Source of the DNA: Escherichia coli | GTDB taxonomy: Bacteria > Pseudomonadota > Gammaproteobacteria > Enterobacterales > Enterobacteriaceae | Assembly: GCF_051903065.1 (NCBI RefSeq) | Contig: NZ_CP178438.1 | Strand: one strand, 5' to 3' | DNA: 64,000 nucleotides | Part shown: positions 1 to 64,000 of the stretch, one piece after another | Position numbering within the stretch: the first letter of the stretch is position 1 | How the letters are laid out: every line of letters begins with the position of its first letter | Notes under the pieces: generated by a model | What the model saw: only the letters and a program-made list of their open reading frames with translations | Database searches by the model: none | Told to the model about the DNA's origin: nothing | Made by a program: the position numbers and the translations under genes

Positions 1-638
1 AAAGAAAGCTTCCAACTTTTAGCCCAATGATGGATAGCATAACAATCTTTTGTTATATATCTATAAAGTAATTGTGATCGTTTGGCACTACCATAAGGGT
101 TATATGGATAAAAATATTTATCAGAGTATATTGTGATATCTTTAATAGTAGAAATATCTTGTGAATCTATTTTTTTTACACCATGTAAGTCCAAAATATT
201 TTTTAAAAGAAAAGGAATTGTTTGCATACCATTTGCTTTTATGACAGCTGCTTTTAGCTCTTGGAAAAGCCAAAATTTGGGTTCACAACCCAAAATACCA
301 CAACTAGGCGTATCAATATCTTCTTCGCCGATAAATGCAATATTTTTTCGCAATGCAGAAATATCCCGTACTAATTCCATATCAGTATCGAGATATATAC
401 CACCAAAACGATATAATACATCACATCGGATCAAATCTGCAGCAAATGCAAACTTTTTCCTTTGGATCATTTCTTCAACAAAATCATTCTGACCAAATTC
501 CTTTCTATAAGAATCCTCATTCCATAAATAGCAATCGTAATTTACAGCATGTTCTTTCCACGACTCCATACAATCTAAATATATTTTAGGGATTTCACTT
601 TTACCAAGCCAAATATAATGAATTATTGCTGGTATCAT
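1..638 (-). CDS. Glycosyltransferase (DXD sugar-transferase-like), 3-prime end truncated by window edge; O-antigen cluster
   Basis: Manual minus-strand translation from ATG at 636-638 (MIPAIIHYIWLGKSEIPKIY...GGIYLDTDMEL...) appears open to the window start; ATGA start/stop overlap with the upstream gene; low GC. Not in the ORF track, presumably because no stop lies in the window. Confidence 0.5.
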   Translation of the reverse strand, partial: MIPAIIHYIWLGKSEIPKIYLDCMESWKEHAVNYDCYLWNEDSYRKEFGQNDFVEEMIQRKKFAFAADLIRCDVLYRFGGIYLDTDMELVRDISALRKNIAFIGEEDIDTPSCGILGCEPKFWLFQELKAAVIKANGMQTIPFLLKNILDLHGVKKIDSQDISTIKDITIYSDKYFYPYNPYGSAKRSQLLYRYITKDCYAIHHWAKSWKLS

Positions 639-1501
639 AACGATTTTCCTTTAACTTTATTCTTGATTTTTACAAGAAAAAGACATGTAATAAATAAAAC
701 GAAAACAGTAAATTTTGTCTTTTTCTTTACAACTATTAGATTACTAATATTAAAAATGGGAATAAAATGAAAAACGGTTTGTTTAATGACATTAATACCA
801 AGACCTTTTAGATTCAAGTTATTGATAACAAAAGCCATCGTGCCATTGATGTTTTTCCGCAAAAGATCAGTATAATTAGAAGTTAAACCTCCTGGTAAAT
901 ATTCACTATAATAGATGATCTCATTGAAATATTTAAAGTAGCCATTTTCTAAAATTGAATTCCAAACCAATGCCTCAGTTATAAAATTTTCACCATCAAA
1001 AACAGGAAATTGATTTTTAAGTAAAGAATCACGTTTTATGATTAATGCTTTATCTCCCTTTGTACCTGCAAACTTTTCCAGAGAAATATTTTCAATTGTT
1101 TCCGCTTTACCTACAATCTCTTTTGTAGTTTTATACCCCCTCAGGAAAACCATCCCTTTACATTTATCATCAACAATTGCCTGGATTTTTTCATTGGCTA
1201 GAGCAATAGCGTTGGGCGTTAATATATCATCACTATCAACAATAAATATCCAGTTAAACGACGAAATTTCTATCCCTATATTTAAGGCTGTGTGTTTTCC
1301 ACCGTTCTTCTTATATCTATATATGATTTTAAATGGGGATGTCGACGCTATTTTGTCAATAACCTCTTTTAAATTATCAGTAGAACCATCATCAATTATC
1401 ACCCATTCAAAATCATAAGATTGTTGTGACATTAAGGATTCATATAATTCATAGACTAACAAAGCTCGATTGAATACAGGAGTAATTACTGAAATTGACA
1501 T
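635..1501 (-). CDS. Family 2 glycosyltransferase (O-antigen cluster)
   Basis: 288-aa ORF; N-terminal ITPVFNRA...VIIDDGSTD and later DSDD motif typical of GT-A/GT2 enzymes; low GC; overlaps neighbours as in an operon. Confidence 0.75.
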   Translation of the reverse strand: MSISVITPVFNRALLVYELYESLMSQQSYDFEWVIIDDGSTDNLKEVIDKIASTSPFKIIYRYKKNGGKHTALNIGIEISSFNWIFIVDSDDILTPNAIALANEKIQAIVDDKCKGMVFLRGYKTTKEIVGKAETIENISLEKFAGTKGDKALIIKRDSLLKNQFPVFDGENFITEALVWNSILENGYFKYFNEIIYYSEYLPGGLTSNYTDLLRKNINGTMAFVINNLNLKGLGINVIKQTVFHFIPIFNISNLIVVKKKTKFTVFVLFITCLFLVKIKNKVKGKSL

Positions 1502-2793
1502 CTAACCCTTCCAAAATCATTAATCAAACGCCATGGGAAAATAATATACTTCAAACTCTGTAATTGCATTTTAAACATATTTTTAGTTTTTGGTATAAAT
1601 ATAAAAATCAAAAAGTTAGCAATAAAATAAGAAAGCAATGATACAGAAGCAGCGCCAACCGCTCCATATTTTGGTATAACAATGATATTCAAAGTTATAT
1701 TCAAAATTGCAGCAATAATGGTTTTTATCACTTCTAAATTAATATAATTCTTACTAAATAACCATTTAGATGAAAATGATCCTAAAAAAACAAAAACACC
1801 ACTCCACATATGAACCATTAATACTTGCGCCGATAAATCCATATTATCGCCATATAGTATTTTTATAATTATAGGTGACAGAGCAATCATAATAATTGCA
1901 CCATATATAGAGATTACACTTACAACTCCGCATATCCATTTCAAAAAGATAAATGATTCTTCCTCTCCTATTTTTTCAAGCTGAACAATTTTTGGAAAAA
2001 AAGCGTTCGCTATCAAACCTCCACACATAAACCAGATGGCTGATAACCTAAGAGCTGCACTAAATGCCCCAGCCTCTTTTGTACCTGTAAGAGACTCTAA
2101 TAAGATAACATCACACTGTGTAAATAGTGATACACTAATAGTTGATACAATGAGTTTACTCCCCATAAAAAAATACATTTTGACTAATTCTAAATCAATC
2201 GTCCATTTTGCTGAATAAGGGAAATAGAATTTGTATATAGTAAAACTAAAAAGAGCTTGAATTAAATAAAAGAAAACATAAGCATAAAAGACATACCAAC
2301 CAAAATATATACAACACCAAAGATAACCATATGAAACGGCCACACTACTTAGAATTGTGATAGCACGATATTTTGATTCAACCAATGCCGAATAATGAAA
2401 AAATATTACTTTAGCATACAAGCTAAAAAAATTAGCAACGATTAATATCGCCACGAATATAAAAGCGAACGGTATATCATAGTAAAAATAAATAACAATG
2501 GTAATAAAAGCAGATGCATATAATAACAGTCCTAAAAACTGTAAGAATAATGCACATCCAATCTCAGTGCCCGTTGATGATGGATTTTCAACAATTCTTT
2601 TAACTACGACTATATCAATGCCAAATAAAAATAACGATAGTAATATTTGTGAGATATTCATTATCGTTGCCCAACTACCCAAGATATCTAACCCATAGAT
2701 TCTTTTGATAGAAGCAAAAAGTGACAGCTGAAATACCAGCATGAACACTCGGTCACTCAACAACCAAAATAGGTTACTTAAGTATTTTTTCAC
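1486..2793 (-). CDS. wzx: O-antigen flippase Wzx (polysaccharide transporter family)
   Basis: 435-aa highly hydrophobic multi-span protein in an O-antigen operon; size and composition typical of Wzx. Confidence 0.7.
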   Translation of the reverse strand: MKKYLSNLFWLLSDRVFMLVFQLSLFASIKRIYGLDILGSWATIMNISQILLSLFLFGIDIVVVKRIVENPSSTGTEIGCALFLQFLGLLLYASAFITIVIYFYYDIPFAFIFVAILIVANFFSLYAKVIFFHYSALVESKYRAITILSSVAVSYGYLWCCIYFGWYVFYAYVFFYLIQALFSFTIYKFYFPYSAKWTIDLELVKMYFFMGSKLIVSTISVSLFTQCDVILLESLTGTKEAGAFSAALRLSAIWFMCGGLIANAFFPKIVQLEKIGEEESFIFLKWICGVVSVISIYGAIIMIALSPIIIKILYGDNMDLSAQVLMVHMWSGVFVFLGSFSSKWLFSKNYINLEVIKTIIAAILNITLNIIVIPKYGAVGAASVSLLSYFIANFLIFIFIPKTKNMFKMQLQSLKYIIFPWRLINDFGRVRCQFQ

Positions 2794-2796
2794 GTG

Positions 2797-4023
2797 CTAG
2801 TTACCTTCATTGATATAGTTAACACCTTTATCAATTGCCTCCAATATATAATCAATCATACCATACACACCCTCAGTAAATGGATGATTATTTAGGAAAG
2901 TAAACATGTTATTCCCTAAAGACACATTATACATTAAATACAAAAAAGGCACTAAATTTACTACATATAAACAAATAAGTAGGGCATATTTACTCCTACC
3001 TTTTCTCTCAAAAGCTTTTAGATAAGGTAAAATAAAGTAGGGATAAAAACCAAAAATAATCATACCCAATCTATTCGAAAGTGCTGGGAAAGGTAATAAT
3101 ATTAAGAATAGAAAACACTCCTTACAAAATAAAATCTTATTAAAATCATCACATTTACTTCTCTTCCCTATCATTATAATAAAGCATATATTTACGACTG
3201 TAATGATAATATAATTTAACGGCAAACGTGTGAATTTATCGTTCCCAGAAACTGAAGTGAATTTCGATAATAGCACAGAATAAATTGGCGTATTATAAAC
3301 CACAAAAAACACAACTAAAAGTCCAATAAGAATAGAAAAAACAATTTTTGCATATGAGTATTTTTTTGAACCAAAGATCATATAAACTGCATATATAAAA
3401 ACATTAACAACTGCAGACATGTGAAAAAAAACACTCAATAAAAAAAAGATATATTTTTTAAATGAACGCTCATTTATAGCATACAGAAAAACAACCACAG
3501 ATAAAACCTGTCGAAGAAAATATGATGTAACTTCTATAAATCCTAAGTTAAAAAAGAAAAGCGATAATAAAAAAAGTTTATATTTTTTTTCAACATCTTT
3601 AAGAATCTTGGATAAAAAAAAGACGATCAGAAAATAAGTAGAAAGTAAAAATACTTCATCATTGCCATCTGAAATATACCCAATAAATTTCATGATGGCT
3701 AAAAACATAAATTCCAGCCCATCACCAAATCTTGAATAGCCAAAAACATCAATTAAATTATAATTTAACTCATGGTAAACATGAAGATACTCTGCAATAT
3801 CTCCAAATGGTTTTAGTGTGGAAAAAAAAATAATAATAAACACCAATAGTGCATAAAAATAAAAATTACGCAATACTGGGTGTAACAATGGCGAGAGGGC
3901 ACCAATAAATATCAATACAACAAGAGGGTAAAAGAATGTTGCCAATAATAACAAAGGAATAAAATATACAACACAGTTATTATTTGACAATGAATTTTCA
4001 TTGCTGTTTTTATAAATATTCAT
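2797..4023 (-). CDS. wzy: O-antigen polymerase Wzy (polytopic membrane protein)
   Basis: 408-aa very hydrophobic, very AT-rich ORF between wzx and a glycosyltransferase; assignment by context and composition only. Confidence 0.55.
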   Translation of the reverse strand: MNIYKNSNENSLSNNNCVVYFIPLLLLATFFYPLVVLIFIGALSPLLHPVLRNFYFYALLVFIIIFFSTLKPFGDIAEYLHVYHELNYNLIDVFGYSRFGDGLEFMFLAIMKFIGYISDGNDEVFLLSTYFLIVFFLSKILKDVEKKYKLFLLSLFFFNLGFIEVTSYFLRQVLSVVVFLYAINERSFKKYIFFLLSVFFHMSAVVNVFIYAVYMIFGSKKYSYAKIVFSILIGLLVVFFVVYNTPIYSVLLSKFTSVSGNDKFTRLPLNYIIITVVNICFIIMIGKRSKCDDFNKILFCKECFLFLILLPFPALSNRLGMIIFGFYPYFILPYLKAFERKGRSKYALLICLYVVNLVPFLYLMYNVSLGNNMFTFLNNHPFTEGVYGMIDYILEAIDKGVNYINEGN

Positions 4024-4825
4024 ATCGGGAATATCCTTTTAGCAGAATAAATAATGCAGCTATTTTTTTAATTCTGCCGCATTTTTTTTTAAAAAGAAAT
4101 TTTTTCACCCAGAATATGAAGATATATAGTAACCCTAAATATCTACCACCACAGCGTACAAAAATAGCACTTCTATCAGATAGGGCATCTGTTTCATTAT
4201 AAATTTTTTTACCAGAACTTTCTATTGGATGCACAGTAATTGTGACAGGTATAAAAATAATATTATTTTTTGTTTTCATAAGATCCGTAACAAAAATCGG
4301 TTCTTCACCCGCTTTATATCTAGCCCCCAATCCGAAACACTCATCAAACCAAACATTACATTCCTGTATTTGATTCACATTAAGGCACATTTCTATTGAA
4401 GAAATGTTAAATGCTGACAATCTATTTAGCCTTTTCCTCATTAGCGGATATTTTTTCCTTAGTCTTCCGTCTTGCGTACAACTTTGAATTTGATAATGAT
4501 ACTTGCCTCTATCTTCGATTATTCTATCTTTTAGTTCATAAAGTCCATTAACAAGGTAAGCGACATCATCATCACTTATAATCATATAATCAACGCTTTT
4601 TTGAAATGCAGTAGCCAATAAAATGTTTCTGCTTTTACTTAACCCTTTACAGTATGTCGTTATTATTATTACATTGTTTTTCTTACAAATATCCCCATAT
4701 TGTTTTTGCTTATCAGTCACTTGATGTGAAATTATTATTAAAAATTCATCTGGTATATTTTTTATTTTTTCCCAAACCTGATTTATTCCATTATTTAATG
4801 TTGATATACCTATAGCTATTTTCAT
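4010..4825 (-). CDS. Glycosyltransferase, first gene of the O-antigen operon
   Basis: 271-aa ORF with DDD-containing GT-A-like N-terminal half; immediately downstream (in transcription sense) of the JUMPstart/ops element. Confidence 0.6.
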   Translation of the reverse strand: MKIAIGISTLNNGINQVWEKIKNIPDEFLIIISHQVTDKQKQYGDICKKNNVIIITTYCKGLSKSRNILLATAFQKSVDYMIISDDDVAYLVNGLYELKDRIIEDRGKYHYQIQSCTQDGRLRKKYPLMRKRLNRLSAFNISSIEMCLNVNQIQECNVWFDECFGLGARYKAGEEPIFVTDLMKTKNNIIFIPVTITVHPIESSGKKIYNETDALSDRSAIFVRCGGRYLGLLYIFIFWVKKFLFKKKCGRIKKIAALFILLKGYSRYEYL

Positions 4826-4858
4826 CTCGGTTATCTATTTTAGACCTATGAATATAAA

Positions 4859-4871
4859 TAACGCTACCGCC
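4859..4871 (-). promoter_or_regulatory. ops element (RfaH-dependent antitermination site) within JUMPstart upstream of the O-antigen operon
   Basis: Plus strand reads acgctaccgcc, the reverse complement of GGCGGTAGCGT, followed by cctggcttt-agctacc JUMPstart-like sequence; lies in the 5-prime leader of the minus-strand operon. Confidence 0.7.
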
Positions 4872-5156
4872 CCTGGCTTTACAGCTACCAGAGCACTGCA
4901 TGCATGTCTACGATGTGACGAGCGTTACCCACTCGCGCTTAACTCGAAAAATTCAAACGCTAATTGTCTTACCAATCCGCTCTGGAAACAAGGAAAATCC
5001 TGGAAAACTTTGACTAAAATCCTATTGCTAACTCGTTGTTATTCTGATTGTTTATATAAAACAACGGCAGGAATATTCGCAACAAATTACTTTCGCCACG
5101 AATCCTCACTGCCGTTATAATTTTCTTATCAACCGTTACATCCGGTCAGATTTTCA

Positions 5157-6050
5157 TTATTCGCTTAACAGCTTCTCAATCCCTTTACGGAACTTCGCCC
5201 CTTCTTTCAGGTTGCGCAGTCCATACTTCACAAACGCCTGCATATAGCCCATTTTTTTACCGCAGTCGTAGCTTTCACCAGTCATCAGCATTGCATCAAC
5301 GGACTGTTTTTTCGCCAGTTCAGCAATGGCATCAGTCAGCTGAATACGCCCCCATGCACCAGGTTGAGTGCGTTCAAGTTCCGGCCAAATATCGGCAGAA
5401 AGCACATAGCGACCAACGGCCATGATGTCTGAGTCCAGCGTTTGTGGCTGATCCGGTTTTTCGATGAATTCAACAATGCGGCTGACTTTGCCTTCACGGT
5501 CCAGCGGTTCTTTGGTCTGAATGACGGAGTATTCAGAGAGGTCACCCGGCATACGTTTTGCCAGCACCTGGCTACGGCCCGTTTCATTGAAGCGCGCAAT
5601 CATGGCAGCAAGGTTGTAGCGCAGCGGGTCGGCGCTGGCGTCGTCGATCACTACGTCTGGCAGTACCACGACAAATGGGTTGTCGCCAATGGCGGGTCGT
5701 GCACATAAAATGGAGTGGCCTAAACCTAAAGGTTCGCCCTGACGCACGTTCATAATGGTCACGCCAGGCGGACAGATAGACTGCACTTCCGCCAGCAGTT
5801 GACGCTTCACGCGCTGTTCAAGGAGAGATTCTAATTCATAAGAGGTGTCGAAGTGGTTTTCGACCGCGTTCTTGGACGCGTGAGTTACCAGGAGGATTTC
5901 TTTGATCCCTGCAGCCACAATCTCGTCAACAATGTACTGAATCATTGGCTTGTCGACGATCGGTAGCATCTCTTTGGGTATCGCCTTAGTGGCTGGCAAC
6001 ATATGCATCCCAAGACCCGCTACCGGTATAACTGCTTTTAAATTCGTCAT
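5157..6050 (-). CDS. galF: UTP-glucose-1-phosphate uridylyltransferase paralog GalF
   Basis: 297-aa ORF with the GalU/GalF N-terminal motif ([39 protein letters not shown]); position between the O-antigen and colanic-acid clusters. Confidence 0.92.
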
Positions 6051-6292
6051 TATTTTCCTACCTCTAAGTGGCTGATAGTGCGTAAATTATTGCCATAGAT
6101 TAGCCAAACGGTATGGCTATATACCAAAGCTTAGTTCCGCATAACTTTGATTAAACCTTGCGATAACACTACACACCATCAGCATCTGGGTTACTCGGAT
6201 TACTCGGAATTCCGCATACTGATAATTTAATCAGTACCTCTTTCCGAATAATCGTAGTCCAACCTGGTCCTTTTTTCTCTGACTCTTCTGCA

Positions 6293-7288
6293 TTACTCAG
6301 AAACAAACGTTATGTCGTCTTTTTTGGCATGGACGAATTCATACTGCAGAGTTCGATCCAGACCTTGCGACAGCGTATACGGTGCCACAAAACCTGAAGA
6401 ATGCACTTTCGTTGCGTCAAACTGTGTTGTTGCGCAGAATTTTTTCACGCGCACTGAGCTGACAGCGTATTTTTTGCCCGTAATTTTGCTCAGGATATCA
6501 AAGCAATATCCACCCAGCATTCCTAGTGGGTAAGGCAAGTGCATAGAAGGGATCTTTTTGTTCAGGCTTTGTTCAACTTCAGCAACCAACTGGTTCATGT
6601 TCAAGTCTGGCTTATCAACGTAGTTATAAACCTCATAACCTGCGGCAACATTCTTCAGTTTGTACTTGATAAACTCAACAATGTTTCCAACATACGCCAT
6701 GGACTTATAGTTAGTCCCTGCCCCCACCATCATAAACTTACCGCCAGCGATCTGTTTCAGCAAGTTATAGACGTTACCGCGGTTGCGTTCACCGAAGATA
6801 ACGGTAGGACGGATGATGGTTAATGAACGTTCTGTTGGTGCTTTGTTATACCATTCACGCAGCACTTCCTCTGCCTGCCACTTACTTTTGCCGTAGTGGT
6901 TGAAAGGATCGTGTGGATGGTTTTCGTCAGGGTTGTGTTTGTTCAAACCATAAACAGCAACGGAACTGGTAAAGATGATATTTTTAACGCCTTTTTTTTC
7001 CATGGCCGCCAACACATTGCGGGTACCCTGAACGTTGACATCATAATAGAGAGAAGTAGGGCTGACGTCATCGCGGTGTTCCGCTGCAAGTAGTACAACA
7101 GTGTCAAAACCGGCTAACGCCTGGTCGAGTGCCTGTTGATCACGAACATCGCCAATCTGTGTGATTTCTGGATAAAAGTGGCTCTGCTGTTTGTCCAGGT
7201 TCTTGATATTAAAGTCAGCAATTGCCGTTTCAAGTAGTCGGGTTCCTACGAATCCGGAAGCTCCTATGAGCAAAACGTTATCGTTCAT
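6293..7288 (-). CDS. gne: NAD-dependent UDP-N-acetylglucosamine 4-epimerase (Gne-type)
   Basis: 331-aa short-chain dehydrogenase/epimerase (MNDNVLLIGASGFVGTRLLE..., YGKSK active-site motif); position between galF and wcaM as in strains with GalNAc-containing O-antigens. Confidence 0.8.
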   Translation of the reverse strand: MNDNVLLIGASGFVGTRLLETAIADFNIKNLDKQQSHFYPEITQIGDVRDQQALDQALAGFDTVVLLAAEHRDDVSPTSLYYDVNVQGTRNVLAAMEKKGVKNIIFTSSVAVYGLNKHNPDENHPHDPFNHYGKSKWQAEEVLREWYNKAPTERSLTIIRPTVIFGERNRGNVYNLLKQIAGGKFMMVGAGTNYKSMAYVGNIVEFIKYKLKNVAAGYEVYNYVDKPDLNMNQLVAEVEQSLNKKIPSMHLPYPLGMLGGYCFDILSKITGKKYAVSSVRVKKFCATTQFDATKVHSSGFVAPYTLSQGLDRTLQYEFVHAKKDDITFVSE

Positions 7289-7445
7289 AAATCACTTTAG
7301 TCTGGTTGTTACGTAAGAAACACAAGATAAAGATGAGTACCTTCCCTGAGTAGTCAATGCTGCCCAGCCCCAGCTTTAACAGTTAGTGTGAGGATTATAA
7401 TCTTTTAGAACATTATATCCAGTAAGTTTATGAATGGTCGCAAAT

Positions 7446-8840
7446 CTACTCCCTCCGTTCCGGCAATCTAAAGTTAATCTTTTCCACATTAATAATATGG
7501 TGATTAACTCTGTCGATATCGACGGAGCTTTGCCCTTTTTCATTCACCGCATGAACATTTGCAAGAGATAGCAGTGTTTCTTTTTTCGCCATAAAGACGC
7601 CGCGAACGTCTTTGCGCATGTCAAAGTTCATGCTCAATGCGGGTCCAACAGAGGATTCCTGCATCACCTTGATATTACGCATAAAAAGATGTTGCGGTTT
7701 ATTGTGTAGCTCAAGCGACGCACGCTTCATCTCAATGTTAGTCAGTGCCACAAAGGAGACGGCATTCCCGGCGGAGATTTGGATGCCGCGCAATTTATAA
7801 GCAAGATGGGTGTTATCCAGTTGAATATTATTCACTCGGAAATTTTGCGGTATCGAGAGATATTTGCCTTTAATTACCCCATAGCCGATTAACATCCCGG
7901 CGCTATTAATCATTTCAATATTATCAATCACAAAATTGTCACAACCGTAAATAGCGACCGTCGCGTTATCAATACCTGCTTTCTTACTGAAATCCGGCGT
8001 GATATTGCGGGCTTTGATATTACGAATAACAAAATGTTTACCATTTTCAACATGGATCAACTGCCGACAATCCGATCCCGTGATATTCGCCACGACAAAG
8101 TTTTTCACTGCCTGATCTTCTGGGTAATTATTATCGTAAGTGCTTCCCGCAAGGCCTATGCCGATGCCCCAGTTGATTTTGCCGTTAGTACAGTTGATGC
8201 GCTCGATGACATGGTCGGAGATCAAAATATCACTGTCGTTAATTGCCACGTTCCATTCAATGGCGTCGCCCTGTAAGTCGCTGAACTTACAATTGGTGAT
8301 GTTGGCACCGATAATCTGGTTATGAAATCCCTGGCGTAAGATGGCGTAATTAGCGTGGCTAACGGTCAGGTTATCGATGGTCAGGTTGCGCATGACCCGT
8401 TTGTTTTTGCCGCCGATATAAATCTGCGTTACCGGACCAAAGCCGCTCATCGCCAGCCCTTTGATGGTGCAGTCAGAGCCACGCACATCCAGGGTGATGT
8501 TATGCATACTGCCGCCCTCCTCCCCTGTCACCTGGCTGCCGTCCTGTAAGACAAATCGCCCTCTGCCGTTGCCGCGCAGGCTTCCAAGGATGTGTAAAAT
8601 TTTACCGGGAGGGATAAAGATGCCGGTGTTGATATTGTCACAAACCAATCCGCCAGGCACGACGACCGTATGCCCTTCGCTGAAGGCTTGTTTAAATGAG
8701 GCGATCCAGTCGTGAGGGTTGTAGTCGTTAATGTTAACGCTTTGTCGGGCGGGAAGTGCGCGAGCAAAAGGGGTATGGAGGAAGGCAAGCGCGGAGCTTG
8801 CCGTCAGGAAGGTGCGTCGGGAGAGTTTTTTAAATGGCAT
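7446..8840 (-). CDS. wcaM: Colanic acid biosynthesis protein WcaM
   Basis: 464-aa ORF with signal-peptide-like N-terminus; last gene of the wca cluster; length matches K-12 WcaM. Confidence 0.9.
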
Positions 8841-8850
8841 GCGTTCTCCT

Positions 8851-10071
8851 CTATAAAGCCTGCAGCAAGCTGGCGAGTTCTCGATTAATCACCTGCTGGT
8901 TAAAATCGTGTTCGACTTTTTCGCGCGCACGTTTGACAACCGGAGCCAGTTCGTCGGTGTCCAGTTGGCTAAACGCAGCCAGTCGTTGCGCCAGTGCGCG
9001 AGCATCGTTCTCAGGCACCAGCCAGCCGGATTTATCGGCCTCCACCAGTTCAGGAATTCCGCTATGCAGAGTTGAAACCACCGGAATACCGACCGCCATC
9101 GCTTCCATTAGCGCCACCGGAATACCTTCCATATCGCCATCCGCGCCCGTTACCGATGGCAACAGGAAGACATCCGCGTCGTCGAGCATCGCTTTCACTT
9201 CGTGGCTCGGTTTAAAGCCCGGCATCTCCACCACATCTTCCAGTTGATATTGTTCGATGAGGGTGCGCAGGCGTCGTTCCCACGGGCCAATGCCGAGGAT
9301 GCGATAGCGAAATGCCACGCCCTGCTCTTTCAACTGACGGCAGGCTTCGATCGCCACATGCAGGCCTTTTTTCTCGGTTAAGCGTGCGACGGAAATGATT
9401 TCCAGCGGCGTTGCAGGCGCTTTCACCGGACGCGGGCTAAAGCGCGTCATGTCCACGCCCATGCGCGATACGGCGATTTTTTCCCTCGGGCAGCCCATTT
9501 TTTGCAGCCTTCCGGCCCACAAATCGCTTATCGGTAACATCAGGTCGCCACGGCGGAACAGTTGTTGATATTCGGGAGTGTAGTGGTTGAGCACTTCCCG
9601 ACTGGAGATATCAATACCGTGGAAGATGGTGGCAATTTTGCCGCGAATGACACCCAGTTCGCGTAGTTTTGCTGCGGTTACCCCCGCAGGGCCAAAATGA
9701 GCGATAAAGACATCAGCATGAAATGGTGTTGCGACCTGACCGCAAATGGCAGACAAAATCAGGTTCCGCGACTCGGCACCATAGCGTTTGAGGTTGAACG
9801 CCTGCCAGGTATTTTTACGATGAATGCCACGTAACGTCTGGCTGGCGCGGTGGCGCAGTTTCGCCACTTTGCCCGTAGGTTCGTCCTGTAACCAGCGGGT
9901 TCTGGCGGCAAGGTTGTATTTCGTCCATGCCGCGTGGGTGTTCTGGGTGTCGCCTTTTTGCAGCGCGACAATCTCCACCTCAAAGCCCATATCAATAAAC
10001 GCGGTAATTTGATTGAGGACGAAGGTTTCCGACGACAACGGAAATTTCAGTAAAAAGAAGCCGACCTTCAT
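8851..10071 (-). CDS. wcaL: Colanic acid glycosyltransferase WcaL (GT4)
   Basis: 406-aa GT-B-type glycosyltransferase; position and length as in K-12. Confidence 0.9.
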
Positions 10072-11348
10072 TTCACCTCCCCGATGCGTTCAAGCACAGA
10101 TTGCACCATCTGCATTCCTGTATAACGCTCACGACTGACAGCTTCATTAAGTCGTGCGTTCAGCGCCGGAAGTTGACCTAAGGTATCCGCAACCATCGCT
10201 TGCAGGCTACCGTCCAGTAAATGACGGATATCAATTGCCATCTCTGGCAGCCCCAGCTGCTGCATGATCCCGGCGGATTTATGTTCATAGTTGATGGCAA
10301 TCGCCGGAGTAGCAAAGTTCATTGAGATAATGGCTGAGTGCAGGCGCGTACCGACGGTGAGTTCACAGGCACCGAGAATTTTGCCCATTTCCAGATCGTT
10401 GAGTTCATCCATCACTACGTGGTAACGGGCAGGATCGCTGATGTGCTGGCGAAGATTGAGCGCCACCATGCGGTCGTCTTTGTTATAGCTGTCGATGCCC
10501 GTACAGGTGGAGAGCGCAATCACCTGATAGCCTTCGTCGAGAATGCGATTGACCACCCCGGCAAAGGCTTTTTCATACGCTTGTTGAGTGGTGCCGAGAC
10601 GTTTGTCGAACGGTGCCAGTTCGCGCAGGGTAATGGCCACCGTTTTCTGTTGTGCGGCAACGTCCAGCCAGTGTTGAACGGCATAGCTGGCAGTGAAGTC
10701 TTCGGTGTGGTGATCGACCAGCCACGCGGTATCGACGCCATGTTCCACTTTTGCGGTAGTGATATTGCTGCGTTTCATCAGATCAAGACTGACCGATTCG
10801 CGCAGGATCAGCGCGTCACAGTGACCAAAAACGTAGTTCGCCAGTTGGTTAAATTGCTCATCCTGGAAGGGACCGACGCTGTGACCAATCATAAACAGCG
10901 GCTTTTTCGCCATAAACGTGCAAAGCGCATGTTCAAACTGCGGCACGCCGTAGAGATCGACAAAAAACGATCCGCCGACCTGAATAATGGCGTCGTAACC
11001 TGACAGCAGGCGCACGAAGTCGGTGAATCCCTGGGCGATGGCGATATTACGCAGCTTGCCAGTGTCGGTGACGCGTGAGAGCAGTACCTGATGCTGGTAG
11101 CGGCGACGGAGGACTTTTTTAACGCGCCCGACAACGCCCGCCGCGCTGTTGTGTTGTTTCATTTGCAGGAACAGCGGATCGCCCATTACCGGGCGGTTGA
11201 GCAGCCAGGAAGAACTGACCGGATAGCGGCTCATCACGTCCACTTCGGCATGTGGATTGAGGATGTTGATGGCATCAAGTAAGCCGCGCAAGATGGCGCT
11301 GTCGCCACGATTGCCGCAAGTGTGGTTGCCCAGAATAAGTAATTTCAT
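10068..11348 (-). CDS. wcaK: Colanic acid pyruvyl transferase WcaK
   Basis: 426-aa ORF; 4-bp overlap with wcaL; length and position as in K-12. Confidence 0.9.
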   Translation of the reverse strand: MKLLILGNHTCGNRGDSAILRGLLDAINILNPHAEVDVMSRYPVSSSWLLNRPVMGDPLFLQMKQHNSAAGVVGRVKKVLRRRYQHQVLLSRVTDTGKLRNIAIAQGFTDFVRLLSGYDAIIQVGGSFFVDLYGVPQFEHALCTFMAKKPLFMIGHSVGPFQDEQFNQLANYVFGHCDALILRESVSLDLMKRSNITTAKVEHGVDTAWLVDHHTEDFTASYAVQHWLDVAAQQKTVAITLRELAPFDKRLGTTQQAYEKAFAGVVNRILDEGYQVIALSTCTGIDSYNKDDRMVALNLRQHISDPARYHVVMDELNDLEMGKILGACELTVGTRLHSAIISMNFATPAIAINYEHKSAGIMQQLGLPEMAIDIRHLLDGSLQAMVADTLGQLPALNARLNEAVSRERYTGMQMVQSVLERIGEVK

Positions 11349-11409
11349 TTTTTCCTCATAAATTTGATGCCAGGTGAGGCTGTGTTTGTTGTGTTCGTTG
11401 CCGTTTTTT

Positions 11410-11600
11410 GCCTGATGCGACGCTGGCGCGTCTTATCAGGCCTACAAGACCCGAGCACAGAACCGTAGGCCGGATAAGGCGTTCACGCCGCATCCGGCAT
11501 TCAGTGCCTGATGCGACGCTGACGCGTCTTATCAGGCCTACAGGTCCCGAGCACAGAACCGTAGGATGGATAAGGCGTTTTACGCTGCACCCGGCAACCG
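11410..11600. repeat. REP/BIME cluster (at least two REP units)
   Basis: Two copies of gcctgatgcgacgct..cgcgtcttatcaggcctac plus ggataaggcgtt-acgccgcatccgg units between wcaK and wzxC. Confidence 0.85.
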
Positions 11601-11623
11601 TTGTCGGAGCCTAAAACAACCAT

Positions 11624-13102
11624 TCACCCCGCCCGTAAAAGCATTTTCATTTTTTCGCTGCGACAAAACTGACGCTTCACTTCCACCACCAGCGGATGGC
11701 GCGACAGCACAATCATCACCACAAACGCCAGCACGCCCGCGGCTATTTGCACCGCCAGCAGCATCCCCAGCGCCAGTTGCCCTTTCAGCACAATGCCCAG
11801 CACATAACTGACCACCAGCGTCGGCAGCGAGAGATAAAACGGCAGCCACAAACTCAGGATGTACTGGCGATAACTGGAACCGAGCACCGGTTTAATCATC
11901 ACGAAATAGCTCAGAATGGTGTTGATAATCTGCACCAGCAGGAAGCCAAGCGTGACGCCGATTGCGCCAGCCATCTGCCCACCAATAACAATCGCCGGAA
12001 TAAACAGAAATGTTTTGAATACGTTGAATTTAAAGCTGATATCGACCCGCGCTTTCGCCATCAGCAGCGAACCAATCGGGTTACCCACTGAGCGCAGTAG
12101 CCCCACCACACACAGCAATTGCAGCACCGGAATAATGCTGTTCCACTTTTCGCCAAATACCAGCGGTACAAAGTTATTCGACACCACCATTAGCCCCAGC
12201 AGCGCCGGAAAGTTAATAATCCCCACCACCGAAAGCAGCTTGTAGAAGTTAATGCGCAGCTTTTCGGTATCGTCCTGAATTTTGGCAAACGCCGGAAACA
12301 ACACCCGGGTGATGATCGGGTTCAGCTTCATCGGCGGTACAACGGCCACGTTGTACGCCAGGTTGTATCCCCCTGCCACGCCCGCGCCGAGAATACGCGC
12401 CAGCACCAGCGTTGAAAGGTTGGTGTTGAGATAGTTGATGATGCTGTCCGCCGTCAGCCAGGCACCAAAGCGTAAGTTCGGTGCCACCGACGCCAGCGAG
12501 AAATGCAGACCGGGGCGATAAATTTTGCGGCCAAAGTAGCCAAACAGCAGCGTTCTCACCGCACTATTGACCAGATAACCGAGGATCGCGGTCATCGCCA
12601 GCGGCCAGAAATGGGCGCTAACCACCGTAAAAGTGAAGCCCGCCAGTACCGCGCTGGTTTCGATCATGCCGATTTTGTTGAACTCCAGCTCCTTTTGCAT
12701 CAACGCGCGGAACTGCTGCCCGTGGGGGATCACCACAAACGCCAGCGACAATGTTTTAATCAACGGTGCCAGGTCCGGGTTGTTCAGCACGTCACCAATG
12801 AGATCACTCAACAAAAACACCGCCACGCACACCACAAGCCCCAGCCCAACGTTCAGCCAGTACAGCGTGGTGAGTTCAAGGTGGCTGATTTCTTTTCGCT
12901 GAATAATCGAGTTAGCAATACCGAAGTCAGAAAGCGTATCTGCCAGCGCGATGATCACCAGCGACACGGTAAGCAAACCGAACTGGTGGTTGTCGATGAT
13001 CCGCGCCAGCACGGTCATCTGCACCAGCCCGAGACCGATGATGATCACCGTGGCAATCGCCGACCACTTCGCGCCGCTGATGGTTTTTTCACGTAAGCTC
13101 AT
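11624..13102 (-). CDS. wzxC: Colanic acid repeat-unit flippase WzxC
   Basis: 492-aa polytopic membrane protein; position and length as in K-12. Confidence 0.9.
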   Translation of the reverse strand: MSLREKTISGAKWSAIATVIIIGLGLVQMTVLARIIDNHQFGLLTVSLVIIALADTLSDFGIANSIIQRKEISHLELTTLYWLNVGLGLVVCVAVFLLSDLIGDVLNNPDLAPLIKTLSLAFVVIPHGQQFRALMQKELEFNKIGMIETSAVLAGFTFTVVSAHFWPLAMTAILGYLVNSAVRTLLFGYFGRKIYRPGLHFSLASVAPNLRFGAWLTADSIINYLNTNLSTLVLARILGAGVAGGYNLAYNVAVVPPMKLNPIITRVLFPAFAKIQDDTEKLRINFYKLLSVVGIINFPALLGLMVVSNNFVPLVFGEKWNSIIPVLQLLCVVGLLRSVGNPIGSLLMAKARVDISFKFNVFKTFLFIPAIVIGGQMAGAIGVTLGFLLVQIINTILSYFVMIKPVLGSSYRQYILSLWLPFYLSLPTLVVSYVLGIVLKGQLALGMLLAVQIAAGVLAFVVMIVLSRHPLVVEVKRQFCRSEKMKMLLRAG

Positions 13103-13103
13103 A

Positions 13104-14498
13104 TCAATATGCCGCTTTGTTAACGAAACCTTTGAACACCGTCAGGAAAACGATTTTGATATCGAACCAGACGCTCCATTCGCGGATGTACTCAAGGTCG
13201 AACTCGACGCGTTTTTCCATTTTCTCCAGCGTGTCGGTTTCGCCACGCCAGCCGTTAATCTGCGCCCAGCCGGTAATGCCCGGTTTCACTTTATGGCGCA
13301 GCATGTAGCCTTCAATGAGCTGGCGATACTGTTCGTTATGCGCCACCGCGTGCGGACGCGGGCCAACAATCGACATCCCCCCGGTCAGCACATTGATAAA
13401 CTGCGGCAATTCATCCAGCGAGGTGCGGCGCAGAAAGTTCCCCACTTTGGTGACGCGCGGATCGTTCTGCGTCGCCTGAGTCACCACTTTGTCGTTCTCC
13501 ATCACTTTCATGGAACGGAACTTCCACACTTTGATCGGCTTGCCATCCATGCCGTAGCGAGTCTGGCGGAAAATAACCGGCCCAGGTGAACTGAGTTTCA
13601 CCGCCAGCGCAATGCAGCACAGCACCGGGGAGATCAGCAGCAGGATAAGCGTCGCCAGCACAATGTCTTCCGCACGTTTTAGCAAGCGGTTAACCCCGGA
13701 AAGTGGCGTGTCATACAGCGGCACCACCGGAACGCCGTTCATCTCTTCGAGACGTGAATGGAGAATGTTGAAGGTAAAGACGTCGGGGATCAGCAGCACC
13801 GAACAGGTAGTGTCCGCCAATTGATGGACCAGTTTTTTCACTCGCGCGCCGTCGCACATTTGCATCGCGATATAGACGTTATGAATCTTGCCTGCTTTAG
13901 CATCCTCGACCAGCTGTTGCAGGTTACCCGCCCAGTCGTTAGAAACGCCGCCCGGTTTCGGGTCGTGGTAAACGCCCACCACTTCAAACCCTAACCACGG
14001 CTGGTTACGGAAGCTCTCCATCAGCATTTGCCCGGCGGCTAAATCCCCCGCCACCGCGACCATGCGCTTGTTATAGCCATGATTACGCAGCCAGCCCGCC
14101 CCAATGCGAATACACGAACGGCAAACCACCAGTCCGATGCTGGTCAGCCCATACCACGCCAGCCAGATTTTCAGTTGCGTGTCGAAATCATTGTTGAACG
14201 CCACCAGTCCGGCGCTGAAAATCACGCTTAAGGTCCAGTTTTGTAGCAGCAGGGCAAATTCTGTCGCTGCCCGAACACCGCGCCATGAGCGATAAAAATC
14301 GGTGATGCCGCCCAGCATCTGGAACACCACCAGCGTAATCAGCGCCACCAACAGGTGCATGTAGAGGAATGACAGTCCGCTCACTTCGCAAACCAGCCAT
14401 AGTCCGGCAAACATGATGGTGATATCTGAAAAGCGTTGCACCATAGAGATTAACGATGCATTGGTTTTCGCTCGCTCGCGCTTTTTTAGATTTGTCAT
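13104..14498 (-). CDS. wcaJ: Undecaprenyl-phosphate glucose-1-phosphate transferase WcaJ
   Basis: 464-aa ORF with the C-terminal polyprenyl-phosphate sugar-phosphotransferase domain (SLDELPQFINVLTGGMSIVGPRP). Confidence 0.92.
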   Translation of the reverse strand: MTNLKKRERAKTNASLISMVQRFSDITIMFAGLWLVCEVSGLSFLYMHLLVALITLVVFQMLGGITDFYRSWRGVRAATEFALLLQNWTLSVIFSAGLVAFNNDFDTQLKIWLAWYGLTSIGLVVCRSCIRIGAGWLRNHGYNKRMVAVAGDLAAGQMLMESFRNQPWLGFEVVGVYHDPKPGGVSNDWAGNLQQLVEDAKAGKIHNVYIAMQMCDGARVKKLVHQLADTTCSVLLIPDVFTFNILHSRLEEMNGVPVVPLYDTPLSGVNRLLKRAEDIVLATLILLLISPVLCCIALAVKLSSPGPVIFRQTRYGMDGKPIKVWKFRSMKVMENDKVVTQATQNDPRVTKVGNFLRRTSLDELPQFINVLTGGMSIVGPRPHAVAHNEQYRQLIEGYMLRHKVKPGITGWAQINGWRGETDTLEKMEKRVEFDLEYIREWSVWFDIKIVFLTVFKGFVNKAAY

Positions 14499-14552
14499 CG
14501 TTGTTCCTGTTATTAGCCCCTTACCCGCAATGGGGTAAGGGAAGATCCGACA

Positions 14553-15923
14553 TTACTCGTTCAGCAACGCCAGCAGAGTTCGCGTTCGCGCTTCCATCAG
14601 CGGCACATCACCGCGTGATTCCACATTCAACCGCACCACCGGTTCGGTGTTGGAGGAGCGCAGGTTAAAGCGCCAGTCGGCAAAGGTCATGCTGATGCCA
14701 TCGGTGCGATCCACCGCCAGCGCCTCACGGCTAAAATGCTGTTCCACGCGGTTAATCGCCTCAACGGGTTGCGCCAGTTTGCTGTTGATCTCACCGCTTG
14801 CCGGAAACGCAGCCATCCGGTCGCGTACCAGTTCGCCCAGCGTTTTCTCTTTCAGGCATACCAGTTCGGCTACCAGCAACCACGGGATCATGCCGCTGTC
14901 GCAGTAAGCGAAATCACGGAAGTAATGGTGGGCGCTCATTTCGCCACCGTAGATGGCGTCTTCCTTGCGCATCCGTTCTTTAATAAAGGCGTGTCCGGTT
15001 TTCGACATTACCGGGGTGCCACCTGCGGCAGTCACCACATCAACGGTGTTCCAGGAGAGACGTGGATCGTGGATGATCTTCGCGCCGGGATTTTTTTCGA
15101 GGAATGCTTCTGCCAGCAGGCCGACAATGTAATAGCCCTCGATAAACTGCCCTTTTTCGTCAAACAGGAAACAGCGGTCAAAATCGCCATCAAAGGCAAT
15201 GCCCATATCCGCGCCGTGTTTGATGACCGCATTGCGGGTGTCGTCGCGGCATTCCGGCAGTAGCGGGTTAGGAATACCGTTGGGGAAATTGCCGTCCGGC
15301 GTGTTGTGTACTTTGATTAATTCCACCGGTGCGCCGAGGGCTTTAAATCGGGCTTCGATGGCGTCCACCACCGGCCCCGCTGCGCCGTTCCCGGAGTTGA
15401 TCACCAGCTTGAGCGGCGTGAGGTTTTTGACATTGATATAACCGAACAGGTGATCAACGTAAGCGTCACGCAGGTTGATTTGCTGATAGCGACCGCGTTT
15501 GGTTTCATCGACGGGAGGAAAGTCGTTGGCTTCAGCCAGGCGCTGGACATCGCGCAGTCCGGTATCACCGCTGATCGGGCGAGCCCCTTCGCGCACCAGT
15601 TTCATGCCGTTATAATCCATCGGGTTATGGCTGGCGGTAACTTCGATGCCGCCATCCACGCCGAGATGGAACGTGGCGAAATAAATCTCTTCGGTGCCGG
15701 ACATGCCAATATCCAGCACATCGACGCCCGCATCCTGTAAACCTTTCGCCAGCGCCAGTTTTAAGGTTTCGCTGGTGAGGCGGACATCGCCGCCTAAAAC
15801 AATGGTTTTCGGTTTAAGAAATTCGCCATAGGCGCGACCAATACGCCAGGCAATATCTTCATTCAGTTCTTCGCCTAATTTCCCGCGAATATCATAGGCT
15901 TTAAAGCAAGTTAATTTTTTCAT
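14553..15923 (-). CDS. cpsG: Phosphomannomutase
   Basis: Track ORF is 472 aa; likely true start is the ATG at 15921-15923 ([14 protein letters not shown]..., 456 aa); phosphohexomutase motifs. Confidence 0.92.
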
Positions 15924-16012
15924 GTCGTTACCCTTTTTCAGGCAATAGTTGGCCCTGACCGAAGCGGCCAATTTTGTTTTTGTCGTTATTTACACCGCGG
16001 TTTCGCATTCAT

Positions 16013-16112
<100 letters not shown>

Positions 16113-16115
16113 CGT

Positions 16116-17552
16116 TTACACCCGTCCGTAGCGATCCGCGAAGCGCACCACATCATCCTCTTCGAGATAAGAGCCGGAGCGCACTTCAATTAAATCGAGC
16201 GGAATTTTCCCCGGGTTTTCCAGGCAGTGCGTCGCCCCCAGCGGTATATAAATGGACTCGTTTTCACCAAGCAGTTTGATATCACCGTCAATGGTGACTT
16301 TTGCCGTTCCCGCGACAACCACCCAGTGTTCCGCGCGGTGATGGTGCATCTGTACCGACAAGCCTTCGCCCGGTTTCACGGTGATGCGTTTCACCTGGTA
16401 GCGGTCGCCCGCGTCGATAGAGTCATATTTGCCCCACGGGCGATAGACTTCGCGATGTACCCGATGCTCATGGCGACCATCGGCTTTGATCTGCTCGACC
16501 ACTTTTTTCACATCCTGCACCGCGTTACGGTCGGCAATCAGCACCGCATCTTTGGTCTGCACCACTACCAGATCTTTCACCCCGACGGTGGTTACGAGGC
16601 CAGATTCGGCATACACATAGCTGTTTTCAGTTTTGTGATTAATCACATCGCCATGGCAAACGTTGCCCTCGGCGGTGTGGGCACTGATCTCCCATAAAGA
16701 GGACCAGGAACCGACATCGCTCCAGCCCGCATCCATCGGCACCACAACGGCATCTGCCGTACGTTCCATGACCGCGTAATCCACCGACTCTTCCGGGCAG
16801 GCCAGAAACGCTTCTTCATCCACGCGAATAAAATCGAGATCCGGATCGACGGCGCTCATCGCTTTTTCACAGGCATCGAGAATATCCGGGCGATATTTTT
16901 TCAGTTCTTCGAGATAGCGTCCGGCGCGGAACAGGAACATACCGCTGTTCCAGTAATATTCGCCGCTTGCCACATAGGCCTGAGCGGTTTCCAGATTCGG
17001 TTTTTCGACAAACTGCGCCACTTCAAAGGCCACCGTATCCTGCTCACCCGCCGACACTTCACCGCGACGAATATAGCCATAACCGGTTTCTGGTAGATCC
17101 GGCACGATGCCAAAGGTCACCAGCTTGCCCGCTTCGGCATACGGCATGGCATTACGCACGGCGGCACGGAACGCGTCTTCATCGGCAATCACATGATCCG
17201 CCGCCAATACCAGCATTAACGGGTCGCTCTCCGGGCTATGACGTTTTGCCGCCAGCGCCGCCAACGCAATGGCAGGTGCTGTGTTACGCCCTGCAGGTTC
17301 GAGAATAATGTTCTCGGTGAGTTTGTTCAGTTGACGCAGCTGTTCCGCGACAATAAAGCGGTGCTGCTCATTGCAAATCACCACAGGGCTTTCGCACTCC
17401 ACGCCGTTCAGGCGGCAGATGGTGGTTTGCAGCATGGTGAGATCGCCTTTCAGGCATAAAAACTGCTTGGGATAAAGTACGCGGGAAAGCGGCCATAAGC
17501 GGCTACCGGAGCCACCTGCCATCACAACTGGATAGAGTTTCGACTGCGCCAT
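16116..17552 (-). CDS. cpsB: Mannose-1-phosphate guanylyltransferase
   Basis: 478-aa ORF ([24 protein letters not shown]...) with C-terminal cupin domain. Confidence 0.92.
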
Positions 17553-17554
17553 AA

Positions 17555-18778
17555 TTATCCCCGAATATCATTTATAAATTGACGTAACACGTTCTCTTTA
17601 TCGAGCGTGCGTTCGGCATATTCACGTGCCACCGTGTTGTGTTTGGGCAGCAGGAGCGCCTGACGAATCCCCGCCACCAGCGCCTCAACCGATTCCGGTT
17701 CTACGCAAACCGCAATGCCCGGAAAGGTTTCGCAAAGCTGCCCCAGTTCTGTGTGGGCTTCTGCGGTAATCACCGCGTTACCGCCTACTGCCAGAATATT
17801 GGTCAGTTTCGACGGCAATACGGCATCTGCCGCGCCGCGTTTTTGCACCACCAGATGGCAATCGCCCATCTTCAGCAGTGCGGGTAAAGCGTCATACGAT
17901 TGCAGCGGGAAAAATTGCATGTTGTGCAGTCCACGCTGCTGCGCCATTTTTTCCAGCCGCGCTTTGCCGCCGCCCTGCCCGACAATGGCAAAAATCAGCG
18001 GTTCATCACGCAGGCGTTCGGCAGCTTCAATAACGTTTTCCAGCCCCTGCTTTTCACCAATATTGCCGGAGTAAAGAATGATTTTTTTGTTATCCGGCAG
18101 GCCAAGCTGGTTACGAAGAGCATCAACATCGGCGTCTGCAACATGCTGAAAACGGGCGATTTCCGACCAGTTGGGGAAGAAGATGACGTTTTCCGCCGCC
18201 ACGCCTTTTTCGATGGCTTTATTCATCATCGAACGCGAAATCGTGGAGACGTTATCGACGTTATGCAATCCGCTACGCTCAAACGCTGTTGCCAGCTGTG
18301 CCACTTTGCCGCCTTTGCCTTTTCCGGCAAGGCCCAGCCCCAGCATGGCGTCCACTTCGTAATCCTGAATATGCAGCACGGTACGCGCACCAGAGAGTTT
18401 CGCCAGCAGGCGCATTCCCGGCGTGCAAAACAGCGTTGGCACCACGCCGATAATACGATCCGGCTTCCAGCGACGTTGCGCCATCAACGGGAAAAAACTG
18501 CTGACGGCAAAACTGCCGAGATGCAACAGGCGTTTCAGGGTGCTCGGCTGTTTTGGCACATACAGCGGGCAGCGCCACACCGTGGCGGCCCCCTCTTCTC
18601 GTTTGTAGCGCCAGGCGGAATAGTTCTCGCCCACCTGCCACTGCGGGTAGTAAGGCGGTGCGGTAATGACCCGCACCTCATGACCTTGTGCCGCCAGCCA
18701 TTCCACCATCTCGCCGGTGTACTTGCCGATGCCGGTTAACTCCGGCGAGTAGTTAATGCCGTAGACCAGTATTTTCAT
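17555..18778 (-). CDS. wcaI: Colanic acid glycosyltransferase WcaI
   Basis: 407-aa GT-B glycosyltransferase; position and length as in K-12. Confidence 0.9.
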
Positions 18779-19257
18779 AATCCGGGTACTCCGGCACGCT
18801 TCTCAGCGAGAAAATAGGCGCGGCTGTTAGCGTGAACATTGTCACTGGCGAGCAGTGCGTCCGGCGTCAGCCAGCGGTAATCGTCATGCTGTTCATCCGG
18901 CAGTAACAGCTCTTCTTCAGCGACTCTGAAGCAAAAACCGAGCACCACATAGTGAGTGGTGAAATCCGTGCCAGAGAAGTTATCGTCATAAAAGTGCTGC
19001 CAGACACCGTAAAACTGGCCTGCTGTTATCGGCAGACGCAGCCCCAGTTCCGCCATCGTCAGCCGCTCAAATGCGGCCTCCAGCGTTTCGTCTTTCTGCA
19101 CGCGCCCTCCCGGCACAAACCAGTAACCCTGCGCCGGGCGGTTGGTTCTTTTGCCAAGCAGAAACTCGCCGCGACTGTTCTCAACAATAAAGTCGAGAGA
19201 GACAAGCGGGGTGGAGCGCACTACCGTGGCAAAGTCTTCCTGACGTAAAAACATCAT
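18775..19257 (-). CDS. gmm: GDP-mannose mannosyl hydrolase (Nudix)
   Basis: 160-aa ORF with a Nudix box region; position between wcaI and fcl. Confidence 0.9.
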
Positions 19258-20222
19258 TACCCCCGAAAGCGGTCTTGATTCTCAAGGAACCACTGGTAAG
19301 TGCTGGCAAGCCCCGCTTCCAGTGAGATTTCGTGATACCAGCCAAGCTGATGCAGGCGCGTCACATCCAGCAGTTTGCGCGGCGTACCATCCGGTTTACT
19401 GGCATCAAAAACCACCCGACCTTTGTAACCCACCACTTTGGCGATGGTTTGCGCCAGCTCGCGGATAGTGCAGTCAATGCCCGTACCGACGTTAATGTGC
19501 GACAGCATCGGCTGGGTGTTCTCCAGCCAGACTTCGTGCGCCAGCTCCATCACGTGAATGCTTGCCGCCGCCATATCATCGACATGCAGAAATTCGCGCA
19601 TCGGTGTACCGCTGCCCCACACCACCACGTCCGGTGCATTCTGTGCCGTCGCCTCGTGGAAGCGACGCAGCAATGCAGGGATCACATGCGAATTACTCGG
19701 GTGGAAGTTGTCATGCGGGCCATACAGGTTGGTCGGCATGACTGAGCGGTAATCGCGTCCATACTGGCGGTTGTAAGATTCGCACAGTTTGATCCCGGCG
19801 ATTTTGGCAATGGCGTAAGGCTCGTTGGTCGGCTCCAGCGTGCCCTGCAATAATTCGCTTTCTGCCATCGGCTGTTTTGCCAGTTTCGGGTAGATGCAGG
19901 ACGATCCAAGAAACAGCAGTTTGTTCACGTCGTTCTGATGCGCGGCGTGAATGATGTTGCTCTCAATCATCATGTTCTGGTAGATGAAATCCGCCGGGTA
20001 GGTGTTGTTGGCAACAATGCCGCCCACTTTCGCCGCCGCCAGATAGACCTGGTCAATGCTTTCGCTGGCAAAGAAATCATGCACGGCGCGGCTGTCCAGC
20101 AGGTTAAGCTCGTCGCGGGTGCGTAATACCAGTTCCACATCACCGCGCTGTTCGAGCTGCCGCCTGATGGCGGAACCGACCATCCCGCGATGGCCAGCAA
20201 TAAAAATGCGTTGTCTACTCAT
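19257..20222 (-). CDS. fcl: GDP-L-fucose synthase
   Basis: 321-aa ORF ([19 protein letters not shown]...) of the NAD-dependent epimerase/reductase family, downstream of gmd. Confidence 0.93.
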
Positions 20223-20224
20223 GC

Positions 20225-21346
20225 TTATGACTCCAGCGCGATCGCCACGTCGTAGCCGTGAGATTTCAGCAGAGAGTGTTTTTTCGCCGCTTCGAGGTCA
20301 TTAGCCACCATTTCAGACACCATCTCTCTGAGGGTGATTTCCGGTTTCCAGCCCAGTTTTTCGTGCGCTTTGGTCGGGTCGCCGAGCAGCGTTTCAACTT
20401 CTGCCGGACGGAAGTAACGCGGGTCAACGGCGATAATCACATCACCCGGTTTAACGCCCGGCGCGTCATGTCCGGTGACGGAAACCACAATGCCCTTCTC
20501 TTCAACACCCGTGCCTTCAAAGCGCAGTTTGATGCCCAGCTGTGCTGCCGCCATTTCTACGAACTGACGTACGGAGTACTGAACGCCGGTCGCGATAACG
20601 AAATCTTCTGGCTGTTCCTGTTGCAGCATCATCCACTGCATTTTTACGTAGTCTTTGGCATGGCCCCAGTCACGCAGGGAATCCATATTGCCGAGGTACA
20701 GGCACGACTCCAGCCCCTGGGCGATGTTGGCGATTGCGCGGGTGATTTTGCGGGTAACGAAGGTTTCGCCGCGGCGCGGGGATTCATGGTTGAAGAGAAT
20801 ACCGTTACAGGCATACATGCCGTAGGATTCACGGTAGTTGACGGTGATCCAGTAGGCATACAGTTTGGCGACCGCATACGGAGAGCGCGGATAGAACGGC
20901 GTGGTCTCTTTCTGCGGAATTTCCTGCACCAGACCATACAGTTCAGAGGTGGAAGCCTGATAGAAACGGGTTTTCTTTTCCAGACCGAGGAAGCGGATCG
21001 CCTCCAGCAGGCGCAGCGTACCCATCGCGTCGACGTCAGCGGTATATTCCGGTGACTCAAAAGAAACCGCAACGTGGCTCATTGCGCCCAGGTTGTACAC
21101 TTCATCCGGCTGTACTTCACGCAAAATGCGCGTCAGGTTGGAGGTATCACTCAGGTCGCCATAATGCAGATGGAATTTCGGGTTGCAGGTGTGCGGATCC
21201 TGATAAATGTGATCCACGCGCTCGGTGTTGAATGACGATGCGCGACGCTTAATACCATGCACCTCGTAACCTTTTTCCAGCAGAAACTCTGCCAGGTAAG
21301 AACCGTCTTGTCCGGTTACACCGGTGATGAGAGCGACTTTTGACAT
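20225..21346 (-). CDS. gmd: GDP-mannose 4,6-dehydratase
   Basis: 373-aa ORF ([32 protein letters not shown]...). Confidence 0.95.
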
Positions 21347-21373
21347 GTCTTATTCCTCTGTATTTTTTTGAAT

Positions 21374-21922
21374 TTATTCAGTTTCAACGCGTTTGCGTAT
21401 CACCACTGCGGGATTCCCCCGGCAAACCACATTTGCCGGAAGCGATTTAAAAACACTGCTTCGTGCACCCACGACGGTGCCGTCGCCAATCGTGACGCCT
21501 GGGGCAACAAAAACATCGGTTGCCAGCCAGCATTTCTCGCCAATCACAATAGGCGTGGCGTTAATGGTGAAATGTTGACTTGCATGGTCGTGGCTCCCGG
21601 TGCATAAATAACTTTTTTGCGATATCACCGAATGTGCGCCAATGGTTATTTCACCGAGGGTATATAAATTGACGTCATCGCCGACCCACGCGTAATCACC
21701 TAAGGTTAATTTCCACGGATAGGTAATTTTTACTGACGGACGAATAACTACGTTTTTTCCTATTTTTGCGCCGAATAAACGTAATAAAAATGTCCGCCAG
21801 CGATACAATACTTGTGGCGACCAGGCAAATAATGTTGCCTGTACTGCCCACCACAATTGCACTTTAATAGCGTTGCCGCCCCGGAACCCTTTCGGCACCG
21901 AGAACCCACTTAAATCCTGCAT
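21374..21922 (-). CDS. wcaF: Colanic acid acetyltransferase WcaF (hexapeptide-repeat)
   Basis: 182-aa ORF with left-handed beta-helix hexapeptide repeats. Confidence 0.9.
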   Translation of the reverse strand: MQDLSGFSVPKGFRGGNAIKVQLWWAVQATLFAWSPQVLYRWRTFLLRLFGAKIGKNVVIRPSVKITYPWKLTLGDYAWVGDDVNLYTLGEITIGAHSVISQKSYLCTGSHDHASQHFTINATPIVIGEKCWLATDVFVAPGVTIGDGTVVGARSSVFKSLPANVVCRGNPAVVIRKRVETE

Positions 21923-21937
21923 CGTTTTTCCTTATAT

Positions 21938-22684
21938 TTAGCTTTTGTTATATAAGGCTTTCGTCTTTGAGGTAGTACGCTGGCGTAAATGCCAGGATAG
22001 TTCTGCCCAGAAGCCAGGCACATGTAATATTTGCCGTTGGACTTTTTTGGCGTCAGCACACAATTCCATATTATTGGTGGTTGATACCCCACCCATAGAA
22101 AATTCAGACACCAGACCATTGAGTTTTTTAAATGCATAACCGGCTTTATACATTTTGGCTGCCAGCGCGTAATCAGAAGAAACTTTATATTCCAGGTCAT
22201 AACGCCATTTTTTCAAACCGGATACCGGGAAAAATATCGCCTGATGACTGGCGGGCAGGCTGTGATAAATATACCAACCCGGTTTGGCGCTACGTTTAAT
22301 TTTATGCCCGTCGCCAAAATCCAGCAGCGCATCGCCGGTGATCATCATGTTATCTTTTTGCATTTTTAACTTACGGACAAAATTTGCGGCATCCTGATGA
22401 AAAATATCGCCCGAGTTGAGAAACAACGCGAACTTGCCTTGTGCCATCGCAATGCCCTTGTTCATGGCGTCGTAGATACCGTTATCTGGCTCGCTGACAA
22501 AGCGTAGGTTATAGATACCATTGAGATTTTCCAGGTACTCACGGGTGCCGTCATTGGAACCGCCATCGACAACAATCCATTCGAAGCTGATATCGTCCGC
22601 CTGCGCCAGATGCGCCAGCGAGGCGTGTGTTTTGACTATCCCTTCGAGGTTACGAAACGCGACAGTGATTATGCTAAGCAACAT
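21938..22684 (-). CDS. wcaE: Colanic acid glycosyltransferase WcaE (GT2)
   Basis: 248-aa ORF with GT2 N-terminal motifs ([11 protein letters not shown]). Confidence 0.9.
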
Positions 22685-22694
22685 GTTCTTATTC

Positions 22695-23912
22695 TTACCT
22701 CGTAATATTTAACGCTTTTCGCAAAATAAACGGACAGACGATTAAAAATGCATATTCCGGGCTAAATATCGAACCGGTAAAAAACAGCGATACCGGAGTA
22801 AAAAGATATAATTGCACGCGAAAATTGCGGTTATCACCAAAAGCGTTGATCATCATTTTTATCACTTTCCCCATGTACCACAGCGATAAAAACACCGCGA
22901 ACCAGGAAAAATAAATAATCAGCAGATACAAACCATTGTCTATGGTTTTTCCGATATCCGCACCGTTAAATATTCCGAATGATGCGACATATTCATAAAG
23001 TGAGCCAAATCTGACTACACCGTCAATATGGGTCAAAGAATAACCGACCATCACCAGCGGACCGACAATACGATAATACGATGACGATCCTTCCGTACCT
23101 AAATCGCCCAGACGGGTGGAAATATAAGGAAACGCGATTACCACACCAACCAGGAATACAGCCAGAGAAATCAATGCTAACGGTAACTTTTTCTTAATCG
23201 CCTCTTTATTCAGATATTGAAATGCCCACTCCAGCAAATAAAACAGGATAAAGGTCATAACCCCTGAAAACGATCCGGATAATATTATCCCTGCGAGAAT
23301 CATAGCATCTGTTTTAGGCGTTTTGATACCAAACTGTTTGATGCTGAGCCAAATTGAGATTAATGCCAGAGCGAAAAATGCCGGTTCGAAATAAAGTGCT
23401 GTCGTGCGCTTGCCGCCGAATTTAATGAAATTCAGCACATAGCTGTTGCTGTAAATCAGATATTTCGAAATCGACTCCATAATACTGCTGCCACCGGTGA
23501 GGATAATTTGCGCCATCTCCACCGCCGCCAGCGCCACCACCAGCCCGACCACCAGATAAAAGAAACGTAATATCTTGCGATGGTTGTGTGGCGAAATTGT
23601 TTTAAAACGAATACTCCACACCATGCCAATAATGATCACAATATAGACAAACAGCATGGTTGAAGTGACGTATTTACTGGCATCCAGCGACTGACCAAAC
23701 AGATAGTTAAACGCCGTGAGTCCCGCACCAATCCCTAAGGCAATCATCAATTTTTTAACGCTGATGCGTTCTAAAAACAGCAGTAACAAGACAGGTAAAA
23801 AAGTGACGATAGTGATGGGGAAACTTTCACCAAGCTGGGCGATTTTGACGTTAACCAGCAGGTAGATCAGCGGCAGCAGCAGGTAGCTACAGATTCTGAT
23901 AGAAGTTGACAT
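22695..23912 (-). CDS. wcaD: Colanic acid polymerase WcaD
   Basis: Track ORF is 429 aa; the internal start [12 protein letters not shown]... gives the 405-aa polytopic membrane protein expected for WcaD. Confidence 0.85.
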
Positions 23913-25104
23913 ACTCCTCCAGCATCTGTTGTCCACTGTAGGCGGCGCGGCTGCGCTGGCTGAACTCAGCCAGCGTGGTACCAAATATCGCCTGCGCGAT
24001 TTCCGGTTTGCTTAACTGGACCAGTTGCAGCACGTCTTCTTCGCTGACGGTTTTACCGCCGGATTTTTGCAACACTTCACGCGCCGCGTCGCTATGGGTG
24101 GCAATCACCGGCACGCCAATTGATAACGCCTCACACAAAATCAGCGGGTAGTTATCGACACGAGAACTGAACACCAGCGCATCCATCTGATTGAGCGCGC
24201 TCATCAGCTTACGTTTGTCGGTTTCAAAGCCGTGATTGACCACGTTGCCAGCGGTGAACGGCGAGAACTTACCGAAGGTATGCAGTTCGATTTTGTCGTC
24301 CAGCGCCATCATCTCGCGCACCAGTTGCTGGTTAGTTTTGCCGTCGTAACGCAGGTCATGCGCTACCACCGCGATTTTCGGCTTGCCCTGAGTTTCGCGC
24401 ACCGGAGGCAGATCCGCCAGAATCGCTTCGGTTGCCATATCAATACCGTTATTGATAATCCGGCAACGCCCTGGACCGTACAGGCTATTGAAAGCGTCAG
24501 CCACATGCTGGCTGGGGGAAATAAACTGACAGCCCAGCGCCAGCATCTCAAGGAATAACTGGCGTTTGCCCGCCACCAGTTGGTGTGCGCGATCAATCTT
24601 CACCGGCGGATAATTATTTAAGGTCGGGCATTTCTGGCAGCCCGTTTTCCAGCCTTCACAACCGTCAGTAAAGGCGCAGCGCCCGGTAACGCTCCAGTGG
24701 TCGTGCAGCGTCCAGACCAGAGTGACATCCGGTTTGTGGTTTTTCACCTTTTCGCAAAAGCGCACCACGCTCTTAAGATTCAACCAGTAGCTGTGCAGCA
24801 CATGAAAATGCAGGACCACCGGACCCGGTGTGCGAGTAATGGTGCGATATAACTCATTGAAATTGCCGAACAGATCGCGATTAAACAGACGAAACAGGGC
24901 AATGTTCGCCATCGCAGTCATCCGCGGCGTATGTTTGATGACCTGCGGATAGTTTTGATGGCTGACGCTCTCTTTGCCGCCTTTGCCGTAGCCGTAGACA
25001 AAATGTGACGCCAGCCCCTGTTGCAGCGCACGCTGGTGGAGATCTAACGCCACACCTGCTGCCCCGCCTTCCGCCAGTCGCACATTAAATTGCAAAATAT
25101 TCAT
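23887..25104 (-). CDS. wcaC: Colanic acid glycosyltransferase WcaC (GT4)
   Basis: 405-aa GT-B glycosyltransferase; position and length as in K-12. Confidence 0.9.
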   Translation of the reverse strand: MNILQFNVRLAEGGAAGVALDLHQRALQQGLASHFVYGYGKGGKESVSHQNYPQVIKHTPRMTAMANIALFRLFNRDLFGNFNELYRTITRTPGPVVLHFHVLHSYWLNLKSVVRFCEKVKNHKPDVTLVWTLHDHWSVTGRCAFTDGCEGWKTGCQKCPTLNNYPPVKIDRAHQLVAGKRQLFLEMLALGCQFISPSQHVADAFNSLYGPGRCRIINNGIDMATEAILADLPPVRETQGKPKIAVVAHDLRYDGKTNQQLVREMMALDDKIELHTFGKFSPFTAGNVVNHGFETDKRKLMSALNQMDALVFSSRVDNYPLILCEALSIGVPVIATHSDAAREVLQKSGGKTVSEEDVLQLVQLSKPEIAQAIFGTTLAEFSQRSRAAYSGQQMLEEYVNFYQNL

Positions 25105-25589
25105 TTGATTACCTTCACTCGCGCTTTTTCTCCCACCACCAGCGCGTTGTCCGGGACAGAATCGAGCACCACGCTGCCCGCGCCCACGGTGACGTTGTTA
25201 CCAAGCGTGATATCACCAAGAATAATGACGTTGGCACCGAGTTCGACGCCGTTGCCAATGTGTGGACATGCCATGTTATCGGCACCACGATTGCCGATAG
25301 TGACGCCGTGGCGAATGGTAAAATCATCCCCCGCTACCACGTTTTTATTGATCACTACGGCGTAACCGTGATGGATAGTAAAGCGGCGGCCAATGGTCGC
25401 GGCAGCCTGGATTTCATAACCGAAAAAGCATTCGGTGATAATGCGATACAGCACCAGCAGCGGGGCCGCCCACAGATTGTTGAGAACGTTCTTTTTGCGC
25501 CACACCGAACAAAAATGAGCGACGCGATAGGCAAGAACCATGCAGCACGGGCGTAAACTCCAGCTGTTGGCGCGTAGATCTTCCAGCAT
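25101..25589 (-). CDS. wcaB: Colanic acid acetyltransferase WcaB (hexapeptide-repeat)
   Basis: 162-aa serine-acetyltransferase-like hexapeptide protein. Confidence 0.9.
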   Translation of the reverse strand: MLEDLRANSWSLRPCCMVLAYRVAHFCSVWRKKNVLNNLWAAPLLVLYRIITECFFGYEIQAAATIGRRFTIHHGYAVVINKNVVAGDDFTIRHGVTIGNRGADNMACPHIGNGVELGANVIILGDITLGNNVTVGAGSVVLDSVPDNALVVGEKARVKVIK

Positions 25590-25591
25590 AT

Positions 25592-26431
25592 TTAGCGCCC
25601 CCGAATACCATCAGCCAGACGTTTGCCGTTACGCACCGACAGCAGCGTCAGCAAAGTGCGCCAGGTCATGCGTTTATTGCGGATCTGGTAGAGGGTAAAC
25701 AGCTGATATTTTTTGCTGGCGCGGTCAAATTTGTCTTTGTGCTTGCGGTAAAAGTGGAAGTATCCGGAGAATTTTTTCGGTGACGAGGTGATCTGCATTT
25801 CACCGTGATTGATATGCAGGATCTGCGTCGCCTCTTCCACTTTCCACGGTTCGCCATACTCCACCACCATCCGCAGGAAGATGTCGTAATCCTGTGCCGC
25901 TTTCAGTTCGGTATCGAACAAACACTCTTTGAAACGCCATGCCCAGGTAAAGACCTGATTGCCAATGATATTGCGTTTATAGAACAGGCGGCGTGAGTAC
26001 GGCGATTTGGGATACAGTGGTAAGCTTGCCGGTTGGGAATAAACTTCTCCCTGGCATACGTAGTCGTTAGCGTACAAAAAGGCGTGAGTGACCAGTTGCT
26101 GTTTATGGGCGAGGAAGACGCTCAGACGGTTGGGTGTCCATTCATCATCATCATCGATCCCGGTGATGTATTCCCCTTGCGCCAGCATAATCGCCTGGTT
26201 ACGTACCGCGCAAGCCCCGCTGTTAATGTCGTTGTGAATGTAGGTAATACGCGGATCGTTGAGGGCGGTGACGTACTGTTGCAGTTGTTCCCAGGAGGTG
26301 GAGCAATCATCCACGATGATCATCTCCCAGTTGCTGTAGTCCTGGCGCATGACCGATTTTATCGCCCGAATCGCCAGTTGTTGGCGGTTCCAGGTCGGCA
26401 TATAGATTGAGATCAGCGGATTGTCTTTCAT
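25592..26431 (-). CDS. wcaA: Colanic acid glycosyltransferase WcaA (GT2)
   Basis: 279-aa ORF with GT2 N-terminus (ISIYMPTWNRQ...IIVDDCS). Confidence 0.9.
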   Translation of the reverse strand: MKDNPLISIYMPTWNRQQLAIRAIKSVMRQDYSNWEMIIVDDCSTSWEQLQQYVTALNDPRITYIHNDINSGACAVRNQAIMLAQGEYITGIDDDDEWTPNRLSVFLAHKQQLVTHAFLYANDYVCQGEVYSQPASLPLYPKSPYSRRLFYKRNIIGNQVFTWAWRFKECLFDTELKAAQDYDIFLRMVVEYGEPWKVEEATQILHINHGEMQITSSPKKFSGYFHFYRKHKDKFDRASKKYQLFTLYQIRNKRMTWRTLLTLLSVRNGKRLADGIRGR

Positions 26432-26465
26432 AGGTTGTTCTCCCGGCTTATGAGCTGGTTTGCTT

Positions 26466-26540
26466 GCCGGATGCGGCGTGAACGCCTTATCCGGCCTACG
26501 GGGCGGTGCGAATGCAGGCGTCGTTATTTCGCATCCGACT
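26466..26540. repeat. REP element(s)
   Basis: gccggatgcggcgtgaacgccttatccggcctac class REP between wcaA and wzc. Confidence 0.8.
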
Positions 26541-28686
26541 TATATTCGTATTCGTAATAGCCATAATCCTGATACGCGCTGGCGCGGCGGATGATGGAGT
26601 TCAGAATCACCCCTTTCACCGGAATACCGTTTTGCTCAAAGCGGCTCAGACTGGTTTCCACTTCTTTCAATGTGTTGACCGCATAACGCGCCACCATTAA
26701 CGTGGTTCCGACATGACGACCAACAATTGCGGCATCGGTCACTGCCAGAATCGGCGGCGTATCAATCAACACCAGGTCGTAGTTTTTACTCGCCCAGTTC
26801 ACCAGTTCGGCAAAGCGTTCGCTCATCAACAATTCAGAAGGATTTGGCGGTACCTGACCGCGCGGGATCAGGTCAAATTTGGCAATCGAAGTGGGTTTAG
26901 CAGCGGTAGTAATATCGCCCTGACCAATCAGAATTTCCGACAGGCCATTGACGTTATTGGTGCCCAACAGCTCGTGGGTGTAGCCTTTGCGCATATCGCA
27001 GTCGATCAACAACACGCGTTTATTGGTCTGGCTGATCACCGCCGCCAGGTTGGCGCAGACAAAGGTTTTACCGATTGACGGGCTAACCCCGGTCATCATC
27101 AACACATTGTTCTGCGCCTGCATCATCGCGAAGTGCAAACTGGTACGAAGACTGCGGATGGCTTCAATCGCCAGATCGGTTGGATTCCCCACCGCCAGTA
27201 GCTGGCTCTGTTTATAGCGTTTAACTCCTTTGATGGTTTTGACGCTATCGCGCGCTTTTTGCCACTCCGACAGAGGAATACTGGCATAGACGCTGATGCC
27301 ATGTTCTTCCAGCACCTGTGGGCTTTCGATGCCGCGATTAAACAACGAGCGCAGCAGTACACCCACGATAGAAAGCATCAGGCCGAGGATAATCGCCCCA
27401 AGGATAATCAGCCCTTTCTTCGGTTTCAGTACACCTGGCTGGGTGATTGCCGGGTCAACAATGCGCACATCGCCGACGGTGCTGGCTTCGGTGATTTTCA
27501 GCTCCTGCTCTTTATTCAGCAGTTGCATATAGACCTGCTGACCAGACTCGACATCGCGGGTCAGACGGACAATCTCCTGCTGGGTTTTCGGCATCGCCGT
27601 TACGCGACCGTTAAGTTTGGCTTTTTCGTCTTCCAGCGCCTGACGTTTCTCCAGCAGCGTGCGGTACGCCGGGTGAACTTTGGTGTAAAGTTTGGAGATT
27701 TCCGCCTCTTTAAAGGTTAGTTCGTTCAACTGCGCGTCGATGTTCACCATCGAATCGAGCACCGCTTTCGCTTCCAGCGGCAGATCAACGGAATCTTTAT
27801 CCTGACGGAAGGTATTCAGTTTGTTTTCGGCAACATCGAGGCGGCTACGTACTTCCGGTAACTGTTGCGCGAGGAAAGCGAGGCTTTTCGACGCTTCCGC
27901 CGATTTGCGCTCAATATTTTGTTCCTGATAGTTACGGGCGATGCTGTTAAGAATGTCGCGGATCTGTTCGCGATCTTCACCGGTATAAGTCAGGCTCAGT
28001 ACGCCTGCGTCTTTGCCGTTCTCCGTTACCGTCAGGCTGTTTTGCAGTTGGTTGATCATCCCCAGCGTGGAGTATTTGGTGATGGTAAACTCACTGCCCG
28101 GGCTGGCGTGAATAGCTTCAACCATCAGCGTGACGCCTTCTTTTGTCAGCATCTGGCCCGCTTGCCCACGGGCGCTAAAGCTGCCATCGCTGCTCAGAGT
28201 GTAGTTTTTATCGTCCAGCACATTAAGCGTAAACACCTGGTCCGCCATCTCTTTCGGGCGGTTAAAGGTAGTCACTTTCACCGTCTCGTTCTGCCGTCCC
28301 ATCAGGCGATCCCAGCCCGCACCGAAAATCGGGAACGTGTTTTTGCTCACCGCAATATCGAGGTCGAGATCGTCCACCGTTTTACCAAGCACCAGACGCG
28401 AACGAATCAACTGGATCTCGGCGTCCGATGCAGGCGGTTTGTTGGCTAATGCCGAGCCGATATCCTGTACTAACGAATTGCCGCTGTTTTGCTCGATTTG
28501 TACCAGTGCGTCGGCACTATAAATCGGCGTGGCGAAGAAGGTGTAAACCACGGCACAGACGGCAAATACAGCGGTGATGCCAATCACCCACCAGCGCGCT
28601 TCAATGACGGTGCCGACCAGGCGACCAATATCGATTTCATCACTGCCCGTTACCGGAGCGGCATGTTGTTTTACTTTTTCTGTCAT
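26524..28686 (-). CDS. wzc: Tyrosine autokinase / polysaccharide co-polymerase Wzc
   Basis: Track ORF is 732 aa; likely start MTEKVKQHAAPV... (720 aa); Walker A region and C-terminal tyrosine-rich tail (YQDYGYYEYEYKSD). Confidence 0.92.
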   Translation of the reverse strand: MTEKVKQHAAPVTGSDEIDIGRLVGTVIEARWWVIGITAVFAVCAVVYTFFATPIYSADALVQIEQNSGNSLVQDIGSALANKPPASDAEIQLIRSRLVLGKTVDDLDLDIAVSKNTFPIFGAGWDRLMGRQNETVKVTTFNRPKEMADQVFTLNVLDDKNYTLSSDGSFSARGQAGQMLTKEGVTLMVEAIHASPGSEFTITKYSTLGMINQLQNSLTVTENGKDAGVLSLTYTGEDREQIRDILNSIARNYQEQNIERKSAEASKSLAFLAQQLPEVRSRLDVAENKLNTFRQDKDSVDLPLEAKAVLDSMVNIDAQLNELTFKEAEISKLYTKVHPAYRTLLEKRQALEDEKAKLNGRVTAMPKTQQEIVRLTRDVESGQQVYMQLLNKEQELKITEASTVGDVRIVDPAITQPGVLKPKKGLIILGAIILGLMLSIVGVLLRSLFNRGIESPQVLEEHGISVYASIPLSEWQKARDSVKTIKGVKRYKQSQLLAVGNPTDLAIEAIRSLRTSLHFAMMQAQNNVLMMTGVSPSIGKTFVCANLAAVISQTNKRVLLIDCDMRKGYTHELLGTNNVNGLSEILIGQGDITTAAKPTSIAKFDLIPRGQVPPNPSELLMSERFAELVNWASKNYDLVLIDTPPILAVTDAAIVGRHVGTTLMVARYAVNTLKEVETSLSRFEQNGIPVKGVILNSIIRRASAYQDYGYYEYEYKSDAK

Positions 28687-28688
28687 TC

Positions 28689-29132
28689 TTATACCTGCTC
28701 TGCGTTCAATGCCTGCGCCCACTGGCGGGCAGACCGTTCAAGTAATGTGTACACCGCTGCAAACGTTTCCCGGCTTTTGCGATACGGATCGGGGATTTCA
28801 CATTCGTTATCCCAGTGACCAAACAGCATCACTTTGCCGCGCATCTCAGGTGCCATCTCGCATAAGCGTTCGATATGGCGCTTTTCCATGGTCAAAATCA
28901 GGTCATAGTTGCGACACAGGCGGCGGCTGATTTGCCGTGCACAGTGACCTTCCAGAGACAGTTGATGCTCTGCGGCAACGCTGATGGCGGTAGGATCAGC
29001 GCCCTTACCGACCAGCGCGCCGAGTCCAGCGGACTCCACTTTCAGCTCCGGGTGATAACGTTGCAGTAAGCGTTCCGCCGTCGGGGAACGGCAAATATTG
29101 CCGACACAGACAACTAAGATGTTGTTAAACAT
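28689..29132 (-). CDS. wzb: Low-molecular-weight protein-tyrosine phosphatase Wzb
   Basis: 147-aa ORF with the CVGNICRS P-loop motif. Confidence 0.92.
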   Translation of the reverse strand: MFNNILVVCVGNICRSPTAERLLQRYHPELKVESAGLGALVGKGADPTAISVAAEHQLSLEGHCARQISRRLCRNYDLILTMEKRHIERLCEMAPEMRGKVMLFGHWDNECEIPDPYRKSRETFAAVYTLLERSARQWAQALNAEQV

Positions 29133-29137
29133 GACGA

Positions 29138-30277
29138 TTACCAGTTATGAATGTCGCTGGCTGTATCCGTCATGTAACGGACACCGCTAATAGTTGGCAG
29201 CAACTGATTGATCAGACGGTTCCAGCGGGAAACCGGGGCGGTGGTGACATACACCACGTCATAAGGTTGCAGGCGGAATTCTGTCGCCATCACCAGCGAC
29301 GTGGCATCGGACATATCCAGCTGGTAGATATTGGCAATCTTGCCGTTACGCCCGCCCTCGCCTTTCAGCGGACGAATGACAAAGATGCCGCTGGCGTTGG
29401 AGGTGGTCATGTCGATGCCTTCAGCATTGCCCAGGGCTTCAGTCAGGGTCATGCCGCTAAAGTCCATTTTCAGGGTGCTCTGTTTCTTCACTTCACCCAT
29501 CACAAATACTTTCAGATCATCATTACGTGGCACGTAGAGAATATCGCCGGGGTAAAGCAGGCGATTCTGGTTGAGGTCGCCGTTTTGCATCAGCGCCTGC
29601 AAAGAAATGCGCTCTTCACGACCATTGTGTGTTAGCACCACGTTGCGCCAGTCAGCGGTGTCGGTCAGGCCACCTGCGGCGTTGATGGCATCGAGAATGG
29701 TCAGTGGTACGTTGGTAATCGCCTGTTGACCGGATTTATTCACCTGGCCGGAGATATAGGCTTTTTGCGAGCGGAAGGCGGCGATATTAACGTCCACCTG
29801 CGGGTCAGCGATGTACGTCGCTAAGCGCCCGGTAATATCACTGCGGATTTCAGCGAGCGTTTTCCCCACGACGTGAACCTTGCCGATATACGGGTAGAAC
29901 ATGGTGCCGTCAGGCTGTACCCAGTTGCCGGTGTCGCTGGAACTGCGGTACTGACCAGCTGGCGTGGTGAGTTCCGGGTGATCCCAGACGGTGACATTAA
30001 GAACGTCCCCCGGCCCGACGCGATACTGGTAATTCGCGATCTCGCTTTCCAGCGTCATATTGGGGCGCGCTACATTCGGGCGTGGGCGTAATTGGTCAAT
30101 CAGGCGCGGGGTCAGCGGATACACATTCACCATTTTGTCGAGATCGAAATCAGCGTCCTGCTGTTTGATGACGTCTTTGCCCATCGTCGACATATTGCTG
30201 CCCGGAAGTACTGTGCAACCGCTTATCAAGGTTACTGACACCAATAATGGCATCAATTTCATTTTGGATTTCATCAT
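29138..30277 (-). CDS. wza: Outer-membrane polysaccharide export lipoprotein Wza
   Basis: 379-aa ORF with lipoprotein signal (LISGCTV); first gene of the wca operon. Confidence 0.92.
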
Positions 30278-30454
30278 TGTTTATTTATCACTTTGGCAGA
30301 GTAATTATCCTGTGCACTATTAATAGCAATGTCGCAATGCACATTTACCTTGCAGTTAATTGAATAAAAATTTAACTGGCATCAGTCCTAAAAAAATTGA
30401 TTTCATCCGCAGGCTATTGACAGAATAATTCAGACTGGCTTTCAGGCATCCAGA

Positions 30455-30466
30455 CACGCTACCGCC
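30455..30466 (-). promoter_or_regulatory. ops element in the JUMPstart of the colanic-acid operon leader
   Basis: Plus strand cacgctaccgcc is the reverse complement of GGCGGTAGCGTG, followed by cctggctttttagctacc JUMPstart-like sequence, about 180 bp upstream of wza. Confidence 0.75.
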
Positions 30467-30678
30467 CCTGGCTTTTTAGCTACCAATACACTGATTTAGC
30501 TTAATTTTTAAAACCCTCTCAACATACAGTCGTTGATGAGAAAGGGTTATTGCGGAAATTAACTTCCGAATATAAGGTGACATTATGGTAATTGAATATT
30601 GGCTCTCCAATAATGCAGGAGGAAGTGTTACAGCTAACGGAATAGCAGGCAAGGTAACAATTCGGCAATTGGCTATTT

Positions 30679-30693
30679 TTAAGAATTATATTA
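30679..30693. promoter_or_regulatory. Candidate RcsAB box of the wza (cps) promoter
   Basis: taagaattatatta resembles the RcsAB box consensus (TaAGaatatTCctA), about 400 bp upstream of wza; match is approximate. Confidence 0.35.
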
Positions 30694-30934
30694 AGTGTCA
30701 TTCAATATGGTTTTTAGGAGTTTCTTTAGGTTGACAATATTTAATATTGCGTCTCCACATGCGATATTTCTTAAATAATGTTTTATTATTACCACTTTTA
30801 ATTCAGGGATAATGTGAGGTTATTACCCTCAAATAATATGAGATAAATAGTGCTACAACATTGCATTTTTGCCCCGATTTATCCATGATCGAATTGTGAC
30901 ATTTGTCATACAACGAATAGGTTTTGTACTTACT

Positions 30935-32518
30935 ATGGAATGGATTGCCGATCCGTCTATCTGGGCCGGGTTAATCACGCTGATTGTGATCGAACTGGTC
31001 CTCGGCATTGATAACCTAGTCTTTATTGCCATCCTCGCCGAAAAACTACCGCCGAAGCAGCGCGACCGCGCACGGGTTACCGGGCTGTTGCTGGCGATGT
31101 TAATGCGCCTGTTACTGCTGGCGTCAATCTCCTGGCTGGTCACCCTGACTCAACCGCTATTCAGCTTTCGCTCGTTTACCTTTAGCGCCCGCGACTTAAT
31201 CATGCTGTTTGGTGGTTTCTTCTTGTTGTTCAAAGCCACGATGGAGCTGAACGAACGGCTGGAAGGGAAAGACAGCAATAACCCCACGCAACGCAAAGGT
31301 GCGAAGTTCTGGGGCGTGGTGACACAAATTGTGGTACTGGACGCCATCTTCTCACTCGACTCGGTGATTACAGCCGTCGGGATGGTCGACCATTTACTGG
31401 TCATGATGGCCGCCGTGGTTATCGCTATCAGCCTGATGTTGATGGCCAGCAAGCCGTTAACGCAATTTGTTAACAGTCACCCGACCATCGTTATTCTCTG
31501 CTTAAGCTTCCTGTTGATGATTGGCTTTAGCCTGGTGGCGGAAGGTTTCGGCTTCGTCATTCCGAAAGGCTACCTGTACGCTGCCATTGGTTTCTCGGTG
31601 ATGATCGAGGCGCTCAATCAGTTGGCTATCTTTAACCGGCGACGTTTTCTTTCCGCTAACCAGACGCTGCGCCAGCGGACTACCGAAGCGGTAATGCGCC
31701 TGCTTAGCGGGCAAAAAGAAGATGCGGAACTGGACGCCGAAACCGCGTCCATGCTGGTGGATCATGGTAACCAGCAGATCTTTAATCCGCAGGAACGGCG
31801 GATGATTGAGCGGGTACTTAATCTTAACCAGCGTACCGTCAGCAGCATTATGACGTCGCGCCACGATATTGAGCATATCGATCTCAACGCGCCGGAAGAA
31901 GAAATCCGCCAGTTGCTGGAGCGAAATCAGCATACGCGGCTGGTGGTTACCGACGGTGATGACGCAGAAGATTTGCTCGGTGTTGTTCACGTTATCGACC
32001 TGCTACAACAGTCTCTGCGCGGCGAACCGCTCAACCTGCGGGTGTTGATTCGCCAGCCGCTGGTGTTCCCGGAAACCTTGCCGTTGTTACCTGCCCTGGA
32101 GCAGTTCCGTAATGCCCGCACGCACTTTGCTTTTGTGGTGGATGAGTTTGGCTCGGTGGAAGGGATTGTGACATTAAGTGACGTCACTGAAACCATTGCC
32201 GGTAACTTACCGAACGAAGTGGAAGAGATCGACGCCCGCCATGATATTCAGAAGAATGCGGACGGTTCCTGGACGGCGAATGGTCATATGCCGCTGGAAG
32301 ATCTGGTGCAATATGTGCCGCTGCCGCTGGATGAAAAACGTGAATATCACACCATTGCCGGGCTGTTGATGGAGTATTTGCAGCGTATTCCAAAACCTGG
32401 CGAAGAAGTTCAGGTAGGGGATTATTTGCTTAAAACGTTGCAGGTAGAAAGCCATCGCGTGCAGAAGGTGCAGATTATACCGCTGCGTAAGGATGGCGAG
32501 ATGGAGTACGAGGTGTGA
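30935..32518 (+). CDS. yegH: Inner-membrane protein YegH (TerC-family membrane domain plus CBS/CorC-type domains)
   Basis: Track ORF is 549 aa; likely start [13 protein letters not shown]... (527 aa). Confidence 0.88.
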
Positions 32519-32780
32519 TGGTATCGGTCATTTTACCCGATGCTGCGTAACGCCTTATAACTTCAGCAATGAAGCGTTGTCTGTGGTACATGGACATTAC
32601 AGCGGGGGGGTGGGTCCGGCTGTAAATCGCCGAATCGTTTCCTGTGGCCGGGGCAGCCCACATGGATGTGGGCTGAGGGCGCGTTTTACAGGGATAATGA
32701 GATGGACGCTCCAGATTTTACGGTATCAAAGTACCAGACTGGATCGTTGCAATACGTCCTGAAAAATTAGGAGCGTCCAC

Positions 32781-33806
32781 ATGAAAGTATCAACTCTTGG
32801 TATCGACCTGGCAAAGAACGTTTTTCAGCTTCATGGTGTCGATCATGAAGGCCATACTATTTTGCGTAAAAAGCTCACCCGGGCTAAGTTTGTTCAGTTT
32901 GTGATTCAACTGGAACCTTGTCTGATTGGCATGGAAGCCTGCTCATCCAGTCATTATTTTGCGCGATTATTCACCCGCTATGGTCATGAGGTAAAACTCA
33001 TACCTCCGCAGTATGTGAAGCCTTATGTGAAAACGAACAAGACGGATGCAGCAGATGCTGAAGCAATCTGCGAAGCGGTAACCCGTCCGAATATGCGTTT
33101 TGTTCAGATAAAAAACGAAGAGCAGCAGGCCGTTTTAGCGTTACACACTGAACGGGGAATACTTATCCGTGAGCGGATTGCCTGTGCCAATAGTTTAAGA
33201 GCCACACTTGCTGAGTTTGGTATTACGATTGCGGCCGGACAAAGCCATTTAACCCGTGAGCTGCCAGCCATTCTGGAGGATAGCGAAAATGGTTTATCTC
33301 CCTTTGTCAGAACCAGCATCTACAGACAGTCTAAACATATCCGGGAACTTGAAGAACAAGTTAAACAGGTAGAAGAAGCTCTGGCCTCCTGGTATAGAAC
33401 GCAGGAAGCCTGCCAGAGAATGGCCAAAATCCCGGGGGTTGGCATGCTAACGGCCACTTATGTGGTAGCAGCAGTGGGTAATGCCCGACAATTCAGTACC
33501 GCAAAGCAGTTCGCTTCATGGCTGGGGCTGACACCAAAGGAACATTCCAGCGGCGGGAAACAGCAACTGGGAGGGATCAGCAAACGTGGAGATGGATATT
33601 TCCGATACCTGCTGGTTCACGGCGCACGCGCACTTACCGCCTGGGTCAACCGAAACGGCGCGGTTGAGGAGAATTCCTGGCTTCAGGGACTCCTTGAGCG
33701 GAAGCACTACAATGTAGCTGTTGTCGCCATGGCGGCAAAAACAGCGAGGATCATGTGGTCAATGTTGTCACACAATACTGAATATCAACCTCGGCAGCTC
33801 GCCTGA
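32781..33806 (+). CDS. IS110-family transposase/recombinase (DEDD N-terminal domain plus Transposase_20 C-terminal domain)
   Basis: 341-aa ORF: N-terminal MKVSTLGIDLAKNVFQLHGVD and C-terminal IPGVGMLTA...GLTPKEHSSGGKQQLGGISKRGDGYFR motifs characteristic of IS110-family recombinases. Confidence 0.85.
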   Translation: MKVSTLGIDLAKNVFQLHGVDHEGHTILRKKLTRAKFVQFVIQLEPCLIGMEACSSSHYFARLFTRYGHEVKLIPPQYVKPYVKTNKTDAADAEAICEAVTRPNMRFVQIKNEEQQAVLALHTERGILIRERIACANSLRATLAEFGITIAAGQSHLTRELPAILEDSENGLSPFVRTSIYRQSKHIRELEEQVKQVEEALASWYRTQEACQRMAKIPGVGMLTATYVVAAVGNARQFSTAKQFASWLGLTPKEHSSGGKQQLGGISKRGDGYFRYLLVHGARALTAWVNRNGAVEENSWLQGLLERKHYNVAVVAMAAKTARIMWSMLSHNTEYQPRQLA

Positions 33807-33839
33807 CACAAGGTCAGTCAATCTGACGAGGTGCTGAAA

Positions 33840-34060
33840 AAAAGTTAACGTCCTGGTAGGTGCAGGTGACTTCAGAAGATGGCAAAACAGGTAAGACCGC
33901 AGGCAGGATACACCGAGAGGTAACAAGGGCAAGTTAGCCCGTAGAGGATGATTGGTACCTGCCTGGCGGATTTCATCATGGTTCGGGATAAAAATCCCAT
34001 CAGAAACCGGATATATGGCTGCACCTACCCGTTTTATTACATAACTGAAGAAAGCATTGC
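33840..34060 (+). ncRNA. Candidate IS110-family guide RNA (bridge/seek-type) in the 3-prime non-coding flank
   Basis: No ORF; long-range complementary 11-mers ggtaggtgcag (33855-33865) and ctgcacctacc (34021-34031) plus internal helices; inferred by analogy with IS1111-group elements. Speculative. Confidence 0.3.
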
Positions 34061-34297
34061 ATTCCGGGAGCGTCCATATATGTTACCTCGTGCCCGTACC
34101 CGATAGCCGCAAGGAATAAGATGAGGGAACCGCGCCAGCGGCGATTTACCGCCGGGAGCCCGGGTTGCCAGGGTGGTGGCGATTGAGCCACCCTGGCACG
34201 TTCACCGGCTTGAGCCTTCCATAGTAGCGAGGAACATCAAGTGAACGGAACAGCCTTCGATCTTACATATTCAGAATATAATGGTGCCGCCGCGAAC

Positions 34298-34336
34298 GCC
34301 TGATGCGACGCTTTACGCGTCTTATCAGGCCTACAG
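34298..34336. repeat. REP element
   Basis: gcctgatgcgacgctttacgcgtcttatcaggcctac just downstream of the asmA stop. Confidence 0.85.
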
Positions 34337-34354
34337 GACAGCTCACCAGGTAAC

Positions 34355-36208
34355 CTACATCTTCTCCAGCAACTTCTTCACATCTTTGCCATTGCGGGAA
34401 TCTTTATTCCGCTCGGCCCAGTCATTCAGGCGACGTTTCGCTTCGTCCTGTAGATGTTTGCGCAGCAGCTGGTCCACTTGCAGGCTGTAATTGAGTTGCT
34501 GCCAGTTGCCATAAACCCGCAGCGGTACTGGCGTTTCTTTGAGGAAATCAATCAGTTTACTTTCCCCGTTCCAGCCACCCACGACCCGAATATCAAACTG
34601 GGTGTCGCAGGTTTGATCTGCCAGATTCAACATGCCTTCCCCTGTCAACGCCAGCACAGGCGATTGACCTTGCATGTCGTTTAACGTCACGACGCCATCC
34701 TTCAACGTCAAATCGGTGGTAAAGCGGTCAAGACGCGTTACGTTATCGAAGTTTTCAGCGGCCTTCACATCACCACCATTACGTTCTACCGCTTGCTGAA
34801 TCATCTGCTGGAAGTTCATCCCTTGCATGCGCGTATCGGCCATTTCGACATGCGCCGTCCCCTGCCAGTTGTGGCGGAATGCGTCGGCATCTATGTCAGC
34901 ACCGGAGAAATCACCAGCCAGTGACATCTTTCCGGTCAACGAAATCGGATAGTTAAACGCCTTCAGAATGGTGCCAATCTCAACGTTTTCCAGCCGTGGC
35001 TGAAAGTTTATCCGCGGATTTATTGATGTCGCGTCCAGCGTGCCCGGCAGTGAAACCTGTCCACCGTTAAGTTTGCCCTGCAGTTGAGTAATTTCCAGCA
35101 AACCCGACTTGTTGGTCATTTGCGTGGCAACATCTGTAAAATTCATTCCGCGCCAGCGCACGTTACTGGCCTGCAACAAAATATCAGCCGTAAAGCCTTG
35201 CAGTCCCTGATAGGCCGGTTCATCAATACGCGAAGAAATAACCGGGCGCGGCAACGTTGATTGGCTCTGCCCCTGCTGCGCGGCACCGTTTTCACCATTC
35301 GCGGTTTCATTAAGCGGGATGAGGTTGTCAAGATTCAGTTGCGGGAATTGCAGTCTCAGCTGCCATTCCGGTTTCTCTGTCAGCGTGACCTGTGCTTGCC
35401 CGCTCAGCGTACTATCATTGGCGGTCAAACTAATTTGGTTAAATGAAAGGCGTTTATGTGACTCCTGCCACTGGGCCAGGAAACTCCCCTGCCCCTGAAT
35501 ACCTTGTTTTGGTAAATCGGCACCCTGCAACTGCCAGTTAATTTGTTCAATAGCCGCCGTTAAATCATGCGGATAATCAGAAGCATCTACCGTACCGTTA
35601 AGGGATATCGTGAGATCGCGCTGATCGCGATTAACCCGCCCGGAGAACTCAAATGAGCCACGATGTTGGGGATCTTGTTCCATTTGCAGGCGGATATTGC
35701 GGATTGTCACCTGCTCGTCATCTTCATGCTGGAACACCAGAACGCTGTCCGCCACCTTAAGACTGGATATATCAAACGACCATCCGCGATCGTCTGACAG
35801 ATCCGGCAAGGTATTGTCGCGCGGTGCAACCGGAGCGTCTTCACTGCGCACCGCTTCCGTCTGCGGCGTCAGTTGGATCACTGCCCCTTTTAGCATCACC
35901 TGCTTAACGCTCAGTTGATGACTCAGTAGTGGTAAAAGCGCCACGTCCAGACGCATGTTATCGGCGCGAACCAGTGGCTGGCTTGCGCCCTGGGCGGTGA
36001 GAGACATTCGCCCGGAGAGGATACTAAGCTGCGGCCAGACGTGCCAACGCAGTGGCCCGTCGAGCTGCAATTGATAACCGCTACGTGCAGCAACTTGCTT
36101 GACCATATAGTCGCGGAAATCATTCGGATTCACCAGCAACACTAACGCAGATAACCCGGCCACCAGCACGACCAGGAGTATCATCAGCGTCGTCAGAAAT
36201 CGTCTCAT
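34355..36208 (-). CDS. asmA: Outer-membrane assembly protein AsmA
   Basis: 617-aa ORF with N-terminal membrane anchor; position and length as in K-12. Confidence 0.9.
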   Translation of the reverse strand: MRRFLTTLMILLVVLVAGLSALVLLVNPNDFRDYMVKQVAARSGYQLQLDGPLRWHVWPQLSILSGRMSLTAQGASQPLVRADNMRLDVALLPLLSHQLSVKQVMLKGAVIQLTPQTEAVRSEDAPVAPRDNTLPDLSDDRGWSFDISSLKVADSVLVFQHEDDEQVTIRNIRLQMEQDPQHRGSFEFSGRVNRDQRDLTISLNGTVDASDYPHDLTAAIEQINWQLQGADLPKQGIQGQGSFLAQWQESHKRLSFNQISLTANDSTLSGQAQVTLTEKPEWQLRLQFPQLNLDNLIPLNETANGENGAAQQGQSQSTLPRPVISSRIDEPAYQGLQGFTADILLQASNVRWRGMNFTDVATQMTNKSGLLEITQLQGKLNGGQVSLPGTLDATSINPRINFQPRLENVEIGTILKAFNYPISLTGKMSLAGDFSGADIDADAFRHNWQGTAHVEMADTRMQGMNFQQMIQQAVERNGGDVKAAENFDNVTRLDRFTTDLTLKDGVVTLNDMQGQSPVLALTGEGMLNLADQTCDTQFDIRVVGGWNGESKLIDFLKETPVPLRVYGNWQQLNYSLQVDQLLRKHLQDEAKRRLNDWAERNKDSRNGKDVKKLLEKM

Positions 36209-36229
36209 GGTATCCTCAATGGGCCTGAA

Positions 36230-36811
36230 TTAGTCTTTATCGATTCGGCTGGCTACCGCGCCCTGCTGGTTGCGATATTTCGCATCTTCACGGCGGTTGT
36301 AAGGTCGCGCCGCCGGGCCGGAAAGCGGCTCAAAGCTCAGCGCACCAATTAACATGCCCGGACGTAGCGCCAGCGGCAGCTTACCGGAGTTGTAGAACTC
36401 CAGCACAATGCAGCCAGACCAGCCCGGATCGATGCGGTGCGCGGTGACGTGCACCATCAGCCCCAGACGCGCCAGTGAGGAACGCCCGTCCAGCCAGCCC
36501 ACCAGATCGGCTGGCAGCGTCACCGACTCCAGCGTCACCGCCAGCGCCAGCTCTCCTGGGTGAAGATAGAACGCCTCGCTTTCATCGAGAACGATCTCAT
36601 CGCTCATCACGCGGTCAAGCGCGGCGCTCACTTCATCTTTGGGACCGCTCAGATCGATAAACGCTGCCGTGTGACCACGGAAGGTACGAAATTTATTGCC
36701 CAGGCGCACATCCACCGTCGCGCCGTTAATACGCTCCACTGGCGGACGTGGGTTGATCGACAAACGGCCTTCATCAAGCCAGGCTTCAATATCTCGGTCA
36801 CACAGACGCAT
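36230..36811 (-). CDS. dcd: dCTP deaminase
   Basis: 193-aa ORF ([17 protein letters not shown]...). Confidence 0.95.
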
Positions 36812-36902
36812 GGCATTTTCTCCTTTCGCGCATCACTCCCTTAACGCCAATTACGTCAAGGGCATACCAGGTTATCACTGAACGGTACACAATTTATCAA
36901 GC

Positions 36903-37544
36903 TTATTCAAAGAACTGACTTATTTTCGCTTTCAATATATCGATCGCGATGCGGTTTTTCCCGCCGCGCGGCACGATAATGTCCGCATATTGTTTAGAAG
37001 GCTCAATGAATTGCAGGAACATCGGGCGCACGGTTTTTTGATATTGCGCCATCACGGAATCCATTGAACGCCCACGCTCGTTAACGTCACGCTTGATGCG
37101 GCGCATCAGGCAGATATCCAGCGGGGTATCAACGAAAATGGAGAAGTTAAGTTCGTCACGCAAACGCGCATCCGTCAGCAACAAAATGCCTTCGAGAATG
37201 ATGACCTTCTTCGGCTCAACCGTCACCGTTTCTTTCATACGCGTATGTTCAACATAGCTGTAAACCGGCAGGTCAATTGCCGAGCCGCGTTTCAACGCTT
37301 GTAAATGCTCAAGCAGCAGGCTGTGATCCATCGCGCTGGGATGGTCGTAGTTGGTCTTAACGCGTTCTTCCATCGACAGATGGCTTTGATCTTTGTAATA
37401 GCAGTCTTCGGGAATTACGCCGATGTGTTCATCACCGACTTGCTCACGTAATTCACGATAAAGGGTACTGGCAATAAGACTCTTGCCGGAAGCCGATGCG
37501 CCAGCGATACCGATAATGACGCACTGATGAGACTGATCAGTCAT
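36903..37544 (-). CDS. udk: Uridine/cytidine kinase
   Basis: Track ORF is 234 aa; likely start [22 protein letters not shown] (213 aa, P-loop). Confidence 0.93.
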
Positions 37545-37861
37545 ATATTTAGCGACCTGATTAACCTGGATGTTAGGAAGGGGGCGACGAAGCGCCAAAC
37601 GCGGCAATTATAGGGATTTCATCCGCCTGATACCAGTCGAATAGCGTTGCCGCGCGCTCAGAGTTAATTGTTGACAAAGAATTCCTGGTGGCAAATTACG
37701 TTGATTAGTTTTATGTAAGGTAAAAAATGTTATACGCAGTTGCGCAAATTATCCGCCTTTACGTCACTTTATGAGCAATTCGCATATAAAATGTAAAACT
37801 TTTGTACTAGCATAAACACAGAAACGAATACTGGCGACCTGGCCTTGCGGATAAAGCGGTA

Positions 37862-40800
37862 ATGAGCAAACAATCACAGCATGTATTAATTGCCCTGCCC
37901 CACCCGCTGCTTCACCTGGTCAGTTTAGGTTTAGTCTCGTTTATCTTTACCCTTTTCTCGCTTGAGCTTTCGCAGTTTGGCACCCAACTCGCCCCACTGT
38001 GGTTCCCGACGTCCATCATGATGGTGGCGTTTTATCGCCATGCCGGGCGCATGTGGCCGGGAATTGCGCTGAGCTGTTCGCTGGGAAATATCGCCGCATC
38101 CATCCTGCTTTTTTCCACCAGCTCGCTGAACATGACCTGGACGACTATCAATATTGTTGAAGCCGTGGTCGGGGCAGTGCTGCTACGTAAATTGCTGCCG
38201 TGGTATAACCCCTTGCAAAATCTGGCTGACTGGCTGCGTCTGGCACTCGGCAGCGCCATTGTTCCACCTCTGTTGGGGGGTGTTCTGGTTGTCCTGCTGA
38301 CGCCCGGAGACGATCCTCTCAGGGCATTTTTGATATGGGTACTGTCAGAATCCATCGGCGCTCTGGCACTGGTGCCGCTGGGATTGTTATTTAAACCACA
38401 CTATCTGCTGCGCCATCGCAACCCACGGTTGCTTTTTGAGTCGCTGCTCACGTTAGCCATCACACTGACGTTAAGCTGGCTTTCGATGCTGTATCTGCCG
38501 TGGCCTTTTACTTTCATTATTGTGCTGTTGATGTGGAGCGCCGTGCGCCTGCCACGAATGGAAGCCTTTTTGATCTTCCTTACCACGGTGATGATGGTGT
38601 CGCTGATGATGGCCGCGGATCCCTCCCTGCTTGCTACGCCGCGTACGTACCTGATGAGCCATATGCCGTGGCTACCGTTTTTGCTGATCCTGCTGCCCGC
38701 CAACATCATGACGATGGTGATGTATGCCTTTCGTGCGGAACGCAAACACATTTCCGAAAGCGAAACCCGCTTTCGAAACGCCATGGAATATTCCGCTATC
38801 GGCATGGCGTTAGTGGGCACCGAGGGACAATGGCTGCAATCCAACAAAGCACTCTGCCAGTTTCTCGGTTACAGTCAGGAAGAGCTGCGCGGACTCACCT
38901 TTCAGCAACTGACCTGGCCGGAGGATCTCAATAAAGATCTCCAACAGGTTGAAAAGCTGATAAGCGGTGAAATAAACACCTATTCAATGGAAAAACGTTA
39001 CTACAACCGCAATGGCGATGTTGTCTGGGCGTTGCTTGCCGTCTCTCTGGTGCGCCACACGGATGGCACGCCGCTCTATTTTATCGCTCAGATTGAAGAC
39101 ATTAACGAGCTAAAACGCACCGAACAGGTGAATCAGCAACTGATGGAGCGCATCACGCTGGCTAACGAAGCGGGCGGGATTGGCATCTGGGAGTGGGAGC
39201 TGAAGCCGAATATTTTTAGCTGGGATAAGCGGATGTTCGAACTGTATGAAATTCCTCCGCATATCAAACCGAACTGGCAGGTGTGGTACGAGTGCGTGCT
39301 GCCGGAAGATCGTCAACACGCCGAAAAAGTGATTCGTGATTCGTTGCAATCACGCTCGCCCTTTAAGCTGGAATTTCGCATTGCCGTGAAAGATGGCATC
39401 CGCCATATCCGCGCCCTCGCCAACCGGGTACTGAATAAAGAAGGCGAAGTCGAACGCCTGCTCGGCATTAATATGGATATGACCGAGGTTAAACAGCTTA
39501 ACGAGGCATTGTTTCAGGAAAAAGAGCGCCTGCACATTACGCTGGACTCCATTGGCGAAGCCGTAGTCTGTATTGATATGGCGATGAAAATTACCTTTAT
39601 GAATCCGGTGGCGGAGAAGATGAGCGGCTGGACGCAGGAAGAAGCATTAGGTGTTCCGCTCCTGACGGTGTTGCATATTACTTTTGGCGACAACGGGCCA
39701 TTAATGGAGAATATTTACAGTGCCGACACCTCACGTTCCGCGATCGAACAAGACGTGGTGTTGCACTGTCGGAGCGGCGGCAGCTACGACGTGCATTACA
39801 GTATTACGCCGTTAAGTACTCTGGACGGCAGCAATATTGGTTCGGTTCTGGTGATTCAGGACGTTACCGAATCACGCAAAATGCTGCGCCAGCTGAGCTA
39901 CAGCGCCTCCCATGATGCACTGACGCATCTCGCCAACCGCGCCAGTTTTGAGAAACAACTGCGTATCCTGCTGCAAACGGTAAACAGTACGCATCAGCGA
40001 CATGCACTGGTGTTTATCGATCTTGATCGCTTTAAAGCGGTGAATGACAGCGCCGGGCATGCGGCGGGCGACGCTTTGCTGCGCGAACTGGCGTCGTTGA
40101 TGCTGAGTATGCTGCGCTCCAGTGACGTGCTGGCGAGGCTCGGCGGTGATGAATTTGGTCTGCTGCTGCCAGACTGCAATGTTGAAAGCGCTCGTTTTAT
40201 CGCTACACGTATTATCAGTGCTGTGAATGACTATCACTTTATATGGGAAGGCCGGGTACATCGGGTAGGTGCCAGCGCCGGGATTACCTTGATCGATGAC
40301 AACAATCATCAGGCGGCAGAACTGATGTCGCAGGCTGATATCGCCTGTTATGCCTCCAAAAATGGTGGCCGGGGCCGGGTGACGGTTTACGAACCGCAGC
40401 AAGCTGCCGCACATAGCGAACGGGCGGCGATGTCGCTTGATGAACAGTGGCGGATGATTAAAGAGAATCAGTTGATGATGCTCGCCCACGGTGTCGCTTC
40501 GCCACGGATCCCGGAAGCGCGTAATTTGTGGCTGATTTCACTTAAGCTCTGGAGTTGCGAAGGCGAGATTATTGATGAACAAACATTTCGTCGTAGCTTC
40601 AGCGATCCGGCGCTTAGCCATGCTCTTGACCGCCGGGTATTCCACGAATTTTTCCAGCAGGCCGCAAAAGCGGTTGCCAGTAAAGGCATAAGCATCGCCC
40701 TCCCCCTTTCCGTTGCCGGTTTGAGTAGCGCCACGCTGGTGAATGATCTGCTTGAGCAGCTGGAAAATAGCCCTCTACCACCACGGTTATTACATCTGAT

Positions 40801-41179
40801 TATTCCGGCTGAAGCGATTTTAGATCACGCAGAAAGCGTGCAAAAACTGCGGCTGGCGGGATGTCGGATAGTGCTCAGCCAGGTGGGCCGCGATCTGCAA
40901 ATCTTCAACTCGCTGAAAGCGAATATGGCAGATTACCTGCTACTTGATGGTGAGTTATGCGCCAACGTGCAGGGTAATTTGATGGATGAGATGCTGATTA
41001 CGATTATTCAGGGGCACGCTCAGCGACTCGGGATGAAAACCATCGCCGGGCCAGTCGTTTTACCGTTAGTGATGGATACGCTTTCTGGCATCGGCGTCGA
41101 TCTGATTTATGGTGATGTGATTGCCGATGCCCAACCGCTGGATTTGCTGGTGAATAGTAGTTATTTCGCGATTAACTGA
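37862..41179 (+). CDS. dgcE: Diguanylate cyclase DgcE (membrane MASE1 domain, PAS, GGDEF and degenerate EAL)
   Basis: 1105-aa ORF; hydrophobic N-terminal third, GGDEF-type motif (RLGGDEFGLLL); length as K-12 YegE. Confidence 0.9.
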   Translation: MSKQSQHVLIALPHPLLHLVSLGLVSFIFTLFSLELSQFGTQLAPLWFPTSIMMVAFYRHAGRMWPGIALSCSLGNIAASILLFSTSSLNMTWTTINIVEAVVGAVLLRKLLPWYNPLQNLADWLRLALGSAIVPPLLGGVLVVLLTPGDDPLRAFLIWVLSESIGALALVPLGLLFKPHYLLRHRNPRLLFESLLTLAITLTLSWLSMLYLPWPFTFIIVLLMWSAVRLPRMEAFLIFLTTVMMVSLMMAADPSLLATPRTYLMSHMPWLPFLLILLPANIMTMVMYAFRAERKHISESETRFRNAMEYSAIGMALVGTEGQWLQSNKALCQFLGYSQEELRGLTFQQLTWPEDLNKDLQQVEKLISGEINTYSMEKRYYNRNGDVVWALLAVSLVRHTDGTPLYFIAQIEDINELKRTEQVNQQLMERITLANEAGGIGIWEWELKPNIFSWDKRMFELYEIPPHIKPNWQVWYECVLPEDRQHAEKVIRDSLQSRSPFKLEFRIAVKDGIRHIRALANRVLNKEGEVERLLGINMDMTEVKQLNEALFQEKERLHITLDSIGEAVVCIDMAMKITFMNPVAEKMSGWTQEEALGVPLLTVLHITFGDNGPLMENIYSADTSRSAIEQDVVLHCRSGGSYDVHYSITPLSTLDGSNIGSVLVIQDVTESRKMLRQLSYSASHDALTHLANRASFEKQLRILLQTVNSTHQRHALVFIDLDRFKAVNDSAGHAAGDALLRELASLMLSMLRSSDVLARLGGDEFGLLLPDCNVESARFIATRIISAVNDYHFIWEGRVHRVGASAGITLIDDNNHQAAELMSQADIACYASKNGGRGRVTVYEPQQAAAHSERAAMSLDEQWRMIKENQLMMLAHGVASPRIPEARNLWLISLKLWSCEGEIIDEQTFRRSFSDPALSHALDRRVFHEFFQQAAKAVASKGISIALPLSVAGLSSATLVNDLLEQLENSPLPPRLLHLIIPAEAILDHAESVQKLRLAGCRIVLSQVGRDLQIFNSLKANMADYLLLDGELCANVQGNLMDEMLITIIQGHAQRLGMKTIAGPVVLPLVMDTLSGIGVDLIYGDVIADAQPLDLLVNSSYFAIN

Positions 41180-41195
41180 GGCGTGCTTCCCCATC

Positions 41196-41280
41196 GCCTG
41201 ATGCGACGCTAACGCGTCTTATCAGGCCTACAAATCGCTCATTCCCCAGGCCGGATAAGGCGCTCGCACCGCATCCGGCG
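41196..41280. repeat. REP elements
   Basis: gcctgatgcgacgctaacgcgtcttatcaggcctac plus ggataaggcgctcgcaccgcatccgg between dgcE and alkA. Confidence 0.85.
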
Positions 41281-41287
41281 ACCAACG

Positions 41288-42136
41288 TCATGCTTTGTCT
41301 GGTTGCCAGCCTTCCGTATACCAGATATGCAACAGCGCATAAGAACGCCAGGGCTTCCAGCGTTCAGCATAACGGCGGATTTGTGCCGGTGTCATTCCCG
41401 GAAATCGCTGTTTAATCAGATAATCATCCGGCAGGAAAACATCTTTCGCCTGCCAGCCACGCAAAGCGAAATAATTCGCCGTCCAGCGCCCGATACCCGG
41501 AAAAGTTTGCAGCGTTTTCATCGCCTGCTCCACATCGCCCGGAATTGTCATTGGTAAGCTGCCCTCCAGCGCCGCATTTGCCAGATGAATCAGTGCCTCT
41601 GCCCGTTTCAACGGCATGCCTAACGCTTTTAATGCCTGCGGGTCGGCTGCTGCCAGCCGCTGAGGCGTGGGGAAGCAGATATACTCCGGAAAATCATCCA
41701 GCCGTTCGCCATAAAGCTGTGCCACTCTGGCGGTCAATTTTGCCGCCATCGCCACGCTCACCAGTTGGCCTAAAATCGCCCGCACGCCCTGCTCAAAAGC
41801 ATCAACACTGCCGGGTAAACGCAATCCGGGCCGCGCCGCGCCTAACTTGCCCAACGCACCGTTAACAATCTGCGGGTTACATTGCAGATCAAGCAGGCGG
41901 CTCATTTTCGCCAGACACTCAGCGGCAACGGGTTCTAAATCTGCACTTAAATTTATGTGCAGAGTATGGCGGGCTATATCCGGAATAGCAGTCACCACGC
42001 CGCGATATTCGCCCACCGCCAGACTACGGGCATAATAATCGTCAGCGACCGTTTCCACACCACTCACTGCACGGGCGGCGAGAAATCCCAACATCCACGA
42101 CCAGTCATACGGCGGCTGCCAGTTCAGGGTATACAT
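41288..42136 (-). CDS. alkA: 3-methyladenine DNA glycosylase II
   Basis: 282-aa ORF with a helix-hairpin-helix glycosylase core; position as in K-12. Confidence 0.92.
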   Translation of the reverse strand: MYTLNWQPPYDWSWMLGFLAARAVSGVETVADDYYARSLAVGEYRGVVTAIPDIARHTLHINLSADLEPVAAECLAKMSRLLDLQCNPQIVNGALGKLGAARPGLRLPGSVDAFEQGVRAILGQLVSVAMAAKLTARVAQLYGERLDDFPEYICFPTPQRLAAADPQALKALGMPLKRAEALIHLANAALEGSLPMTIPGDVEQAMKTLQTFPGIGRWTANYFALRGWQAKDVFLPDDYLIKQRFPGMTPAQIRRYAERWKPWRSYALLHIWYTEGWQPDKA

Positions 42137-42269
42137 CGCATCTCCTTATTCATCCGCTTTCAGCATAAACGTTATTCAGACGCTGCGCTTTGCTTTCATA
42201 TTCCGGTTGTCGCGACGGCAACATTTCGCTAAAGTCACGCCCCTTCTTCACCGGCATGGGGATTATTTC

Positions 42270-43622
42270 GTGTTTATTGGTTTTGATTACGGTACAGCAA
42301 ACTGTTCAGTGGCGGTCATGCGTGACGGTAAACCGCACTTGCTAAAAATGGAAAACGACAGCACGCTGCTGCCTTCAATGCTTTGCGCGCCAACGCGTGA
42401 AGCGGTAAGCGAATGGCTGTACCGCCATCATGATGTTCCGGCAGACGACGATGAAACGCAGGCGCTGTTACGTCGGGCGATTCGTTATAACCGTGAAGAA
42501 GATATCGATGTTACGGCGAAAAGCGTGCAGTTCGGTCTTTCCTCACTGGCACAGTACATTGATGATCCGGAAGAAGTGTGGTTTGTGAAATCACCAAAAT
42601 CGTTCCTCGGTGCCAGCGGCTTAAAACCGCAGCAGGTAGCGCTGTTTGAGGATCTGGTCTGCGCAATGATGTTGCACATTCGCCAGCAGGCGCAGGCACA
42701 GCTGCCAGAAACGATTACTCAGGCGGTGATCGGTCGCCCGATCAACTTCCAGGGGCTTGGCGGCGATGAAGCAAACACCCAGGCGCAGGGGATTCTGGAA
42801 CGCGCGGCGAAGCGTGCCGGGTTTAAGGATGTGGTATTCCAGTACGAGCCGGTCGCGGCTGGGCTGGATTACGAAGCCACCTTGCAGGAAGAAAAACGGG
42901 TGCTGGTGGTGGATATCGGCGGTGGTACGACTGACTGTTCATTGCTGCTGATGGGGCCGCAGTGGCGTTCGCGTCTCGATCGTGAAGCCAGCCTGCTGGG
43001 TCACAGTGGTTGCCGTATTGGCGGTAACGATCTGGATATCGCGCTGGCGTTTAAAAACCTGATGCCGTTACTGGGCATGGGTGGCGAAACCGAAAAAGGC
43101 ATCGCCCTGCCGATTCTGCCGTGGTGGAATGCGGTTGCCATCAACGACGTACCTGCGCAGAGTGATTTCTACAGTAGTGCCAACGGTCGTCTGCTTAACG
43201 ATCTGGTACGCGATGCCCGCGAACCGGAAAAAGTGGCCCTGTTACAGAAAGTCTGGCGTCAGCGTTTAAGCTATCGCCTGGTGCGTAGCGCAGAAGAGTG
43301 CAAAATTGCTCTTTCAAGCGTAGCGGAAACCCGCGCCTCACTGCCGTTTATCAGCGATGAACTGGCTACGCTGATTAGCCAGCAAGGGCTGGAAAGCGCC
43401 CTCAGCCAGCCACTGGCGCGGATTCTGGAACAGGTGCAACTGGCGCTGGATAACGCCCAGGAAAAACCGGACGTTATCTACCTGACCGGCGGAAGCGCCC
43501 GTTCTCCGCTGATTAAAAAAGCGCTGGCAGAACAGTTGCCGGGCATTCCGATTGCAGGCGGCGATGACTTTGGCTCCGTCACCGCCGGGCTGGCACGCTG
43601 GGCGGAAGTGGTGTTTCGTTAA
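42270..43622 (+). CDS. yegD: Hsp70-like (actin-fold ATPase) protein YegD
   Basis: Track ORF is 471 aa from an upstream ATG; the conserved sequence begins at the in-frame GTG 42270 (FIGFDYGTANCSVAV...), giving 450 aa. Confidence 0.85.
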   Translation: MFIGFDYGTANCSVAVMRDGKPHLLKMENDSTLLPSMLCAPTREAVSEWLYRHHDVPADDDETQALLRRAIRYNREEDIDVTAKSVQFGLSSLAQYIDDPEEVWFVKSPKSFLGASGLKPQQVALFEDLVCAMMLHIRQQAQAQLPETITQAVIGRPINFQGLGGDEANTQAQGILERAAKRAGFKDVVFQYEPVAAGLDYEATLQEEKRVLVVDIGGGTTDCSLLLMGPQWRSRLDREASLLGHSGCRIGGNDLDIALAFKNLMPLLGMGGETEKGIALPILPWWNAVAINDVPAQSDFYSSANGRLLNDLVRDAREPEKVALLQKVWRQRLSYRLVRSAEECKIALSSVAETRASLPFISDELATLISQQGLESALSQPLARILEQVQLALDNAQEKPDVIYLTGGSARSPLIKKALAEQLPGIPIAGGDDFGSVTAGLARWAEVVFR

Positions 43623-43634
43623 TTGAAAAATGGC

Positions 43635-45584
43635 TCAGCAGCGGCTTAAATCTGCCTGCGCCTGAGCCAGTTTTTCTGCCGCCTGACGTAACGGTTCCAT
43701 CAACGGCATGGTCCGTGCTGGAGCATGAAGGCGGAATCGCTGCAACTCTGTCGCGCCGACAGTCAACGCCGATTCCAGCCGATGTCGTTTGGCGGCCATT
43801 TTCGCCATTACCGCTTGTCTTTCTGCAGGCGTTACCGCTTCGTTCGGCCTGAACACAAAACGGCGTTCACAGCTCGCTTTCCAGTCGATGACCGCCTGGG
43901 TCAGATGATCACCAAACCCTTTAACTTGCTTAACCCCACGACGGGTAACATCCGCGGCTGTTTCAATACCAAAAGACCGTAACGCCGCTTTACGCGCAGG
44001 GCCAACGCCGGGAATAGAGGCAGCATCAATAAAAAATCCCTCCAGAAACTTCTGCTTCTGCCGTTCCCTTGCAGTGTCGTGAAGTGCTGCCAGAGCACGT
44101 TTTTCTTCTTCCGGTAACCCGAGAATTTCGTCCTTCATTTTTTCGAGCATCGTCCGTTTGGCGATAAAACCTTCCAGCCCGCCCAACTGTTGGATCTGGT
44201 TGACTAAATGGTCATAGTCCATTTTCGCGCGATTAAATGCCTCACGGCGTTGCTGGATTTCTGCTTTATAAGCTTTGCTTGTCAGACTGCCAATAATCCA
44301 GATAGCCGCCAGCACAGGAACCAAAATAATATAACGCGGTTCTGCCTGAAGGCCGCAAAGCAACAGCGATAACGCTGACAGTGCGATCTCAATCAGAATG
44401 ATGTATTCGCGCCGTAACAGGCCTAAAGGAAGCGGCCTGCCAGTCGGTTGGAAATGATCGGGTAATGGCAATTGCAATGCTGGCGGTGCTACTGACGCCA
44501 TCACCATCGCCCAGACTTTCGCCAGCACAAAATCACCGCCGGTGGTAATGACCTCTTCACCGAGATCAATAAAATAGATAACGCCTTGATTATCCAGCGT
44601 ACACCACGGGCAGTCAGTCAAATGAGCGGGGTAAACATGCATTGCTGAAACGGTACATTTCTTTAACTGTTGGCGTAGAGAGTCCAGTGCCGCTACCCAC
44701 GCTTTAGCCGTCGGACGCCCCGTTGCCACGCCACTTTCCGTGAATGCCTGCTGAAACATGGCTTCAACATCGCCCGGTAACATCGACAGCGGAATAGATC
44801 GTGGCGGCGGTTTTAAACCACGCCGCTGATTATCTGACGCGTAGGCATAACGGAAATGGGCAATATCCGTCTCCAGCGCATTACCCGCATCAGAGATAAG
44901 CGGCACACCAGAATAAGGATGCCGCCCACCAAACAAGACGTGAAAAATCAGCAACGCAAGGCCAAAATTATCGTGATTTTCTGTGCGTTCAAAACCGACA
45001 AATGATGGCAAGGTTTGTAGCTCTGGCGGCGTAAAATGCGACACGCCAACTTCGCATAAATGCAACGTTCCATTGGCGTTAATCTGAAAGGAGTCGCTGT
45101 CGATCAACACCACTTTGCTGTCGCGACCTACCATAAAGCTGTTCTGGTTTACGTCACCCACGACGTGCCCGTGCTCGTGAACCGTAGCAAAAGATGAAGC
45201 AATATTACGCGCAACATAGAGTAGAAAATCCCACGCACAATGAGGGTAACTCTGGCGACGATGTGCCGGGCTATAGATCATATGAATCGGTTCTTTACCA
45301 GAAACTTTTGGCATCATAAAACCGATAACTTTTCCGCCTCGTCCACCGTGAAGCGTTGCCTGCGGCCAGGCGACATAATTCAGCAACTGTGCATCAGCTG
45401 TCGCAGCCATAAAGGCAAGTTTGTCCTGTTTTAAGGCGGGTGGCGGCGTGTGATAAATCTTAGCGACGCTATCGACAAACTCCTCGATATCATAAACCGC
45501 GCCTTCGCCACCTTTGCCCAGTTCACGGCCTGGCGTAACGCACTCACCAGTAGCAGTATATAAAGTGGGTTTCATGGTAACCAC
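43635..45584 (-). CDS. yegI: Atypical Ser/Thr protein kinase YegI (kinase-like N-terminus, TM segment, C-terminal helix-hairpin-helix region)
   Basis: 649-aa ORF; lysine-containing kinase-like N-terminal motifs; membrane segment; overlaps the downstream phosphatase gene start. Confidence 0.85.
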   Translation of the reverse strand: MVTMKPTLYTATGECVTPGRELGKGGEGAVYDIEEFVDSVAKIYHTPPPALKQDKLAFMAATADAQLLNYVAWPQATLHGGRGGKVIGFMMPKVSGKEPIHMIYSPAHRRQSYPHCAWDFLLYVARNIASSFATVHEHGHVVGDVNQNSFMVGRDSKVVLIDSDSFQINANGTLHLCEVGVSHFTPPELQTLPSFVGFERTENHDNFGLALLIFHVLFGGRHPYSGVPLISDAGNALETDIAHFRYAYASDNQRRGLKPPPRSIPLSMLPGDVEAMFQQAFTESGVATGRPTAKAWVAALDSLRQQLKKCTVSAMHVYPAHLTDCPWCTLDNQGVIYFIDLGEEVITTGGDFVLAKVWAMVMASVAPPALQLPLPDHFQPTGRPLPLGLLRREYIILIEIALSALSLLLCGLQAEPRYIILVPVLAAIWIIGSLTSKAYKAEIQQRREAFNRAKMDYDHLVNQIQQLGGLEGFIAKRTMLEKMKDEILGLPEEEKRALAALHDTARERQKQKFLEGFFIDAASIPGVGPARKAALRSFGIETAADVTRRGVKQVKGFGDHLTQAVIDWKASCERRFVFRPNEAVTPAERQAVMAKMAAKRHRLESALTVGATELQRFRLHAPARTMPLMEPLRQAAEKLAQAQADLSRC

Positions 45585-46333
45585 AGCGCCAGTGCCAACG
45601 TTTTATCATCATCGGTACGCTCGTTTACCGCCGGGCTGGACAAAAACTGCTTTAACAATTCAGGTAATAAATCGAGCTGTTCCTGCGTTGCTGCCGCCAG
45701 TCCATTGAAAAAAGGGGTAAAGAAAGGCACATGCGGAGAATTATCCAACATATTTAACGCCAGTCGCTGGATACCATCCGTAAATGCTGCAACTTTATGC
45801 ACACGCTCAGTGCTGGTGAAAGTTTCCAGTCTGGAAACAGCATCTTCATCGCTAATGAAATGCGTCATATTGGCATATTCACCCACCATCGGCGTGAGCG
45901 GCAGTTCCAGACCACGACCAAAATCCACCACTACACCGCCGTCGCCAATTTGCATAATCAATGTGCCGTTAGCCGATGAAATCAATCCCAGAAACGTGCA
46001 GGCAAAATCGCGAACTGCTAATGCTTTGGCTTCTGCCTCGGCAAAAAGTCGTTGACGAATGGTCAGTACCATATTTGTGGCGAGGACATCATTAAGCCCC
46101 AATTCACCGTCCTGTACTTTTTGCACCATAAACGCCATCGCTTCATTGACGGCGAGCTTCGCGCCTTCTCCTCCCTGCGAAACGCTACCTGCGCCATCAG
46201 CAAGGAACATCACCAGTAATGGCTGCTGGTCATTTAGCCAGGCAACCTGCATCTGGCAGGCATCCTGACAAGGTAAATCAGCGCTAATGTGCGACGTTCC
46301 AACAGCGGATGCATAAACCAGACGCCAGCTCAC
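45572..46333 (-). CDS. pphC: PP2C-family protein phosphatase PphC (YegK)
   Basis: 253-aa ORF (…[20 protein letters not shown]…) consistent with an atypical PP2C fold; operonic with yegI and yegL. Confidence 0.8.
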
Positions 46334-46989
46334 ACTGACGTCCAGCCTTTTGGCGCTTCCAGCACAACTTCCGTTCCCGGCGTGGAGCGGGAAACCGAAC
46401 GCAGCGAACTGGATAACCAGCTAAACAGTTCACGGAATTGTAATCCCTGCAGTGGCAAAGGCTGACGAACGCTGATTTGTGCCAGAGTCTTCATATCCGC
46501 CCCCTGAACACCGATGGAAAAGAAGGCAAACTTCTTATCTTCTTCCCCCTGAAACACTTTGTTGGCGGCAGCCTGCCACTCATCGGTTGGTGCACCATCG
46601 GTGATTAGGAAAATCCACGGGCGATAATACGAAATACCATTTGCGCGGTACTCACGTTTCCTCTTTTCAACCATATCCAGGGCTTTGGTAATGGCGGCCC
46701 CCATAGGCGTATCCCCTTGGGCAAACAGGATGGGCGGGAAAAAGTTAGCGGCGCTGGTAAAGGGTTGTTCCACATGCACCGGGCCGAACGTCACAATGCC
46801 GAGTTCCACTCTTTTTAAAGCCAGCGGATCAGCAAGCAGTTCATCACGAAAGGTAACCAATCCGGCGTTAAGTTCATTAATGGGTCTACCGTTCATCGAA
46901 CCAGAAACATCCAGCAGCAGAATGCAGGGGCAACGTGGTTCCGGGTTACTGGCAGAATCGCTGGTGGCAAACATGATTTGTTCGCTCAT
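46330..46989 (-). CDS. yegL: von Willebrand factor A domain protein YegL
   Basis: 219-aa ORF with a vWA MIDAS-like motif (LLLDVSGSM). Confidence 0.85.
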
Positions 46990-47164
46990 AAGAAATCATT
47001 TCTTAGAGAATTATTGAGGTCCGGTATCATACCGACTGCAATAATGAAATAAGAGCAAACGAAGAAACTTTCAGAATTAGTCCCGGCGGCGCAGAAAATT
47101 TTGCTATTCGCCTCGCAAGAACGGAGAGCCGTCGATTGACACTAAGGGCGGAGTGACATAATTT

Positions 47165-47315
47165 CAGGAGTGAGGGTTAGGGAAAGGTTTCCCCCTCCCC
47201 CTGGTGTTCTTAGTAAGCCTGGAAGCTAATCACTAAGAGTATCACCAGTATGATGACGTGCTTCATCATAACCCTTTCCTTATTTAAGGCCCCTTCCTCG
47301 GGAGGGGCTTTCCCG
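47165..47315 (+). ncRNA. sibA: SibA antisense sRNA (antitoxin to ibsA); ends approximate
   Basis: ttgaca / cataat promoter-like elements around 47139-47163; antisense to ibsA; GC hairpin ccccttcctcgggaggggc followed by a T-rich run. Confidence 0.55.
47210..47269 (-). CDS. ibsA: Type I toxin IbsA (19 aa hydrophobic peptide)
   Basis: Minus-strand translation gives MMKHVIILVILLVISFQAY with an AAGGG Shine-Dalgarno-like sequence upstream. Confidence 0.8.
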   Translation of the reverse strand: MMKHVIILVILLVISFQAY

Positions 47316-47499
47316 TTTCAGCATCCCGCTGAAATCGTCGGCTTACCTCCTTTCGCCATGCATGCAGTCTATCGCTGACTTGCGGATAAAATAGTTTCCA
47401 GTGTGATTATTGCGTAACGTCTCGCAAAGAATATTTGCTGGCAGGATCGCAGACTGCAAAGCCTGCAGATTGACAATCTGACCGTGAAGGCATACTTTC

Positions 47500-47620
47500 A
47501 GGAGTGAGGGTTGAGCGGGGTTTCCCCCGCCCTGGTAGTCTTAGTAAGCTGGCCAGCTAATGACTAAGAGCACCACGATGATGAGTAGCTTCATCATGAC
47601 CCTTTTCTTATTAAAGGATG
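47500..47620 (+). ncRNA. sibB: SibB antisense sRNA, apparently lacking its native 3-prime hairpin
   Basis: ttgaca / catact promoter-like elements at about 47471-47497; homology with the sibA copy stops near 47618. Confidence 0.45.
47541..47597 (-). CDS. ibsB: Type I toxin IbsB-like (18 aa hydrophobic peptide)
   Basis: Minus-strand translation gives MMKLLIIVVLLVISWPAY; paralogous to ibsA. Confidence 0.75.
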   Translation of the reverse strand: MMKLLIIVVLLVISWPAY

Positions 47621-47763
47621 ACAAAATAATACAAATCACTTAAAAATCATCGCATTACACGAATTTGCGGTTAAATAATAGACTACAAAGTGCGACAAAA
47701 CGCAACATATGCAGTCACTATGAATCAACTACTTAGATAGTACTAGTGACCTGTAACAGAGCA

Positions 47764-47805
47764 TTAGCGCAAGGTGATTTTTTGTCCTCTTGCGCTAATT
47801 TTTTG
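47764..47805 (+). terminator. Rho-independent terminator-like hairpin
   Basis: Perfect 10-bp stem ttagcgcaag / cttgcgctaa with a 15-nt loop, followed by tttttt. Confidence 0.35.
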
Positions 47806-47961
47806 TCATCAAACATGTCGTTCTCCAGAGAAGCATAAAGCCTTGCAATCAAGTGCAAAGCTTTGTGTACCAGAGTTTTTCCTCATCAACTACCACAAGT
47901 ATCGATCGATTGAGACTTGGATGATAGACTTCATGCCTTTCAGAACTCATTGATTACATAA

Positions 47962-48324
47962 ATGTTAAAGCTATTTGCAAAGTACACCTCGATTGGTGTG
48001 CTGAACACACTTATACACTGGGTGGTTTTTGGTGTATGTATCTATGCCGCGCATACCAATCAGGCTCTGGCAAACTTCTCAGGTTTCGTTGTGGCTGTGA
48101 GCTTTAGCTTCTTCGCGAATGCAAAATTCACATTCAAAGCATCGACTACAACGATGCGCTACATGTTATATGTCGGGTTCATGGGAACACTGAGTGCTAC
48201 TGTTGGATGGGCTGCTGATAAGTGCTCGCTTCCTCCAATTATCACTCTTATCACCTTCTCCGCCATCAGCCTGGTGTGCGGTTTCGTCTATTCAAAGTTC
48301 ATTGTCTTTAGGGATGCGAAATGA
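47962..48324 (+). CDS. gtrA: Bactoprenol-linked glucose translocase GtrA
   Basis: 120-aa small 4-TM protein of the GtrA family; start codon of the next gene overlaps its stop. Confidence 0.85.
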
Positions 48325-49241
48325 AAATATCTCTGATTGTTCCTGTCTTCAATGAAGAAGATGCGATACCAATTTTCTATAAAACGGTACGTGAATTCGA
48401 AGAGTTGAAGCCTTATGACGTCGAAATTGTATTCATAAATGACGGAAGCAAAGACGCCACGGAATCAATTATTAACGTTCTGGCTGTTTCAGATCCGCTA
48501 GTTGTTCCGCTGTCATTTACACGAAACTTTGGTAAAGAACCAGCATTGTTTGCAGGGTTAGACCATGCAACGGGCGATGCTGTTATTCCTATTGATGTTG
48601 ACCTGCAAGACCCGATTGAGGTTATTCCTCATCTGATTGAAAAGTGGCAGGCAGGTGCCGATATGGTGCTGGCAAAACGTTCAGATCGTTCAACTGATGG
48701 AAGATTAAAACGGAAAACCGCTGAGTGGTTCTATAAGCTTCACAATAAAATAAGCAATCCAAAGATTGAAGAGAATGTCGGCGATTTCCGCCTGATGTCT
48801 CGAGAGGTGGTAGAAAATATCAAACTACTGCCAGAGCGTAACCTGTTTATGAAAGGCGTTTTATCTTGGGTTGGCGGTAAGACGGATGTTGTTGAATACA
48901 TCCGTGCTGAACGCGTTGCCGGAAGCACAAAATTCAATGGCTGGAAGCTATGGAACCTGGCGCTTGAGGGAATTACAAGTTTCTCGACCTTCCCCTTACG
49001 CGTGTGGACTTACATCGGCCTACTTGTTGCGGGACTCTCGTTCCTTTACGGGGTGTGGATGATTTTCGACACATTGGTGTTCGGTAATGCTGTCCGCGGA
49101 TATCCTTCTATTCTTGTATCTATTCTCTTTTTAGGTGGCATTCAGTTAATTGGTATTGGGGTGCTGGGAGAATACATCGGCAGAATTTACGTAGAAGTTA
49201 AAAATCGTCCTAGATATGTACTTAAAAAAATAAAAGGTTAG
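48321..49241 (+). CDS. gtrB: Bactoprenol glucosyltransferase GtrB (GT2)
   Basis: 306-aa ORF with GT2 N-terminus ([11 protein letters not shown]...FINDGSKD) and two C-terminal TM segments. Confidence 0.9.
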
Positions 49242-49246
49242 AGAAT

Positions 49247-50623
49247 ATGCGCATTTCAAAAAATGAAAAATACCTTTCATTGATTATGATAGCATTTTAC
49301 TTGCCATTTTTATTATCTGATTTACCTTTTAGGGACGATCTAAGCAGGACTTATTGGGGTTTTGTTGGGTTGTCTCAATTAGGTAGACCATTGGCAGACA
49401 TTGTTTATAGTTTGGTTGGATTTGGCTATGAGGGTGTTAACCTCAGCCCTATGCCTAAAATTATAGCGCTATTAATAATATTATCGTCTGCGATATTTTC
49501 ATACAGAACGCTATTCAACTCAATAGGAGCAACCGGGTTACTCTCTTTATCTATTTTCTTTGCAAATCCATTTATTATTCAAAATTTTGCATATCAGTAC
49601 GACTGTTTTCCAATGGCTTTATCTATTTTATTGGCGACATTATCTGTATTATATAGACCAAGATCAAGCTATTTTTATTTTCTTAGCGCATCATTTTTAT
49701 TAACTAGCGCAATATCACTTTATCAAGCATCTATATTTATTGCGGCATCTTTATATTTATGTAAGATCACTATTTATTTCGTTAACGATAGAAATCGCAG
49801 AGATGTTTTTATAGAATGCATGCTTACTCTTTTGTCTTCTTTTTTCTCTATTGCATGTTACATGGTGATTTTACTTTTTGTAGAAAATGGCGTGTCAAAA
49901 CGAGCTAGCATTACAGGGCCAAGTGGCGTTATTAGCAATATCGAGTTCCTTTTGGATAGGTTAAATAGCCTTTACCACTCGGTTTATATTTTTTTTATTA
50001 TTTTGTCATTAGTATTAATATTCTCTCTCTTGAGGATTTTTATCCTAAAAAGATATATCAATTTATGCGTGATATTACTAATACTTGTTGCGCTGCTAGT
50101 CTCTTCCCTACTCCCATCTGTCATCCTTAAGGAAGGGTTCGCCGGACCAAGAGTTTTAATGTCTATTTGTTCGGTATTTATATTTATATCTATCATTGCA
50201 ACCGGAAAAGAAAAATACGTATACGCCATGGTGTTATCTGTTTTAATGATGCATTCCATGTCTATTTCATACGCATTTTCAGGTGACATTAAGGCACAAT
50301 ACGATAGATACTCGATGATATCATCTCTTGTTTATAAAGATATTGATAATTACGTGTCGTCAAATACAGCAAAAATATACATTTCTTGCAAATCAACCCC
50401 ATCACAAAGAGAGTACGTTTTCTATAAATTCAACAATCACATAGCATGGCTCAACCCAGAAGAGGCTTGGGCTATCAGGTTTTTCATAAGAAATAATGGC
50501 GAGAGCAGGGTGGTGCACTCATGGGATGAATGCTTTGATATAAATGGAGGTAAGATCGTTAAAGAAAATGCATTTTATAAAATGGTTGAAAATAAAAATT
50601 CTTACTATTTCATAATGAAATAA
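49247..50623 (+). CDS. Serotype-specific O-antigen glucosyltransferase (GtrC-type polytopic membrane protein)
   Basis: 458-aa very AT-rich, highly hydrophobic ORF immediately after gtrAB; family call is by context and composition. Confidence 0.6.
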   Translation: MRISKNEKYLSLIMIAFYLPFLLSDLPFRDDLSRTYWGFVGLSQLGRPLADIVYSLVGFGYEGVNLSPMPKIIALLIILSSAIFSYRTLFNSIGATGLLSLSIFFANPFIIQNFAYQYDCFPMALSILLATLSVLYRPRSSYFYFLSASFLLTSAISLYQASIFIAASLYLCKITIYFVNDRNRRDVFIECMLTLLSSFFSIACYMVILLFVENGVSKRASITGPSGVISNIEFLLDRLNSLYHSVYIFFIILSLVLIFSLLRIFILKRYINLCVILLILVALLVSSLLPSVILKEGFAGPRVLMSICSVFIFISIIATGKEKYVYAMVLSVLMMHSMSISYAFSGDIKAQYDRYSMISSLVYKDIDNYVSSNTAKIYISCKSTPSQREYVFYKFNNHIAWLNPEEAWAIRFFIRNNGESRVVHSWDECFDINGGKIVKENAFYKMVENKNSYYFIMK

Positions 50624-50629
50624 ATATAG

Positions 50630-50663
50630 GCGGGGGGGGGGGTAACAATCCCCCGTCTTTTTT
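50630..50663 (+). terminator. Rho-independent terminator after the gtr operon
   Basis: G-run (11 G) pairing with ccccc across a taacaat loop, followed by tctttttt, 7 bp after the gtrC stop. Confidence 0.5.
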
Positions 50664-50849
50664 GCTACGGCAAGTGATTAATCGCAACAATTGATTATTA
50701 TTTATAACAAATGCGTCATCTACCGCTATTCGGGTGACATTTTCATTCCTTATCTAAAATACAATTAAATAATTAACAAATAATTAAACGAATTGCATGA
50801 AAAATACATTACCGAAAAGTTAGAATAGTGTGCGATTGAAAGTTAATAA

Positions 50850-53381
50850 CTATATAACGGATAGCGTTCTTATGTCATTGCTAGCTGGTGATGCCATAAC
50901 TATCTGTGTTACGTTAGCGCCAGACACCGTATACGTCAGAATTACGTTACCAACGGCTCCTATATTAAAGTTTTGTTTAGCTCCTGAGGTACCTATAGCT
51001 CTGGCATTCGTTAAAGTATACGTGCTTCCCGCAGTGAATCCTGTAGCAATTACAAATTGTTGACCAACTTTAAAAGGAACTGTCATTGTTGCGGATGTTG
51101 ACTCGACAGTAGCAAACGGCAGGCCAGGCTGTTTAACCCCCGTCACATCCCAGAACTCACAGTTACGCACCAATGCTCGACCAATTAAATCGCGAGTTAC
51201 AGGGAATGTTGTCTGGTCCTGTGATAAGAATGCTCCAACAATTTGCACGTTATCGAGCGTAATATCGTGTACTGTGGCCCCATCTATAGGACTTAACGTT
51301 GGTGATGCACTCCATAATTTACCACCCTTCATTTTGATACTTACAGGCCCGTTAGGGTCTGTCCCTCTAAAAGCGCGAATACTCTCAAATTTGCAATCTG
51401 TAAATTCATAGCTGCCGCGTTGGTTAGTTTCGAACAATGTATACGCCTCACCTGACACTCCGTGTCTTACATCACTGGCAACAACGCGCGGATTATGGCG
51501 GAATGATGCAGACGTGACAGAGAAAAATGGCGCGCAGACATCGTTAATAAGAATGTCTGTTGTATAACGCCCTGTAACAGCGCTCTCAGAGTCACTCATA
51601 TCCGAATATAGCGCTTTGAAGCGGGAGAAGTCTATGTTTAGACCTATTCCTGCACTTTTTGGTAATTGTCCAAAATCAAGCCCGTCAATAACAATTTTCT
51701 TAGGGAAATAAAGGGTGTTATCTCGAGCTACAGTTATTAATGTACCCGGATAAGTCAAGACGAAACCTGGATACATTTTAACATCTTTCAAGGTAACATT
51801 ATTGAATAACGTGGGGCTTATAGGCGACCCGCTACTAGGCCCTTGCCCAGCAGTAACAGCTGCGTTTATGATACCATTTCCGGGTGCGCCGCTGCGCAGG
51901 CCAGTTAACTTAATATTCTCCATGTATAAATCACCATCGAAGCCCCCCCCCAGCGTCAGAGCGAGTCGAAATAATATTACCAGGCTTATATGGTGAAGCA
52001 TTAAATATTGAATTGGTTACATACAAATCCCCGATACCAGAAGCGACGACACCATAAGTCCCAATATTACAGTCATTTATCTTTAAGTAGTTTTGGAAAG
52101 GTCTGTGGAAATCAATTCGACTAAGATCGCATCTTTCAAACCTTATATTGGCGCAATTATTGCTGCCTGTTGCCCCCCAGCCTTTACCATTTGCCGTTGC
52201 GTTTTTGATAGTGACATCCATAGAGTTAGATAGGGTTAAGGCGTATGCGTAGCTATCAACACCATCTATTAAGGCGTTTGCTATGGCTGGCGTGTATAAA
52301 CCATCAACTGTAACATCATAGCTTTCGTTAATTTCTATCCTGATATCATTAAAGTTTTGCGTTATCGGTCTGTTAATAAATGTCGTATTAACCAAGCGAA
52401 CTCGTGATGCTTGATTAATATAAATAATTCGATAATTCTTTGTAAGACTTTCGTCTATAGTCAATCCCTTAAGGTCTGCACATCTTTGCGTATTTTAAGT
52501 GCTTTAATTGATGTTGCGTTAGTTCCTAGGGCGTACTTAAGCGGGTTTTCAATGTATCCACGGTTATATACCCTGTTGAAATCTACGCGAGTTTGATTAA
52601 CGCCATCGAAAATAAACATAGGTTGAGATGTCGATAACTGAATGAAGCAACCGTCAAGGTCGGTATTAGAAGCCAAACCATCAAGATAGTTGCTACCTAT
52701 GTCGCGAGAGCCACTGGTGGACGTATTAACTCCATTAACTGGAGCCGAACCAGAACCGTATGTAACAGGGGCGACAGGCTGGCTAATAACAATTTGCCCT
52801 TTCCATGTAGCCGATGGTTTAAGCACACACCCGGTTAAATCCACATTTAAACTTTTAATATCAAGATAAGTATCACCATCTAGTAGAAAAGTTCCGTCAG
52901 ATTGCCTAACGTCTAAATTATTTGAATAAGCATAGTTCAGTGCCTTAGCTATGGCGGGAGCGTCATTTGTTACTCCATCACCAATAGCGCCAAACTCCTT
53001 CAACGTTACCCAGTATTTTACTTTCTCCAAGCTCTTTTGATATTGATCTGGGTCGTACTTCAGCACATTAGGAAAATAGAACTGCTGCGCACCATATGCA
53101 TCATAAACAGCCATAGAGTGGCCTTGCACAGTTACGAACTTGGCAATCTGTCCGTTATATACCGGATATCCAGCAGCGTTAATGATGATTGGTTGTGAAA
53201 CAGGAACGTGAGAACCATCCTCATTCTCCACATAAATCTGAATCTGGTTTTCAGGATTTACCGGGTCAGTGTCAATTTTTCCTATATAAATTTTGCCATT
53301 GGCAACCGCTTTAAAAGAACGTGCCATAGTGAAGAGTTGCGAAGGCATGCTTACCACAACATTTGCGGTGATATCTGTCAT
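50850..53381 (-). pseudogene. P22-like phage tailspike gene disrupted by at least two frameshifts
   Basis: Three consecutive minus-strand ORFs (52461-53381, 51931-52464, 50850-52001). The first begins [43 protein letters not shown], recognised from memory as the P22 gp9 head-binding domain; the others are beta-helix-like. One frame junction sits on a 9-nt homopolymer. Confidence 0.75.
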
Positions 53382-53505
53382 TTAATTTGCTCCAGATTCA
53401 AGGAATCGCCGCAGCATGGCTACGGTGAATTTTGTGCATAAAAAACCCAGCCGAAGCTGGGTCGTTGCGTTGGTTATCTGTAAGTAGTTATGTGCTTAGG
53501 TAATT

Positions 53506-54706
53506 TGTATTAGCTCAGACCTGATCTGACAGTTACCGGTTATTTATACAGGTATCTGTCAGATTACATCCGGCTTAAATTTTTCTCGGCCCAGATGCGC
53601 TTTCCATCAAGTAACGTTTCCATTGGCGTCCGCCCATTGCGCATTTTTCCCTGATGGGTTCGTTCATTATTATAGTGAGCCAGCCACTCATCAAGATCCG
53701 ATTGCAATGTATCGAGAGCTCCATACAACTTTTTACGGAACGTCACCTGATAAAATTCGTTCAGTATCGTCTTATGGAACCGCTCGCAGATGCCATTTGT
53801 CTGCGGTGACATCGCTTTAGTTTTCGTGTGGTCTATATCATTTATTGCCAGATATAGCTGGTAGTCATGCTGTTCCACCTTACCGCAGTACTCTGTTCCT
53901 CTGTCGGTCAGTATTCTCAGCATTGGCAGGTTTTGCGATTCGTAAAATGGCAACACACGATCATTCAGCAGGTCAGCAGCCGTGATCGGTGTTTTGGTTA
54001 CATACAGTTTACAGTGTGCGACCTTCGAGTAGGTGTCAACGAACGTTTGCTGATAAATGCGTCCGACTCCTTTCAGATTACCCACGTAGAACGTATCCTG
54101 AGAGCCCAGATAACCGGGATGTGCGGTTTCGATTTCACCACACGCTTCGTCATCGCTGGCTTTACGCTCCAGAACGACTATCTGTGCTTCTGTCAGCTCG
54201 ATACCGTCACGGGCTACTTTTTCCTCCAGTGCTTTCAGCCGCTTTTTGAAGTTCTCAAGGTTATGCCGCAGCCAGACAGAACGTACACCCCTTCCTGAGA
54301 TGAAGACACCTTGCTTACGTAGCTCATTGCTGGTCCGGTGCTGGCCATGCGCAGGGTACGCGATGGCATAATCAACAACGGCCCGCTCAGTTGCATCATC
54401 GGTACGATTTTTTAGATTGGGCGTTCGTCGAGTGCGGTTAATCAGTGCATCCACCCCACCTTCATCAGCCAGTTCGCGATAACGGTAAAACGTATCACGC
54501 GAGACGCCCATGATTTTGCAGGCCTTCGAAACATTGCGGAGTTCTTCAGCCAGATTGAGCAAACCGGCTTTGTGTTTGATGACGGGATTGTTAGTATGAA
54601 GCATGAGAGTTACCTCGTGTTTTGTATAAGGATTCGACACCCATATCAAAACCGGTAACTCTCAACCTTTCAAGGCTCAGTGTCAGATCAAGTCGCGACT
54701 AATACA
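53506..54706 (-). mobile_element. IS481-like insertion sequence (about 1.2 kb) with imperfect terminal inverted repeats
   Basis: Ends tgtattagctcagacctgatctgacagttaccggtt (53506-53541) and aaccggtaact...gtcagatcaagtcgcgactaataca (54650-54706) are inverted repeats with a 20-bp insertion in the right copy; encloses one transposase gene. Confidence 0.6.
53564..54604 (-). CDS. DDE transposase (integrase-core/rve domain with N-terminal HTH), IS481-family-like
   Basis: Track ORF is 361 aa from a TTG; likely ATG start at 54604 (MLHTNNPVIKHK..., 346 aa); HTH-like N-terminus and integrase-core-like central region. Confidence 0.75.
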   Translation of the reverse strand: MLHTNNPVIKHKAGLLNLAEELRNVSKACKIMGVSRDTFYRYRELADEGGVDALINRTRRTPNLKNRTDDATERAVVDYAIAYPAHGQHRTSNELRKQGVFISGRGVRSVWLRHNLENFKKRLKALEEKVARDGIELTEAQIVVLERKASDDEACGEIETAHPGYLGSQDTFYVGNLKGVGRIYQQTFVDTYSKVAHCKLYVTKTPITAADLLNDRVLPFYESQNLPMLRILTDRGTEYCGKVEQHDYQLYLAINDIDHTKTKAMSPQTNGICERFHKTILNEFYQVTFRKKLYGALDTLQSDLDEWLAHYNNERTHQGKMRNGRTPMETLLDGKRIWAEKNLSRM

Positions 54707-54754
54707 TGTACCCGTCATTCAGACGATTCCCGACAGTGTTTCATAATTCCTCCA

Positions 54755-54772
54755 TTTTTCTCCCTTATTGGC
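54755..54772 (+). promoter_or_regulatory. BaeR-binding box of the mdtA promoter
   Basis: tttttctcccttattggc matches the published BaeR box consensus TTTTTCTCCATDATTGGC at 16 of 18 positions, about 55 bp upstream of the mdtA start. Confidence 0.5.
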
Positions 54773-54825
54773 TGGCTACACTAGTATCATTCCGCGAAAC
54801 GTTTCAGGAAGAGAAACTCTTAACG

Positions 54826-56073
54826 ATGAAAGGCAGTTATAAATCCCGTTGGGTAATCGTAATCGTGGTGGTTATCGCCGCCATCGCCGCATTCTGGTTC
54901 TGGCAAGGCCGCAATGACTCCCAGAGTGCAGCCCCAGGGGCGACGAAACAAGCGCAGCAATCGCCAGCGGGTGGTCGCCGTGGTATGCGTTCCGGCCCAT
55001 TAGCCCCGGTTCAGGCGGCGACCGCCGTAGAACAGGCAGTTCCGCGTTACCTTACCGGGCTTGGCACCATTACCGCTGCTAACACCGTTACGGTGCGCAG
55101 CCGCGTAGATGGTCAGTTGATGGCGTTACATTTCCAGGAAGGCCAGCAGGTCAAAGCAGGCGATTTACTGGCAGAAATTGACCCCAGCCAGTTCAAAGTT
55201 GCATTAGCACAAGCCCAGGGCCAACTGGCAAAAGATAAAGCCACGCTTGCCAACGCCCGCCGTGACCTGGCGCGTTATCAACAACTGGTAAAAACCAATC
55301 TCGTATCTCGTCAGGAACTGGATGCCCAACAGGCGCTGGTCAGTGAAACCGAAGGCACCATTAAGGCTGATGAAGCAAGCGTCGCCAGCGCGCAGCTGCA
55401 ACTCGACTGGAGCCGCATCACCGCACCAGTCGATGGTCGCGTTGGTCTCAAGCAGGTTGATGTTGGTAACCAAATCTCCAGTGGTGATACCACCGGGATT
55501 GTGGTGATCACCCAGACGCATCCTATCGATTTGCTCTTTACCCTGCCGGAAAGCGATATCGCTACCGTCGTGCAGGCGCAGAAATCCGGAAAACCGCTGG
55601 TGGTAGAAGCCTGGGATCGCACCAACTCGAAGAAATTAAGTGAAGGCACGCTGTTAAGCCTCGATAACCAAATCGATGCCACAACCGGTACGATTAAAGT
55701 GAAAGCACGCTTTAATAATCAGGATGATGCGCTGTTTCCCAATCAGTTTGTTAACGCGCGCATGTTAGTCGACACCGAACAAAACGCCGTAGTGATCCCA
55801 ACAGCCGCCCTGCAAATGGGCAATGAAGGCCATTTTGTCTGGGTGCTGAATAGCGAAAACAAGGTCAGCAAACATCTGGTGACGCCGGGCATTCAGGACA
55901 GTCAGAAAGTGGTGATCCGCGCAGGTATTTCTGCGGGCGATCGCGTGGTGACAGACGGCATTGATCGCCTGACCGAAGGGGCGAAAGTGGAAGTGGTGGA
56001 AGCCCAGAGCGCCACCACTCCGGAAGAGAAAGCCACCAGCCGCGAATACGCGAAAAAAGGAGCTCGCTCCTGA
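54826..56073 (+). CDS. mdtA: Multidrug efflux RND membrane-fusion protein MdtA
   Basis: Track ORF is 455 aa and starts at an ATG formed at the IS terminus (54706); conserved start is [15 protein letters not shown]... (415 aa). Confidence 0.92.
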
Positions 56074-59000
56074 TGCAGGTGTTACCCCCGAGCAGCACAG
56101 GCGGCCCGTCGCGCCTGTTTATTATGCGTCCTGTGGCCACCACGCTGCTGATGGTGGCGATCTTACTCGCCGGGATTATCGGTTATCGCGCCCTGCCCGT
56201 TTCGGCGCTGCCGGAAGTGGACTATCCGACCATTCAGGTGGTCACGCTCTACCCAGGTGCGAGCCCGGATGTCATGACCTCTGCCGTTACCGCGCCGCTC
56301 GAACGCCAGTTCGGGCAGATGTCTGGCCTGAAACAGATGTCGTCGCAAAGTTCCGGCGGTGCGTCAGTTATCACCTTACAGTTCCAGCTAACATTACCGC
56401 TGGATGTCGCCGAGCAGGAAGTGCAGGCCGCGATTAACGCTGCGACCAACTTGTTGCCGAGCGATCTGCCTAACCCGCCGGTTTACAGCAAAGTGAACCC
56501 GGCAGATCCGCCGATCATGACGCTCGCCGTCACCTCAACCGCCATGCCGATGACGCAAGTGGAAGATATGGTGGAAACCCGCGTCGCGCAGAAAATCTCG
56601 CAGATTTCCGGTGTCGGTCTGGTGACGCTTTCCGGCGGCCAGCGTCCGGCTGTTCGCGTCAAACTTAACGCTCAGGCGATTGCCGCCCTCGGCCTGACCA
56701 GCGAAACCGTGCGAACCGCCATTACCGGCGCTAACGTTAACTCGGCAAAAGGTAGCCTCGACGGCCCTTCCCGTGCGGTCACGCTTTCCGCTAACGACCA
56801 GATGCAATCCGCCGAAGAGTATCGCCAGCTAATCATCGCCTACCAGAACGGCGCGCCGATTCGTCTGGGCGATGTCGCAACTGTAGAGCAAGGTGCAGAA
56901 AACAGCTGGCTCGGCGCGTGGGCGAACAAAGAACAGGCCATTGTGATGAATGTTCAGCGCCAGCCCGGTGCTAACATTATCTCCACCGCCGACAGCATCC
57001 GGCAGATGCTGCCACAGCTCACCGAGAGTTTGCCGAAATCGGTGAAGGTGACGGTACTTTCTGACCGTACCACCAATATCCGCGCATCCGTCGACGATAC
57101 CCAGTTTGAGCTGATGATGGCTATCGCGCTGGTAGTCATGATTATCTACCTGTTTTTGCGCAATATTCCGGCGACCATCATTCCCGGTGTTGCCGTGCCG
57201 CTGTCGTTAATCGGCACTTTTGCGGTTATGGTGTTTCTCGATTTTTCAATCAATAACCTGACGCTGATGGCGTTAACTATCGCCACCGGGTTCGTGGTCG
57301 ATGACGCCATCGTGGTGATCGAAAATATTTCCCGCTATATCGAAAAAGGCGAAAAACCGTTGGCGGCGGCGCTCAAGGGCGCAGGTGAAATCGGCTTTAC
57401 CATTATCTCGCTGACCTTCTCACTGATTGCGGTGTTGATCCCACTGCTGTTTATGGGCGATATCGTCGGGCGACTGTTCCGCGAATTTGCTATTACCCTG
57501 GCGGTAGCGATTTTGATCTCAGCGGTGGTGTCGCTGACCCTGACACCGATGATGTGCGCGCGGATGCTCAGCCAGGAGTCGCTGCGTAAACAGAACCGCT
57601 TCTCCCGTGCCTCGGAGAAAATGTTCGACAGGATAATCGCCGCCTATGGACGTGGACTGGCGAAAGTGCTGAATCATCCGTGGCTGACCTTAAGCGTGGC
57701 GCTCAGCACGCTGCTGCTTAGCGTTCTATTGTGGGTGTTCATTCCGAAAGGTTTCTTCCCGGTACAGGACAACGGCATTATTCAGGGCACTTTGCAGGCA
57801 CCGCAATCCAGCTCCTTTACCAATATGGCCCAGCGGCAACGCCAGGTCGCGGACGTGATTTTGCAGGATCCGGCAGTGCAAAGTCTGACCTCATTTGTTG
57901 GCGTTGATGGCACTAACCCGTCGCTGAACAGTGCGCGTTTACAGATCAACCTCAAACCGCTGGATGAACGTGATGATCGGGTGCAAAAAGTCATCGCCCG
58001 TCTGCAAACGGCGGTGGATAAAGTGCCGGGCGTCGATCTCTTCCTGCAACCAACGCAGGACCTGACCATCGATACTCAGGTCAGCCGCACCCAGTACCAG
58101 TTTACCTTGCAGGCCACGTCACTGGATGCGCTCAGTACCTGGGTGCCACAGTTGATGGAAAAACTCCAGCAGCTGCCACAGCTATCTGATGTCTCCAGCG
58201 ACTGGCAGGACAAAGGGCTGGTGGCGTATGTCAATGTTGATCGCGACAGCGCCAGCCGTCTGGGGATCAGCATGGCGGACGTCGATAACGCCCTGTACAA
58301 CGCGTTTGGTCAGCGGCTGATTTCCACTATTTATACTCAGGCTAACCAGTATCGCGTGGTGCTGGAGCACAACACCGAAAATACCCCAGGGCTTGCGGCG
58401 CTGGATACCATTCGCCTTACCAGCAGCGACGGCGGCGTGGTGCCGTTAAGCTCAATTGCCAAAGTTGAACAGCGTTTTGCGCCGCTTTCCATCAACCATC
58501 TGGATCAGTTCCCGGTAACGACCATCTCTTTTAACGTGCCAGATAACTATTCGCTGGGCGATGCGGTGCAGGCGATTATGGACACCGAAAAGACGCTGAA
58601 TCTGCCGGTGGATATCACCACGCAGTTCCAGGGCAGCACCCTCGCCTTCCAGTCGGCGCTGGGCAGCACTGTCTGGCTGATTGTCGCGGCGGTGGTGGCG
58701 ATGTATATCGTGCTCGGCATTCTGTACGAGAGCTTTATTCACCCGATCACCATTCTCTCGACGCTACCCACCGCAGGGGTCGGCGCGCTGCTGGCGTTAA
58801 TGATTGCCGGTAGCGAACTGGATGTGATTGCGATTATCGGCATTATTTTGCTGATCGGTATCGTGAAGAAGAACGCCATCATGATGATCGACTTCGCGCT
58901 GGCTGCTGAGCGCGAGCAAGGCATGTCGCCGCGCGAAGCTATTTACCAGGCTTGTCTGTTGCGTTTTCGTCCGATCCTGATGACCACCCTGGCGGCTCTG

Positions 59001-59195
59001 CTTGGCGCGCTGCCGCTGATGTTGAGTACCGGGGTCGGCGCGGAACTGCGTCGTCCGTTAGGTATCGGCATGGTCGGCGGCCTGATTGTCAGCCAGGTGC
59101 TGACGCTGTTTACCACGCCGGTGATTTATTTGCTGTTCGACCGCCTGGCATTGTGGACCAAAAGCTGCTTTGCCCGTCATGAAGAGGAGGCGTAA
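56073..59195 (+). CDS. mdtB: Multidrug efflux RND permease MdtB
   Basis: 1040-aa RND transporter; start overlaps the mdtA stop. Confidence 0.95.
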
Positions 59196-62100
59196 GTGAA
59201 GTTTTTTGCCCTCTTCATTTACCGCCCGGTGGCGACGATTTTACTGTCGGTTGCCATTACCCTGTGCGGCATACTGGGTTTCCGTATGCTGCCGGTCGCC
59301 CCGCTGCCGCAGGTCGATTTTCCGGTGATTATGGTCAGCGCCTCGCTGCCCGGTGCGTCGCCGGAGACAATGGCGTCTTCCGTTGCCACGCCGCTGGAGC
59401 GTTCACTTGGGCGCATTGCCGGGGTCAGTGAAATGACCTCCAGCAGTTCGCTCGGCAGCACGCGTATTATTTTGCAGTTTGATTTTGACCGGGATATCAA
59501 CGGCGCAGCGCGTGATGTGCAGGCGGCGATCAACGCTGCACAAAGTTTGCTGCCCAGTGGGATGCCCAGCCGTCCGACCTATCGCAAAGCGAACCCGTCG
59601 GATGCGCCAATTATGATCCTCACGCTGACATCCGATACTTATTCGCAGGGTGAACTGTACGATTTCGCCTCGACGCAGCTGGCTCCGACGATTTCGCAAA
59701 TCGACGGTGTCGGTGATGTCGATGTCGGCGGCAGCTCGCTGCCCGCCGTGCGCGTCGGGCTGAACCCGCAGGCGCTGTTTAATCAGGGCGTGTCGCTGGA
59801 TGACGTACGCACTGCCATCAGCAATGCCAACGTGCGTAAACCGCAGGGGGCGCTGGAAGATGGCACTCACCGCTGGCAGATCCAGACCAACGATGAACTG
59901 AAAACCGCCGCTGAATATCAGCCGCTGATTATTCACTACAACAACGGCGGCGCGGTTCGTCTGGGCGATGTGGCGACGGTGACCGACTCAGTGCAGGATG
60001 TGCGCAACGCCGGGATGACCAACGCCAAACCGGCTATTTTGCTGATGATCCGCAAGCTGCCGGAAGCCAATATTATCCAGACGGTTGACAGCATCCGGGC
60101 AAAATTACCGGAGTTGCAGGAGACCATTCCGGCGGCGATTGATCTGCAAATTGCTCAGGATCGCTCCCCCACCATTCGCGCCTCGCTGGAAGAAGTCGAG
60201 CAAACGCTGATTATCTCGGTGGCGCTGGTGATTCTGGTGGTGTTTTTATTCCTGCGCTCGGGTCGCGCCACTATTATTCCCGCCGTTGCGGTGCCGGTTT
60301 CGCTGATTGGTACGTTTGCGGCGATGTACCTGTGCGGATTCAGTCTCAATAACCTGTCGTTAATGGCGCTCACCATCGCCACAGGCTTTGTGGTGGATGA
60401 CGCCATCGTGGTGCTGGAAAACATTGCCCGTCATCTGGAAGCGGGGATGAAACCACTACAGGCCGCGCTACAAGGTACTCGCGAAGTCGGTTTTACGGTG
60501 CTGTCGATGAGTCTGTCACTGGTGGCGGTGTTCCTGCCGCTGCTGTTGGTGGGCGGATTGCCGGGCCGACTGTTACGCGAGTTTGCCGTGACGCTTTCTG
60601 TCGCCATTGGTATTTCGTTGCTGGTTTCCCTGACGCTAACGCCGATGATGTGTGGCTGGATGCTGAAAGCCAGCAAGCCGCGCGAGCAAAAGCGACTACG
60701 TGGTTTTGGTCGCATGTTGGTAGCCCTGCAACAAGGCTACGGCAAGTCACTGAAATGGGTGCTCAATCATACCCGTCTGGTGGGCGTGGTGCTGCTTGGC
60801 ACCATTGCGCTGAATATCTGGCTATATATCTCGATCCCGAAAACCTTCTTCCCGGAGCAGGACACTGGCGTGTTGATGGGCGGGATTCAGGCGGATCAGA
60901 GTATTTCGTTTCAGGCGATGCGCGGTAAGTTGCAGGATTTTATGAAAATTATCCGTGACGATCCGGCAGTGGATAATGTCACCGGCTTTACCGGCGGTTC
61001 ACGAGTTAACAGTGGGATGATGTTTATCACTCTGAAGCCACGCGACGAACGCAGCGAAACGGCGCAGCAAATTATCGACCGTCTGCGGGTGAAGCTGGCG
61101 AAAGAACCGGGGGCGAATCTGTTCCTGATGGCGGTACAGGATATTCGCGTTGGCGGACGTCAGTCGAACGCCAGTTATCAGTACACGTTGTTATCCGACG
61201 ACCTGGCGGCACTGCGCGAATGGGAGCCAAAAATCCGCAAAAAACTGGCGACGTTGCCGGAACTGGCGGACGTGAACTCCGATCAGCAGGATAACGGCGC
61301 GGAGATGAATCTGGTTTACGATCGCGACACCATGGCACGGCTGGGAATCGACGTACAGGCCGCCAACAGCCTGTTAAATAACGCCTTCGGTCAGCGGCAA
61401 ATCTCGACCATTTACCAGCCGATGAACCAGTACAAAGTGGTGATGGAAGTGGATCCGCGCTATACCCAGGACATCAGTGCGCTGGAAAAAATGTTCGTCA
61501 TTAATAACGAAGGCAAAGCGATCCCGCTGTCGTATTTCGCTAAATGGCAACCGGCGAATGCCCCGCTGTCAGTGAATCATCAGGGATTATCGGCGGCCTC
61601 GACCATCTCGTTCAACCTGCCGACCGGAAAATCGCTCTCAGACGCCAGCGCGGCAATCGATCGCGCAATGACCCAGCTTGGCGTGCCTTCCACCGTGCGC
61701 GGCAGTTTTGCCGGAACGGCGCAGGTGTTCCAAGAGACGATGAACTCGCAGGTGATCCTGATTATCGCCGCCATCGCCACGGTGTATATCGTGCTGGGTA
61801 TCCTTTACGAGAGTTACGTGCATCCGCTGACGATCCTCTCCACCCTGCCCTCGGCGGGCGTTGGAGCGCTGCTGGCGCTGGAGCTGTTCAATGCCCCGTT
61901 CAGCCTAATCGCCCTGATAGGGATTATGTTATTAATCGGCATCGTGAAGAAAAACGCCATTATGATGGTCGATTTTGCGCTCGAAGCCCAACGGCACGGT
62001 AACCTGACGCCGCAGGAAGCTATTTTCCAGGCCTGTCTGCTGCGTTTTCGCCCGATTATGATGACTACCCTGGCGGCGCTGTTTGGCGCGCTGCCGCTGG

Positions 62101-62273
62101 TATTGTCGGGCGGCGACGGCTCGGAGCTGCGGCAACCCCTGGGGATCACCATTGTCGGCGGTCTGGTGATGAGCCAGCTCCTGACGCTGTATACCACGCC
62201 GGTGGTGTATCTCTTTTTCGACCGTCTACGGCTGCGTTTTTCGCGTAAACCTAAACAAACGGTAACCGAATAA
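59196..62273 (+). CDS. mdtC: Multidrug efflux RND permease MdtC
   Basis: 1025-aa RND transporter paralogous to MdtB. Confidence 0.95.
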
Positions 62274-63689
62274 ATGACAGAGCTTCCCGACAGCACCCGC
62301 TGGCAATTGTGGATTGTGGCTTTCGGCTTCTTTATGCAGTCGCTGGACACCACTATCGTTAACACCGCACTCCCCTCAATGGCGCAAAGCCTGGGGGAAA
62401 GCCCGCTGCATATGCACATGGTCATCGTCTCTTATGTGCTGACCGTGGCGGTGATGCTGCCCGCCAGCGGCTGGCTGGCGGACAAAATCGGCGTGCGCAA
62501 TATTTTCTTTACCGCTATTGTGCTGTTTACCCTCGGTTCACTGTTCTGCGCGCTTTCCGGCACGCTGAACGAACTGTTGCTGGCACGCGCGTTACAGGGC
62601 GTTGGCGGCGCGATGATGGTGCCGGTCGGCAGATTGACAGTGATGAAAATCGTACCGCGCGAGCAATATATGGCGGCGATGACCTTTGTCACGTTACCCG
62701 GTCAGGTCGGTCCGCTGCTCGGTCCGGCGCTCGGCGGCCTGCTGGTGGAGTACGCGTCGTGGCACTGGATCTTTTTGATCAACATTCCGGTGGGAATTAT
62801 CGGCGCGATCGCCACACTGATGTTAATGCCGAACTACACCATGCAGACGCGGCGCTTCGATCTCTCCGGCTTTTTATTGCTGGCGGTTGGCATGGCGGTA
62901 TTAACCCTGGCGCTGGACGGCAGTAAAGGTACAGGTTTATCGCCGCTAACCATCTCCGTGCTGGTAGCGGTTGGCGTGGTGGCACTGGTGCTTTATCTGC
63001 TACACGCCAGAAATAACCACCGCGCTCTTTTCAGTCTGAAACTGTTCCGCACTCGTACCTTTTCGCTGGGCCTGGCGGGGAGCTTTGCCGGACGTATCGG
63101 TAGCGGCATGTTGCCCTTTATGACGCCGGTTTTCCTGCAAATTGGCCTTGGCTTCTCACCGTTTCATGCCGGACTGATGATGATCCCGATGGTGCTTGGC
63201 AGCATGGGAATGAAGCGAATTGTGGTACAGGTGGTGAATCGCTTTGGTTATCGTCGGGTACTGGTAGCGACCACGCTGGGTCTGTCGCTGGTCACCCTGT
63301 TGTTTATGACTACCGCTCTGTTGGGCTGGTACTACGTTTTGCCGTTCGTCCTGTTTTTACAAGGGATGGTCAACTCGACCCGTTTCTCCTCCATGAACAC
63401 CCTGACGCTGAAAGATCTCCCGGACAACCTGGCGAGCAGCGGCAACAGTCTGCTGTCGATGATTATGCAATTGTCGATGAGTATCGGCGTCACCATCGCC
63501 GGGCTGTTGCTGGGACTTTTTGGTTCGCAGCATGTCAGCGTCGACAGCGGCACCACACAAACCGTCTTTATGTACACCTGGCTTAGCATGGCGTTTATCA
63601 TCGCCCTTCCGGCGTTCATCTTTGCCAGAGTGCCGAACGATACGCATCAAAATGTAGCTATTTCGCGGCGAAAAAGGAGCGCGCAATGA
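62274..63689 (+). CDS. mdtD: MFS transporter MdtD
   Basis: 471-aa 14-TM-like MFS protein following mdtC. Confidence 0.92.
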
Positions 63690-64000
63690 AGTTCTGGCGA
63701 CCCGGTATTACCGGCAAACTGTTTCTGGCGATTTTCGCCACCTGCATTGTCTTGCTGATCAGTATGCACTGGGCGGTGCGTATCAGTTTTGAGCGTGGCT
63801 TTATTGATTACATCAAGCATGGTAATGAACAGCGATTACAACTGTTAAGTGATGCGCTTGGCGAGCAGTATGCGCAGCATGGTAACTGGCGCTTCCTGCG
63901 CAACAATGATCGCTTTGTCTTTCAGATCCTGCGTTCATTTGAACACGATAATTCGGAAGATAAACCCGGCCCGGGTATGCCACCACACGGCTGGCGTACT
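63686..64000 (+). CDS. baeS: Sensor histidine kinase BaeS, N-terminal part (runs off the window)
   Basis: ATG overlapping the mdtD stop (ATGA); manual translation [35 protein letters not shown]... Confidence 0.9.

Follow-up and report, generated by a model that had tools for sequence, protein, structure and literature searches.

A conserved hairpin between yegH and asmA of Escherichia coli is native chromosomal DNA and one helix of a dispersed repeat split by an IS1111-type element

Results

The yegH–asmA region

The DNA analysed, referred to here as the window, is a 64-kb stretch of E. coli sequence. In it, the convergent genes yegH and asmA are separated by a spacer that contains an insertion sequence (IS), the two halves of a structured repeat on either side of the IS, and a REP palindrome (Table 1).

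Table 1. Features of the yegH–asmA region, in window coordinates.
Feature	Position	Strand	Basis
yegH, TerC-family protein, left flank	30935..32518	+	RefSeq annotation of the 100%-identical NZ_AP045789.1; ORF list
Repeat 5' half, left of the IS	32599..32695	+	G5 colinear to 32695; Rfam match of the G5 copy; consensus fold
P1, 5' strand	~32611-32632	+	within repeat 5' half
GGA hairpin 1, loop AUGGAU	32654-32675	+	within repeat 5' half
GGA hairpin 2, 5' arm, and loop up to the AT core	32677-32683 (arm); 32684-32695 (loop)	+	within repeat 5' half
IS1111-type IS, IS110 family, 1384 bp, AT on each side (32694-32695, 34080-34081)	32696..34079	+	
IS left subterminal inverted repeat ATGGACGCTCC	32702..32712	+	reverse complement of 34067-34077
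IS transposase gene, 341 aa, DEDD type	32781..33806	+	PF01548, PF02371; RefSeq name
IS non-coding region 3' of the transposase gene, expected place of the guide (seek/bridge) RNA	33807..34079	+	
IS right subterminal inverted repeat GGAGCGTCCAT	34067..34077	+	sequence
Repeat 3' half, right of the IS, starting with the AT core	34080..34251	+	G5 colinear from 34080; covariance model
GGA hairpin 2, 3' arm	34089-34095	+	within repeat 3' half
P1, 3' strand, taking in the mini-hairpin sequence	34139-34155	+	within repeat 3' half
P5+P6 module	34156-34251	+	covariance model, 107.8 bits, E 3.8e-21
Flagged hairpin, helix P5, 11-12 bp stem, loop GGCGAUUGA	34166..34198	+	sequence, fold, covariation, K-12 3' ends
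Helix P6, CGTTCAC 34199-34205 / GTGAACG 34241-34247, ~35-nt variable region inside	34199..34247	+	RNAalifold; covariation
Classic REP palindrome	34298..34334	+	sub-threshold naRNA4 match; spacer comparison
asmA, right flank, convergent with yegH	34355..36208	-	ORF list, RefSeq annotation

The hairpin to which an earlier note had drawn attention is as described there, with a perfect 11-bp stem formed by tgccagggtgg (34166–34176) and ccaccctggca (34188–34198), an 11-nt loop, tggcgattgag (34177–34187), and no adjacent T-run on either strand. A T-G pair between 34177 and 34187 can lengthen the stem to 12 bp, the loop then being 9 nt long. On the + strand, the 71-nt region around the hairpin has a folding energy of −37.9 kcal/mol (z −2.83); for the − strand the value is −35.3 kcal/mol (z −2.71). 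Although the surrounding DNA is GC-rich, the chance that this is a random inverted repeat without significance is negligible. The pattern of the two arms, with up to three mismatches allowed, occurs once in the window and not at all in 100 dinucleotide-preserving shuffles; compensatory changes preserve the hairpin across 44 distinct copies, which come from several genera, and RNA 3' ends of K-12 map to its base (both described below). A 21-codon open reading frame running over the hairpin (ATG at 34121, MREPRQRRFTAGSPGCQGGGD) was rejected, as neither its start codon nor its frame is kept in paralogous copies.

The hairpin lies outside the insertion sequence

The yegH–asmA spacer is polymorphic among the 5426 complete E. 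coli genomes used for comparison, and the spacer of strain G5 served as the IS-free reference. Window positions 32400–34450 are 100% identical to strain 23CRST027, in which yegH, an 'IS110 family RNA-guided transposase' and asmA are annotated. G5 aligns to 32100–32695 and to 34080–34750, and the two alignments overlap by a 2-bp AT. The inserted DNA is 32696–34079 (1384 bp) plus the duplicated AT core.

The first base of the hairpin is 87 bp past the right end of the IS. The earlier note had left its assignment undecided between an IS-encoded RNA and the chromosome, proposing that IS-free spacers be inspected; those of G5, 21AR0133 and MG1655 all contain the hairpin, which therefore belongs to the chromosome. 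A 189-bp segment with the hairpin is present in 4582 of the 5426 genomes and the IS in only 179, at least 4400 genomes having the segment without any copy of this IS. Comparison of spacer variants revealed no case of the hairpin being confined to IS-adjacent sites, and no IS-free spacer that lacks 34082–34251 yet keeps the remaining right flank. The hairpin is native chromosomal DNA, intact beside the IS.

If the hairpin were part of the seekRNA or bridge RNA of the IS, the element would have to reach to about 34200. The non-coding region of IS1111-type elements does sit downstream of the transposase gene, which is the side of the hairpin (PMC11187229), and an 8-nt sequence, CCGGGAGC, is common to the right end of the IS (34064–34071) and to 34152–34159, next to the hairpin. 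However, the empty site of G5 sets the right end at 34079, or at 34081 if the AT core is counted, full-length IS copies in the 179 genomes match up to query base 1384 and not past it, and the hairpin is found both in the genomes without this IS and in paralogous copies far from any IS. An IS-encoded origin can thus be set aside with near certainty. The assignment of the hairpin does decide where the right end of the IS lies, as the earlier note had anticipated; for this window the IS boundary is settled (32696–34079) and the hairpin is host DNA.

The hairpin is helix P5 of a dispersed structured repeat

As helix P5, the hairpin forms part of the 3' module of a repeat of about 275 nt that is dispersed in Enterobacteriaceae. 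Paralogues, around 75–86% identical, are located downstream of proX (proX–ygaY), between lysO and aqpZ, between yohP and dusC, downstream of alx (alx–sstT) and on a plasmid. E. coli K-12 has two intact copies (lysO–aqpZ, at about 914990–915326 of NC_000913.3 on the + strand, and yohP–dusC, at 2229115–2229386 on the − strand), while its yegH–asmA copy is truncated and has one substitution in the loop. A scan of one genome per species with the pattern AGCGGCGATTT N22-42 GGCGAYTG found the family in E. coli, E. albertii, Enterobacter, Lelliottia, Leclercia and Pseudocitrobacter, a range that is a lower bound. The pattern was too loose and the scan noisy. In Enterobacter, the same scan gave at least 5–7 copies per genome. 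Among the matches listed, most of the at least 120 pattern matches are chance occurrences or belong to an unrelated Lawsonibacter repeat, and part of the seeming invariance of the two motifs comes from the pattern itself.

The architecture of the repeat consists of two hairpins with GGA in the loop (ACAUGGAUGU and ACAGGGAUGU), enclosed by a long P1 stem, followed on the 3' side by the P5+P6 module. The first loop, AUGGAU, fits AYGGAY, while the second, AGGGAU, has a G in place of the Y. P1 comprises about 25 bp in the minimum-free-energy fold of the G5 copy, and its pairs show GC/CG and AU/UA swaps. The pairing of its 3' strand with the distant 5' strand is likewise backed by GC/CG swaps. This bears on the ccggg-agc-ccgg mini-hairpin reported in the earlier note: the sequence is present at 34152–34163, but it is probably not an independent hairpin, because in uninterrupted copies the segment is the 3' strand of P1, whose partner (around 32611–32632) lies to the left of the IS.

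The Rfam model TwoAYGGAY (RF01731) aligns over its whole length (1–168) to the uninterrupted G5 copy with 31.5 bits (E 0.012), and end to end to the other three full-length E. coli copies with 28.2–30.6 bits, all four being below the gathering cut-off of 43. The match ends at position 664 of the G5 locus sequence (L001), equivalent to window position 34148; the hairpin is 18 nt further 3' and outside the model. No Rfam family was matched by the P5+P6 module. In Pseudocitrobacter, a second element beside a family member scores 49.2 bits on RF01731, above the cut-off, and has on its 3' side a P5-like hairpin, whose stem is altogether different (GCGAAGGGGGGC / GCCCCCCTTTGC), and then the same P6. 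The 3' module is thereby linked to genuine TwoAYGGAY RNAs.

The TwoAYGGAY RNA motif was described by Weinberg et al. 2010 (PMC2864571), with a P1 that is often about 24 bp long; in their alignment AGGGAY loops occur too, and Psychromonas has several intergenic copies per genome. The E. coli repeat shares with it the two adjacent GGA-loop hairpins, the very long closing P1 and the presence of several intergenic copies per genome. It differs in that the E. coli copies score less than the gathering threshold, in the G of loop 2 where the name of the motif requires a Y, and in the position of the flagged hairpin, in a P5+P6 module 3' of the Rfam model. The repeat is probably a diverged relative of the TwoAYGGAY RNA.

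At the three K-12 loci nothing is annotated, nor is any copy annotated in the records examined. Scans for sigma-70-like promoters and for canonical terminators around three intact copies gave results not above shuffle expectation. Papers found under old names of E. coli repeats (RSA, Box C, IRU, BIME) were not relevant to the repeat, and its sequences did not occur in the literature searched for them.

The insertion sequence targets the loop of GGA hairpin 2

The transposase of the IS contains the domains PF01548 (E 2.1e-15) and PF02371 (E 1.1e-24) and is named 'IS110 family RNA-guided transposase' in RefSeq. Its gene is preceded by 85 bp and followed by 273 bp of non-coding DNA. Names of protein clusters yield only 'IS110 family transposase', and no more specific name for the IS was obtained from them. 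The element occurs at 339 places in the 179 genomes, full-length copies matching query bases 1–1384.

At eight loci (the window and seven others), distributed over three separate copies of the repeat (at yegH, lysO/aqpZ and yohP/dusC), the junctions are identical, reading ...TTTTACAGGGAT, the IS and ATGTTACCTCGCGCC..., and the orientation of the IS relative to the repeat is constant. The IS enters the repeat within the loop of GGA hairpin 2 (...UUACAGGGAU^GUUACC...). The IS has thus split the TwoAYGGAY-like repeat by site-specific insertion into this loop, parting the 5' strand of P1, hairpin 1 and half of hairpin 2 (32599–32695) from the remainder (34080–34251). The insertion moved the two halves 1.4 kb apart and left the P5 hairpin intact. 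Within the non-coding region of the IS, GAGGTAACA (33917–33925) is identical to the bottom strand of the target, TGTTACCTC; a match of 9 nt has a chance expectation of around 10%, and is no more than suggestive.

The layout of IS1111-type elements has been described for ISEc11, ISPa11 and ISKpn4 (PMC11187229), and the bridge RNA of IS110 elements for IS621 (PMC11208160). The element in the window resembles these guide-RNA elements in its DEDD transposase, its 11-bp subterminal inverted repeats, its 273-bp downstream non-coding region, its fixed orientation and its insertion at one precise point of a repeated target that forms a hairpin. The choice of target parallels that of ISPa11, which inserts in REPs, and ISKpn4, which inserts in attC sites, but here the target is the GGA hairpin loop of a TwoAYGGAY-like repeat, and the flagged hairpin is no part of the IS. 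In the literature searched, no paper linking TwoAYGGAY with an IS was found.

The fold of the repeat is conserved and probably selected on one strand

The uninterrupted G5 element is predicted to fold with −121.7 kcal/mol (z −5.33), and the RNAalifold consensus of the family contains 64 pairs, 21 of them with compensatory changes. In the underlying MAFFT alignment the flagged hairpin was mis-registered, because two subfamilies differ by an indel; its arms were aligned by hand from the loop outward, and later by a covariance model. In the hand registration, 92.7% of the P5 cells are paired, compared to 72.8% in shuffles (none of 500 reaching the observed value) and 38–55% in slid registers, and 8 of the 12 pairs are changed on both sides.

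The covariance model covers the P5+P6 module (96 nt); 12 gapless sequences were used to build it. A search of 875 kb with it gave 45 matches, all in loci of the family and including the window, and none in around 60 unrelated control loci. In the resulting alignment of 44 distinct rows, which is fitted to the structure of the model and whose rows include paralogues and related strains and are not independent, the share of paired cells is 96.0% in P5, where 10 of the 12 pairs vary on both sides, and 97.4% in P6, where all seven pairs do so. The controls for this alignment gave 78% paired overall for shuffled columns and 35–48% for slid registers.

Over the predicted helices, G-U cells outnumber A-C cells by 75 to 5. 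The + strand has the lower consensus energy, −72.5 kcal/mol as against −64.4 kcal/mol for the − strand, and its fold is the more stable one in 24 of 27 sequences. This asymmetry and the lower folding energies suggest that selection has acted on the repeat in the form of a folded single strand, of + polarity (the direction of yegH), most simply an RNA.

RNA 3' ends map to the base of the hairpin in K-12

The curated dominant Term-seq 3' ends of MG1655 were published by Adams et al. 2021 (supplementary file 1; PMC7815308). One of them is at 2139566 on the − strand, present in two of the three conditions (scores 42363 and 31838), and another at 2139607 on the + strand, present in all three (scores 2740–4207) (PMC7815308). 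The hairpin occupies 2139570–2139602 in K-12; the distance from the stem to the 3' end beyond it is 4 nt for the asmA direction (−) and 5 nt for the yegH direction (+). These ends correspond to window positions 34162 (−) and 34203 (+), although the data are from K-12, not from the window strain, and pertain to the truncated copy with its one loop substitution. Supplementary file 2 of the same study reports a Rho termination region at 2139476 on the − strand (Rho score 7.69, significance 1.1e-18), which is around 90 nt past the K-12 stem along the asmA transcript; transcripts terminated by Rho are typically processed by 3'-to-5' exonucleases (PMC7815308). The location of this bicyclomycin-sensitive region downstream of the stem shows that polymerase gets past it.

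Canonical intrinsic terminators of E. coli need a U-run. A stem as strong and GC-rich as this one, between convergent genes and with dominant RNA 3' ends 4–5 nt after it on both strands, might be taken for a bidirectional factor-independent terminator that works without such a tract, but trimming to the stem predicts the same 3' ends. Furthermore, a U-run is absent on both strands, the Rho region shows read-through in the asmA direction, and the helix is kept in copies whose flanking genes are not convergent. A terminator scan of the IS-free G5 spacer (L001 positions 380–900), which has the same hairpin, found none. The hairpin is not a canonical intrinsic terminator, and we regard termination of the unorthodox kind as unlikely.

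Most likely, we infer, the role of the hairpin is that of an exonuclease-blocking stem that fixes the 3' ends of transcripts. Transcription would pass the P5 stem and, in the asmA direction, be terminated by Rho some 90 nt beyond it; the RNA would then be trimmed by 3'-to-5' exonucleases to a point 4–5 nt from the base of the stem. Being located in a convergent spacer, the stem would block exonucleases, and set transcript ends, in both directions. Trimming to a stable stem is the best-supported mechanism, because there is no U-tract and transcription reads through past the stem. In the window strain, the hairpin lies between asmA and the IS and could still cap asmA transcripts; yegH transcripts would meet the IS first.

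The Term-seq tables contain no 3' end for either of the intact K-12 copies (lysO–aqpZ and yohP–dusC), so the capping may be local and need not explain why the helix is conserved. The stronger 3' end in K-12 is on the − strand, whereas selection at the level of the family points to the + strand. This mismatch suggests that the 3'-end role may be a by-product of any stable stem, and not the reason for the conservation of the helix.

The hairpin is not a REP element

The REP consensus is a palindrome of the GCCKGATGCGRCG...CGYCTTATCMGGCCTAC type. The earlier note had considered a native REP-like structure; the hairpin is native, as its presence in IS-free spacers indicates, but it is not REP-like, as its sequence bears no resemblance to the REP consensus and its related places number one to ten per genome. 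More precisely, a genome has 1–5 such places if the 189-bp segment is counted and as many as 10 if the whole element is, compared to hundreds of REPs in an E. coli genome. The true REP of the spacer is a separate sequence around 100 bp beyond the hairpin, invariant in all spacer variants including the minimal spacer of DS566; over 34259–34331 there is a sub-threshold match (33.1 bits) to naRNA4, the Rfam family of a REP-derived RNA.

Like REP/BIME palindromes and other hairpins that stabilise mRNA 3' ends, the flagged hairpin is an extragenic, GC-rich stem between convergent genes, here even adjoining a true REP. RNA 3' ends a few nt past the stem, with no U-tract, are also what is seen with stabilisers of the REP type, and fit exonuclease trimming after Rho termination (PMC7815308). 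For it to be a REP or BIME palindrome acting on DNA (through gyrase, IHF or RAYT), or a generic REP stabiliser of mRNA, is nevertheless highly improbable. It has another sequence and a copy number tens to hundreds of times lower, it is always one fixed helix of a larger structured unit of about 275 nt, and the G-U/A-C asymmetry shows strand-specific selection across that unit.

Discussion

Taking the evidence together, we are fairly confident that the hairpin is the native P5 helix of a TwoAYGGAY-like repeat split by an IS, and that its stem caps convergent transcripts. Such capping would explain two 'orphan' Term-seq 3' ends in the yegH–asmA spacer of K-12.

To our knowledge, no function has become known for the TwoAYGGAY RNA since 2010. 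In the repeat, the loop of hairpin 2, UUACAGGGAUGU, agrees in 11 of 12 positions with RUACARGGAUGU, the CsrA SELEX consensus, and hairpin 1 agrees in 9 of 12; both are on the repeat and not in the flagged hairpin. The string RUACARGGAUGU occurs in papers including PMC2896534, and TwoAYGGAY has been proposed as a CsrA-binding RNA (PMC4333381). The P5 helix might thus be a structural part of a trans-acting RNA of the TwoAYGGAY class, for example one that titrates CsrA, and in the window an orphaned remnant of an element inactivated by the IS. The selection on the + strand and the separation of P1, the two hairpins and the 3' module by the IS would be in line with this. On the other side, no evidence of CsrA binding or expression of the repeat was found in the literature searched or in CLIP tables near two copies, dusC and ybjE being marked 'No' in a table of CsrA CLIP and transcriptomics (supplementary file 4; PMC5694010); around the intact copies no promoter-like sites were found, and at those of K-12 no Term-seq ends are listed. 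We hold a trans-acting role to be possible, if rather doubtful. It is compatible with P5 being a capping stem, the two not being mutually exclusive.

Compared to the CsrA-sequestering RNAs CsrB and CsrC, the repeat also presents GGA in hairpin loops, and the loop of hairpin 2 fits the high-affinity CsrA consensus almost perfectly. It has two such hairpins, as opposed to around 9–22 sites, its binding of CsrA is a prediction from sequence, and the flagged hairpin itself does not have a GGA loop.

More speculatively, enterobacterial TwoAYGGAY elements, including those at lysO–aqpZ and yohP–dusC of K-12, may be modular RNAs composed of a 5' CsrA-binding domain and a protective P5+P6 module. They would at the same time be a dedicated landing pad for an RNA-guided transposase of the IS1111 family, each insertion being a natural knock-out that cuts the high-affinity CsrA site, and the IS copies driving megabase inversions around the terminus. 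This combined picture is tentative and rather doubtful. The use of the repeat as a target of the IS is observed at the junctions, while the CsrA-binding and functional-RNA part is conjectural.

The hairpin alone is of modest interest; its context, in which an unannotated structured repeat of K-12 is the specific target of an RNA-guided IS, is moderately so. A GGA hairpin loop in a structured repeat is a natural class of target for an RNA-guided IS1111-type transposase, which is of interest for the study and engineering of bridge- and seek-RNA recombinases. K-12 has close, intact relatives of TwoAYGGAY, with a 3' module that extends beyond the Rfam model, making it a tractable organism in which the proposed binding of CsrA may be addressed.

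Alleles of the yegH-asmA spacer

Comparison of the yegH-asmA spacer (window 32519-34354) with loci L002, L003 and L004 and with matches H26-H29 distinguishes at least five alleles. Strain G5 contains the dispersed repeat in intact form, while the K-12 form is without its left half, owing to a deletion between the 8-bp direct repeats TACCCGAT and TACCCAAT. In 21AR0133 the core enclosed by the long closing stem P1 is absent, with the flagged hairpin (P5) and the next helix (P6) retained, and the DS566 allele is minimal, containing only a REP. Further forms contain genes for a RelE/ParE toxin with its HTH antitoxin: in O157 the pair is intact, whereas L014-L016 have a relE pseudogene located downstream of the repeat split by the IS.

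The 8-mer CCGGGAGC is found twice, once at the IS right end and once within the element that the earlier note called a mini-hairpin, beside P5. Its occurrence at both places is probably due to chance, although this doubling may give the false impression of a longer IS. Other RNA families in the window, matched at the Rfam gathering score, are included in the table; one of the two JUMPstart elements lies on the strand opposite to that of yegH, a short distance upstream of the gene.

Positions of sequence motifs, paired repeat copies and RNA families
Feature	Location	Position (strand)	Remark
CCGGGAGC, IS right end	window	34064-34071	
CCGGGAGC, mini-hairpin	window	34152-34159	
P5 loop GGCGAUUGA	window	34177-34187	
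P1 3' strand GGCGAUUU	window	34140-34147	
P1 5' strand AAAUCGCC	window	32624-32631	
Repeat pair	L092	1862-2137 (-), 2170-2429 (+)	back-to-back
Repeat pair	L119 (ENT03)	8000-8209 (-), 8347-8623 (+)	back-to-back
Repeat pair	L011 (E. coli plasmid)	1414-1507 (-), 1508-1602 (+)	3' modules (P5 + P6) abutting
Sib antitoxin RNA (two)	window	47136-47284, 47470-47612	Rfam gathering score
naRNA4 (REP-derived)	window	11468-11538	Rfam gathering score
algC RNA	window	15928-15977	Rfam gathering score
JUMPstart (two)	window	4860-4898, 30455-30493	Rfam gathering score

Variation, pairing and insertion in the 3' module

The loop of P5 repeats the sequence of the P1 3' strand and could therefore serve as an alternative partner of the P1 5' strand. 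The seeming invariance of the two motifs is in part an artefact of the search pattern, and the copies from MG1655 (GGAGAUUGA) and from the plasmid (GGCGGUGA) deviate. Among the Enterobacter sp. ENT03 loci (L117-L123), the repeat scaffold is near-identical between copies of the one genome and the P6 interior, about 35 nt, is strongly divergent; this interior apparently folds into a small stem-loop whose stem varies and whose loop is GTTNTTC-like.

In Enterobacter sp. MGH 24, the loop of the P5 homologue of locus L054 (GGCGAT^TGAGCC) contains an inserted IS3-like element, about 1.44 kb long, with TG...CA ends, terminal inverted repeats of 25 bp and a 3-bp duplication, GAT. A second copy, L051, has the same left junction, the locus being too short for the remainder to be visible, and in the third, L053, a residual 54 bp from the IS ends is found at this position. 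The loop of the P5 homologue is therefore likewise a recurrent insertion site.

Orientation of repeat copies and rearrangement between loci

In the yohP-dusC spacer, the repeat has opposite orientations in MS10858 (L010) and MG1655 (L142). The yohP and dusC flanks are identical, but the sequence directly around the repeat is not alike, and about 30 nt of additional flanking sequence in MS10858 is also present beside the lysO-aqpZ copy. One simple inversion does not account for this arrangement. Adjacent family members on opposite strands were also observed, in Pseudocitrobacter, in ENT03 and on an E. coli plasmid; the pairs of L092 and of the ENT03 loci stand back-to-back, and those of the plasmid (L011) meet at their 3' modules. 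In two cases an E. coli copy follows closely after a TerC-family gene, yegH (window 30935-32518) in one and alx (L007 1388-2353) in the other, which may be a coincidence.

Junction comparison revealed a lysO / IS / yohP-mdtQ arrangement in L017 and L018, and a dusC / IS / aqpZ arrangement in L019. In each case the flanks come from two separate repeat loci, whose K-12 positions are about 0.915 Mb and 2.229 Mb; the interval between them is estimated to be roughly symmetric around the replication terminus. The two junction types, which come from different strains, are those expected as the reciprocal product pair of an inversion of about 1.3 Mb between inverted copies of the IS or of the repeat.

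Follow-up and report, generated by a model that had tools for sequence, protein, structure and literature searches.

TerY-P was reportedly identified as an antiphage system by Gao and colleagues in 2020. In E. coli G3/10 (L057, 7001-10260), it forms a compact, self-contained unit of three genes encoding, in this order, a vWA protein, a Ser/Thr phosphatase and a Ser/Thr kinase, an arrangement shared with the yegL-pphC-yegI genes considered here. A TerY triad has also been described from Ter and CoCoNuT loci (PMC11090510 and PMC4978471, after Anantharaman et al. 2012) and proposed to act as a metal-/phosphorylation-dependent switch. Its vWA protein is TerY-like and bears a MIDAS motif, its phosphatase is of the PP2C type, and its Ser/Thr kinase precedes a small Cys-rich module; DNA-processing or restriction genes are frequently nearby. 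All of this recalls yegL-pphC-yegI. Another point of comparison is provided by the Hanks-type pairs PknB/PstP and PrkC/PrpC, in which a kinase activated through autophosphorylation of its activation loop is encoded in one operon with a PP2C phosphatase that acts on it.

The initial annotation of the window (the whole 64,000-nucleotide stretch of E. coli contig NZ_CP178438.1) had proposed that three overlapping genes, convergent with an Hsp70-like ATPase gene, specify an atypical Ser/Thr kinase anchored in the membrane, a PP2C-like phosphatase and a vWA-domain protein, and that they match the TerY triad architecture. Our analysis bears out this description: all four open reading frames are present (Table 1), the triad genes overlap by 4 nt, the kinase and phosphatase activities and the membrane topology have been published (10.1101/303594, 10.1101/819920), and the gene order and domain set are those of the TerY-P triad as given in PMC11090510 and PMC4978471. 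Over 5.3 kb, the sequence shows 100% identity with the chromosome of E. coli 23CRST027, where the RefSeq names are yegD, yegI, pphC and yegL. Of 5426 complete E. coli genomes, 5406 carry the locus at a coverage of at least 80%, and other Escherichia species have the triad as well. The locus is real and annotated, a chance pattern being excluded, and yegL-pphC-yegI is an already named E. coli operon whose enzymes were characterised earlier. An in-frame GTG upstream at 45584 offers an alternative start for yegI, yielding a protein of 649 aa.

Table 1. Features of the yegD/yegL-pphC-yegI locus (positions in the window).
Feature	Position	Strand	Size	Description
yegD	42270-43622	+	450 aa	Hsp70-like; neighbour of the triad, outside the cassette
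yegD/yegI intergenic gap	43623-43634	.	12 nt	between convergent stop codons
yegI	43635-45575	-	646 aa	membrane-anchored atypical Ser/Thr kinase; RefSeq 'protein kinase YegI'
YegI C-terminal cytoplasmic region	43638-44270	-	aa 436-646	long helices/coiled coil with embedded double helix-hairpin-helix
(HhH)2 module of YegI	43881-44030	-	aa 516-565	two GhG hairpins, IPGVGPARKAAL and VKGFGDHLTQAV
YegI hydrophobic hairpin	44277-44408	-	~aa 390-433	two transmembrane helices
YegI Cys/His cluster	44601-44657	-		C307-x5-H313-x8-C322-P-W-C325, directly after the kinase domain
YegI kinase domain	44676-45575	-	~aa 1-300	invariant catalytic residues, weak profile matches
pphC stop/yegI start overlap	45572-45575	-	4 nt	ATGA, read from the sequence
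pphC (yegK)	45572-46333	-	253 aa	PP2C-type Ser/Thr phosphatase
yegL stop/pphC start overlap	46330-46333	-	4 nt	GTGA, read from the sequence
yegL	46330-46989	-	219 aa	cytoplasmic vWA protein
Inserted cassette	43623 to ~47108	.	~3.5 kb	yegI, pphC, yegL and ~120 bp upstream of yegL

Pairwise BLASTP revealed essentially no similarity between the proteins of the triad and those of TerY-P (E of 0.008 for the vWA proteins and 0.028 for the kinases, no match for the phosphatases). Profile comparisons point to a remote vWA similarity between TerY-P and YegL (probability 91%, E of 1e-6) and relate the two kinases by hhalign (probability 75%, E of 2.6e-5), which share an unusual catalytic-loop/Mg-loop pattern, GDxxxxN...LIDxD in YegI versus HGDFQTGN...IDYD in TerY-P. 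The PADLOC TerY model reached an E of 0.015 on YegL, the NCBIfam TerY-P models did not match the triad, and across the PADLOC systems and candidate families there was no significant match for YegI, PphC or YegL, apart from weak generic kinase similarity for YegI. Judged by these comparisons of sequence, yegL-pphC-yegI has the TerY-P architecture but is a remote relative only. Unlike the TerY-P kinase, which has been described with a C-terminal OB fold (PMC11090510), YegI carries a Cys/His cluster, a membrane hairpin, a coiled coil and an (HhH)2 module in its place. Furthermore, TerY-P is rare (4 of 5426 E. coli genomes) and has an IS element and a type I restriction-modification system as neighbours, whereas yegL-pphC-yegI is nearly universal. 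Antiphage activity has been demonstrated for TerY-P. Unlike Ter/CoCoNuT loci, the E. coli locus has no neighbouring ter, McrBC/CoCoNuT, WXG100 or FtsK genes, and YegI has membrane and helix-hairpin-helix parts in addition. The label 'Ter-linked' in the initial annotation does not suit the present locus, where the sole nearby Ter-family gene is yegH (TerC family), ~10 kb away, which belongs to the backbone common to genera without the triad.

The kinase domain of YegI departs from the Hanks type in keeping 7 of 10 canonical invariant residues, with VGD for HRD and DSD for DFG, the latter replacement having been reported together with the two-pass membrane topology (10.1101/819920). Relatives of YegI match Pkinase weakly, the only Pfam match of YegI itself being HHH_5, below threshold (E of 0.003), and K39, D141, D159, D161 and S162 are invariant among 29 homologues from several phyla. 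YegI autophosphorylates in a Mn-dependent manner, and the K39D and D141N mutants lose activity (10.1101/819920); published work describes the enzyme as tethered to the inner membrane, Mn-preferring and activated by autophosphorylation with second-order kinetics. Further differences from the Hanks-type pairs are that YegI, whose two termini are both cytoplasmic, lacks an extracytoplasmic sensor such as a PASTA domain, that the vWA partner is obligatory, and that PphC has 6 of 8 canonical residues. Weak PADLOC matches of YegI to PD-T4-6 and to the kinase domain of Mokosh MkoA (E of 2e-4 and 3e-4, respectively) are restricted to ~100-125 residues in the core of the kinase and far too weak for membership; unlike yegL-pphC-yegI, neither of these systems includes a PP2C or vWA partner.

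All 4 residues of the Cys/His cluster (C307, H313, C322 and C325) are invariant in two homologue alignments and may form a zinc-binding module. The hairpin, in which Kyte-Doolittle hydropathy peaks at ~aa 400 (2.3) and ~aa 424 (2.1), is weakly conserved in sequence, yet hydrophobic in most homologues. For the helix-hairpin-helix region, a PDB profile search returned HhH modules only, every E being above 0.01, and the structure model has a pLDDT of 87.6; the best Foldseek matches of residues 503-587 were the N-terminal domain of Rad51/Dmc1, Hjm, the helix-hairpin-helix domain of DisA and Y-family polymerases (E of at least 0.2, probability up to 0.99). These scores, sub-threshold and statistically indecisive, are consistent with a module that probably binds DNA non-specifically. 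In DisA, too, a helical spine links a signalling enzyme to a DNA-binding helix-hairpin-helix module at the C-terminus, but DisA is a soluble octamer with a diadenylate cyclase domain, and the likeness to YegI, which involves a small generic fold and non-significant E-values, is an analogy of design and no evidence of homology.

PphC matches Pfam PP2C_2 (5.6e-48), has D24, D46-G47-A48-G49, D186-G187 and D242-D243 invariant in the homologue alignment, and is a Mn-dependent phosphatase that dephosphorylates YegI (10.1101/303594). YegL matches Pfam VWA (4.3e-10) and, across 42 sequences, has an intact MIDAS metal-binding motif (D27, S29, S31, T94 and D131 invariant), an N-terminal NPEPR motif (N15-P16 and P18-R19 invariant, E17 in at least 90%) and, near the C-terminus, invariant S193, S200, S202 and W216. 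Across phyla, YegL shows the highest conservation within the triad, with an identity of 49-84%, versus 30-74% for the best-matching segment of the kinase and 31-65% for PphC.

At the syntenic site in Salmonella and Citrobacter, the gene order is alkA-yegD-ibs-mdtABC and the triad is absent. Alignment of the yegD-ibs intergenic region with this backbone, by which the insertion is defined and its right boundary placed approximately, showed that the DNA that comes after the stop codon of yegD in these genera (CGCCTCGCAAG...ATTGACA) resumes at ~47109 of the window. YegD matches NCBIfam PRK11678 (810 bits, positions 1-450 of 450) and Pfam HSP70 (1.2e-24, the best stretch being profile positions 2-205 of 599), its likeness being to the nucleotide-binding domain of Hsp70, an actin-like ATPase. 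With 88-90% identity in Salmonella and Citrobacter, it is a vertically inherited enterobacterial gene, whereas the nearest homologues of YegI outside Escherichia have ~63% identity and a patchy distribution, indicating different evolutionary histories. Thus, the description of these genes as conserved core genes holds within Escherichia but fails beyond the genus. We likewise rejected the initial grouping of yegD with the triad: yegD stands at the same site in Salmonella and Citrobacter without the triad, no YegD homologue was found in 45 non-Escherichia triad loci (flanks up to 10 kb on each side), and the adjacency in Escherichia is explained by the insertion site. A four-gene module, with YegD acting together with the triad, for instance as a remodelling or loading factor for YegL or YegI, could appeal to that adjacency, to convergent stops so close that, in a gap scanned without finding a terminator-like site, the yegD and yegI transcripts must overlap, and to the listing of the pair as an excludon (PMC12288877). 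It could also appeal to the strong induction of yegD upon overexpression of yegJ, an insertion inside the K-12 operon (PMC13232886), and to the Hsp70-like proteins that appear in the abbreviation list of Figure 7 of the CoCoNuT paper (extended Type III-A operons with duplicated TerY-like vWA genes). As an ancestral functional unit, the four-gene module is already largely refuted, and we regard YegD action with the triad as the least probable of the readings considered.

The order vWA, PP2C, kinase recurs in 43 of the 45 related non-Escherichia loci, which span about ten phyla, the remaining 2 being cut by contig ends, and no conserved fourth gene was found among 144 nearest neighbours (commonest family SNase, n = 4). 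Outside E. coli, 73 plasmid records carry the triad, including pQBR103; of the 82 plasmid records matched in total, 46 are typed as conjugative, and a Tn7-like element carries one copy of the triad as cargo, next to AbiH and a KAP NTPase. Elsewhere, genes for SLFN-like helicase, ScoMcrA, SNase, BrxR and Wadjet are among the neighbours, as are type I restriction-modification genes together with Mrr, and PLD and Mrr nucleases. Seven non-Escherichia loci have Pfam-annotated neighbours; two of these are without defence-related neighbours and one, with SNase genes and many unannotated ORFs, is ambiguous. We propose that the three genes yegL-pphC-yegI form a phosphorylation switch that is self-contained and moves horizontally, and that this switch inserted between yegD and ibsA in an ancestor of Escherichia and has been maintained by purifying selection since (dN/dS of 0.05-0.17 for yegL, pphC and yegI), yegD being an unrelated backbone neighbour. 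The anatomy and evolutionary history of the triad are held with high confidence, and this explanation as a whole with slightly better than even confidence; the family probably originated as a conflict/defence cassette of the TerY-P type.

As for function, the guess that we favour is a kinase switch that responds to DNA and derives from a conflict system. The coiled coil and double helix-hairpin-helix of the cytoplasmic C-terminus of YegI would bind DNA, and DNA near the membrane, be it an incoming phage or plasmid or damaged or mislocalised chromosome, would gather YegI molecules and tip the balance against PphC. YegL would be a metal-dependent partner, serving either as a substrate, given the conserved SVSxS motif at its C-terminus, or as a reader of ligands that are phosphorylated or acidic, and the output would be proteins of the cell or of an invader phosphorylated on Ser/Thr. 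We put forward a DNA-sensing, defence-type function in E. coli tentatively, at less than even confidence. Among published observations, the increase in DNA damage upon overproduction of YegL (10.1101/354589) and the sweep of a yegI mutation in the long-term evolution experiment (10.1101/017020) speak for the explanation as a whole. To our knowledge, neither a phenotype nor a substrate or inducing condition has been reported for the triad, which counts against this function, as does near-fixation in E. coli under purifying selection, which is unusual for defence systems, since these usually show fast turnover. Also on the negative side, the authors of the published enzyme work could not detect transcription of yegL-pphC-yegI, the PADLOC searches gave no significant match, some related loci have no defence-related neighbours, and the helix-hairpin-helix scores are sub-threshold.

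Near-universal presence in E. coli, occurrence in other Escherichia species and low dN/dS also speak for a domesticated housekeeping pathway with no role in phage or plasmid conflict, in which the Ser/Thr pair and a metal-sensing vWA protein would act on host physiology, namely stationary phase, the status of Mn or other metals, or envelope stress. The Mn preference of both YegI and PphC, the first proposal of TerY-P triads as metal-sensing phosphorylation switches (PMC11090510), the weak stationary-phase expression reported in the literature, the housekeeping neighbours of many homologous loci and the PADLOC result point the same way. Set against this are the absence of the triad from sister genera at the syntenic site, its patchiness across phyla and presence on conjugative plasmids and a Tn7-like element, the restriction, Abi or nuclease genes that often adjoin it, its silence in laboratory culture and the predicted DNA-binding-type C-terminus of YegI, unexpected in a metal sensor; we consider a housekeeping role unlikely.

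The inserted phosphorylation switch also has to be weighed against a selfish, toxin-antitoxin-like module, in which YegI would be a growth-arresting toxin checked by PphC and the cassette would persist mainly by stabilising itself and its carrier elements. Carriage on plasmids and transposons and the pairing of a kinase with its own phosphatase, of which it is a substrate, are compatible with addiction, and so are the interruption of the K-12 operon by yegJ and the rise of yegI mutations in the long-term evolution experiment, where one swept (10.1101/017020), suggesting a cost. Toxicity of YegI is absent from literature reports, however, the vWA protein, the most conserved component, would be superfluous, and addiction alone does not predict genus-long chromosomal fixation with purifying selection on all three genes, making this reading highly improbable.

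The four genes named in the initial annotation lie exactly where it placed them, as judged from the ORF list, from Pfam and NCBIfam matches and from the RefSeq names yegD, yegI, pphC and yegL in an E. coli chromosome that is 100% identical over this stretch. The locus is present in 5406 of 5426 complete E. coli genomes. YegL matches Pfam VWA (4.3e-10), PphC matches PP2C_2 (5.6e-48), YegD carries an Hsp70-type nucleotide-binding domain with an equivalog of its own (PRK11678, 810 bits; Pfam and NCBIfam), and the sole Pfam/NCBIfam match of YegI is a sub-threshold helix-hairpin-helix. With the published kinase activity of YegI, all three components of the proposed vWA/PP2C/kinase triad, as well as its gene order, are in place. 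Both junctions, read from the sequence, are 4-nt overlaps (GTGA for yegL/pphC and ATGA for pphC/yegI), and 12 nt separate the stop codons of yegD and yegI. A terminator scan revealed no terminator-like site between these 2 stops; overall, promoter and terminator scans returned no more sites than in shuffled sequence, with none upstream of yegL, which speaks neither for nor against a promoter carried by the cassette. To our knowledge, YegI and PphC are the only Hanks-like kinase/PP2C phosphatase pair described in E. coli.

Features of the yegD-yegL region in the window (feature, position, strand, description)
yegH	30869-32518	+	TerC-family membrane protein with CBS and CorC domains
IS110-family transposase gene	32781-33806	+	between yegH and asmA
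yegD	42270-43622	+	450 aa; ORF list
yegI	43635-45575	-	646 aa; ORF list
pphC	45572-46333	-	253 aa; ORF list
yegL	46330-46989	-	219 aa; ORF list
SibA	47136-47284	+	SIB antitoxin sRNA, Rfam RF00113, 149 bits
ibsA CDS	~47210-47269	-	tiny type I toxin gene
SibB	47470-47612	+	SIB antitoxin sRNA, Rfam RF00113, 133 bits
Low-GC island	47962-50623, onward to ~55000	+	GC down to 0.32-0.45

Neither the locus, nor its enzymes, nor the idea of the triad is new. PphC has Mn-dependent, PP2C-like phosphatase activity and dephosphorylates YegI, and in no condition did the authors of that work detect transcription of the locus (10.1101/303594). The kinase YegI prefers Mn and is active with just 7 of the 10 canonical Hanks residues: where Hanks-type kinases have their HRD and DFG loops, it has VGD and an essential DSD, respectively. 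Three of its serines are autophosphorylated, with second-order kinetics, and it is a two-pass inner-membrane protein with both termini in the cytoplasm (10.1101/819920). Pfam Pkinase does not reach an E-value of 0.01 on YegI, and relatives remain below the gathering threshold: YegI works like a Hanks kinase, yet is an outlier of the family. In E. coli, overproduced YegL ranks as a strong "DNA damage-up" protein (10.1101/354589), and the long-term evolution experiment saw the sweep of a mutation in yegI (10.1101/017020); no phage phenotype for yegI, pphC or yegL was found in the literature searched. To this, the present analysis adds the removal of yegD from the module and the mapping of the insertion, a cassette that is mobile, widespread, fixed in gene order and distinct from the validated TerY-P family, and the definition of conserved Cys/His and double helix-hairpin-helix, (HhH)2, features in YegI and of conserved motifs in YegL.

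The inclusion of yegD in the module did not survive comparison: yegD lies outside it, and the unit consists of three genes rather than four. When the 4 E. coli proteins were searched with tblastn against 49 loci, obtained by scanning one genome per species and including 45 from outside Escherichia, a YegD homologue was found only at the Escherichia loci, within flanks of up to 10 kb per side. Conversely, Salmonella and Citrobacter lack the triad and encode YegD with 88%-90% identity in the order asmA-dcd-udk-dgcE-alkA-yegD-ibs-mdtABC, with no gene between yegD and the ibs toxin gene. Alignment of their intergenic DNA to the window placed the left edge of the insertion directly after the yegD stop and the right edge at ~47108; the adjacency of yegD and the triad is thus due to a cassette of ~3.5 kb having landed there. 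The nearest YegI outside Escherichia (~63% identity) is that of rare Klebsiella species, followed by those of Burkholderiales and Chromobacterium (~60%). YegD also departs from the Hsp70/DnaK chaperones, which are full-length proteins of ~600 aa with a substrate-binding domain and lid, whereas YegD (450 aa) covers N-terminal profile positions only (best Pfam HSP70 stretch, 2-205 of 599) and scores 86 bits against the DnaK model, with a cut-off of 822 bits. A secondary regulatory interplay between yegD and the triad, Escherichia-specific if real, is possible, because the convergent transcripts must overlap, the yegD-yegI pair is listed as an excludon (PMC12288877) and yegD is induced by yegJ overexpression (PMC13232886). 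In the search for function, yegD can be dropped, leaving three genes to study.

Likewise, the Ter linkage evoked by the initial annotation was not recovered, the neighbours of the E. coli locus being yegD, ibs/sib, and the gtr island or mdtA. The TerC-family gene yegH, located ~10 kb from the triad, does not represent such linkage, because it belongs to the backbone common to Salmonella and Citrobacter, genera without the triad. The IS110-family transposase gene next to it is absent from this position in the Salmonella and Citrobacter loci. Immediately past the right edge of the cassette, SibA and SibB are antisense to the toxin genes ibsA and ibsB; Salmonella and Citrobacter have a single ibs copy at the yegD-mdtA position. 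The low-GC island beyond encodes a GtrA-like flippase, a family-2 glycosyltransferase and a GtrII-type glucosyltransferase, a phage-derived set for serotype-converting O-antigen glucosylation, and is followed in the identical genome by hypothetical genes, a phage head-binding pseudogene, an IS481 element and mdtA. Given that K-12 has ibsB directly before mdtA, this intergenic region is a repeated landing site for foreign DNA.

Outside Escherichia, the cassette retains its architecture: in 43 of the 45 loci, the vWA and PP2C genes are directly upstream of the kinase gene, in the same order and orientation, and the other 2 loci end at contig ends. The family is found in Proteobacteria, Acidobacteria, Cyanobacteria, Planctomycetota, Actinomycetota, Chloroflexota, Nitrospirota, Myxococcota and Armatimonadota, as well as in 73 plasmid records from organisms other than E. 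coli, including Agrobacterium, Rhizobium and Pseudomonas (pQBR103); 46 of all 82 matching plasmid records were typed as conjugative. YegL does not behave as a typical phage gene, with a search of phage genomes yielding three partial, weak matches, all in unannotated metagenomic contigs. A disrupted copy was observed in Candidatus Methylophosphatis (locus L017, 1761-2363 and 9231-11065), where the order is kept with ~6.9 kb between the vWA and PP2C genes and the kinase match ends at residue 338.

The neighbourhoods of the cassette are often, but not always, of the conflict type. Among 7 non-Escherichia loci with Pfam-annotated neighbours, one is a dense defence island with genes for an SLFN-like helicase, MazG-like protein, ScoMcrA, SNase, BrxR and Wadjet; another is cargo of a Tn7-like element, adjoining AbiH and a KAP NTPase; the third abuts a type I restriction-modification system and Mrr; the fourth has GmrSD and a type I system some kilobases off; the fifth contains SNase genes and numerous unannotated small ORFs; and the last 2 are surrounded by ordinary metabolic genes. 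No conserved fourth gene or effector emerged from the 144 ORFs nearest to the cassette (two on each side, ~40 loci), no family recurring more than 4 times in a scan that counts per family rather than per locus, and the ORFs directly 3' of the kinase gene are unrelated between loci; the three genes are thus the whole unit. In a few Burkholderiales-type loci, the vWA gene is immediately preceded by a co-oriented SNase gene (L010 7932-8474, L026 7929-8471, and L063 7917-8501 and 12709-13224), which could be an optional effector of this subgroup; the E. coli locus has no SNase gene. The foreign origin of the cassette, its presence on plasmids and transposons and its frequent proximity to restriction or Abi genes make invader DNA, phage and DNA damage the obvious stimuli to consider.

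The "TerY-P triad" of vWA, PP2C and kinase is an established concept, and antiphage activity has been validated for a TerY-P-like module (PMC11090510, PMC4978471, PMC7699616), which protected against T7-like phages in the original report (Gao 2020). We used the definition of the later papers (PMC11090510, PMC4978471), not that of Anantharaman 2012, and located the validated locus of E. coli G3/10 through the construct start in Table S1 of 10.1101/2022.08.27.505566. Its proteins are named "TerY-P anti-phage system..." by RefSeq, and loci of this type are present in 4 of the 5426 genomes, adjoining an IS element and a type I restriction-modification system. The gene order is identical to that of yegL-pphC-yegI, with the kinase gene last; YegL has the complete MIDAS (DxSxS...T...D) of TerY-like vWA proteins, and the PP2C-like phosphatase is in the same operon, pphC overlapping both of its neighbours. 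For the zinc ribbon reported at the C-terminus of TerY-P kinases, YegI has a candidate in its Cys/His cluster, a putative zinc-binding module in which Pfam has no zinc-ribbon match. The association with ter or DNA-restriction/processing genes is absent in E. coli but present, as restriction/Abi genes, in some relatives. By contrast, where the antiphage kinase has a C-terminal OB fold, YegI is predicted to have two helix-hairpin-helix motifs and no beta-barrel. The sequences themselves are far apart: in BLASTP the vWA proteins match with an E-value of 0.008 and the kinases with 0.028, and the phosphatases do not match. Profile comparison (hhalign) relates the TerY vWA to YegL (probability 91%, E = 1e-6) and the TerY-P kinase to YegI (probability 75%, E = 2.6e-5, over 167 columns including the shared GDxxxxN...IDxD loops), and gives no support for a relationship between the phosphatases. 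The PADLOC TerY model matches YegL with an E-value of 0.015, PADLOC models do not match PphC and recognise YegI only as a generic kinase, and none of the NCBIfam TerY-P models matched any of the three proteins. Thus, the cassette has the design of TerY-P and probably a deep ancestry in common with it, but is outside the family that current tools call by this name.

YegL is the most conserved of the three proteins, with 49%-84% identity across phyla, versus 31%-65% for PphC and 30%-74% for the best segment of the kinase. In 42 sequences, its MIDAS residues D27, S29, S31, T94 and D131 are invariant, as are all positions of the N-terminal NPEPR motif except E17 (≥90%), and a serine-rich C-terminal motif comprises S193, S200, S202 and W216. 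PphC keeps the metal-binding aspartates. In YegI, K39, D141 and D159-S-D161-S162 are invariant, and directly after the kinase domain comes a Cys/His cluster (C307, H313, C322-P-W-C325) that is likewise invariant. Two hydrophobic helices (hydropathy peaks at ~aa 400 and 424), variable in sequence and missing in a few relatives, precede a conserved C-terminal region, which is replaced or extended by TPR or PEGA domains in some distant relatives. The model of residues 436-646 is all-helical (pLDDT 93.6), with long helices bearing a small module of two canonical GhG hairpins (pLDDT 87.6 when modelled alone). The best structural matches of this module, non-significant at E ≥0.2, are all DNA-binding (HhH)2 modules, namely the Rad51/Dmc1 N-terminal domain, Hjm, DisA, Y-family polymerases and RuvA, and the profile of the segment lists helix-hairpin-helix modules only, all below significance. 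PDB profile searches with the whole YegI family and with this segment found no significant relative, the best E-values being 6.6e-4 (a clostridial toxin segment) and 0.025 (the helix-hairpin-helix extension of ribosomal protein L32e). From its predicted fold, the (HhH)2 module of YegI likely binds DNA.

YegI autophosphorylates and PphC reverses the reaction, as published; the genes, coupled in translation, are inherited together as one unit. We propose that the membrane hairpin would anchor YegI in the inner membrane so that its kinase and helix-hairpin-helix tail face the cytoplasm. Binding of DNA by the tail would concentrate YegI locally and shift the balance towards trans-autophosphorylation and away from PphC, and YegL, through its MIDAS site, would either serve as a substrate or recognise the phosphorylated state. 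The mobile, island-associated distribution of the cassette and the TerY-P precedent point to its origin in a conflict system. A serious rival is a domesticated housekeeping role in Escherichia, where the cassette is fixed, under purifying selection and devoid of a defence-database signal. Starting from the conflict-system origin, one may go further and view the cassette as an unrecognised class of innate immune sensor, fixed in the core genome of Escherichia and distinct from TerY-P, although we consider this unlikely. The membrane-tethered kinase would then detect DNA entering or at the inner membrane by its double helix-hairpin-helix tail, YegL, with its MIDAS, would act as reader or relay of the phosphorylation state, and PphC would reset the switch. 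Such a class would have been overlooked, because yegJ splits the operon in K-12 and defence-finder models miss it; if the defence reading is true, this would be a rare case of an immune-type cassette turned into a stable core gene set.

In comparisons with three other Escherichia lineages, yegD has a dN/dS of 0.03-0.05, yegL of 0.05-0.10, yegI of 0.08-0.09 and pphC of 0.14-0.17; judging from these ratios, selection preserves each of the three cassette genes, with pphC evolving fastest. The extra gene yegJ described between pphC and yegI in K-12 strains makes K-12 a poor model, whereas B strains and natural isolates, including the strain of the window, keep the operon uninterrupted. In Escherichia sp. 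MOD1-EC7003, yegI has an in-frame TAG, and in E1V33 the match breaks at approximately residue 514 (L007 8680-10617, L008 4509-6447), indicating that the kinase gene is occasionally inactivated in Escherichia lineages, with yegJ likewise disturbing it in K-12. In E. coli E69, dS relative to the window is 0.77 for pphC (L019 2980-3738), compared with 0.27-0.37 for yegL, yegI and yegD, which suggests an allelic replacement limited to the phosphatase gene; this excess fits the published remark that PphC is unusually different between B and K strains.

Follow-up and report, generated by a model that had tools for sequence, protein, structure and literature searches.

The window, a stretch of 64,000 nucleotides of Escherichia coli DNA, carries phage DNA between the chromosomal genes ibsB and mdtA. 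When the ibsB-mdtA interval is compared with the empty site in WS0115A (L004), the alignment runs to 47617 and restarts at about 54706, which delimits a 7,089-bp insertion at 47618-54706. This insertion is composed of 5,888 bp of phage DNA (47618-53505) and an IS481-family element of 1,201 bp (53506-54706). The features of the locus are the following (evidence in brackets):

47470..47612, plus strand: chromosomal sibB antitoxin RNA (Rfam RF00113, 133 bits, full model)
47541..47597, minus strand: chromosomal ibsB type I toxin ORF (PGAP annotation of a near-identical record; sequence; junction comparison)
47606..47617, no strand: attL core TCTTATTAAAGG (attB, attL and attR of strain 2022N21-074 compared with the window)
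47618..47961, plus strand: phage arm with the region leading to gtrA (aligned with three prophages integrated elsewhere)
47962..48324, plus strand: gtrA, 120 aa, putative undecaprenyl-phosphate-glucose flippase (phrog_2224)
48321..49241, plus strand: gtrB, 306 aa, GT2 bactoprenol glucosyltransferase (phrog_841; GT2 NCBIfam matches)
49247..50623, plus strand: gtrC-type gene, 458 aa, polytopic, serotype-specific transferase by family (PF14264; phrog_4829)
50637..50654, no strand: G/C hairpin with T runs where gtrC and the tailspike gene converge, likely to terminate transcription from both sides
50850..53381, minus strand: tailspike pseudogene in three ORFs (tblastn of the BL12 tailspike; PF09008; phrog_16586)
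53444..53463, minus strand: terminator-like hairpin upstream of the tailspike, in the final phage stretch before the IS
53506..54706, minus strand: IS481-family insertion sequence, 1,201 bp (NCBIfam NF033577; inverted repeats; copies elsewhere)

In an earlier note on this DNA, an insertion of about 6 kb had been described at 47618-53505. The insertion is real and its left edge is exact. The right edge coincides exactly with the boundary between phage and IS, but the insertion itself continues to 54706, as the IS481-family element before mdtA had been overlooked. That reading likewise did not include the frameshifts in the tailspike gene, the attL that survives or the connection with serogroup O38. 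The gtrA and gtrB genes, the 458-aa ORF and the convergent tailspike gene all lie where the note had placed them.

The left edge is a true attL, in which the site-specific attachment junction survives. Its core of 12 bp, (C/T)CTTATT(T/A)AAGG, is located beside sibB/ibsB. The 3' end of sibB abuts the core, and from more than 20 nt upstream of the ibsB ATG onward the sequence is now phage DNA. The same attB (CCTTATTTAAGG) is occupied in strain 2022N21-074 by a complete 50-kb lambdoid prophage with a matching attL core and phage arm, and the ibsB-side junction is common to 91 of the 5,426 complete E. coli genomes. This fixes the position of a site for prophage attachment within the sibB/ibsB toxin-antitoxin locus; a literature search on prophages at ibsB/mdtA yielded nothing relevant.

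The right border is formed by the IS. Its transposase is of the DDE type (ORF 53564-54649, PGAP start 54604) and scores 278.9 bits against NCBIfam NF033577, for which the cutoff is 224. The terminal inverted repeats of 26 nt (81% complementary) are intact, and copies of the IS elsewhere terminate at the same bases. No target-site duplication is present around the element (flanks GTAATT versus TGTACC), and 138 bp of the attB-side chromosome are absent at this border. Because the flanks differ, a target duplication is lacking and part of the chromosome is missing, it was concluded that an IS-associated deletion probably took out the rest of the prophage. Homology to the prophage of strain BL12 runs out at about 53511, where the ejection-protein gene lying upstream has its stop codon.

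It could be argued that the 7-kb block was brought in whole by the IS481-family element instead of decaying in place from a prophage, as one of its borders is an IS and the block is small. However, there is a single IS copy, a target duplication is absent around both the IS and the block, and the other border is a precise attL that is identical to that of the complete prophage at the same attB. Arrival by IS-mediated transposition was rejected on account of this attL, and mobilisation of the block as a unit is highly improbable.

Neither P22-type virion genes (portal, gp5 capsid, gp4/gp10/gp26, ejection proteins) nor an integrase could be found in the window, and the element is thus a remnant and not a prophage. 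A tRNA integration target is absent from all 64,000 nt. As the earlier note had stated, integrase, tRNA and structural genes are missing; the near-identical record annotates no integrase and has the tailspike as its sole virion gene. The P22-like origin proposed in the note is supported by the full-model PF09008 match in the tailspike and by the layout. The order gtrA-gtrB-X-tailspike also ends the complete P22-like prophages of E. coli BL12, ET665 and C41, where portal, gp5 capsid, gp4/gp10, needle and ejection proteins are encoded near the homologous cassette. These observations support a reading of the locus as what is left of one end of a P22-like prophage, in a strain of E. coli O38, with gtrABC intact and the tailspike broken. 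The type of element is well known and of a common kind.

The tailspike does begin with the P22 gp9 head-binding domain, as had been claimed (Pfam Head_binding PF09008, 1-113/113, E 3.6e-67), but the gene is not intact. Two frameshifts split it into ORFs at 53381-52461, 52464-51931 and 52001-50850 (306, 177 and 383 aa). When the intact 843-aa BL12 tailspike is used in tblastn, its residues 1-305, 304-479 and 478-843 fall in frames -1, -3 and -1, and the fragments align to successive positions of phrog_16586. One of the frameshifts, a 1-bp deletion at about 52470, is common to independent assemblies and lies outside any long homopolymer. The other, at about 51943, is situated in a G9 homopolymer and could be a sequencing error. 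A G run adjoining the hairpin at 50637-50654 also differs in length among strains. Comparison of the window with 23CRST027, ECNB21-M121 and 33F4 revealed 8 variable sites in the tailspike remnant, 1 in gtrA and none in gtrB or gtrC.

The gtr genes form a tight operon adjoining the att site, with attL 345 bp upstream of gtrA. The gtrA stop and the gtrB start overlap by 4 bp (ATGA), and gtrB and gtrC are separated by 5 bp. GtrA matches phrog_2224 (small membrane protein, GtrA family) at E 1e-70 (1-120/120), the gtrA product of the same locus in L016 is recorded under PF04138, and the PGAP protein accession is identical to that of gtrA in the intact BL12 prophage. GtrB matches phrog_841 at E about 4e-166 (3.6e-166; 2-306/309). 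A scan against NCBIfam assigned neither GtrA nor GtrC nor the tailspike fragments to a family; PHROGs and Pfam were informative for these instead. The upstream region contains a terminator-like hairpin (inverted repeat, 47756-47806) and a conserved block immediately before gtrA, and is 98.5% identical to the BL12 prophage from 47832 on. A strong sigma-70 promoter match was not found upstream of gtrA. Salmonella gtr operons carry a four-GATC signature of Dam/OxyR phase variation. Here the 344 bp upstream of gtrA contain one GATC, not four, and phase variation of the Salmonella type was rejected for this reason.

The 458-aa protein in the GtrC position was recognised as a member of the GtrII family PF14264 (E 5.3e-31, 3-317/317), and not of a non-Gtr family. 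It also matches phrog_4829 (E 2.5e-44). Its homologues measure 458-463 aa, so that the window protein is of equal length, and its residues 1-320 contain at least 8 hydrophobic segments. The ORF is AT-rich, as noted before, with GC dropping to 31-35% across it. With full-length family matches for GtrA, GtrB and GtrC, the claim of an intact gtrABC is upheld at the sequence level. The AlphaFold model of GtrC (pLDDT 74.5) finds GT-C enzymes (STT3, AftA, EmbB) as its best PDB matches in Foldseek, albeit weak ones (E 1e-2, TM 0.36), and a PDB sequence search gave no match. The nearest characterised relative found is the GtrC of P22, with 32% identity over 124 residues in the N-terminal quarter. The phage collection contained no close relative (best matches at most 34% identical over partial lengths). 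Compared to a 91%-identical Enterobacter copy, gtrC has a dN/dS of 0.19, a sign of constraint on the gene.

Among the 5,426 complete E. coli genomes, this gtrC is carried by six, and 6/6 belong to serogroup O38, of which the set includes 12 genomes in total. The O38 strain NCTC9038 is without it. The six carriers have a single island at a single site and identical wzx/wzy, and the association with O38 is therefore largely one by descent. In each of the six, gtrA, gtrB and gtrC are complete reading frames. Homologues of the tailspike receptor-binding domain occur, among the E. coli matches listed, in other O38 lineages only (BL12/GS04/BHD6 and DAM/ANT). A further homologue is found in a prophage of Enterobacter hormaechei that also has a 90%-identical GtrC; E. 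hormaechei assemblies encoding this GtrC are GCA_023060285.1 and GCA_013168895.1. A structure of the E. coli O38 O-antigen could not be found in the searchable literature, including the E. coli O-antigen review.

The likely role of gtrABC is to glucosylate the O38 O-antigen. The three genes may instead be a silent or non-functional relic, younger in decay than the tailspike, in which case the antigen would not be modified in this strain. The degraded state of the rest of the element and the missing strong sigma-70 match would agree with this, as would the gtrC of some other isolates, which is split into pieces of 154 and 254 aa and hence is not always maintained. On the other hand, the ORFs are preserved in every one of the six complete genomes, gtrB and gtrC are unchanged next to a tailspike with 8 variable sites, and the gtr upstream region shares 98.5% identity with its counterpart in an intact prophage. 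A silent relic is considered unlikely.

The following course of events is proposed. A P22-like temperate phage would have integrated site-specifically at the 12-bp core beside sibB/ibsB, upstream of mdtA. The genes next to attL would have been those of its lysogenic-conversion module (gtrA, gtrB, gtrC) and, convergent with them, the tailspike gene. Later the right border would have come to be formed by an IS481-family element, and the accompanying deletion would have removed everything from just upstream of the tailspike, via int and attR, to the 138 bp of chromosome. With no virion left, the tailspike gene may then have decayed by frameshifts, while gtrABC remained intact. If expressed, GtrB would produce undecaprenyl-phosphate-glucose at the cytoplasmic face of the membrane and GtrA would flip it to the periplasmic face, where the GT-C-type GtrC would move the glucose onto a specific sugar of the O38 repeat. 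The altered antigen could in turn block the adsorption of phages with a matching O38-specific tailspike. Taken as a whole, the account of integration at sibB/ibsB, IS-linked deletion, tailspike decay and retention of gtrABC for O38 glucosylation is quite probable.

The protein in the GtrC position might nevertheless modify a target that is not the O38 O-antigen (the core, ECA or a different glycan), or take its sugar from a donor that is not undecaprenyl-phosphate-glucose. Its specificity is not readable from sequence, and the distance to P22 GtrC leaves room for such a difference. However, its partners are a canonical GtrA and GtrB, and it is co-inherited with a tailspike receptor-binding domain that, among the E. 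coli matches listed, is confined to O38 strains. We give a different acceptor or donor little credence.

We are rather doubtful about a more tentative suggestion: GtrC may define an unrecognised glucosylated sub-variant of O38, and gtrABC and the tailspike receptor-binding domain may move as a matched 'modify-and-recognise' cassette between phage morphotypes and genera (E. coli O38 and Enterobacter hormaechei). If so, an O-antigen structure would be shared by the E. coli O38 and Enterobacter hormaechei hosts.

If O38 is indeed glucosylated, the O38 lineage of six genomes would present its antigen in modified form, which bears on serotyping, on the choice of therapy phages and on the genome-based prediction of phage host range. 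The locus would also offer a clean case in which the virion genes of a prophage decay but the host retains the conversion genes that are useful to it. Nothing here alters how Gtr systems are currently understood.

The gtrABC clusters of the Shigella flexneri phages SfII, SfV and SfX and of Salmonella phage P22 display the same order, in which GtrA and GtrB are conserved and a divergent, polytopic GtrC comes third. They likewise lie beside the att site of the phage and converge with the tailspike gene. The window GtrC falls in Pfam family PF14264 (GtrII) and in the PHROG of P22-type GtrC (by its description and the P22 tblastn match). It differs in that identity with P22 GtrC is only ~32% over the N-terminal quarter and in the host antigen, which is that of E. 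coli O38.

The CPS-53 (KpLE1) element of E. coli K-12 (intS-yfdG-yfdH-yfdI at argW) is also a cryptic remnant that has kept gtrA and gtrB homologues and a third membrane protein. The window gtrA and gtrB share 82-85% DNA identity with yfdG and yfdH of many E. coli genomes. In contrast to CPS-53, the window element is inserted at sibB/ibsB-mdtA instead of argW, has lost the integrase, contains a different third gene, and possesses a tailspike pseudogene and an IS481-family border.

The complete P22-like prophage at argW of BL12 (O38) has a gtrA and gtrB that are 98.5% identical in DNA to those of the window, and a tailspike gene with homology from end to end (84% at the DNA level). In BL12, however, the tailspike is intact and accompanied by the full set of virion genes, and the GtrC slot is filled by an unrelated protein of 490 aa without a Pfam match.

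The borders of the insertion were set by aligning the window to strain WS0115A, whose ibsB-mdtA interval is empty. Chromosomal homology ends at 47617 and restarts at about 54706, and the insertion therefore comprises 7,089 bp; 138 bp of the empty site, lying between this stop and restart, are missing from the window. The left edge proposed in the earlier note (47618) is the true edge. Its right edge (53505) is the exact boundary between phage DNA and an IS481-family element, which had gone unnoticed there. With these corrections, its description of the locus as a degraded P22-like prophage remnant holds: a P22-like tailspike gene and a phage attachment core are present, and the other phage parts are absent.

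Features of the island (gtr genes from the ORF listing)
47606-47617: attachment core, TCTTATTAAAGG
47962-48324: gtrA, 120 aa
48321-49241: gtrB, 306 aa
49247-50623: third ORF, in the GtrC position, 458 aa
53381-52461, minus strand: tailspike ORF 1, 306 aa
52464-51931, minus strand: tailspike ORF 2, 177 aa
52001-50850, minus strand: tailspike ORF 3, 383 aa
53506-54706: IS481-family element, 1,201 bp, right border of the island

GtrA matches the phage GtrA family phrog_2224 over its whole length (E 1e-70), and GtrB matches the GtrB family phrog_841 (E 4e-166). The GC content is 31-35% over the third ORF, against about 50% in the flanks. Its 458-aa product aligns to the entire Pfam model PF14264 (Glucosyl transferase GtrII, E 5.3e-31) and to the GtrC-like phrog_4829 (E 2.5e-44). 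Within its first 320 residues at least eight segments are hydrophobic, and the C-terminal domain that comes after them is hydrophilic. The few homologues are all 458-463 aa long, and the ORF is therefore full-length. Judged by sequence, the three genes have every feature of a Gtr system, which bears out the intact gtrABC of the earlier note. Minor support for a GT-C identity may be drawn from the AlphaFold model (pLDDT 74.5, pTM 0.78), whose best PDB matches are the GT-C glycosyltransferases STT3, AftA and EmbB, at weak scores (E 1e-2, TM 0.36). The closest phage-encoded relative found is the GtrC of P22, with only 32% identity over 124 residues; the specificity of the 458-aa protein cannot be assigned by analogy with a studied enzyme.

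The tailspike gene is a pseudogene. Its first ORF bears the P22 gp9 head-binding domain (PF09008, 1-113/113, E 3.6e-67), and the three ORFs match successive positions of a single tail-protein PHROG. When the intact 843-aa tailspike from the P22-like prophage of strain BL12 was mapped onto the window, residues 1-305 fell in frame -1, residues 304-479 in frame -3 and residues 478-843 again in frame -1, revealing two frameshifts. The first, at about 52470, is a 1-bp deletion outside any long homopolymer and is real, since the independent assembly of ECNB21-M121 has the same deletion. The second falls within a run of G whose length is G9 in the window, G8 (frame restored) in ECNB21-M121 and G10 in 33F4; it may stem from slippage or from sequencing error. 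Whichever way it arose, the gene is broken, and no virion is left to which its product could attach. Two G/C homopolymer tracts (50631-50640 and about 51935-51943) differ in length between near-identical strains, one having 7 extra G in 33F4 and the other occurring as G8, G9 and G10 in different strains; they are either hypermutable or the site of long-read assembly errors.

Several observations suggest that gtrABC is being retained. In each of the six complete genomes that have the island, the gtr genes are full-length, and the six gtrC sequences are 100% identical. A comparison of the window with three of these genomes (23CRST027, ECNB21-M121 and 33F4) gives 8 variable sites in the tailspike remnant, 1 in gtrA and none in gtrB or gtrC (p ~0.02 by a simple binomial estimate on small numbers, for regions of similar length). 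Compared with a 91%-identical copy in Enterobacter hormaechei, gtrC shows a dN/dS of 0.19. In some draft genomes gtrC is broken into 154- and 254-aa products, and its maintenance is therefore not universal.

The left border was traced with a 261-bp junction query, made up of ibsB and the first 143 bp of the insertion, which was covered in 91 of 5,426 complete genomes. In one of these, 2022N21-074, the same junction opens a complete 50-kb lambda-like prophage ending in xis-int beside mdtA. Comparison of attB, attL and attR in this strain gave the core CCTTATTTAAGG for attB and attR and CCTTATTAAAGG for attL. The window core has the attL form and is followed by the same phage arm, from which it follows that the island began as a lambdoid prophage integrated site-specifically here. 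The sibB/ibsB-mdtA interval is a recurrent lambdoid attachment site with the core CCTTATT(T/A)AAGG (window 47541-47617; 20078-20149 in the 2022N21-074 locus, L007; 30141-30212 in a further comparison locus, L009); a literature search on prophage attachment there gave nothing on the site. The core begins 9 nt upstream of the start codon of ibsB, where the SibB match has its 3' end; integration therefore cuts this toxin ORF off from its native upstream sequence and leaves SibB intact. In the 2022N21-074 prophage, the cargo position held by gtrABC in the window is occupied by retron Eco8 (reverse transcriptase and effector endonuclease, L007 20802-24192). The window also belongs to a lineage without annotated yegJ between yegI and pphC (about 45572-45600); yegJ is annotated there in 2022N21-074, and beside pphC at the edge of the WS0115A locus (L004).

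Complete P22-like prophages at other sites (torT, ybhB, argW) have the gtr cluster and a convergent tailspike gene immediately within the att junction; the genes for ejection, needle, capsid and portal proteins come next. The region upstream of gtrA is conserved among these prophages. In the window, the phage DNA ends just beyond the tailspike's upstream terminator, at the position that in BL12 marks the end of the preceding ejection-protein gene. There the IS481-family element begins; its transposase scores over the NCBIfam cutoff, it has 26-nt terminal inverted repeats, and other E. coli copies terminate at the same bases. Its flanks are unlike, GTAATT next to the phage DNA and TGTACC towards mdtA, and there is therefore no target duplication. 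The IS border, the phage-DNA endpoint and the missing 138 bp of chromosome fit an IS-associated deletion. Such an event would have taken some 35-40 kb (a size estimated from typical P22-like genomes), including virion genes, early genes, xis, int and attR. A stretch of 120 bp (54707-54826) separates the end of the element from the mdtA start codon, and 138 bp of normal upstream sequence are deleted; the lineage could therefore differ in its regulation of mdtABCD-baeSR.

The chromosome of E. coli 23CRST027 (NZ_AP045789.1) is nearly identical to the region, with 2 mismatches in 8 kb. The window start falls within the O-antigen gene cluster of that strain, in which wzx and wzy carry O38-family annotations; the host serogroup is therefore O38. 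O38 wzx/wzy occur in only 12 of 5,426 complete genomes, and all six complete genomes carrying the window's gtrC are among these 12. This association is largely by descent, because one island and identical wzx/wzy are common to all six. The O38 O-antigen structure was not found in the searchable literature.

A more telling link to O38 is the tailspike receptor-binding region, whose E. coli homologues, among the matches listed, are confined to other O38 lineages, either in a full P22-like prophage at argW (BL12, GS04, BHD6) or in another IS-ridden remnant at sbcB (DAM, ANT). The tailspike is thus probably specific for O38, and the GtrC beside it would, as is usual for converting phages, modify the same antigen. 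The remnant in DAM, a decayed prophage end in a different O38 lineage (L014 2871-9788), contains an acyltransferase-family gene, a 471-aa hypothetical protein and the receptor-binding homologue, bracketed by IS1 copies, and parallels the window in keeping O-antigen-related cargo.

Modular exchange of gtr and tailspike segments is typical of these phages. The BL12 prophage and the window have gtrA, gtrB and the tailspike in common, but the GtrC slot of BL12 (13411-14883 in its locus, L003) encodes an unrelated 490-aa membrane protein without a Pfam match; this protein may be a second O38-modifying enzyme. The exchange points lie at the 3' ends of gtrB (49189) and of the tailspike gene (50920). 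The stretch from gtrA to the tailspike receptor-binding domain (47899-52997) has 82% DNA identity to E. hormaechei prophages (L010 8654-13744), in which the tailspike carries a different N-terminal adaptor (PF18668) and the neighboring tail genes are not P22-like. The occurrence of the cassette in both genera suggests that those E. hormaechei strains have the same O-antigen or a similar one.

Salmonella gtr promoters are Dam/OxyR phase-variable; the window differs in having a single GATC upstream of gtrA. As a whole, the element is analogous to CPS-53 of K-12, likewise a remnant. Elements of this kind are already known, and this new member adds a predicted O-antigen-modifying GtrC from the rare serogroup O38.

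Follow-up and report, generated by a model that had tools for sequence, protein, structure and literature searches.

An HK022-type attachment junction as the probable edge of a decayed prophage within the sibB/ibsB toxin-antitoxin pair of Escherichia coli

In the stretch of Escherichia coli DNA analyzed here (64,000 nucleotides of contig NZ_CP178438.1, hereafter the window), recognizable host sequence breaks off inside the overlapping sibB and ibsB genes, which raises the question of what kind of boundary this is and what it would mean for the two partners of this type I toxin-antitoxin pair. The gene order near the junction, on the E. coli chromosome, is yegI-pphC-yegL, ibsA/sibA, ibsB/sibB, a 7.1 kb insert and mdtABCD, and the GC content falls from ~0.50 to 0.32-0.45 across 47500-53500. 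The host side of the junction carries two tandem sib/ibs units with the following features.

47136-47284, plus strand: sibA, matching the Rfam family SIB_RNA (RF00113) at 149.3 bits; the match includes the -35/-10 promoter.
47210-47269, antisense to sibA: ibsA, with the translation MMKHVIILVILLVISFQAY.
47286-47319, plus strand: intact intrinsic terminator of sibA, a GC hairpin followed by UUUCCCGUUUC (-19.3 kcal/mol); this feature is missing from the B copy.
47470-47612, plus strand: sibB promoter and SibB body up to the crossover, matching the full-length RF00113 model at 133.3 bits.
47541-47597, minus strand: ibsB, an intact ORF of 18 codons (MMKLLIIVVLLVISWPAY), a hydrophobic Ibs reading frame lying antisense within the Sib gene.

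The sibB match passes the RF00113 gathering threshold of 56 bits, and its promoter consists of a consensus -35 element at 47470-47475 and a -10 element, TACTTT, at 47493-47498. Promoter spacing and the length of the K-12 SibB RNA, which is 136 nt and ends in ...UUUCC (PMC10168233), place the transcription start near 47506. The window copy has in common with the K-12 ibsB/sibB locus the promoter of sibB, the ibsB ORF and a SibB body that includes the long-range closing helix and the two target-pairing regions; it differs from K-12 in the absence of the SibB intrinsic terminator, of the promoter of ibsB along with ~50 nt of its 5' UTR, and of the 3' part of the repeat unit. The SibB body is kept to about +107, and 9-15 nt are all that is left of the native ibsB leader upstream of the ORF. 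Beyond the closing helix the B copy contains no SibB intrinsic terminator, the interval 47598-47660 folding at only -3.6 kcal/mol; a Sib terminator is present in the A copy of the window and in K-12. The ibs promoter and the ~60-nt leader beyond the Sib 3' end are likewise absent from the B copy, and the conserved segment that holds them is found only at sibA. The sibB of the window is a truncated member of the Sib/Ibs family that lacks two family features, its own terminator and the ibs promoter.

Host homology runs out 15-20 nt before the ibsB start codon on its upstream side, at 47612-47617. When 47100-48000 was searched by megablast against 5426 complete E. coli genomes, nearly all of them matched only to 47612-47617 (query 513-518), and the sibA and sibB units of the window are 76% identical from their -35 boxes to 47617, with similarity at noise level beyond. 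The K-12 sibA and sibB repeat units are ~95% alike for ~130 nt past the point at which the window copies diverge, and the conserved segment downstream of the Sib terminator occurs in the window as a single copy, at sibA. Past the breakpoint K-12 (L001) continues with GGCCCCTTCCTCGGGAGGGGCTTTCCCGTTTC, which the window does not contain; K-12 has there a hairpin, GGCCCCTTCCTCGGGAGGGGC, followed by TTTCCCGTTTC, and the window reads ATGACAAAATAAT... at the same place. In all, ~144 bp of K-12 sequence (L001 2015-2158) are missing from the window; they hold the terminator of sibB together with the promoter region of ibsB and most of its 5' UTR. An initial annotation, made from the letters of the window, had placed the end of homology between the A and B copies near 47618, had described the sibB copy as running into other DNA where sibA has its terminator, and had named alignment with K-12 as the check. 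Each of these points is borne out: K-12 differs downstream of ibsB, and the sibB terminator and the ibsB upstream sequence beyond -15/-20 are gone. We rejected an assembly artifact as the source of the junction, because six independent complete genomes carry an identical 7.5 kb stretch across the region.

The sequence on both sides of the breakpoint, and that of the neighboring sibA unit, contains elements of a phage attachment site.

47271-47291: unoccupied attB-like core in the sibA copy, ACCCTTT-CCTTATT-TAAGGCC, with the overlap and B site seen at the attL of three other genomes (L007, L010 and L011).
47599-47619: attR-type core, ACCCTTT-TCTTATT-AAAGGAT, with C and C' sites identical to those of the HK022 attP.
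47613-47762: phage P arm, of the HK022 attP type; identity to HK022 attP is 92.4% over 47612-47808.
47763-47804, plus strand: homologue of the lambda/HK022 sib/tI hairpin with a T6 run, the predicted new SibB terminator (-24.1 kcal/mol, z = -5.9).

The attR-type core is made up of a B' site, ACCCTTT (47599-47605), an overlap, TCTTATT (47606-47612), and a phage C site, AAAGGAT (47613-47619). It therefore has the 7-bp overlap flanked by inverted 7-bp core-type Int sites that define such a junction (PMC7736782), and similarity to HK022 attP starts exactly at the core-type site AAAGGAT. By these defining sequence features the breakpoint is an HK022-type att junction. The overlap of the window is a 1-nt variant of CCTTATT, which is the form found in the K-12 attB, in the attR of L003, L004 and L007 and in the attL of L007, L010 and L011. 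The variant base is the first of the overlap, a T at 47606 where K-12, CM125671, DCE7, RM14723 and 2018-05-2CC have C; on the ibsB strand it is a G to A change at -9, which converts the best-placed Shine-Dalgarno sequence from AAGGA to AAGAA and could reflect relaxed selection or be a down-mutation of toxin translation.

Folding revealed no terminator-like structure between 47618 and 47762, and the next hairpin, which the initial annotation had put at 47764-47805, is real, with a stem at 47763-47799 and the T6 run at 47799-47804. A simple terminator scan (loop of at most 8, at least 5 T) misses both this hairpin and the sibA terminator, for which its criteria are too strict. The phage element called sib and the host gene sibB share their name by coincidence only; the homologous element of HK022 is annotated in X51962 as a 'sib transcription processing site'.

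The junction of CTTATTAAAGG with ATGACAAAATAAT is present in at least 83 of the 5426 complete E. coli genomes (~1.5%), with the ibsB ORF intact. The cargo beside it differs among genomes and includes a retron Eco8 element, effector prophages (with espJ/nleG and with nleB2/nleC/nleD), a siphovirus-type remnant and another gtrABC element. In NZ_CM125671.1 (L003 3684-6247) the retron Eco8 reverse transcriptase and effector endonuclease lie less than 700 bp from the attR junction, so the attB site also carries anti-phage defense cargo. A matching attL is found next to mdtA in three genomes, RM14723 (L007), 2018-05-2CC (L010) and C11 (L011), where the order is int stop codon, P' arm and (C/A)AACTTA-CCTTATT-TAAGGCC, and then CCTTCCTCGGGAGGGG..., which is the displaced sibB terminator and the normal mdtA upstream sequence. 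Neither int nor attL is present in the window; int is found in the related genomes. From these junctions we infer an attP of CAACTTA-CCTTATT-AAAGGAT and an attB of ACCCTTT-CCTTATT-(A/T)AAGGCC, the K-12 B site being TATGGCC. As an attB-like core is also present in sibA, the tandem sib array has at least two sites at which integration could occur.

The array itself is variable. In strain 2018-05-2CC (NZ_AP027877.1, L010 38040-38760) a further complete sib/ibs unit, the third, lies between attL and mdtA, with the phage in a middle copy, so that the tandem array differs in copy number among strains. RM14723 (L007 380-700) and DCE7 (L004) have one hybrid sib unit, a sibA-type promoter joined to a sibB-type body, which presumably arose by recombination between tandem repeats. 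In DCE7 (NZ_CP090611.1, L006 36160-36290) the displaced sibB terminator at attL has an ISEc13 element (IS4-family) in its loop.

Comparison of these sites with coliphage HK022 (X51962, NC_002166) reveals P and P' arms that are ~89-92% identical, the same C' (CAACTTA) and C (AAAGGAT) sites, the same placement of the sib/tI hairpin and, for the integrases at the sibB site, 97% identity to HK022 Int. The HK022 attP, CAACTTA-TTCACCT-AAAGGAT, differs from the inferred sibB-site attP only in the overlap, and an overlap of CCTTATT rather than TTCACCT indicates the sibB/ibsB core as the target and not HK022's own attB. HK022 itself was rejected as the integrant, the overlaps differing at 6/7 positions. 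The HK022 attB consists of a 7-bp overlap between two 7-bp Int sites, and any overlap is accepted provided that attP and attB match (PMC7736782); a change of overlap alone would thus be sufficient for a new target. Free phages were searched for the predicted attP: the exact 24-mer CAACTTACCTTATTAAAGGATGAC was absent from viral_contigs, and BLAST of the reconstructed attP against 50,697 phage records gave HK022 as the best match (89%), with HK022's own overlap. As no sequenced free phage with the predicted attP was found, integration at sibB is deduced from prophage junctions only.

Beyond the P arm, the insert and its right edge contain the following features.

47962-48324, plus strand: gtrA (PF04138).
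48321-49241, plus strand: gtrB (PF00535).
49247-50623, plus strand: gene for a gtrC-type glucosyltransferase, GtrII-type (PF14264).
50850-53381, minus strand: P22-type tailspike gene, fragmented, convergent with gtrABC.
52461-53381, minus strand: ORF for the tailspike head-binding domain (PF09008, 1.9e-67).
53506-54706, minus strand: IS481-family element of 1201 bp at the right edge of the remnant, with a DDE transposase (rve domain) and 26-nt terminal inverted repeats.
54707-54825, plus strand: resumed host sequence, equal to K-12 from L001 2159 onward, just upstream of mdtA (54826-56073).

The gtrABC genes (47962-50623) are O-antigen glucosylation cargo, and the arrangement in which they converge, beside the att site, on a tailspike gene encoding a P22 head-binding domain matches the att-proximal end of P22-like (Lederbergvirus) phages. 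Phage Gally offers the same combination, a P22-like genome with an HK022-type att module and a tailspike gene adjoining the P arm. In contrast to HK022, the window retains only the P-arm half of the att arrangement, and its cargo is P22-like with gtrABC rather than that of HK022. A complete phage genome (head, replication, immunity, int) is not present in the window, where 7.1 kb separate sibB from mdtA, and among the genomes inspected there was neither an intact gtrABC-phage progenitor nor a complete P22-like prophage at sibB; the nearest is a different, also decayed gtrABC element in 2018-05-2CC (93.7% identity). The IS481-family element lacks a target-site duplication, its flanks being ...gtaatt and tgtacc..., which fits a deletion or recombination between two IS copies. 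Strains with this remnant include 23CRST027 and ECNB21-M121.

Several smaller observations concern the remnant and its surroundings. At 51943-51951 the tailspike-like reading frame is broken by a C9 tract, which is C8 in strain ECNB21-M121, into ORFs at 50850-52001 and 51931-52464, and a G11 tract at 50632-50642 lies in a hairpin between gtrC and the tailspike gene; both tracts could be sequencing errors or slippage-prone sites. The ORF finder starts mdtA at 54706, with an ATG that spans the right IS end, and the annotated start is at 54826, the extension being a junction artifact. Elsewhere in the window, Rfam matches comprise two JUMPstart elements (4860-4898; 30455-30493, minus strand), an algC motif (15928-15977, minus strand) and a REP-derived naRNA4 (11468-11538), all of which fit the upstream colanic acid and O-antigen gene clusters.

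Taken together, these results make it very probable that the breakpoint is the attR (POB') end of a decayed lambdoid prophage at sibB/ibsB, whose integration split terminator and promoter from the pair and would tip it toward the antitoxin. In this history, drawn for the window's remnant from the junctions of other genomes, lambda/HK022-type recombination would have placed the phage into a 21-bp core within the overlapping genes, the overlap CCTTATT separating the SibB body from the terminator stem and occupying the positions 9-15 nt upstream of the ibsB start. An overlap at this position means that integration splits the locus: the ibsB ORF and the sibB promoter with the SibB body would stay on the attR side, and the SibB terminator would move to the attL side, beside int, together with the promoter of ibsB and most of its 5' UTR. 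The phage would have been P22-like, with gtrABC and a tailspike gene adjoining the P arm, and a later IS481-family-associated deletion is proposed to have taken out the remaining prophage DNA along with attL and the ~144 bp of host sequence that held the displaced terminator and promoter.

Were the edge instead an arbitrary one, produced by illegitimate recombination, transposition or deletion, its position in sibB/ibsB would be a coincidence. The right edge of the island is of just this kind, with an IS481-family element that lacks a target duplication beside a 144-bp host deletion, and the integrase is absent from the window. The left junction, however, is the same base for base in at least 83 genomes with unrelated cargo and starts exactly at the C core site of an HK022-type attP, and three genomes have a reciprocal attL whose 7-bp overlap is the same and which lies beside an HK022-like int; we therefore regard an arbitrary left edge as hardly credible. 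The initial annotation had thus recognized a genuine breakpoint and a genuine loss of host DNA. The boundary is not an arbitrary island edge but a site-specific att junction reused by HK022-type phages, and the loss would comprise two events that had been missed, an integration that moved the terminator and promoter away and a later IS-associated deletion that removed both.

The attR junction has different predicted consequences for the two partners. The +159 position of the ibsC mRNA is the complement of SibC +1, as given by primer sequences, and SibC is 141 nt long, which places the ibs start 18 nt past the 3' end of Sib and the promoter still further away (PMC2943612). The ibsB sequence that matches this start, TCAGCGGGACGCTG..., is part of the DNA that the window lacks; going by homology, ibsB transcription would start within the missing 144 bp, where its promoter would lie as well, and the replacement of the ibsB promoter proposed in the initial annotation fits this mapping. 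Without its native promoter ibsB would be silent, or weakly transcribed at most from chance AT-rich promoter-like sites, and any such transcript would still be fully complementary to SibB. A strict promoter scan gave no minus-strand site pointing at ibsB. A relaxed scan of the minus strand of the P arm gives weak promoter-like sites, among them TTAACC-17-(TG)GATGAT (47674-47646) and ATGCGA-18-TATTAT (47655-47626), which score 8/12, no worse than the weak native ibs promoter, and some low-level ibsB transcription may occur.

For SibB, the HK022 int gene is on the plus strand in the orientation of the window, so SibB transcription enters the P arm in the int-sense direction. In lambda-type phages tI works as a terminator in this direction. 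The prediction of a longer SibB is strengthened, since the next hairpin is a sib/tI homologue facing int-sense transcription. The RNA would read through the core and P arm and end at the tI/sib hairpin, extending from ~47506 to ~47804, or ~300 nt compared with 136 nt in K-12. With the sib retroregulation/tI element of lambda and HK022 the window shares a homologous hairpin and T-run ~190 nt from the core, on the P-arm side and in int-sense reading; the upstream unit is int in those phages, whereas it is a host small-RNA gene in the window. As there is no N antitermination here, plain termination would be expected and not RNase III processing. When the 313-nt chimera is folded, the structure of the Sib body is predicted to be preserved, and the longer SibB should still hold both ibsB-pairing regions. 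The binding of ProQ to SibB may change with the loss of the native terminator, since SibB ends in a terminator hairpin, a short U tail and then CC, and ProQ recognizes it via this terminator (PMC10168233). Truncated SibC RNAs joined to a foreign terminator remain able to repress ibsC (PMC2943612). As judged from the arrangement of these elements, the pair is probably tipped toward the antitoxin and inert. The initial annotation had suggested that the junction could unbalance the pair, which in a harmful sense is not supported, the toxin gene being without its promoter and SibB keeping its promoter and both target-recognition regions; with the toxin side disabled and the antitoxin largely preserved, the predicted outcome is the opposite of a dangerous imbalance.

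A locus that leans toward the toxin would need ibsB to be expressed from a chance P-arm promoter, with a leader of ~20-50 nt, and SibB to become scarcer or less stable without its ProQ determinant. The weak promoter-like hexamers do point at ibsB, the ProQ determinant of SibB is its terminator hairpin (PMC10168233), and the C to T change at 47606 (ibsB -9, AAGGA) could be a compensatory down-mutation of toxin translation. We nevertheless think this quite improbable, because the strict promoter scan gives no minus-strand site, the sibB promoter is intact with its consensus -35, SibC derivatives with a foreign terminator repress ibsC, and the persistence of the arrangement in at least 83 genomes with an intact ibsB ORF speaks against toxicity; moreover, tI has a 6-U tail and an A-rich 5' flank, which are reported to favor ProQ binding (PMC10168233). 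It is also unlikely that SibB falls short of tI and acquires mixed ends, slightly longer than normal, by Rho-dependent termination or decay in the P arm. In favor of this, the 145-nt interval carries no translated sequence and is slightly richer in C than in G (28 vs 21), but the region is A-rich rather than C-rich, and the int transcripts of lambda and HK022 are generally known to cross the same untranslated attP sequence and to stop at tI (PI/tI). An inert pair with a SibB extended to tI remains our preferred reading.

Comparable sites are known at other small-RNA genes. Balbontin and co-workers are said to have described, in 2008, a hot spot for insertions at ryeA/ryeB (SdsR), a bidirectional small-RNA locus of Salmonella. 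Prophages are known to integrate at genes of this kind, ryeB and ryeE being among the examples given by Bobay et al. 2013 (PMC3603311). As at ryeA/ryeB, phage-derived elements repeatedly enter an overlapping sense/antisense RNA locus, inside it or at its 3' end; locus and integrase type are different at sibB/ibsB, which is a toxin-antitoxin pair whose ORF is parted from its promoter. Integration at the 3' ends of tRNA and tmRNA genes (P22 at thrW, CPS-53 at argW) similarly affects the 3' portion of a structured RNA gene, adjoining its terminator. Those phages, however, carry a copy of the 3' end and restore the gene, whereas the sibB-site phage restores nothing: its attP and attB share only 7 bp and 4-5 bp of the adjoining core site (AAGG or AAAGG), and SibB gets a foreign terminator ~190 nt further on. 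The searchable literature yielded no published description of sibB/ibsB as an attB, and supplementary hotspot tables may list the site.

A far-reaching interpretation would make the sibB/ibsB core a genuine, undescribed attB of naturally retargeted HK022-type integrases, with integration as a reversible rewiring of both partners, in which IbsB is switched off as its ORF is uncoupled from the promoter, SibB gains tI, int gains the SibB terminator, and the orphaned ibsB promoter at attL fires antisense into the 3' end of int. This full scheme is doubtful; if true, the antisense firing could dampen Int expression and stabilize lysogeny. At its plainest, the finding is a case of phage integration at the gene for a small RNA, neat but not very unusual, and it leaves the understanding of small RNAs, toxin-antitoxin systems and integrases unchanged. 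For annotation, sibB in strains with this junction should not be assumed to be the 136-nt RNA of K-12, and ibsB there is probably a promoterless relic. The site also provides a natural HK022-type attP whose specificity appears to have been changed via the 7-bp overlap alone, a property so far exploited mainly in engineered systems. For E. coli, these data point to a recurrent prophage site inside a type I toxin-antitoxin pair, one that carries O-antigen-modifying genes, type III effector genes and a retron.

Follow-up and report, generated by a model that had tools for sequence, protein, structure and literature searches.

A nine-guanine run in an Escherichia coli prophage tailspike is probably a slippage hotspot in an already dead gene

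Introduction

P22-like phages carry tailspikes such as P22 gp9, Sf6 gp14 and HK620 gp9, and E. coli chromosomes retain cryptic remnants of gtrABC serotype-converting prophages, for example yfdGHI beside intS at a tRNA-Arg gene. Slipped-strand contingency loci are known from poly-G tracts in surface genes of Neisseria, Campylobacter and Haemophilus. Among phages, poly-G tracts in the receptor-binding proteins of Campylobacter phages are attributed to Sorensen et al. (2021, Cell Rep 35:109214) in PMC10877375, and a recent preprint claims such loci for T2 and T4 (bioRxiv 10.1101/2025.10.21.683753). The indel rate of E. coli rises with homopolymer length, and an 8-bp G·C run, the one in leuP/Q/V/T, is a leading hotspot in mutation-accumulation lines, these data coming from mismatch-repair-deficient laboratory lines (PMC8510543). 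Prokaryotic genomes generally show a deficit of poly-G and poly-C runs (PMC2831843). The beta-helix reference structure used below, 8X8M, is the Klebsiella phage K64-ORF41 capsule depolymerase (PMC11652154).

Here we analysed a 64,000-nt stretch of E. coli DNA (the window) in which a prophage tailspike is divided into three open reading frames (ORFs), the second and third of them parting at a run of nine G on the coding strand, and compared this run with the systems above.

Results

The break between ORF2 and ORF3 falls within a run of nine G

The plus strand at 51940-51959 reads aagCCCCCCCCCagcgtcag, in which C9 fills exactly 51943-51951, corresponding to G9 on the coding (minus) strand. ORF2 and ORF3 overlap across this run and encode Gly-Gly-Gly there in both frames, ORF2 ending in ...SDAGGGLRW* and ORF3 reading ...LTLGGGFDGDLYMENIK... 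over the same bases. When the intact 843-aa tailspike of strain BL12 was compared with the window by tblastn, residues 1-305 aligned in frame 1, residues 304-479 in frame 3 and residues 478-843 again in frame 1, which places the second frame change within the run; consistently, DNA alignment with the intact BL12 gene showed one extra base at the G-run, making G9 a +1, out-of-frame allele. A natural G8 allele, in strain ECNB21-M121, has the fused ORF expected from this, 537 aa long, which reads ...SDAGGGFDGDLYMENIK... across the site. The earlier note on this DNA had located C9 at the frame break, had read Gly-Gly-Gly in both overlapping frames and had predicted an in-frame fusion upon removal of one base; the sequence, the tblastn frames, the DNA alignment and the ORF translations bear out the first two statements, and the G8 strain provides the third in nature. 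Its label of tailspike was also right, as detailed below, the setting being a prophage stump.

The run is thus a simple-sequence repeat inside the tailspike frame, as in phase-variable genes governed by such repeats. Dinucleotide-preserving shuffles of the window gave an expectation of 0.32 C9/G9 matches per 64 kb, so that a lone run of this length is unremarkable. The window holds two G/C runs of at least nine, G9 at 51943-51951 and G11 at 50632-50642, 1.3 kb apart in an island of 40% GC, and the 4 matches observed were equalled in 0 of 100 shuffles.

The tailspike is split by two frameshifts, one of them fixed

The whole tailspike runs convergently to the gtr operon and takes up 50850-53381 of the minus strand. 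ORF1 (306 aa, 52461..53381) contains, as P22-like tailspikes do, an N-terminal head-binding domain (PF09008, aa 1-113, E 1.9e-67), followed by the first beta-helix coils, and matches the Sf6 and P22 tailspike chains. ORF2 (177 aa, 51931..52464) corresponds to the mid-part of the beta-helix depolymerase domain, aa 304-479 of the intact homologue, and stops four codons past the run. ORF3 is a 383-aa open frame (50850..52001) whose homology to aa 478-843 begins at the run, near 51950. The beta-helix depolymerase fold is indicated by matches to 8x8m_A, at E 1e-40 for the BL12 homologue and E 4.5e-21 for the fused ORF2-3; since Pfam gave no family match for the fused 537-aa product, the identity of this product rests on the PDB match together with the full-length homologues. 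Instead of the uninterrupted ORF in a phage tail or late module expected of a P22-like tailspike, we found three ORFs and two frameshifts.

Relative to the BL12 homologue, tblastn and DNA alignment agreed on a -1 frameshift at 52472/52473 in addition to the +1 in the G-run. This upstream lesion, on which the earlier note was silent, is a 1-nt deletion on the minus strand (52472..52473; GCAGACC-TTAAGG, where the intact BL12 gene has GCAAACTATTAAAGG) that lies about 520 nt from the G-run, outside any homopolymer, and separates ORF1 from ORF2. It was present in 35 of 35 related loci, and the shortened 306-aa ORF1 product was found on 175 contigs by exact-sequence look-up in a collection of 15 billion proteins. 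The deletion is the primary inactivating lesion and severs the beta-helix at about residue 305. The +1 in the run offsets the -1 deletion, so that ORF1 and ORF3 share one frame, and the G9 gene has the length of the intact homologue, 2532 nt. We considered this compensation as a rescue of the gene and rejected it, since ORF1 meets a stop four codons past the deletion.

The best product that the in-frame alleles could give is a 537-aa fragment without residues 1 to ~305, which comprise the head-binding domain and the initial coils of the beta-helix (about 190 residues). No repeat length therefore encodes a complete functional protein, and the in-frame G8 and G11 alleles make no tailspike, because the upstream deletion is fixed in all 35 loci. 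The stop of ORF1 overlaps the TTG that opens ORF2 (TTGA), with a Shine-Dalgarno-like AAGGG just 1 nt upstream of this TTG. A promoter scan of 50.5-53.7 kb returned 8 promoter-like sites against 9.4 expected from shuffles and, with no excess over shuffles, lends no support to an internal promoter for ORF2 or ORF3.

The remnant lies in a prophage stump beside an intact gtr operon

The flanks of the locus are E. coli chromosome, with yegI, pphC, yegL and two SIB/ibs toxin-antitoxin loci (47136-47284 and 47470-47612) before the island and mdtABC beyond it. The island of about 6.7 kb between the sib/ibs loci and mdtA (window 47.9-54.6 kb) is a prophage stump. Its intact cargo is the plus-strand O-antigen glucosylation operon (47962..50623), composed of gtrA (47962-48324), gtrB (48321-49241) and a gtrC-like gene for a GtrII-family glucosyltransferase (49247-50623). 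Directly upstream of the tailspike remnant, an IS481-family transposase gene (53564..54649, minus strand) stands in place of the rest of the P22-like prophage. Annotation of the neighbourhood showed no other phage structural gene in the island, which holds only gtrABC, the tailspike and the transposase.

Two other homopolymers of the island were also variable in length. One is the G11 run on the plus strand (50632..50642), which forms the 5' arm of a terminator-like hairpin (50637-50654, then a T-run) 3' of gtrC and measures 9, 10, 11, 12, 18 or 19 in related loci; short-read contigs often stop at this run, and one stops in a poly-G artefact. The other, a T8 within gtrC (49989-49996), is a third slippage site: on each of two haplotypes it has independently become one base shorter, and gtrC is split in those strains.

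Run length differs among near-identical genomes and is inherited

Six complete RefSeq E. coli genomes carry the locus at ≥99.8% identity. The run is G8 in ECNB21-M121, in which ORF2 and ORF3 are fused and annotated as a single 537-aa protein, G9 with a broken frame in 23CRST027 and 23CRST031, and G10, again with a broken frame, in the Swiss calf and farm isolates 33F4, 32F4 and 33E. A further 31 loci were taken from draft and Logan assemblies, 35 related loci in all plus the window. Comparison of tract length in related genomes, a check proposed in the earlier note, thus yielded G8, G9, G10, G11 or G7-T across the 35 related E. coli loci; with the window included, the lengths read from DNA were G7T in 2, G8 in 8, G9 in 12 (the window among them), G10 in 9 and G11 in 6.

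Exact-sequence look-ups of the products in the 15-billion-protein collection gave 62 contigs (NCBI, ENA and Logan) for the G9-type ORF2 (177 aa), 42 + 6 for the G10-type ORF2 (186 aa), 7 + 30 for the G8 fusion (537 aa), 11 for the in-frame G11 form (DAGGGGFDG) and 6 + 6 for the interrupted, in-frame G7-T form (DAGGVFDG, GGGGGGGTC). In-frame alleles thus account for about one-third of contigs, which is the neutral expectation, these counts not being phylogenetically independent. Ten predicted allele products (G6, pure G7, G12, G11 on the Y haplotype, G8 on the D haplotype and G8 on the window's haplotype, several of them with each of the two candidate starts) were found 0 times in the same exact look-up, which bounds the observed length range, although alleles with other start-codon assignments may have been missed.

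When the window and three genomes, four lineages in all, were aligned over 14.6 kb, internal indels occurred only at the two G/C runs. G8 (L028), G9 (L010-L013) and G10 (L021-L026) all occurred on one and the same 5.5-kb SNP haplotype, and the "D" haplotype, defined by G at 51990, carried G9 (L014), G10 (L003, L006, L007) and G11 (L015-L020). Several lengths on each of two haplotypes imply that a single site changed length independently at least 4-5 times, compared with about 19 SNPs over 5.5 kb, for an estimated per-site rate roughly 1000 times higher. Length variation is therefore recurrent among near-identical genomes, as in phase-variable genes with simple-sequence repeats. Moreover, clonal sets shared a single length: three Swiss isolates had G10, six assemblies G11, and seven assemblies of the window's sub-lineage G9.

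This reproducibility of the length call across assemblies of the same lineage bears on the proposal that the true length is G8 (or G10) and that the ORF2/ORF3 break is a homopolymer sequencing or assembly error, an error that the earlier note had also raised. Homopolymers are a classic error site in long-read assemblies, the lengths of this very run in related complete genomes are just one base apart, and the longer neighbouring run at 50632-50642 upsets short-read assemblies. Nevertheless, G9 was read in seven independent assemblies of the window's sub-haplotype (G at 51473, Asp177 in ORF3), short-read ones included (the window, 23CRST027, 23CRST031, GCA_037286885.1, SRR24260334, ERR10321876 and GCA_025287215.1), the 62 contigs with the G9 product came from NCBI, ENA and Logan, and the G8-fused protein of the window's haplotype was missing from the 15-billion-protein collection. 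We thus consider an error improbable: the G9 of the window is an inherited allele and not an assembly slip, and the run is a real, inherited length polymorphism.

Intact relatives lack the run and keep an aromatic residue in its place

Among intact relatives, the 843-aa tailspikes of P22-like E. coli prophages come nearest, with 83-85% identity to the ORF2-3 product. In BL12 (84% nucleotide identity), the gene lies within a complete tail and ejection-protein module (gp10/needle/ejection proteins), beside gtrABC, intS and a tRNA-Arg gene, at the chromosomal site of the yfdGHI remnant. At the position of the run, 39 of 39 relatives, which share 47-86% identity and of which many are partial and about 19 complete at 843 aa, read DAGG[Y/F/W]FDG[D/N]LY, and the solved K64-ORF41 depolymerase 8X8M reads GDFGGFHDG (chain GDFGGFHDGGLY). 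The G-run occurred in 0 of these 39 relatives. In place of their aromatic residue, the G7T allele of the remnant encodes Val and the G8 allele Gly; in the DNA, the BL12 and DAM codons GGC/GGT GGT TAC correspond to GGG GGG GTC and GGG GGG GGC in the remnant alleles. Loss of this residue is as expected once constraint is gone.

Among 5.8 billion proteins there was no intact version above ~85% identity. The run with its flanks (G7 plus N0-8) had 0 matches in IMG/VR viral contigs and 0 in JGI metagenome contigs, and in a megablast search of phage genomes the match was confined to the N-terminal 400 nt, which encode the head-binding domain, the receptor-binding part being in no phage record. SNPs of the tailspike among 32 loci comprised 10 nonsynonymous and 4 synonymous changes, a ratio near neutral that, in a small sample of 14 sites, is weak evidence. 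In two loci of one lineage (L008, L009), an additional +1 frameshift lay in a run of G6 (C6 on the plus strand, 52173-52178); in most lineages, ORF2 and ORF3 had no lesion besides the run, and decay is not far advanced.

Discussion

We estimate at roughly 0.8 the probability that this site is a replication-slippage hotspot in an already dead prophage tailspike, in other words ordinary pseudogene decay and not a working switch. Under this reading, the 1-nt deletion near 52472/52473 would have inactivated the tailspike by cutting the beta-helix at about residue 305. With constraint lost, the Gly-Gly-aromatic codons GGC GGT TAC would have passed by substitution through GGG GGG GTC to GGG GGG GGC, thereby creating a G8 run. 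A run of such length would then slip in replication, producing lineages with G8, G9, G10 or G11, and the window would carry a G9 (+1) allele inherited in its sub-lineage. The deletion probably came first and the run later, an order drawn from the distribution of alleles and not from a rooted phylogeny; slippage is the likely mechanism of the length changes, which presumably have no phenotype. Thus, of the earlier suggestion of a slipped-strand, potentially phase-variable site, the length slippage is supported, with lengths of 8-11 on two SNP backgrounds, and functional phase variation is not, given the deletion fixed in 35 of 35 loci and the replaced aromatic residue.

A functional contingency locus would use the run length to toggle a 537-aa C-terminal depolymerase fragment, or a two-piece tailspike produced by coupled translation of ORF1 and ORF2-3. 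The locus does share several traits with such switches, since a long run inside a coding frame is multi-allelic in nature, with in-frame (G8, G11) and out-of-frame (G9, G10) lengths, ORF2-3 is free of other lesions in most lineages, and the ORF1 stop overlaps the ORF2 start; precedents also exist in the poly-G switches of Campylobacter phage receptor-binding genes, as far as these are presented in PMC10877375, and in the contingency loci reported in T2 and T4 (bioRxiv 10.1101/2025.10.21.683753). Against this, the beta-helix is split near residue 305 in every locus, the island offers no virion for the protein to join, and the run, which none of the 39 relatives has, destroys the aromatic residue that all of them and 8X8M share. 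Moreover, the near-neutral 10:4 ratio (weak evidence at 14 sites), the neutral share of in-frame alleles, the stability of length within clonal sets and the spacing of only 1 nt between AAGGG and TTG all speak against a switch, which we regard as very improbable.

A more elaborate version would be a domesticated two-piece tailspike, in which ORF1 and ORF2-3, joined by coupled translation at TTGA, would be supplied in trans to a P22-like phage, co-resident or superinfecting, or would act on the host O-antigen, the G-run serving as a heritable switch that would turn the receptor-binding half on (G8, G11) or off (G9, G10). Although the TTGA overlap makes a two-piece protein formally conceivable in G8 or G11 strains, we give this scenario barely any credence. 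Most documented cases of transcriptional slippage in E. coli involve A/T runs, and programmed recoding, in which RNA-polymerase or ribosomal slippage on G9 would restore the frame in some products, is likewise hardly credible: long homopolymers can support transcriptional slippage and a -1 correction would suffice to fuse ORF2 and ORF3, but such slippery sites are conserved in functional homologues, whereas here all 39 relatives have GG plus an aromatic residue, run length is not conserved, and the corrected product would still be without everything upstream of the first frameshift.

A slippage hotspot in a dead tailspike has practical consequences. Annotators should keep the ORF2/ORF3 split as a real allele and not polish it away, and the three ORFs are best treated as one tailspike pseudogene. 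The locus offers a clean natural example, from wild E. coli, of a homopolymer that would have arisen in a pseudogene after loss of constraint and then become hypermutable, its four length alleles being spread over two SNP backgrounds, and together with the neighbouring G9-19 run it is a possible fast-evolving marker for fine-scale typing of the lineage. It also cautions that a frame-breaking homopolymer alone is insufficient for calling phase variation. The tailspike G-run reveals no new mechanism.

Compared with known systems, the window's gene resembles P22-like tailspikes and beta-helix depolymerases in its PF09008 head-binding domain and in a beta-helix matching 8X8M, and differs from them in that two frameshifts divide it into three ORFs and the rest of its phage is missing. 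Like the cryptic gtrABC remnants of E. coli, it keeps gtrA-gtrB-gtrC beside decaying phage late genes, with just the cargo genes intact; unlike the yfdGHI remnant, it sits between sibB/ibs and mdtA, has no integrase or tRNA and is truncated by an IS481-family element. The likeness to slipped-strand contingency loci lies in a G/C run of at least 8 within a reading frame, whose length differs among close relatives and shifts the downstream frame in and out, and the likeness to the Campylobacter phage poly-G loci in the placement of this run in a phage receptor-binding gene. In contrast to contingency loci, no length here yields a complete protein, the run is absent from relatives and replaces a conserved residue, a small sample of SNPs gives no sign of purifying selection, and lengths look stable in clones. 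The site thus probably shares the mutational mechanism of contingency loci without their regulatory function. With the hotspots of mutation-accumulation lines it has in common the host species, a G·C run of at least 8 and ±1 indels far above the genome average; the difference is that here natural isolates, and not laboratory lines, show the variation, at a neutral site at which every length can persist. The closest description is therefore a homopolymer indel hotspot in a prophage pseudogene.

Additional frameshifts in the tailspike remnant

Tailspike ORF1 and ORF2 are separated by a 1-nt deletion that lies outside any homopolymer (52472-52473), the stop of ORF1 overlapping the TTG start of ORF2 in the motif TTGA. 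This deletion was fixed among the related loci (35 of 35), and it is the primary inactivating lesion of the tailspike. In the middle segment of the remnant, a C6 run (52173-52178; G6 on the coding strand) had gained one base in two of the E. coli loci compared with the window, L008 and L009, resulting in an additional tailspike frameshift in that lineage.

Homopolymers within and downstream of gtrC

Within gtrC (49247-50623), a T8 run (49989-49996) had lost one T in two further loci, L018 and L031, splitting the gene into two ORFs of 154 and 254 amino acids; the SNP haplotypes of these two loci differ. At the same site, locus L006 carried a 9-nt in-frame deletion. Since the base loss occurred on separate haplotypes, the O-antigen glucosyltransferase has been inactivated independently in some strains.

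Downstream of the gtrC stop, with a spacing of 9 nt, we observed a second run, a plus-strand G11 homopolymer (50632-50642) longer than the C9 run at 51943-51951. In a terminator-like hairpin (50637-50654; GGGGG-taacaat-CCCCC) this run makes up the 5' arm, and a T-run reaching about 50663 follows the hairpin on its 3' side. The G run measured 9, 10, 11, 12, 18 or 19 bases among the related loci, its short-read lengths being less trustworthy because many short-read contigs end at this run, one of them with a poly-G artefact.

Separately, the opening 7 kb of the window contained a cluster of A/T homopolymers of 8-9 bases (170-177, 3424-4090 and 6992-6999), which probably falls within the AT-rich end of the upstream polysaccharide gene clusters.

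Boundaries of the gtr/tailspike island

Two SIB antitoxin RNAs (47136-47284 and 47470-47612; Rfam RF00113, 149 and 133 bits, respectively) were identified, each with an ibs toxin ORF opposite it on the other strand. The second SIB locus and mdtA bound the gtr/tailspike island, and neither an integrase nor a tRNA was found at this site. An IS481-family transposase (53564-54649) sits immediately upstream of the tailspike remnant, adjoining mdtA, and probably marks the point at which the rest of the P22-like prophage was lost. Draft contigs were frequently broken at this transposase, which suggests that it is present in multiple genomic copies.

Related tailspike remnants at another site

Remnants of the same tailspike family, with 82% and 93% identity, were present in other E. 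coli, namely in strain DAM (L033, NZ_CM129523.1; 7084-9060) and at locus L034 (6001-6540), respectively. Both lie at another site, the sbcB-dacD interval, flanked by IS1 or IS3 elements, and their truncations differ. These differently truncated copies at a separate site indicate that this tailspike type has decayed more than once in E. coli.
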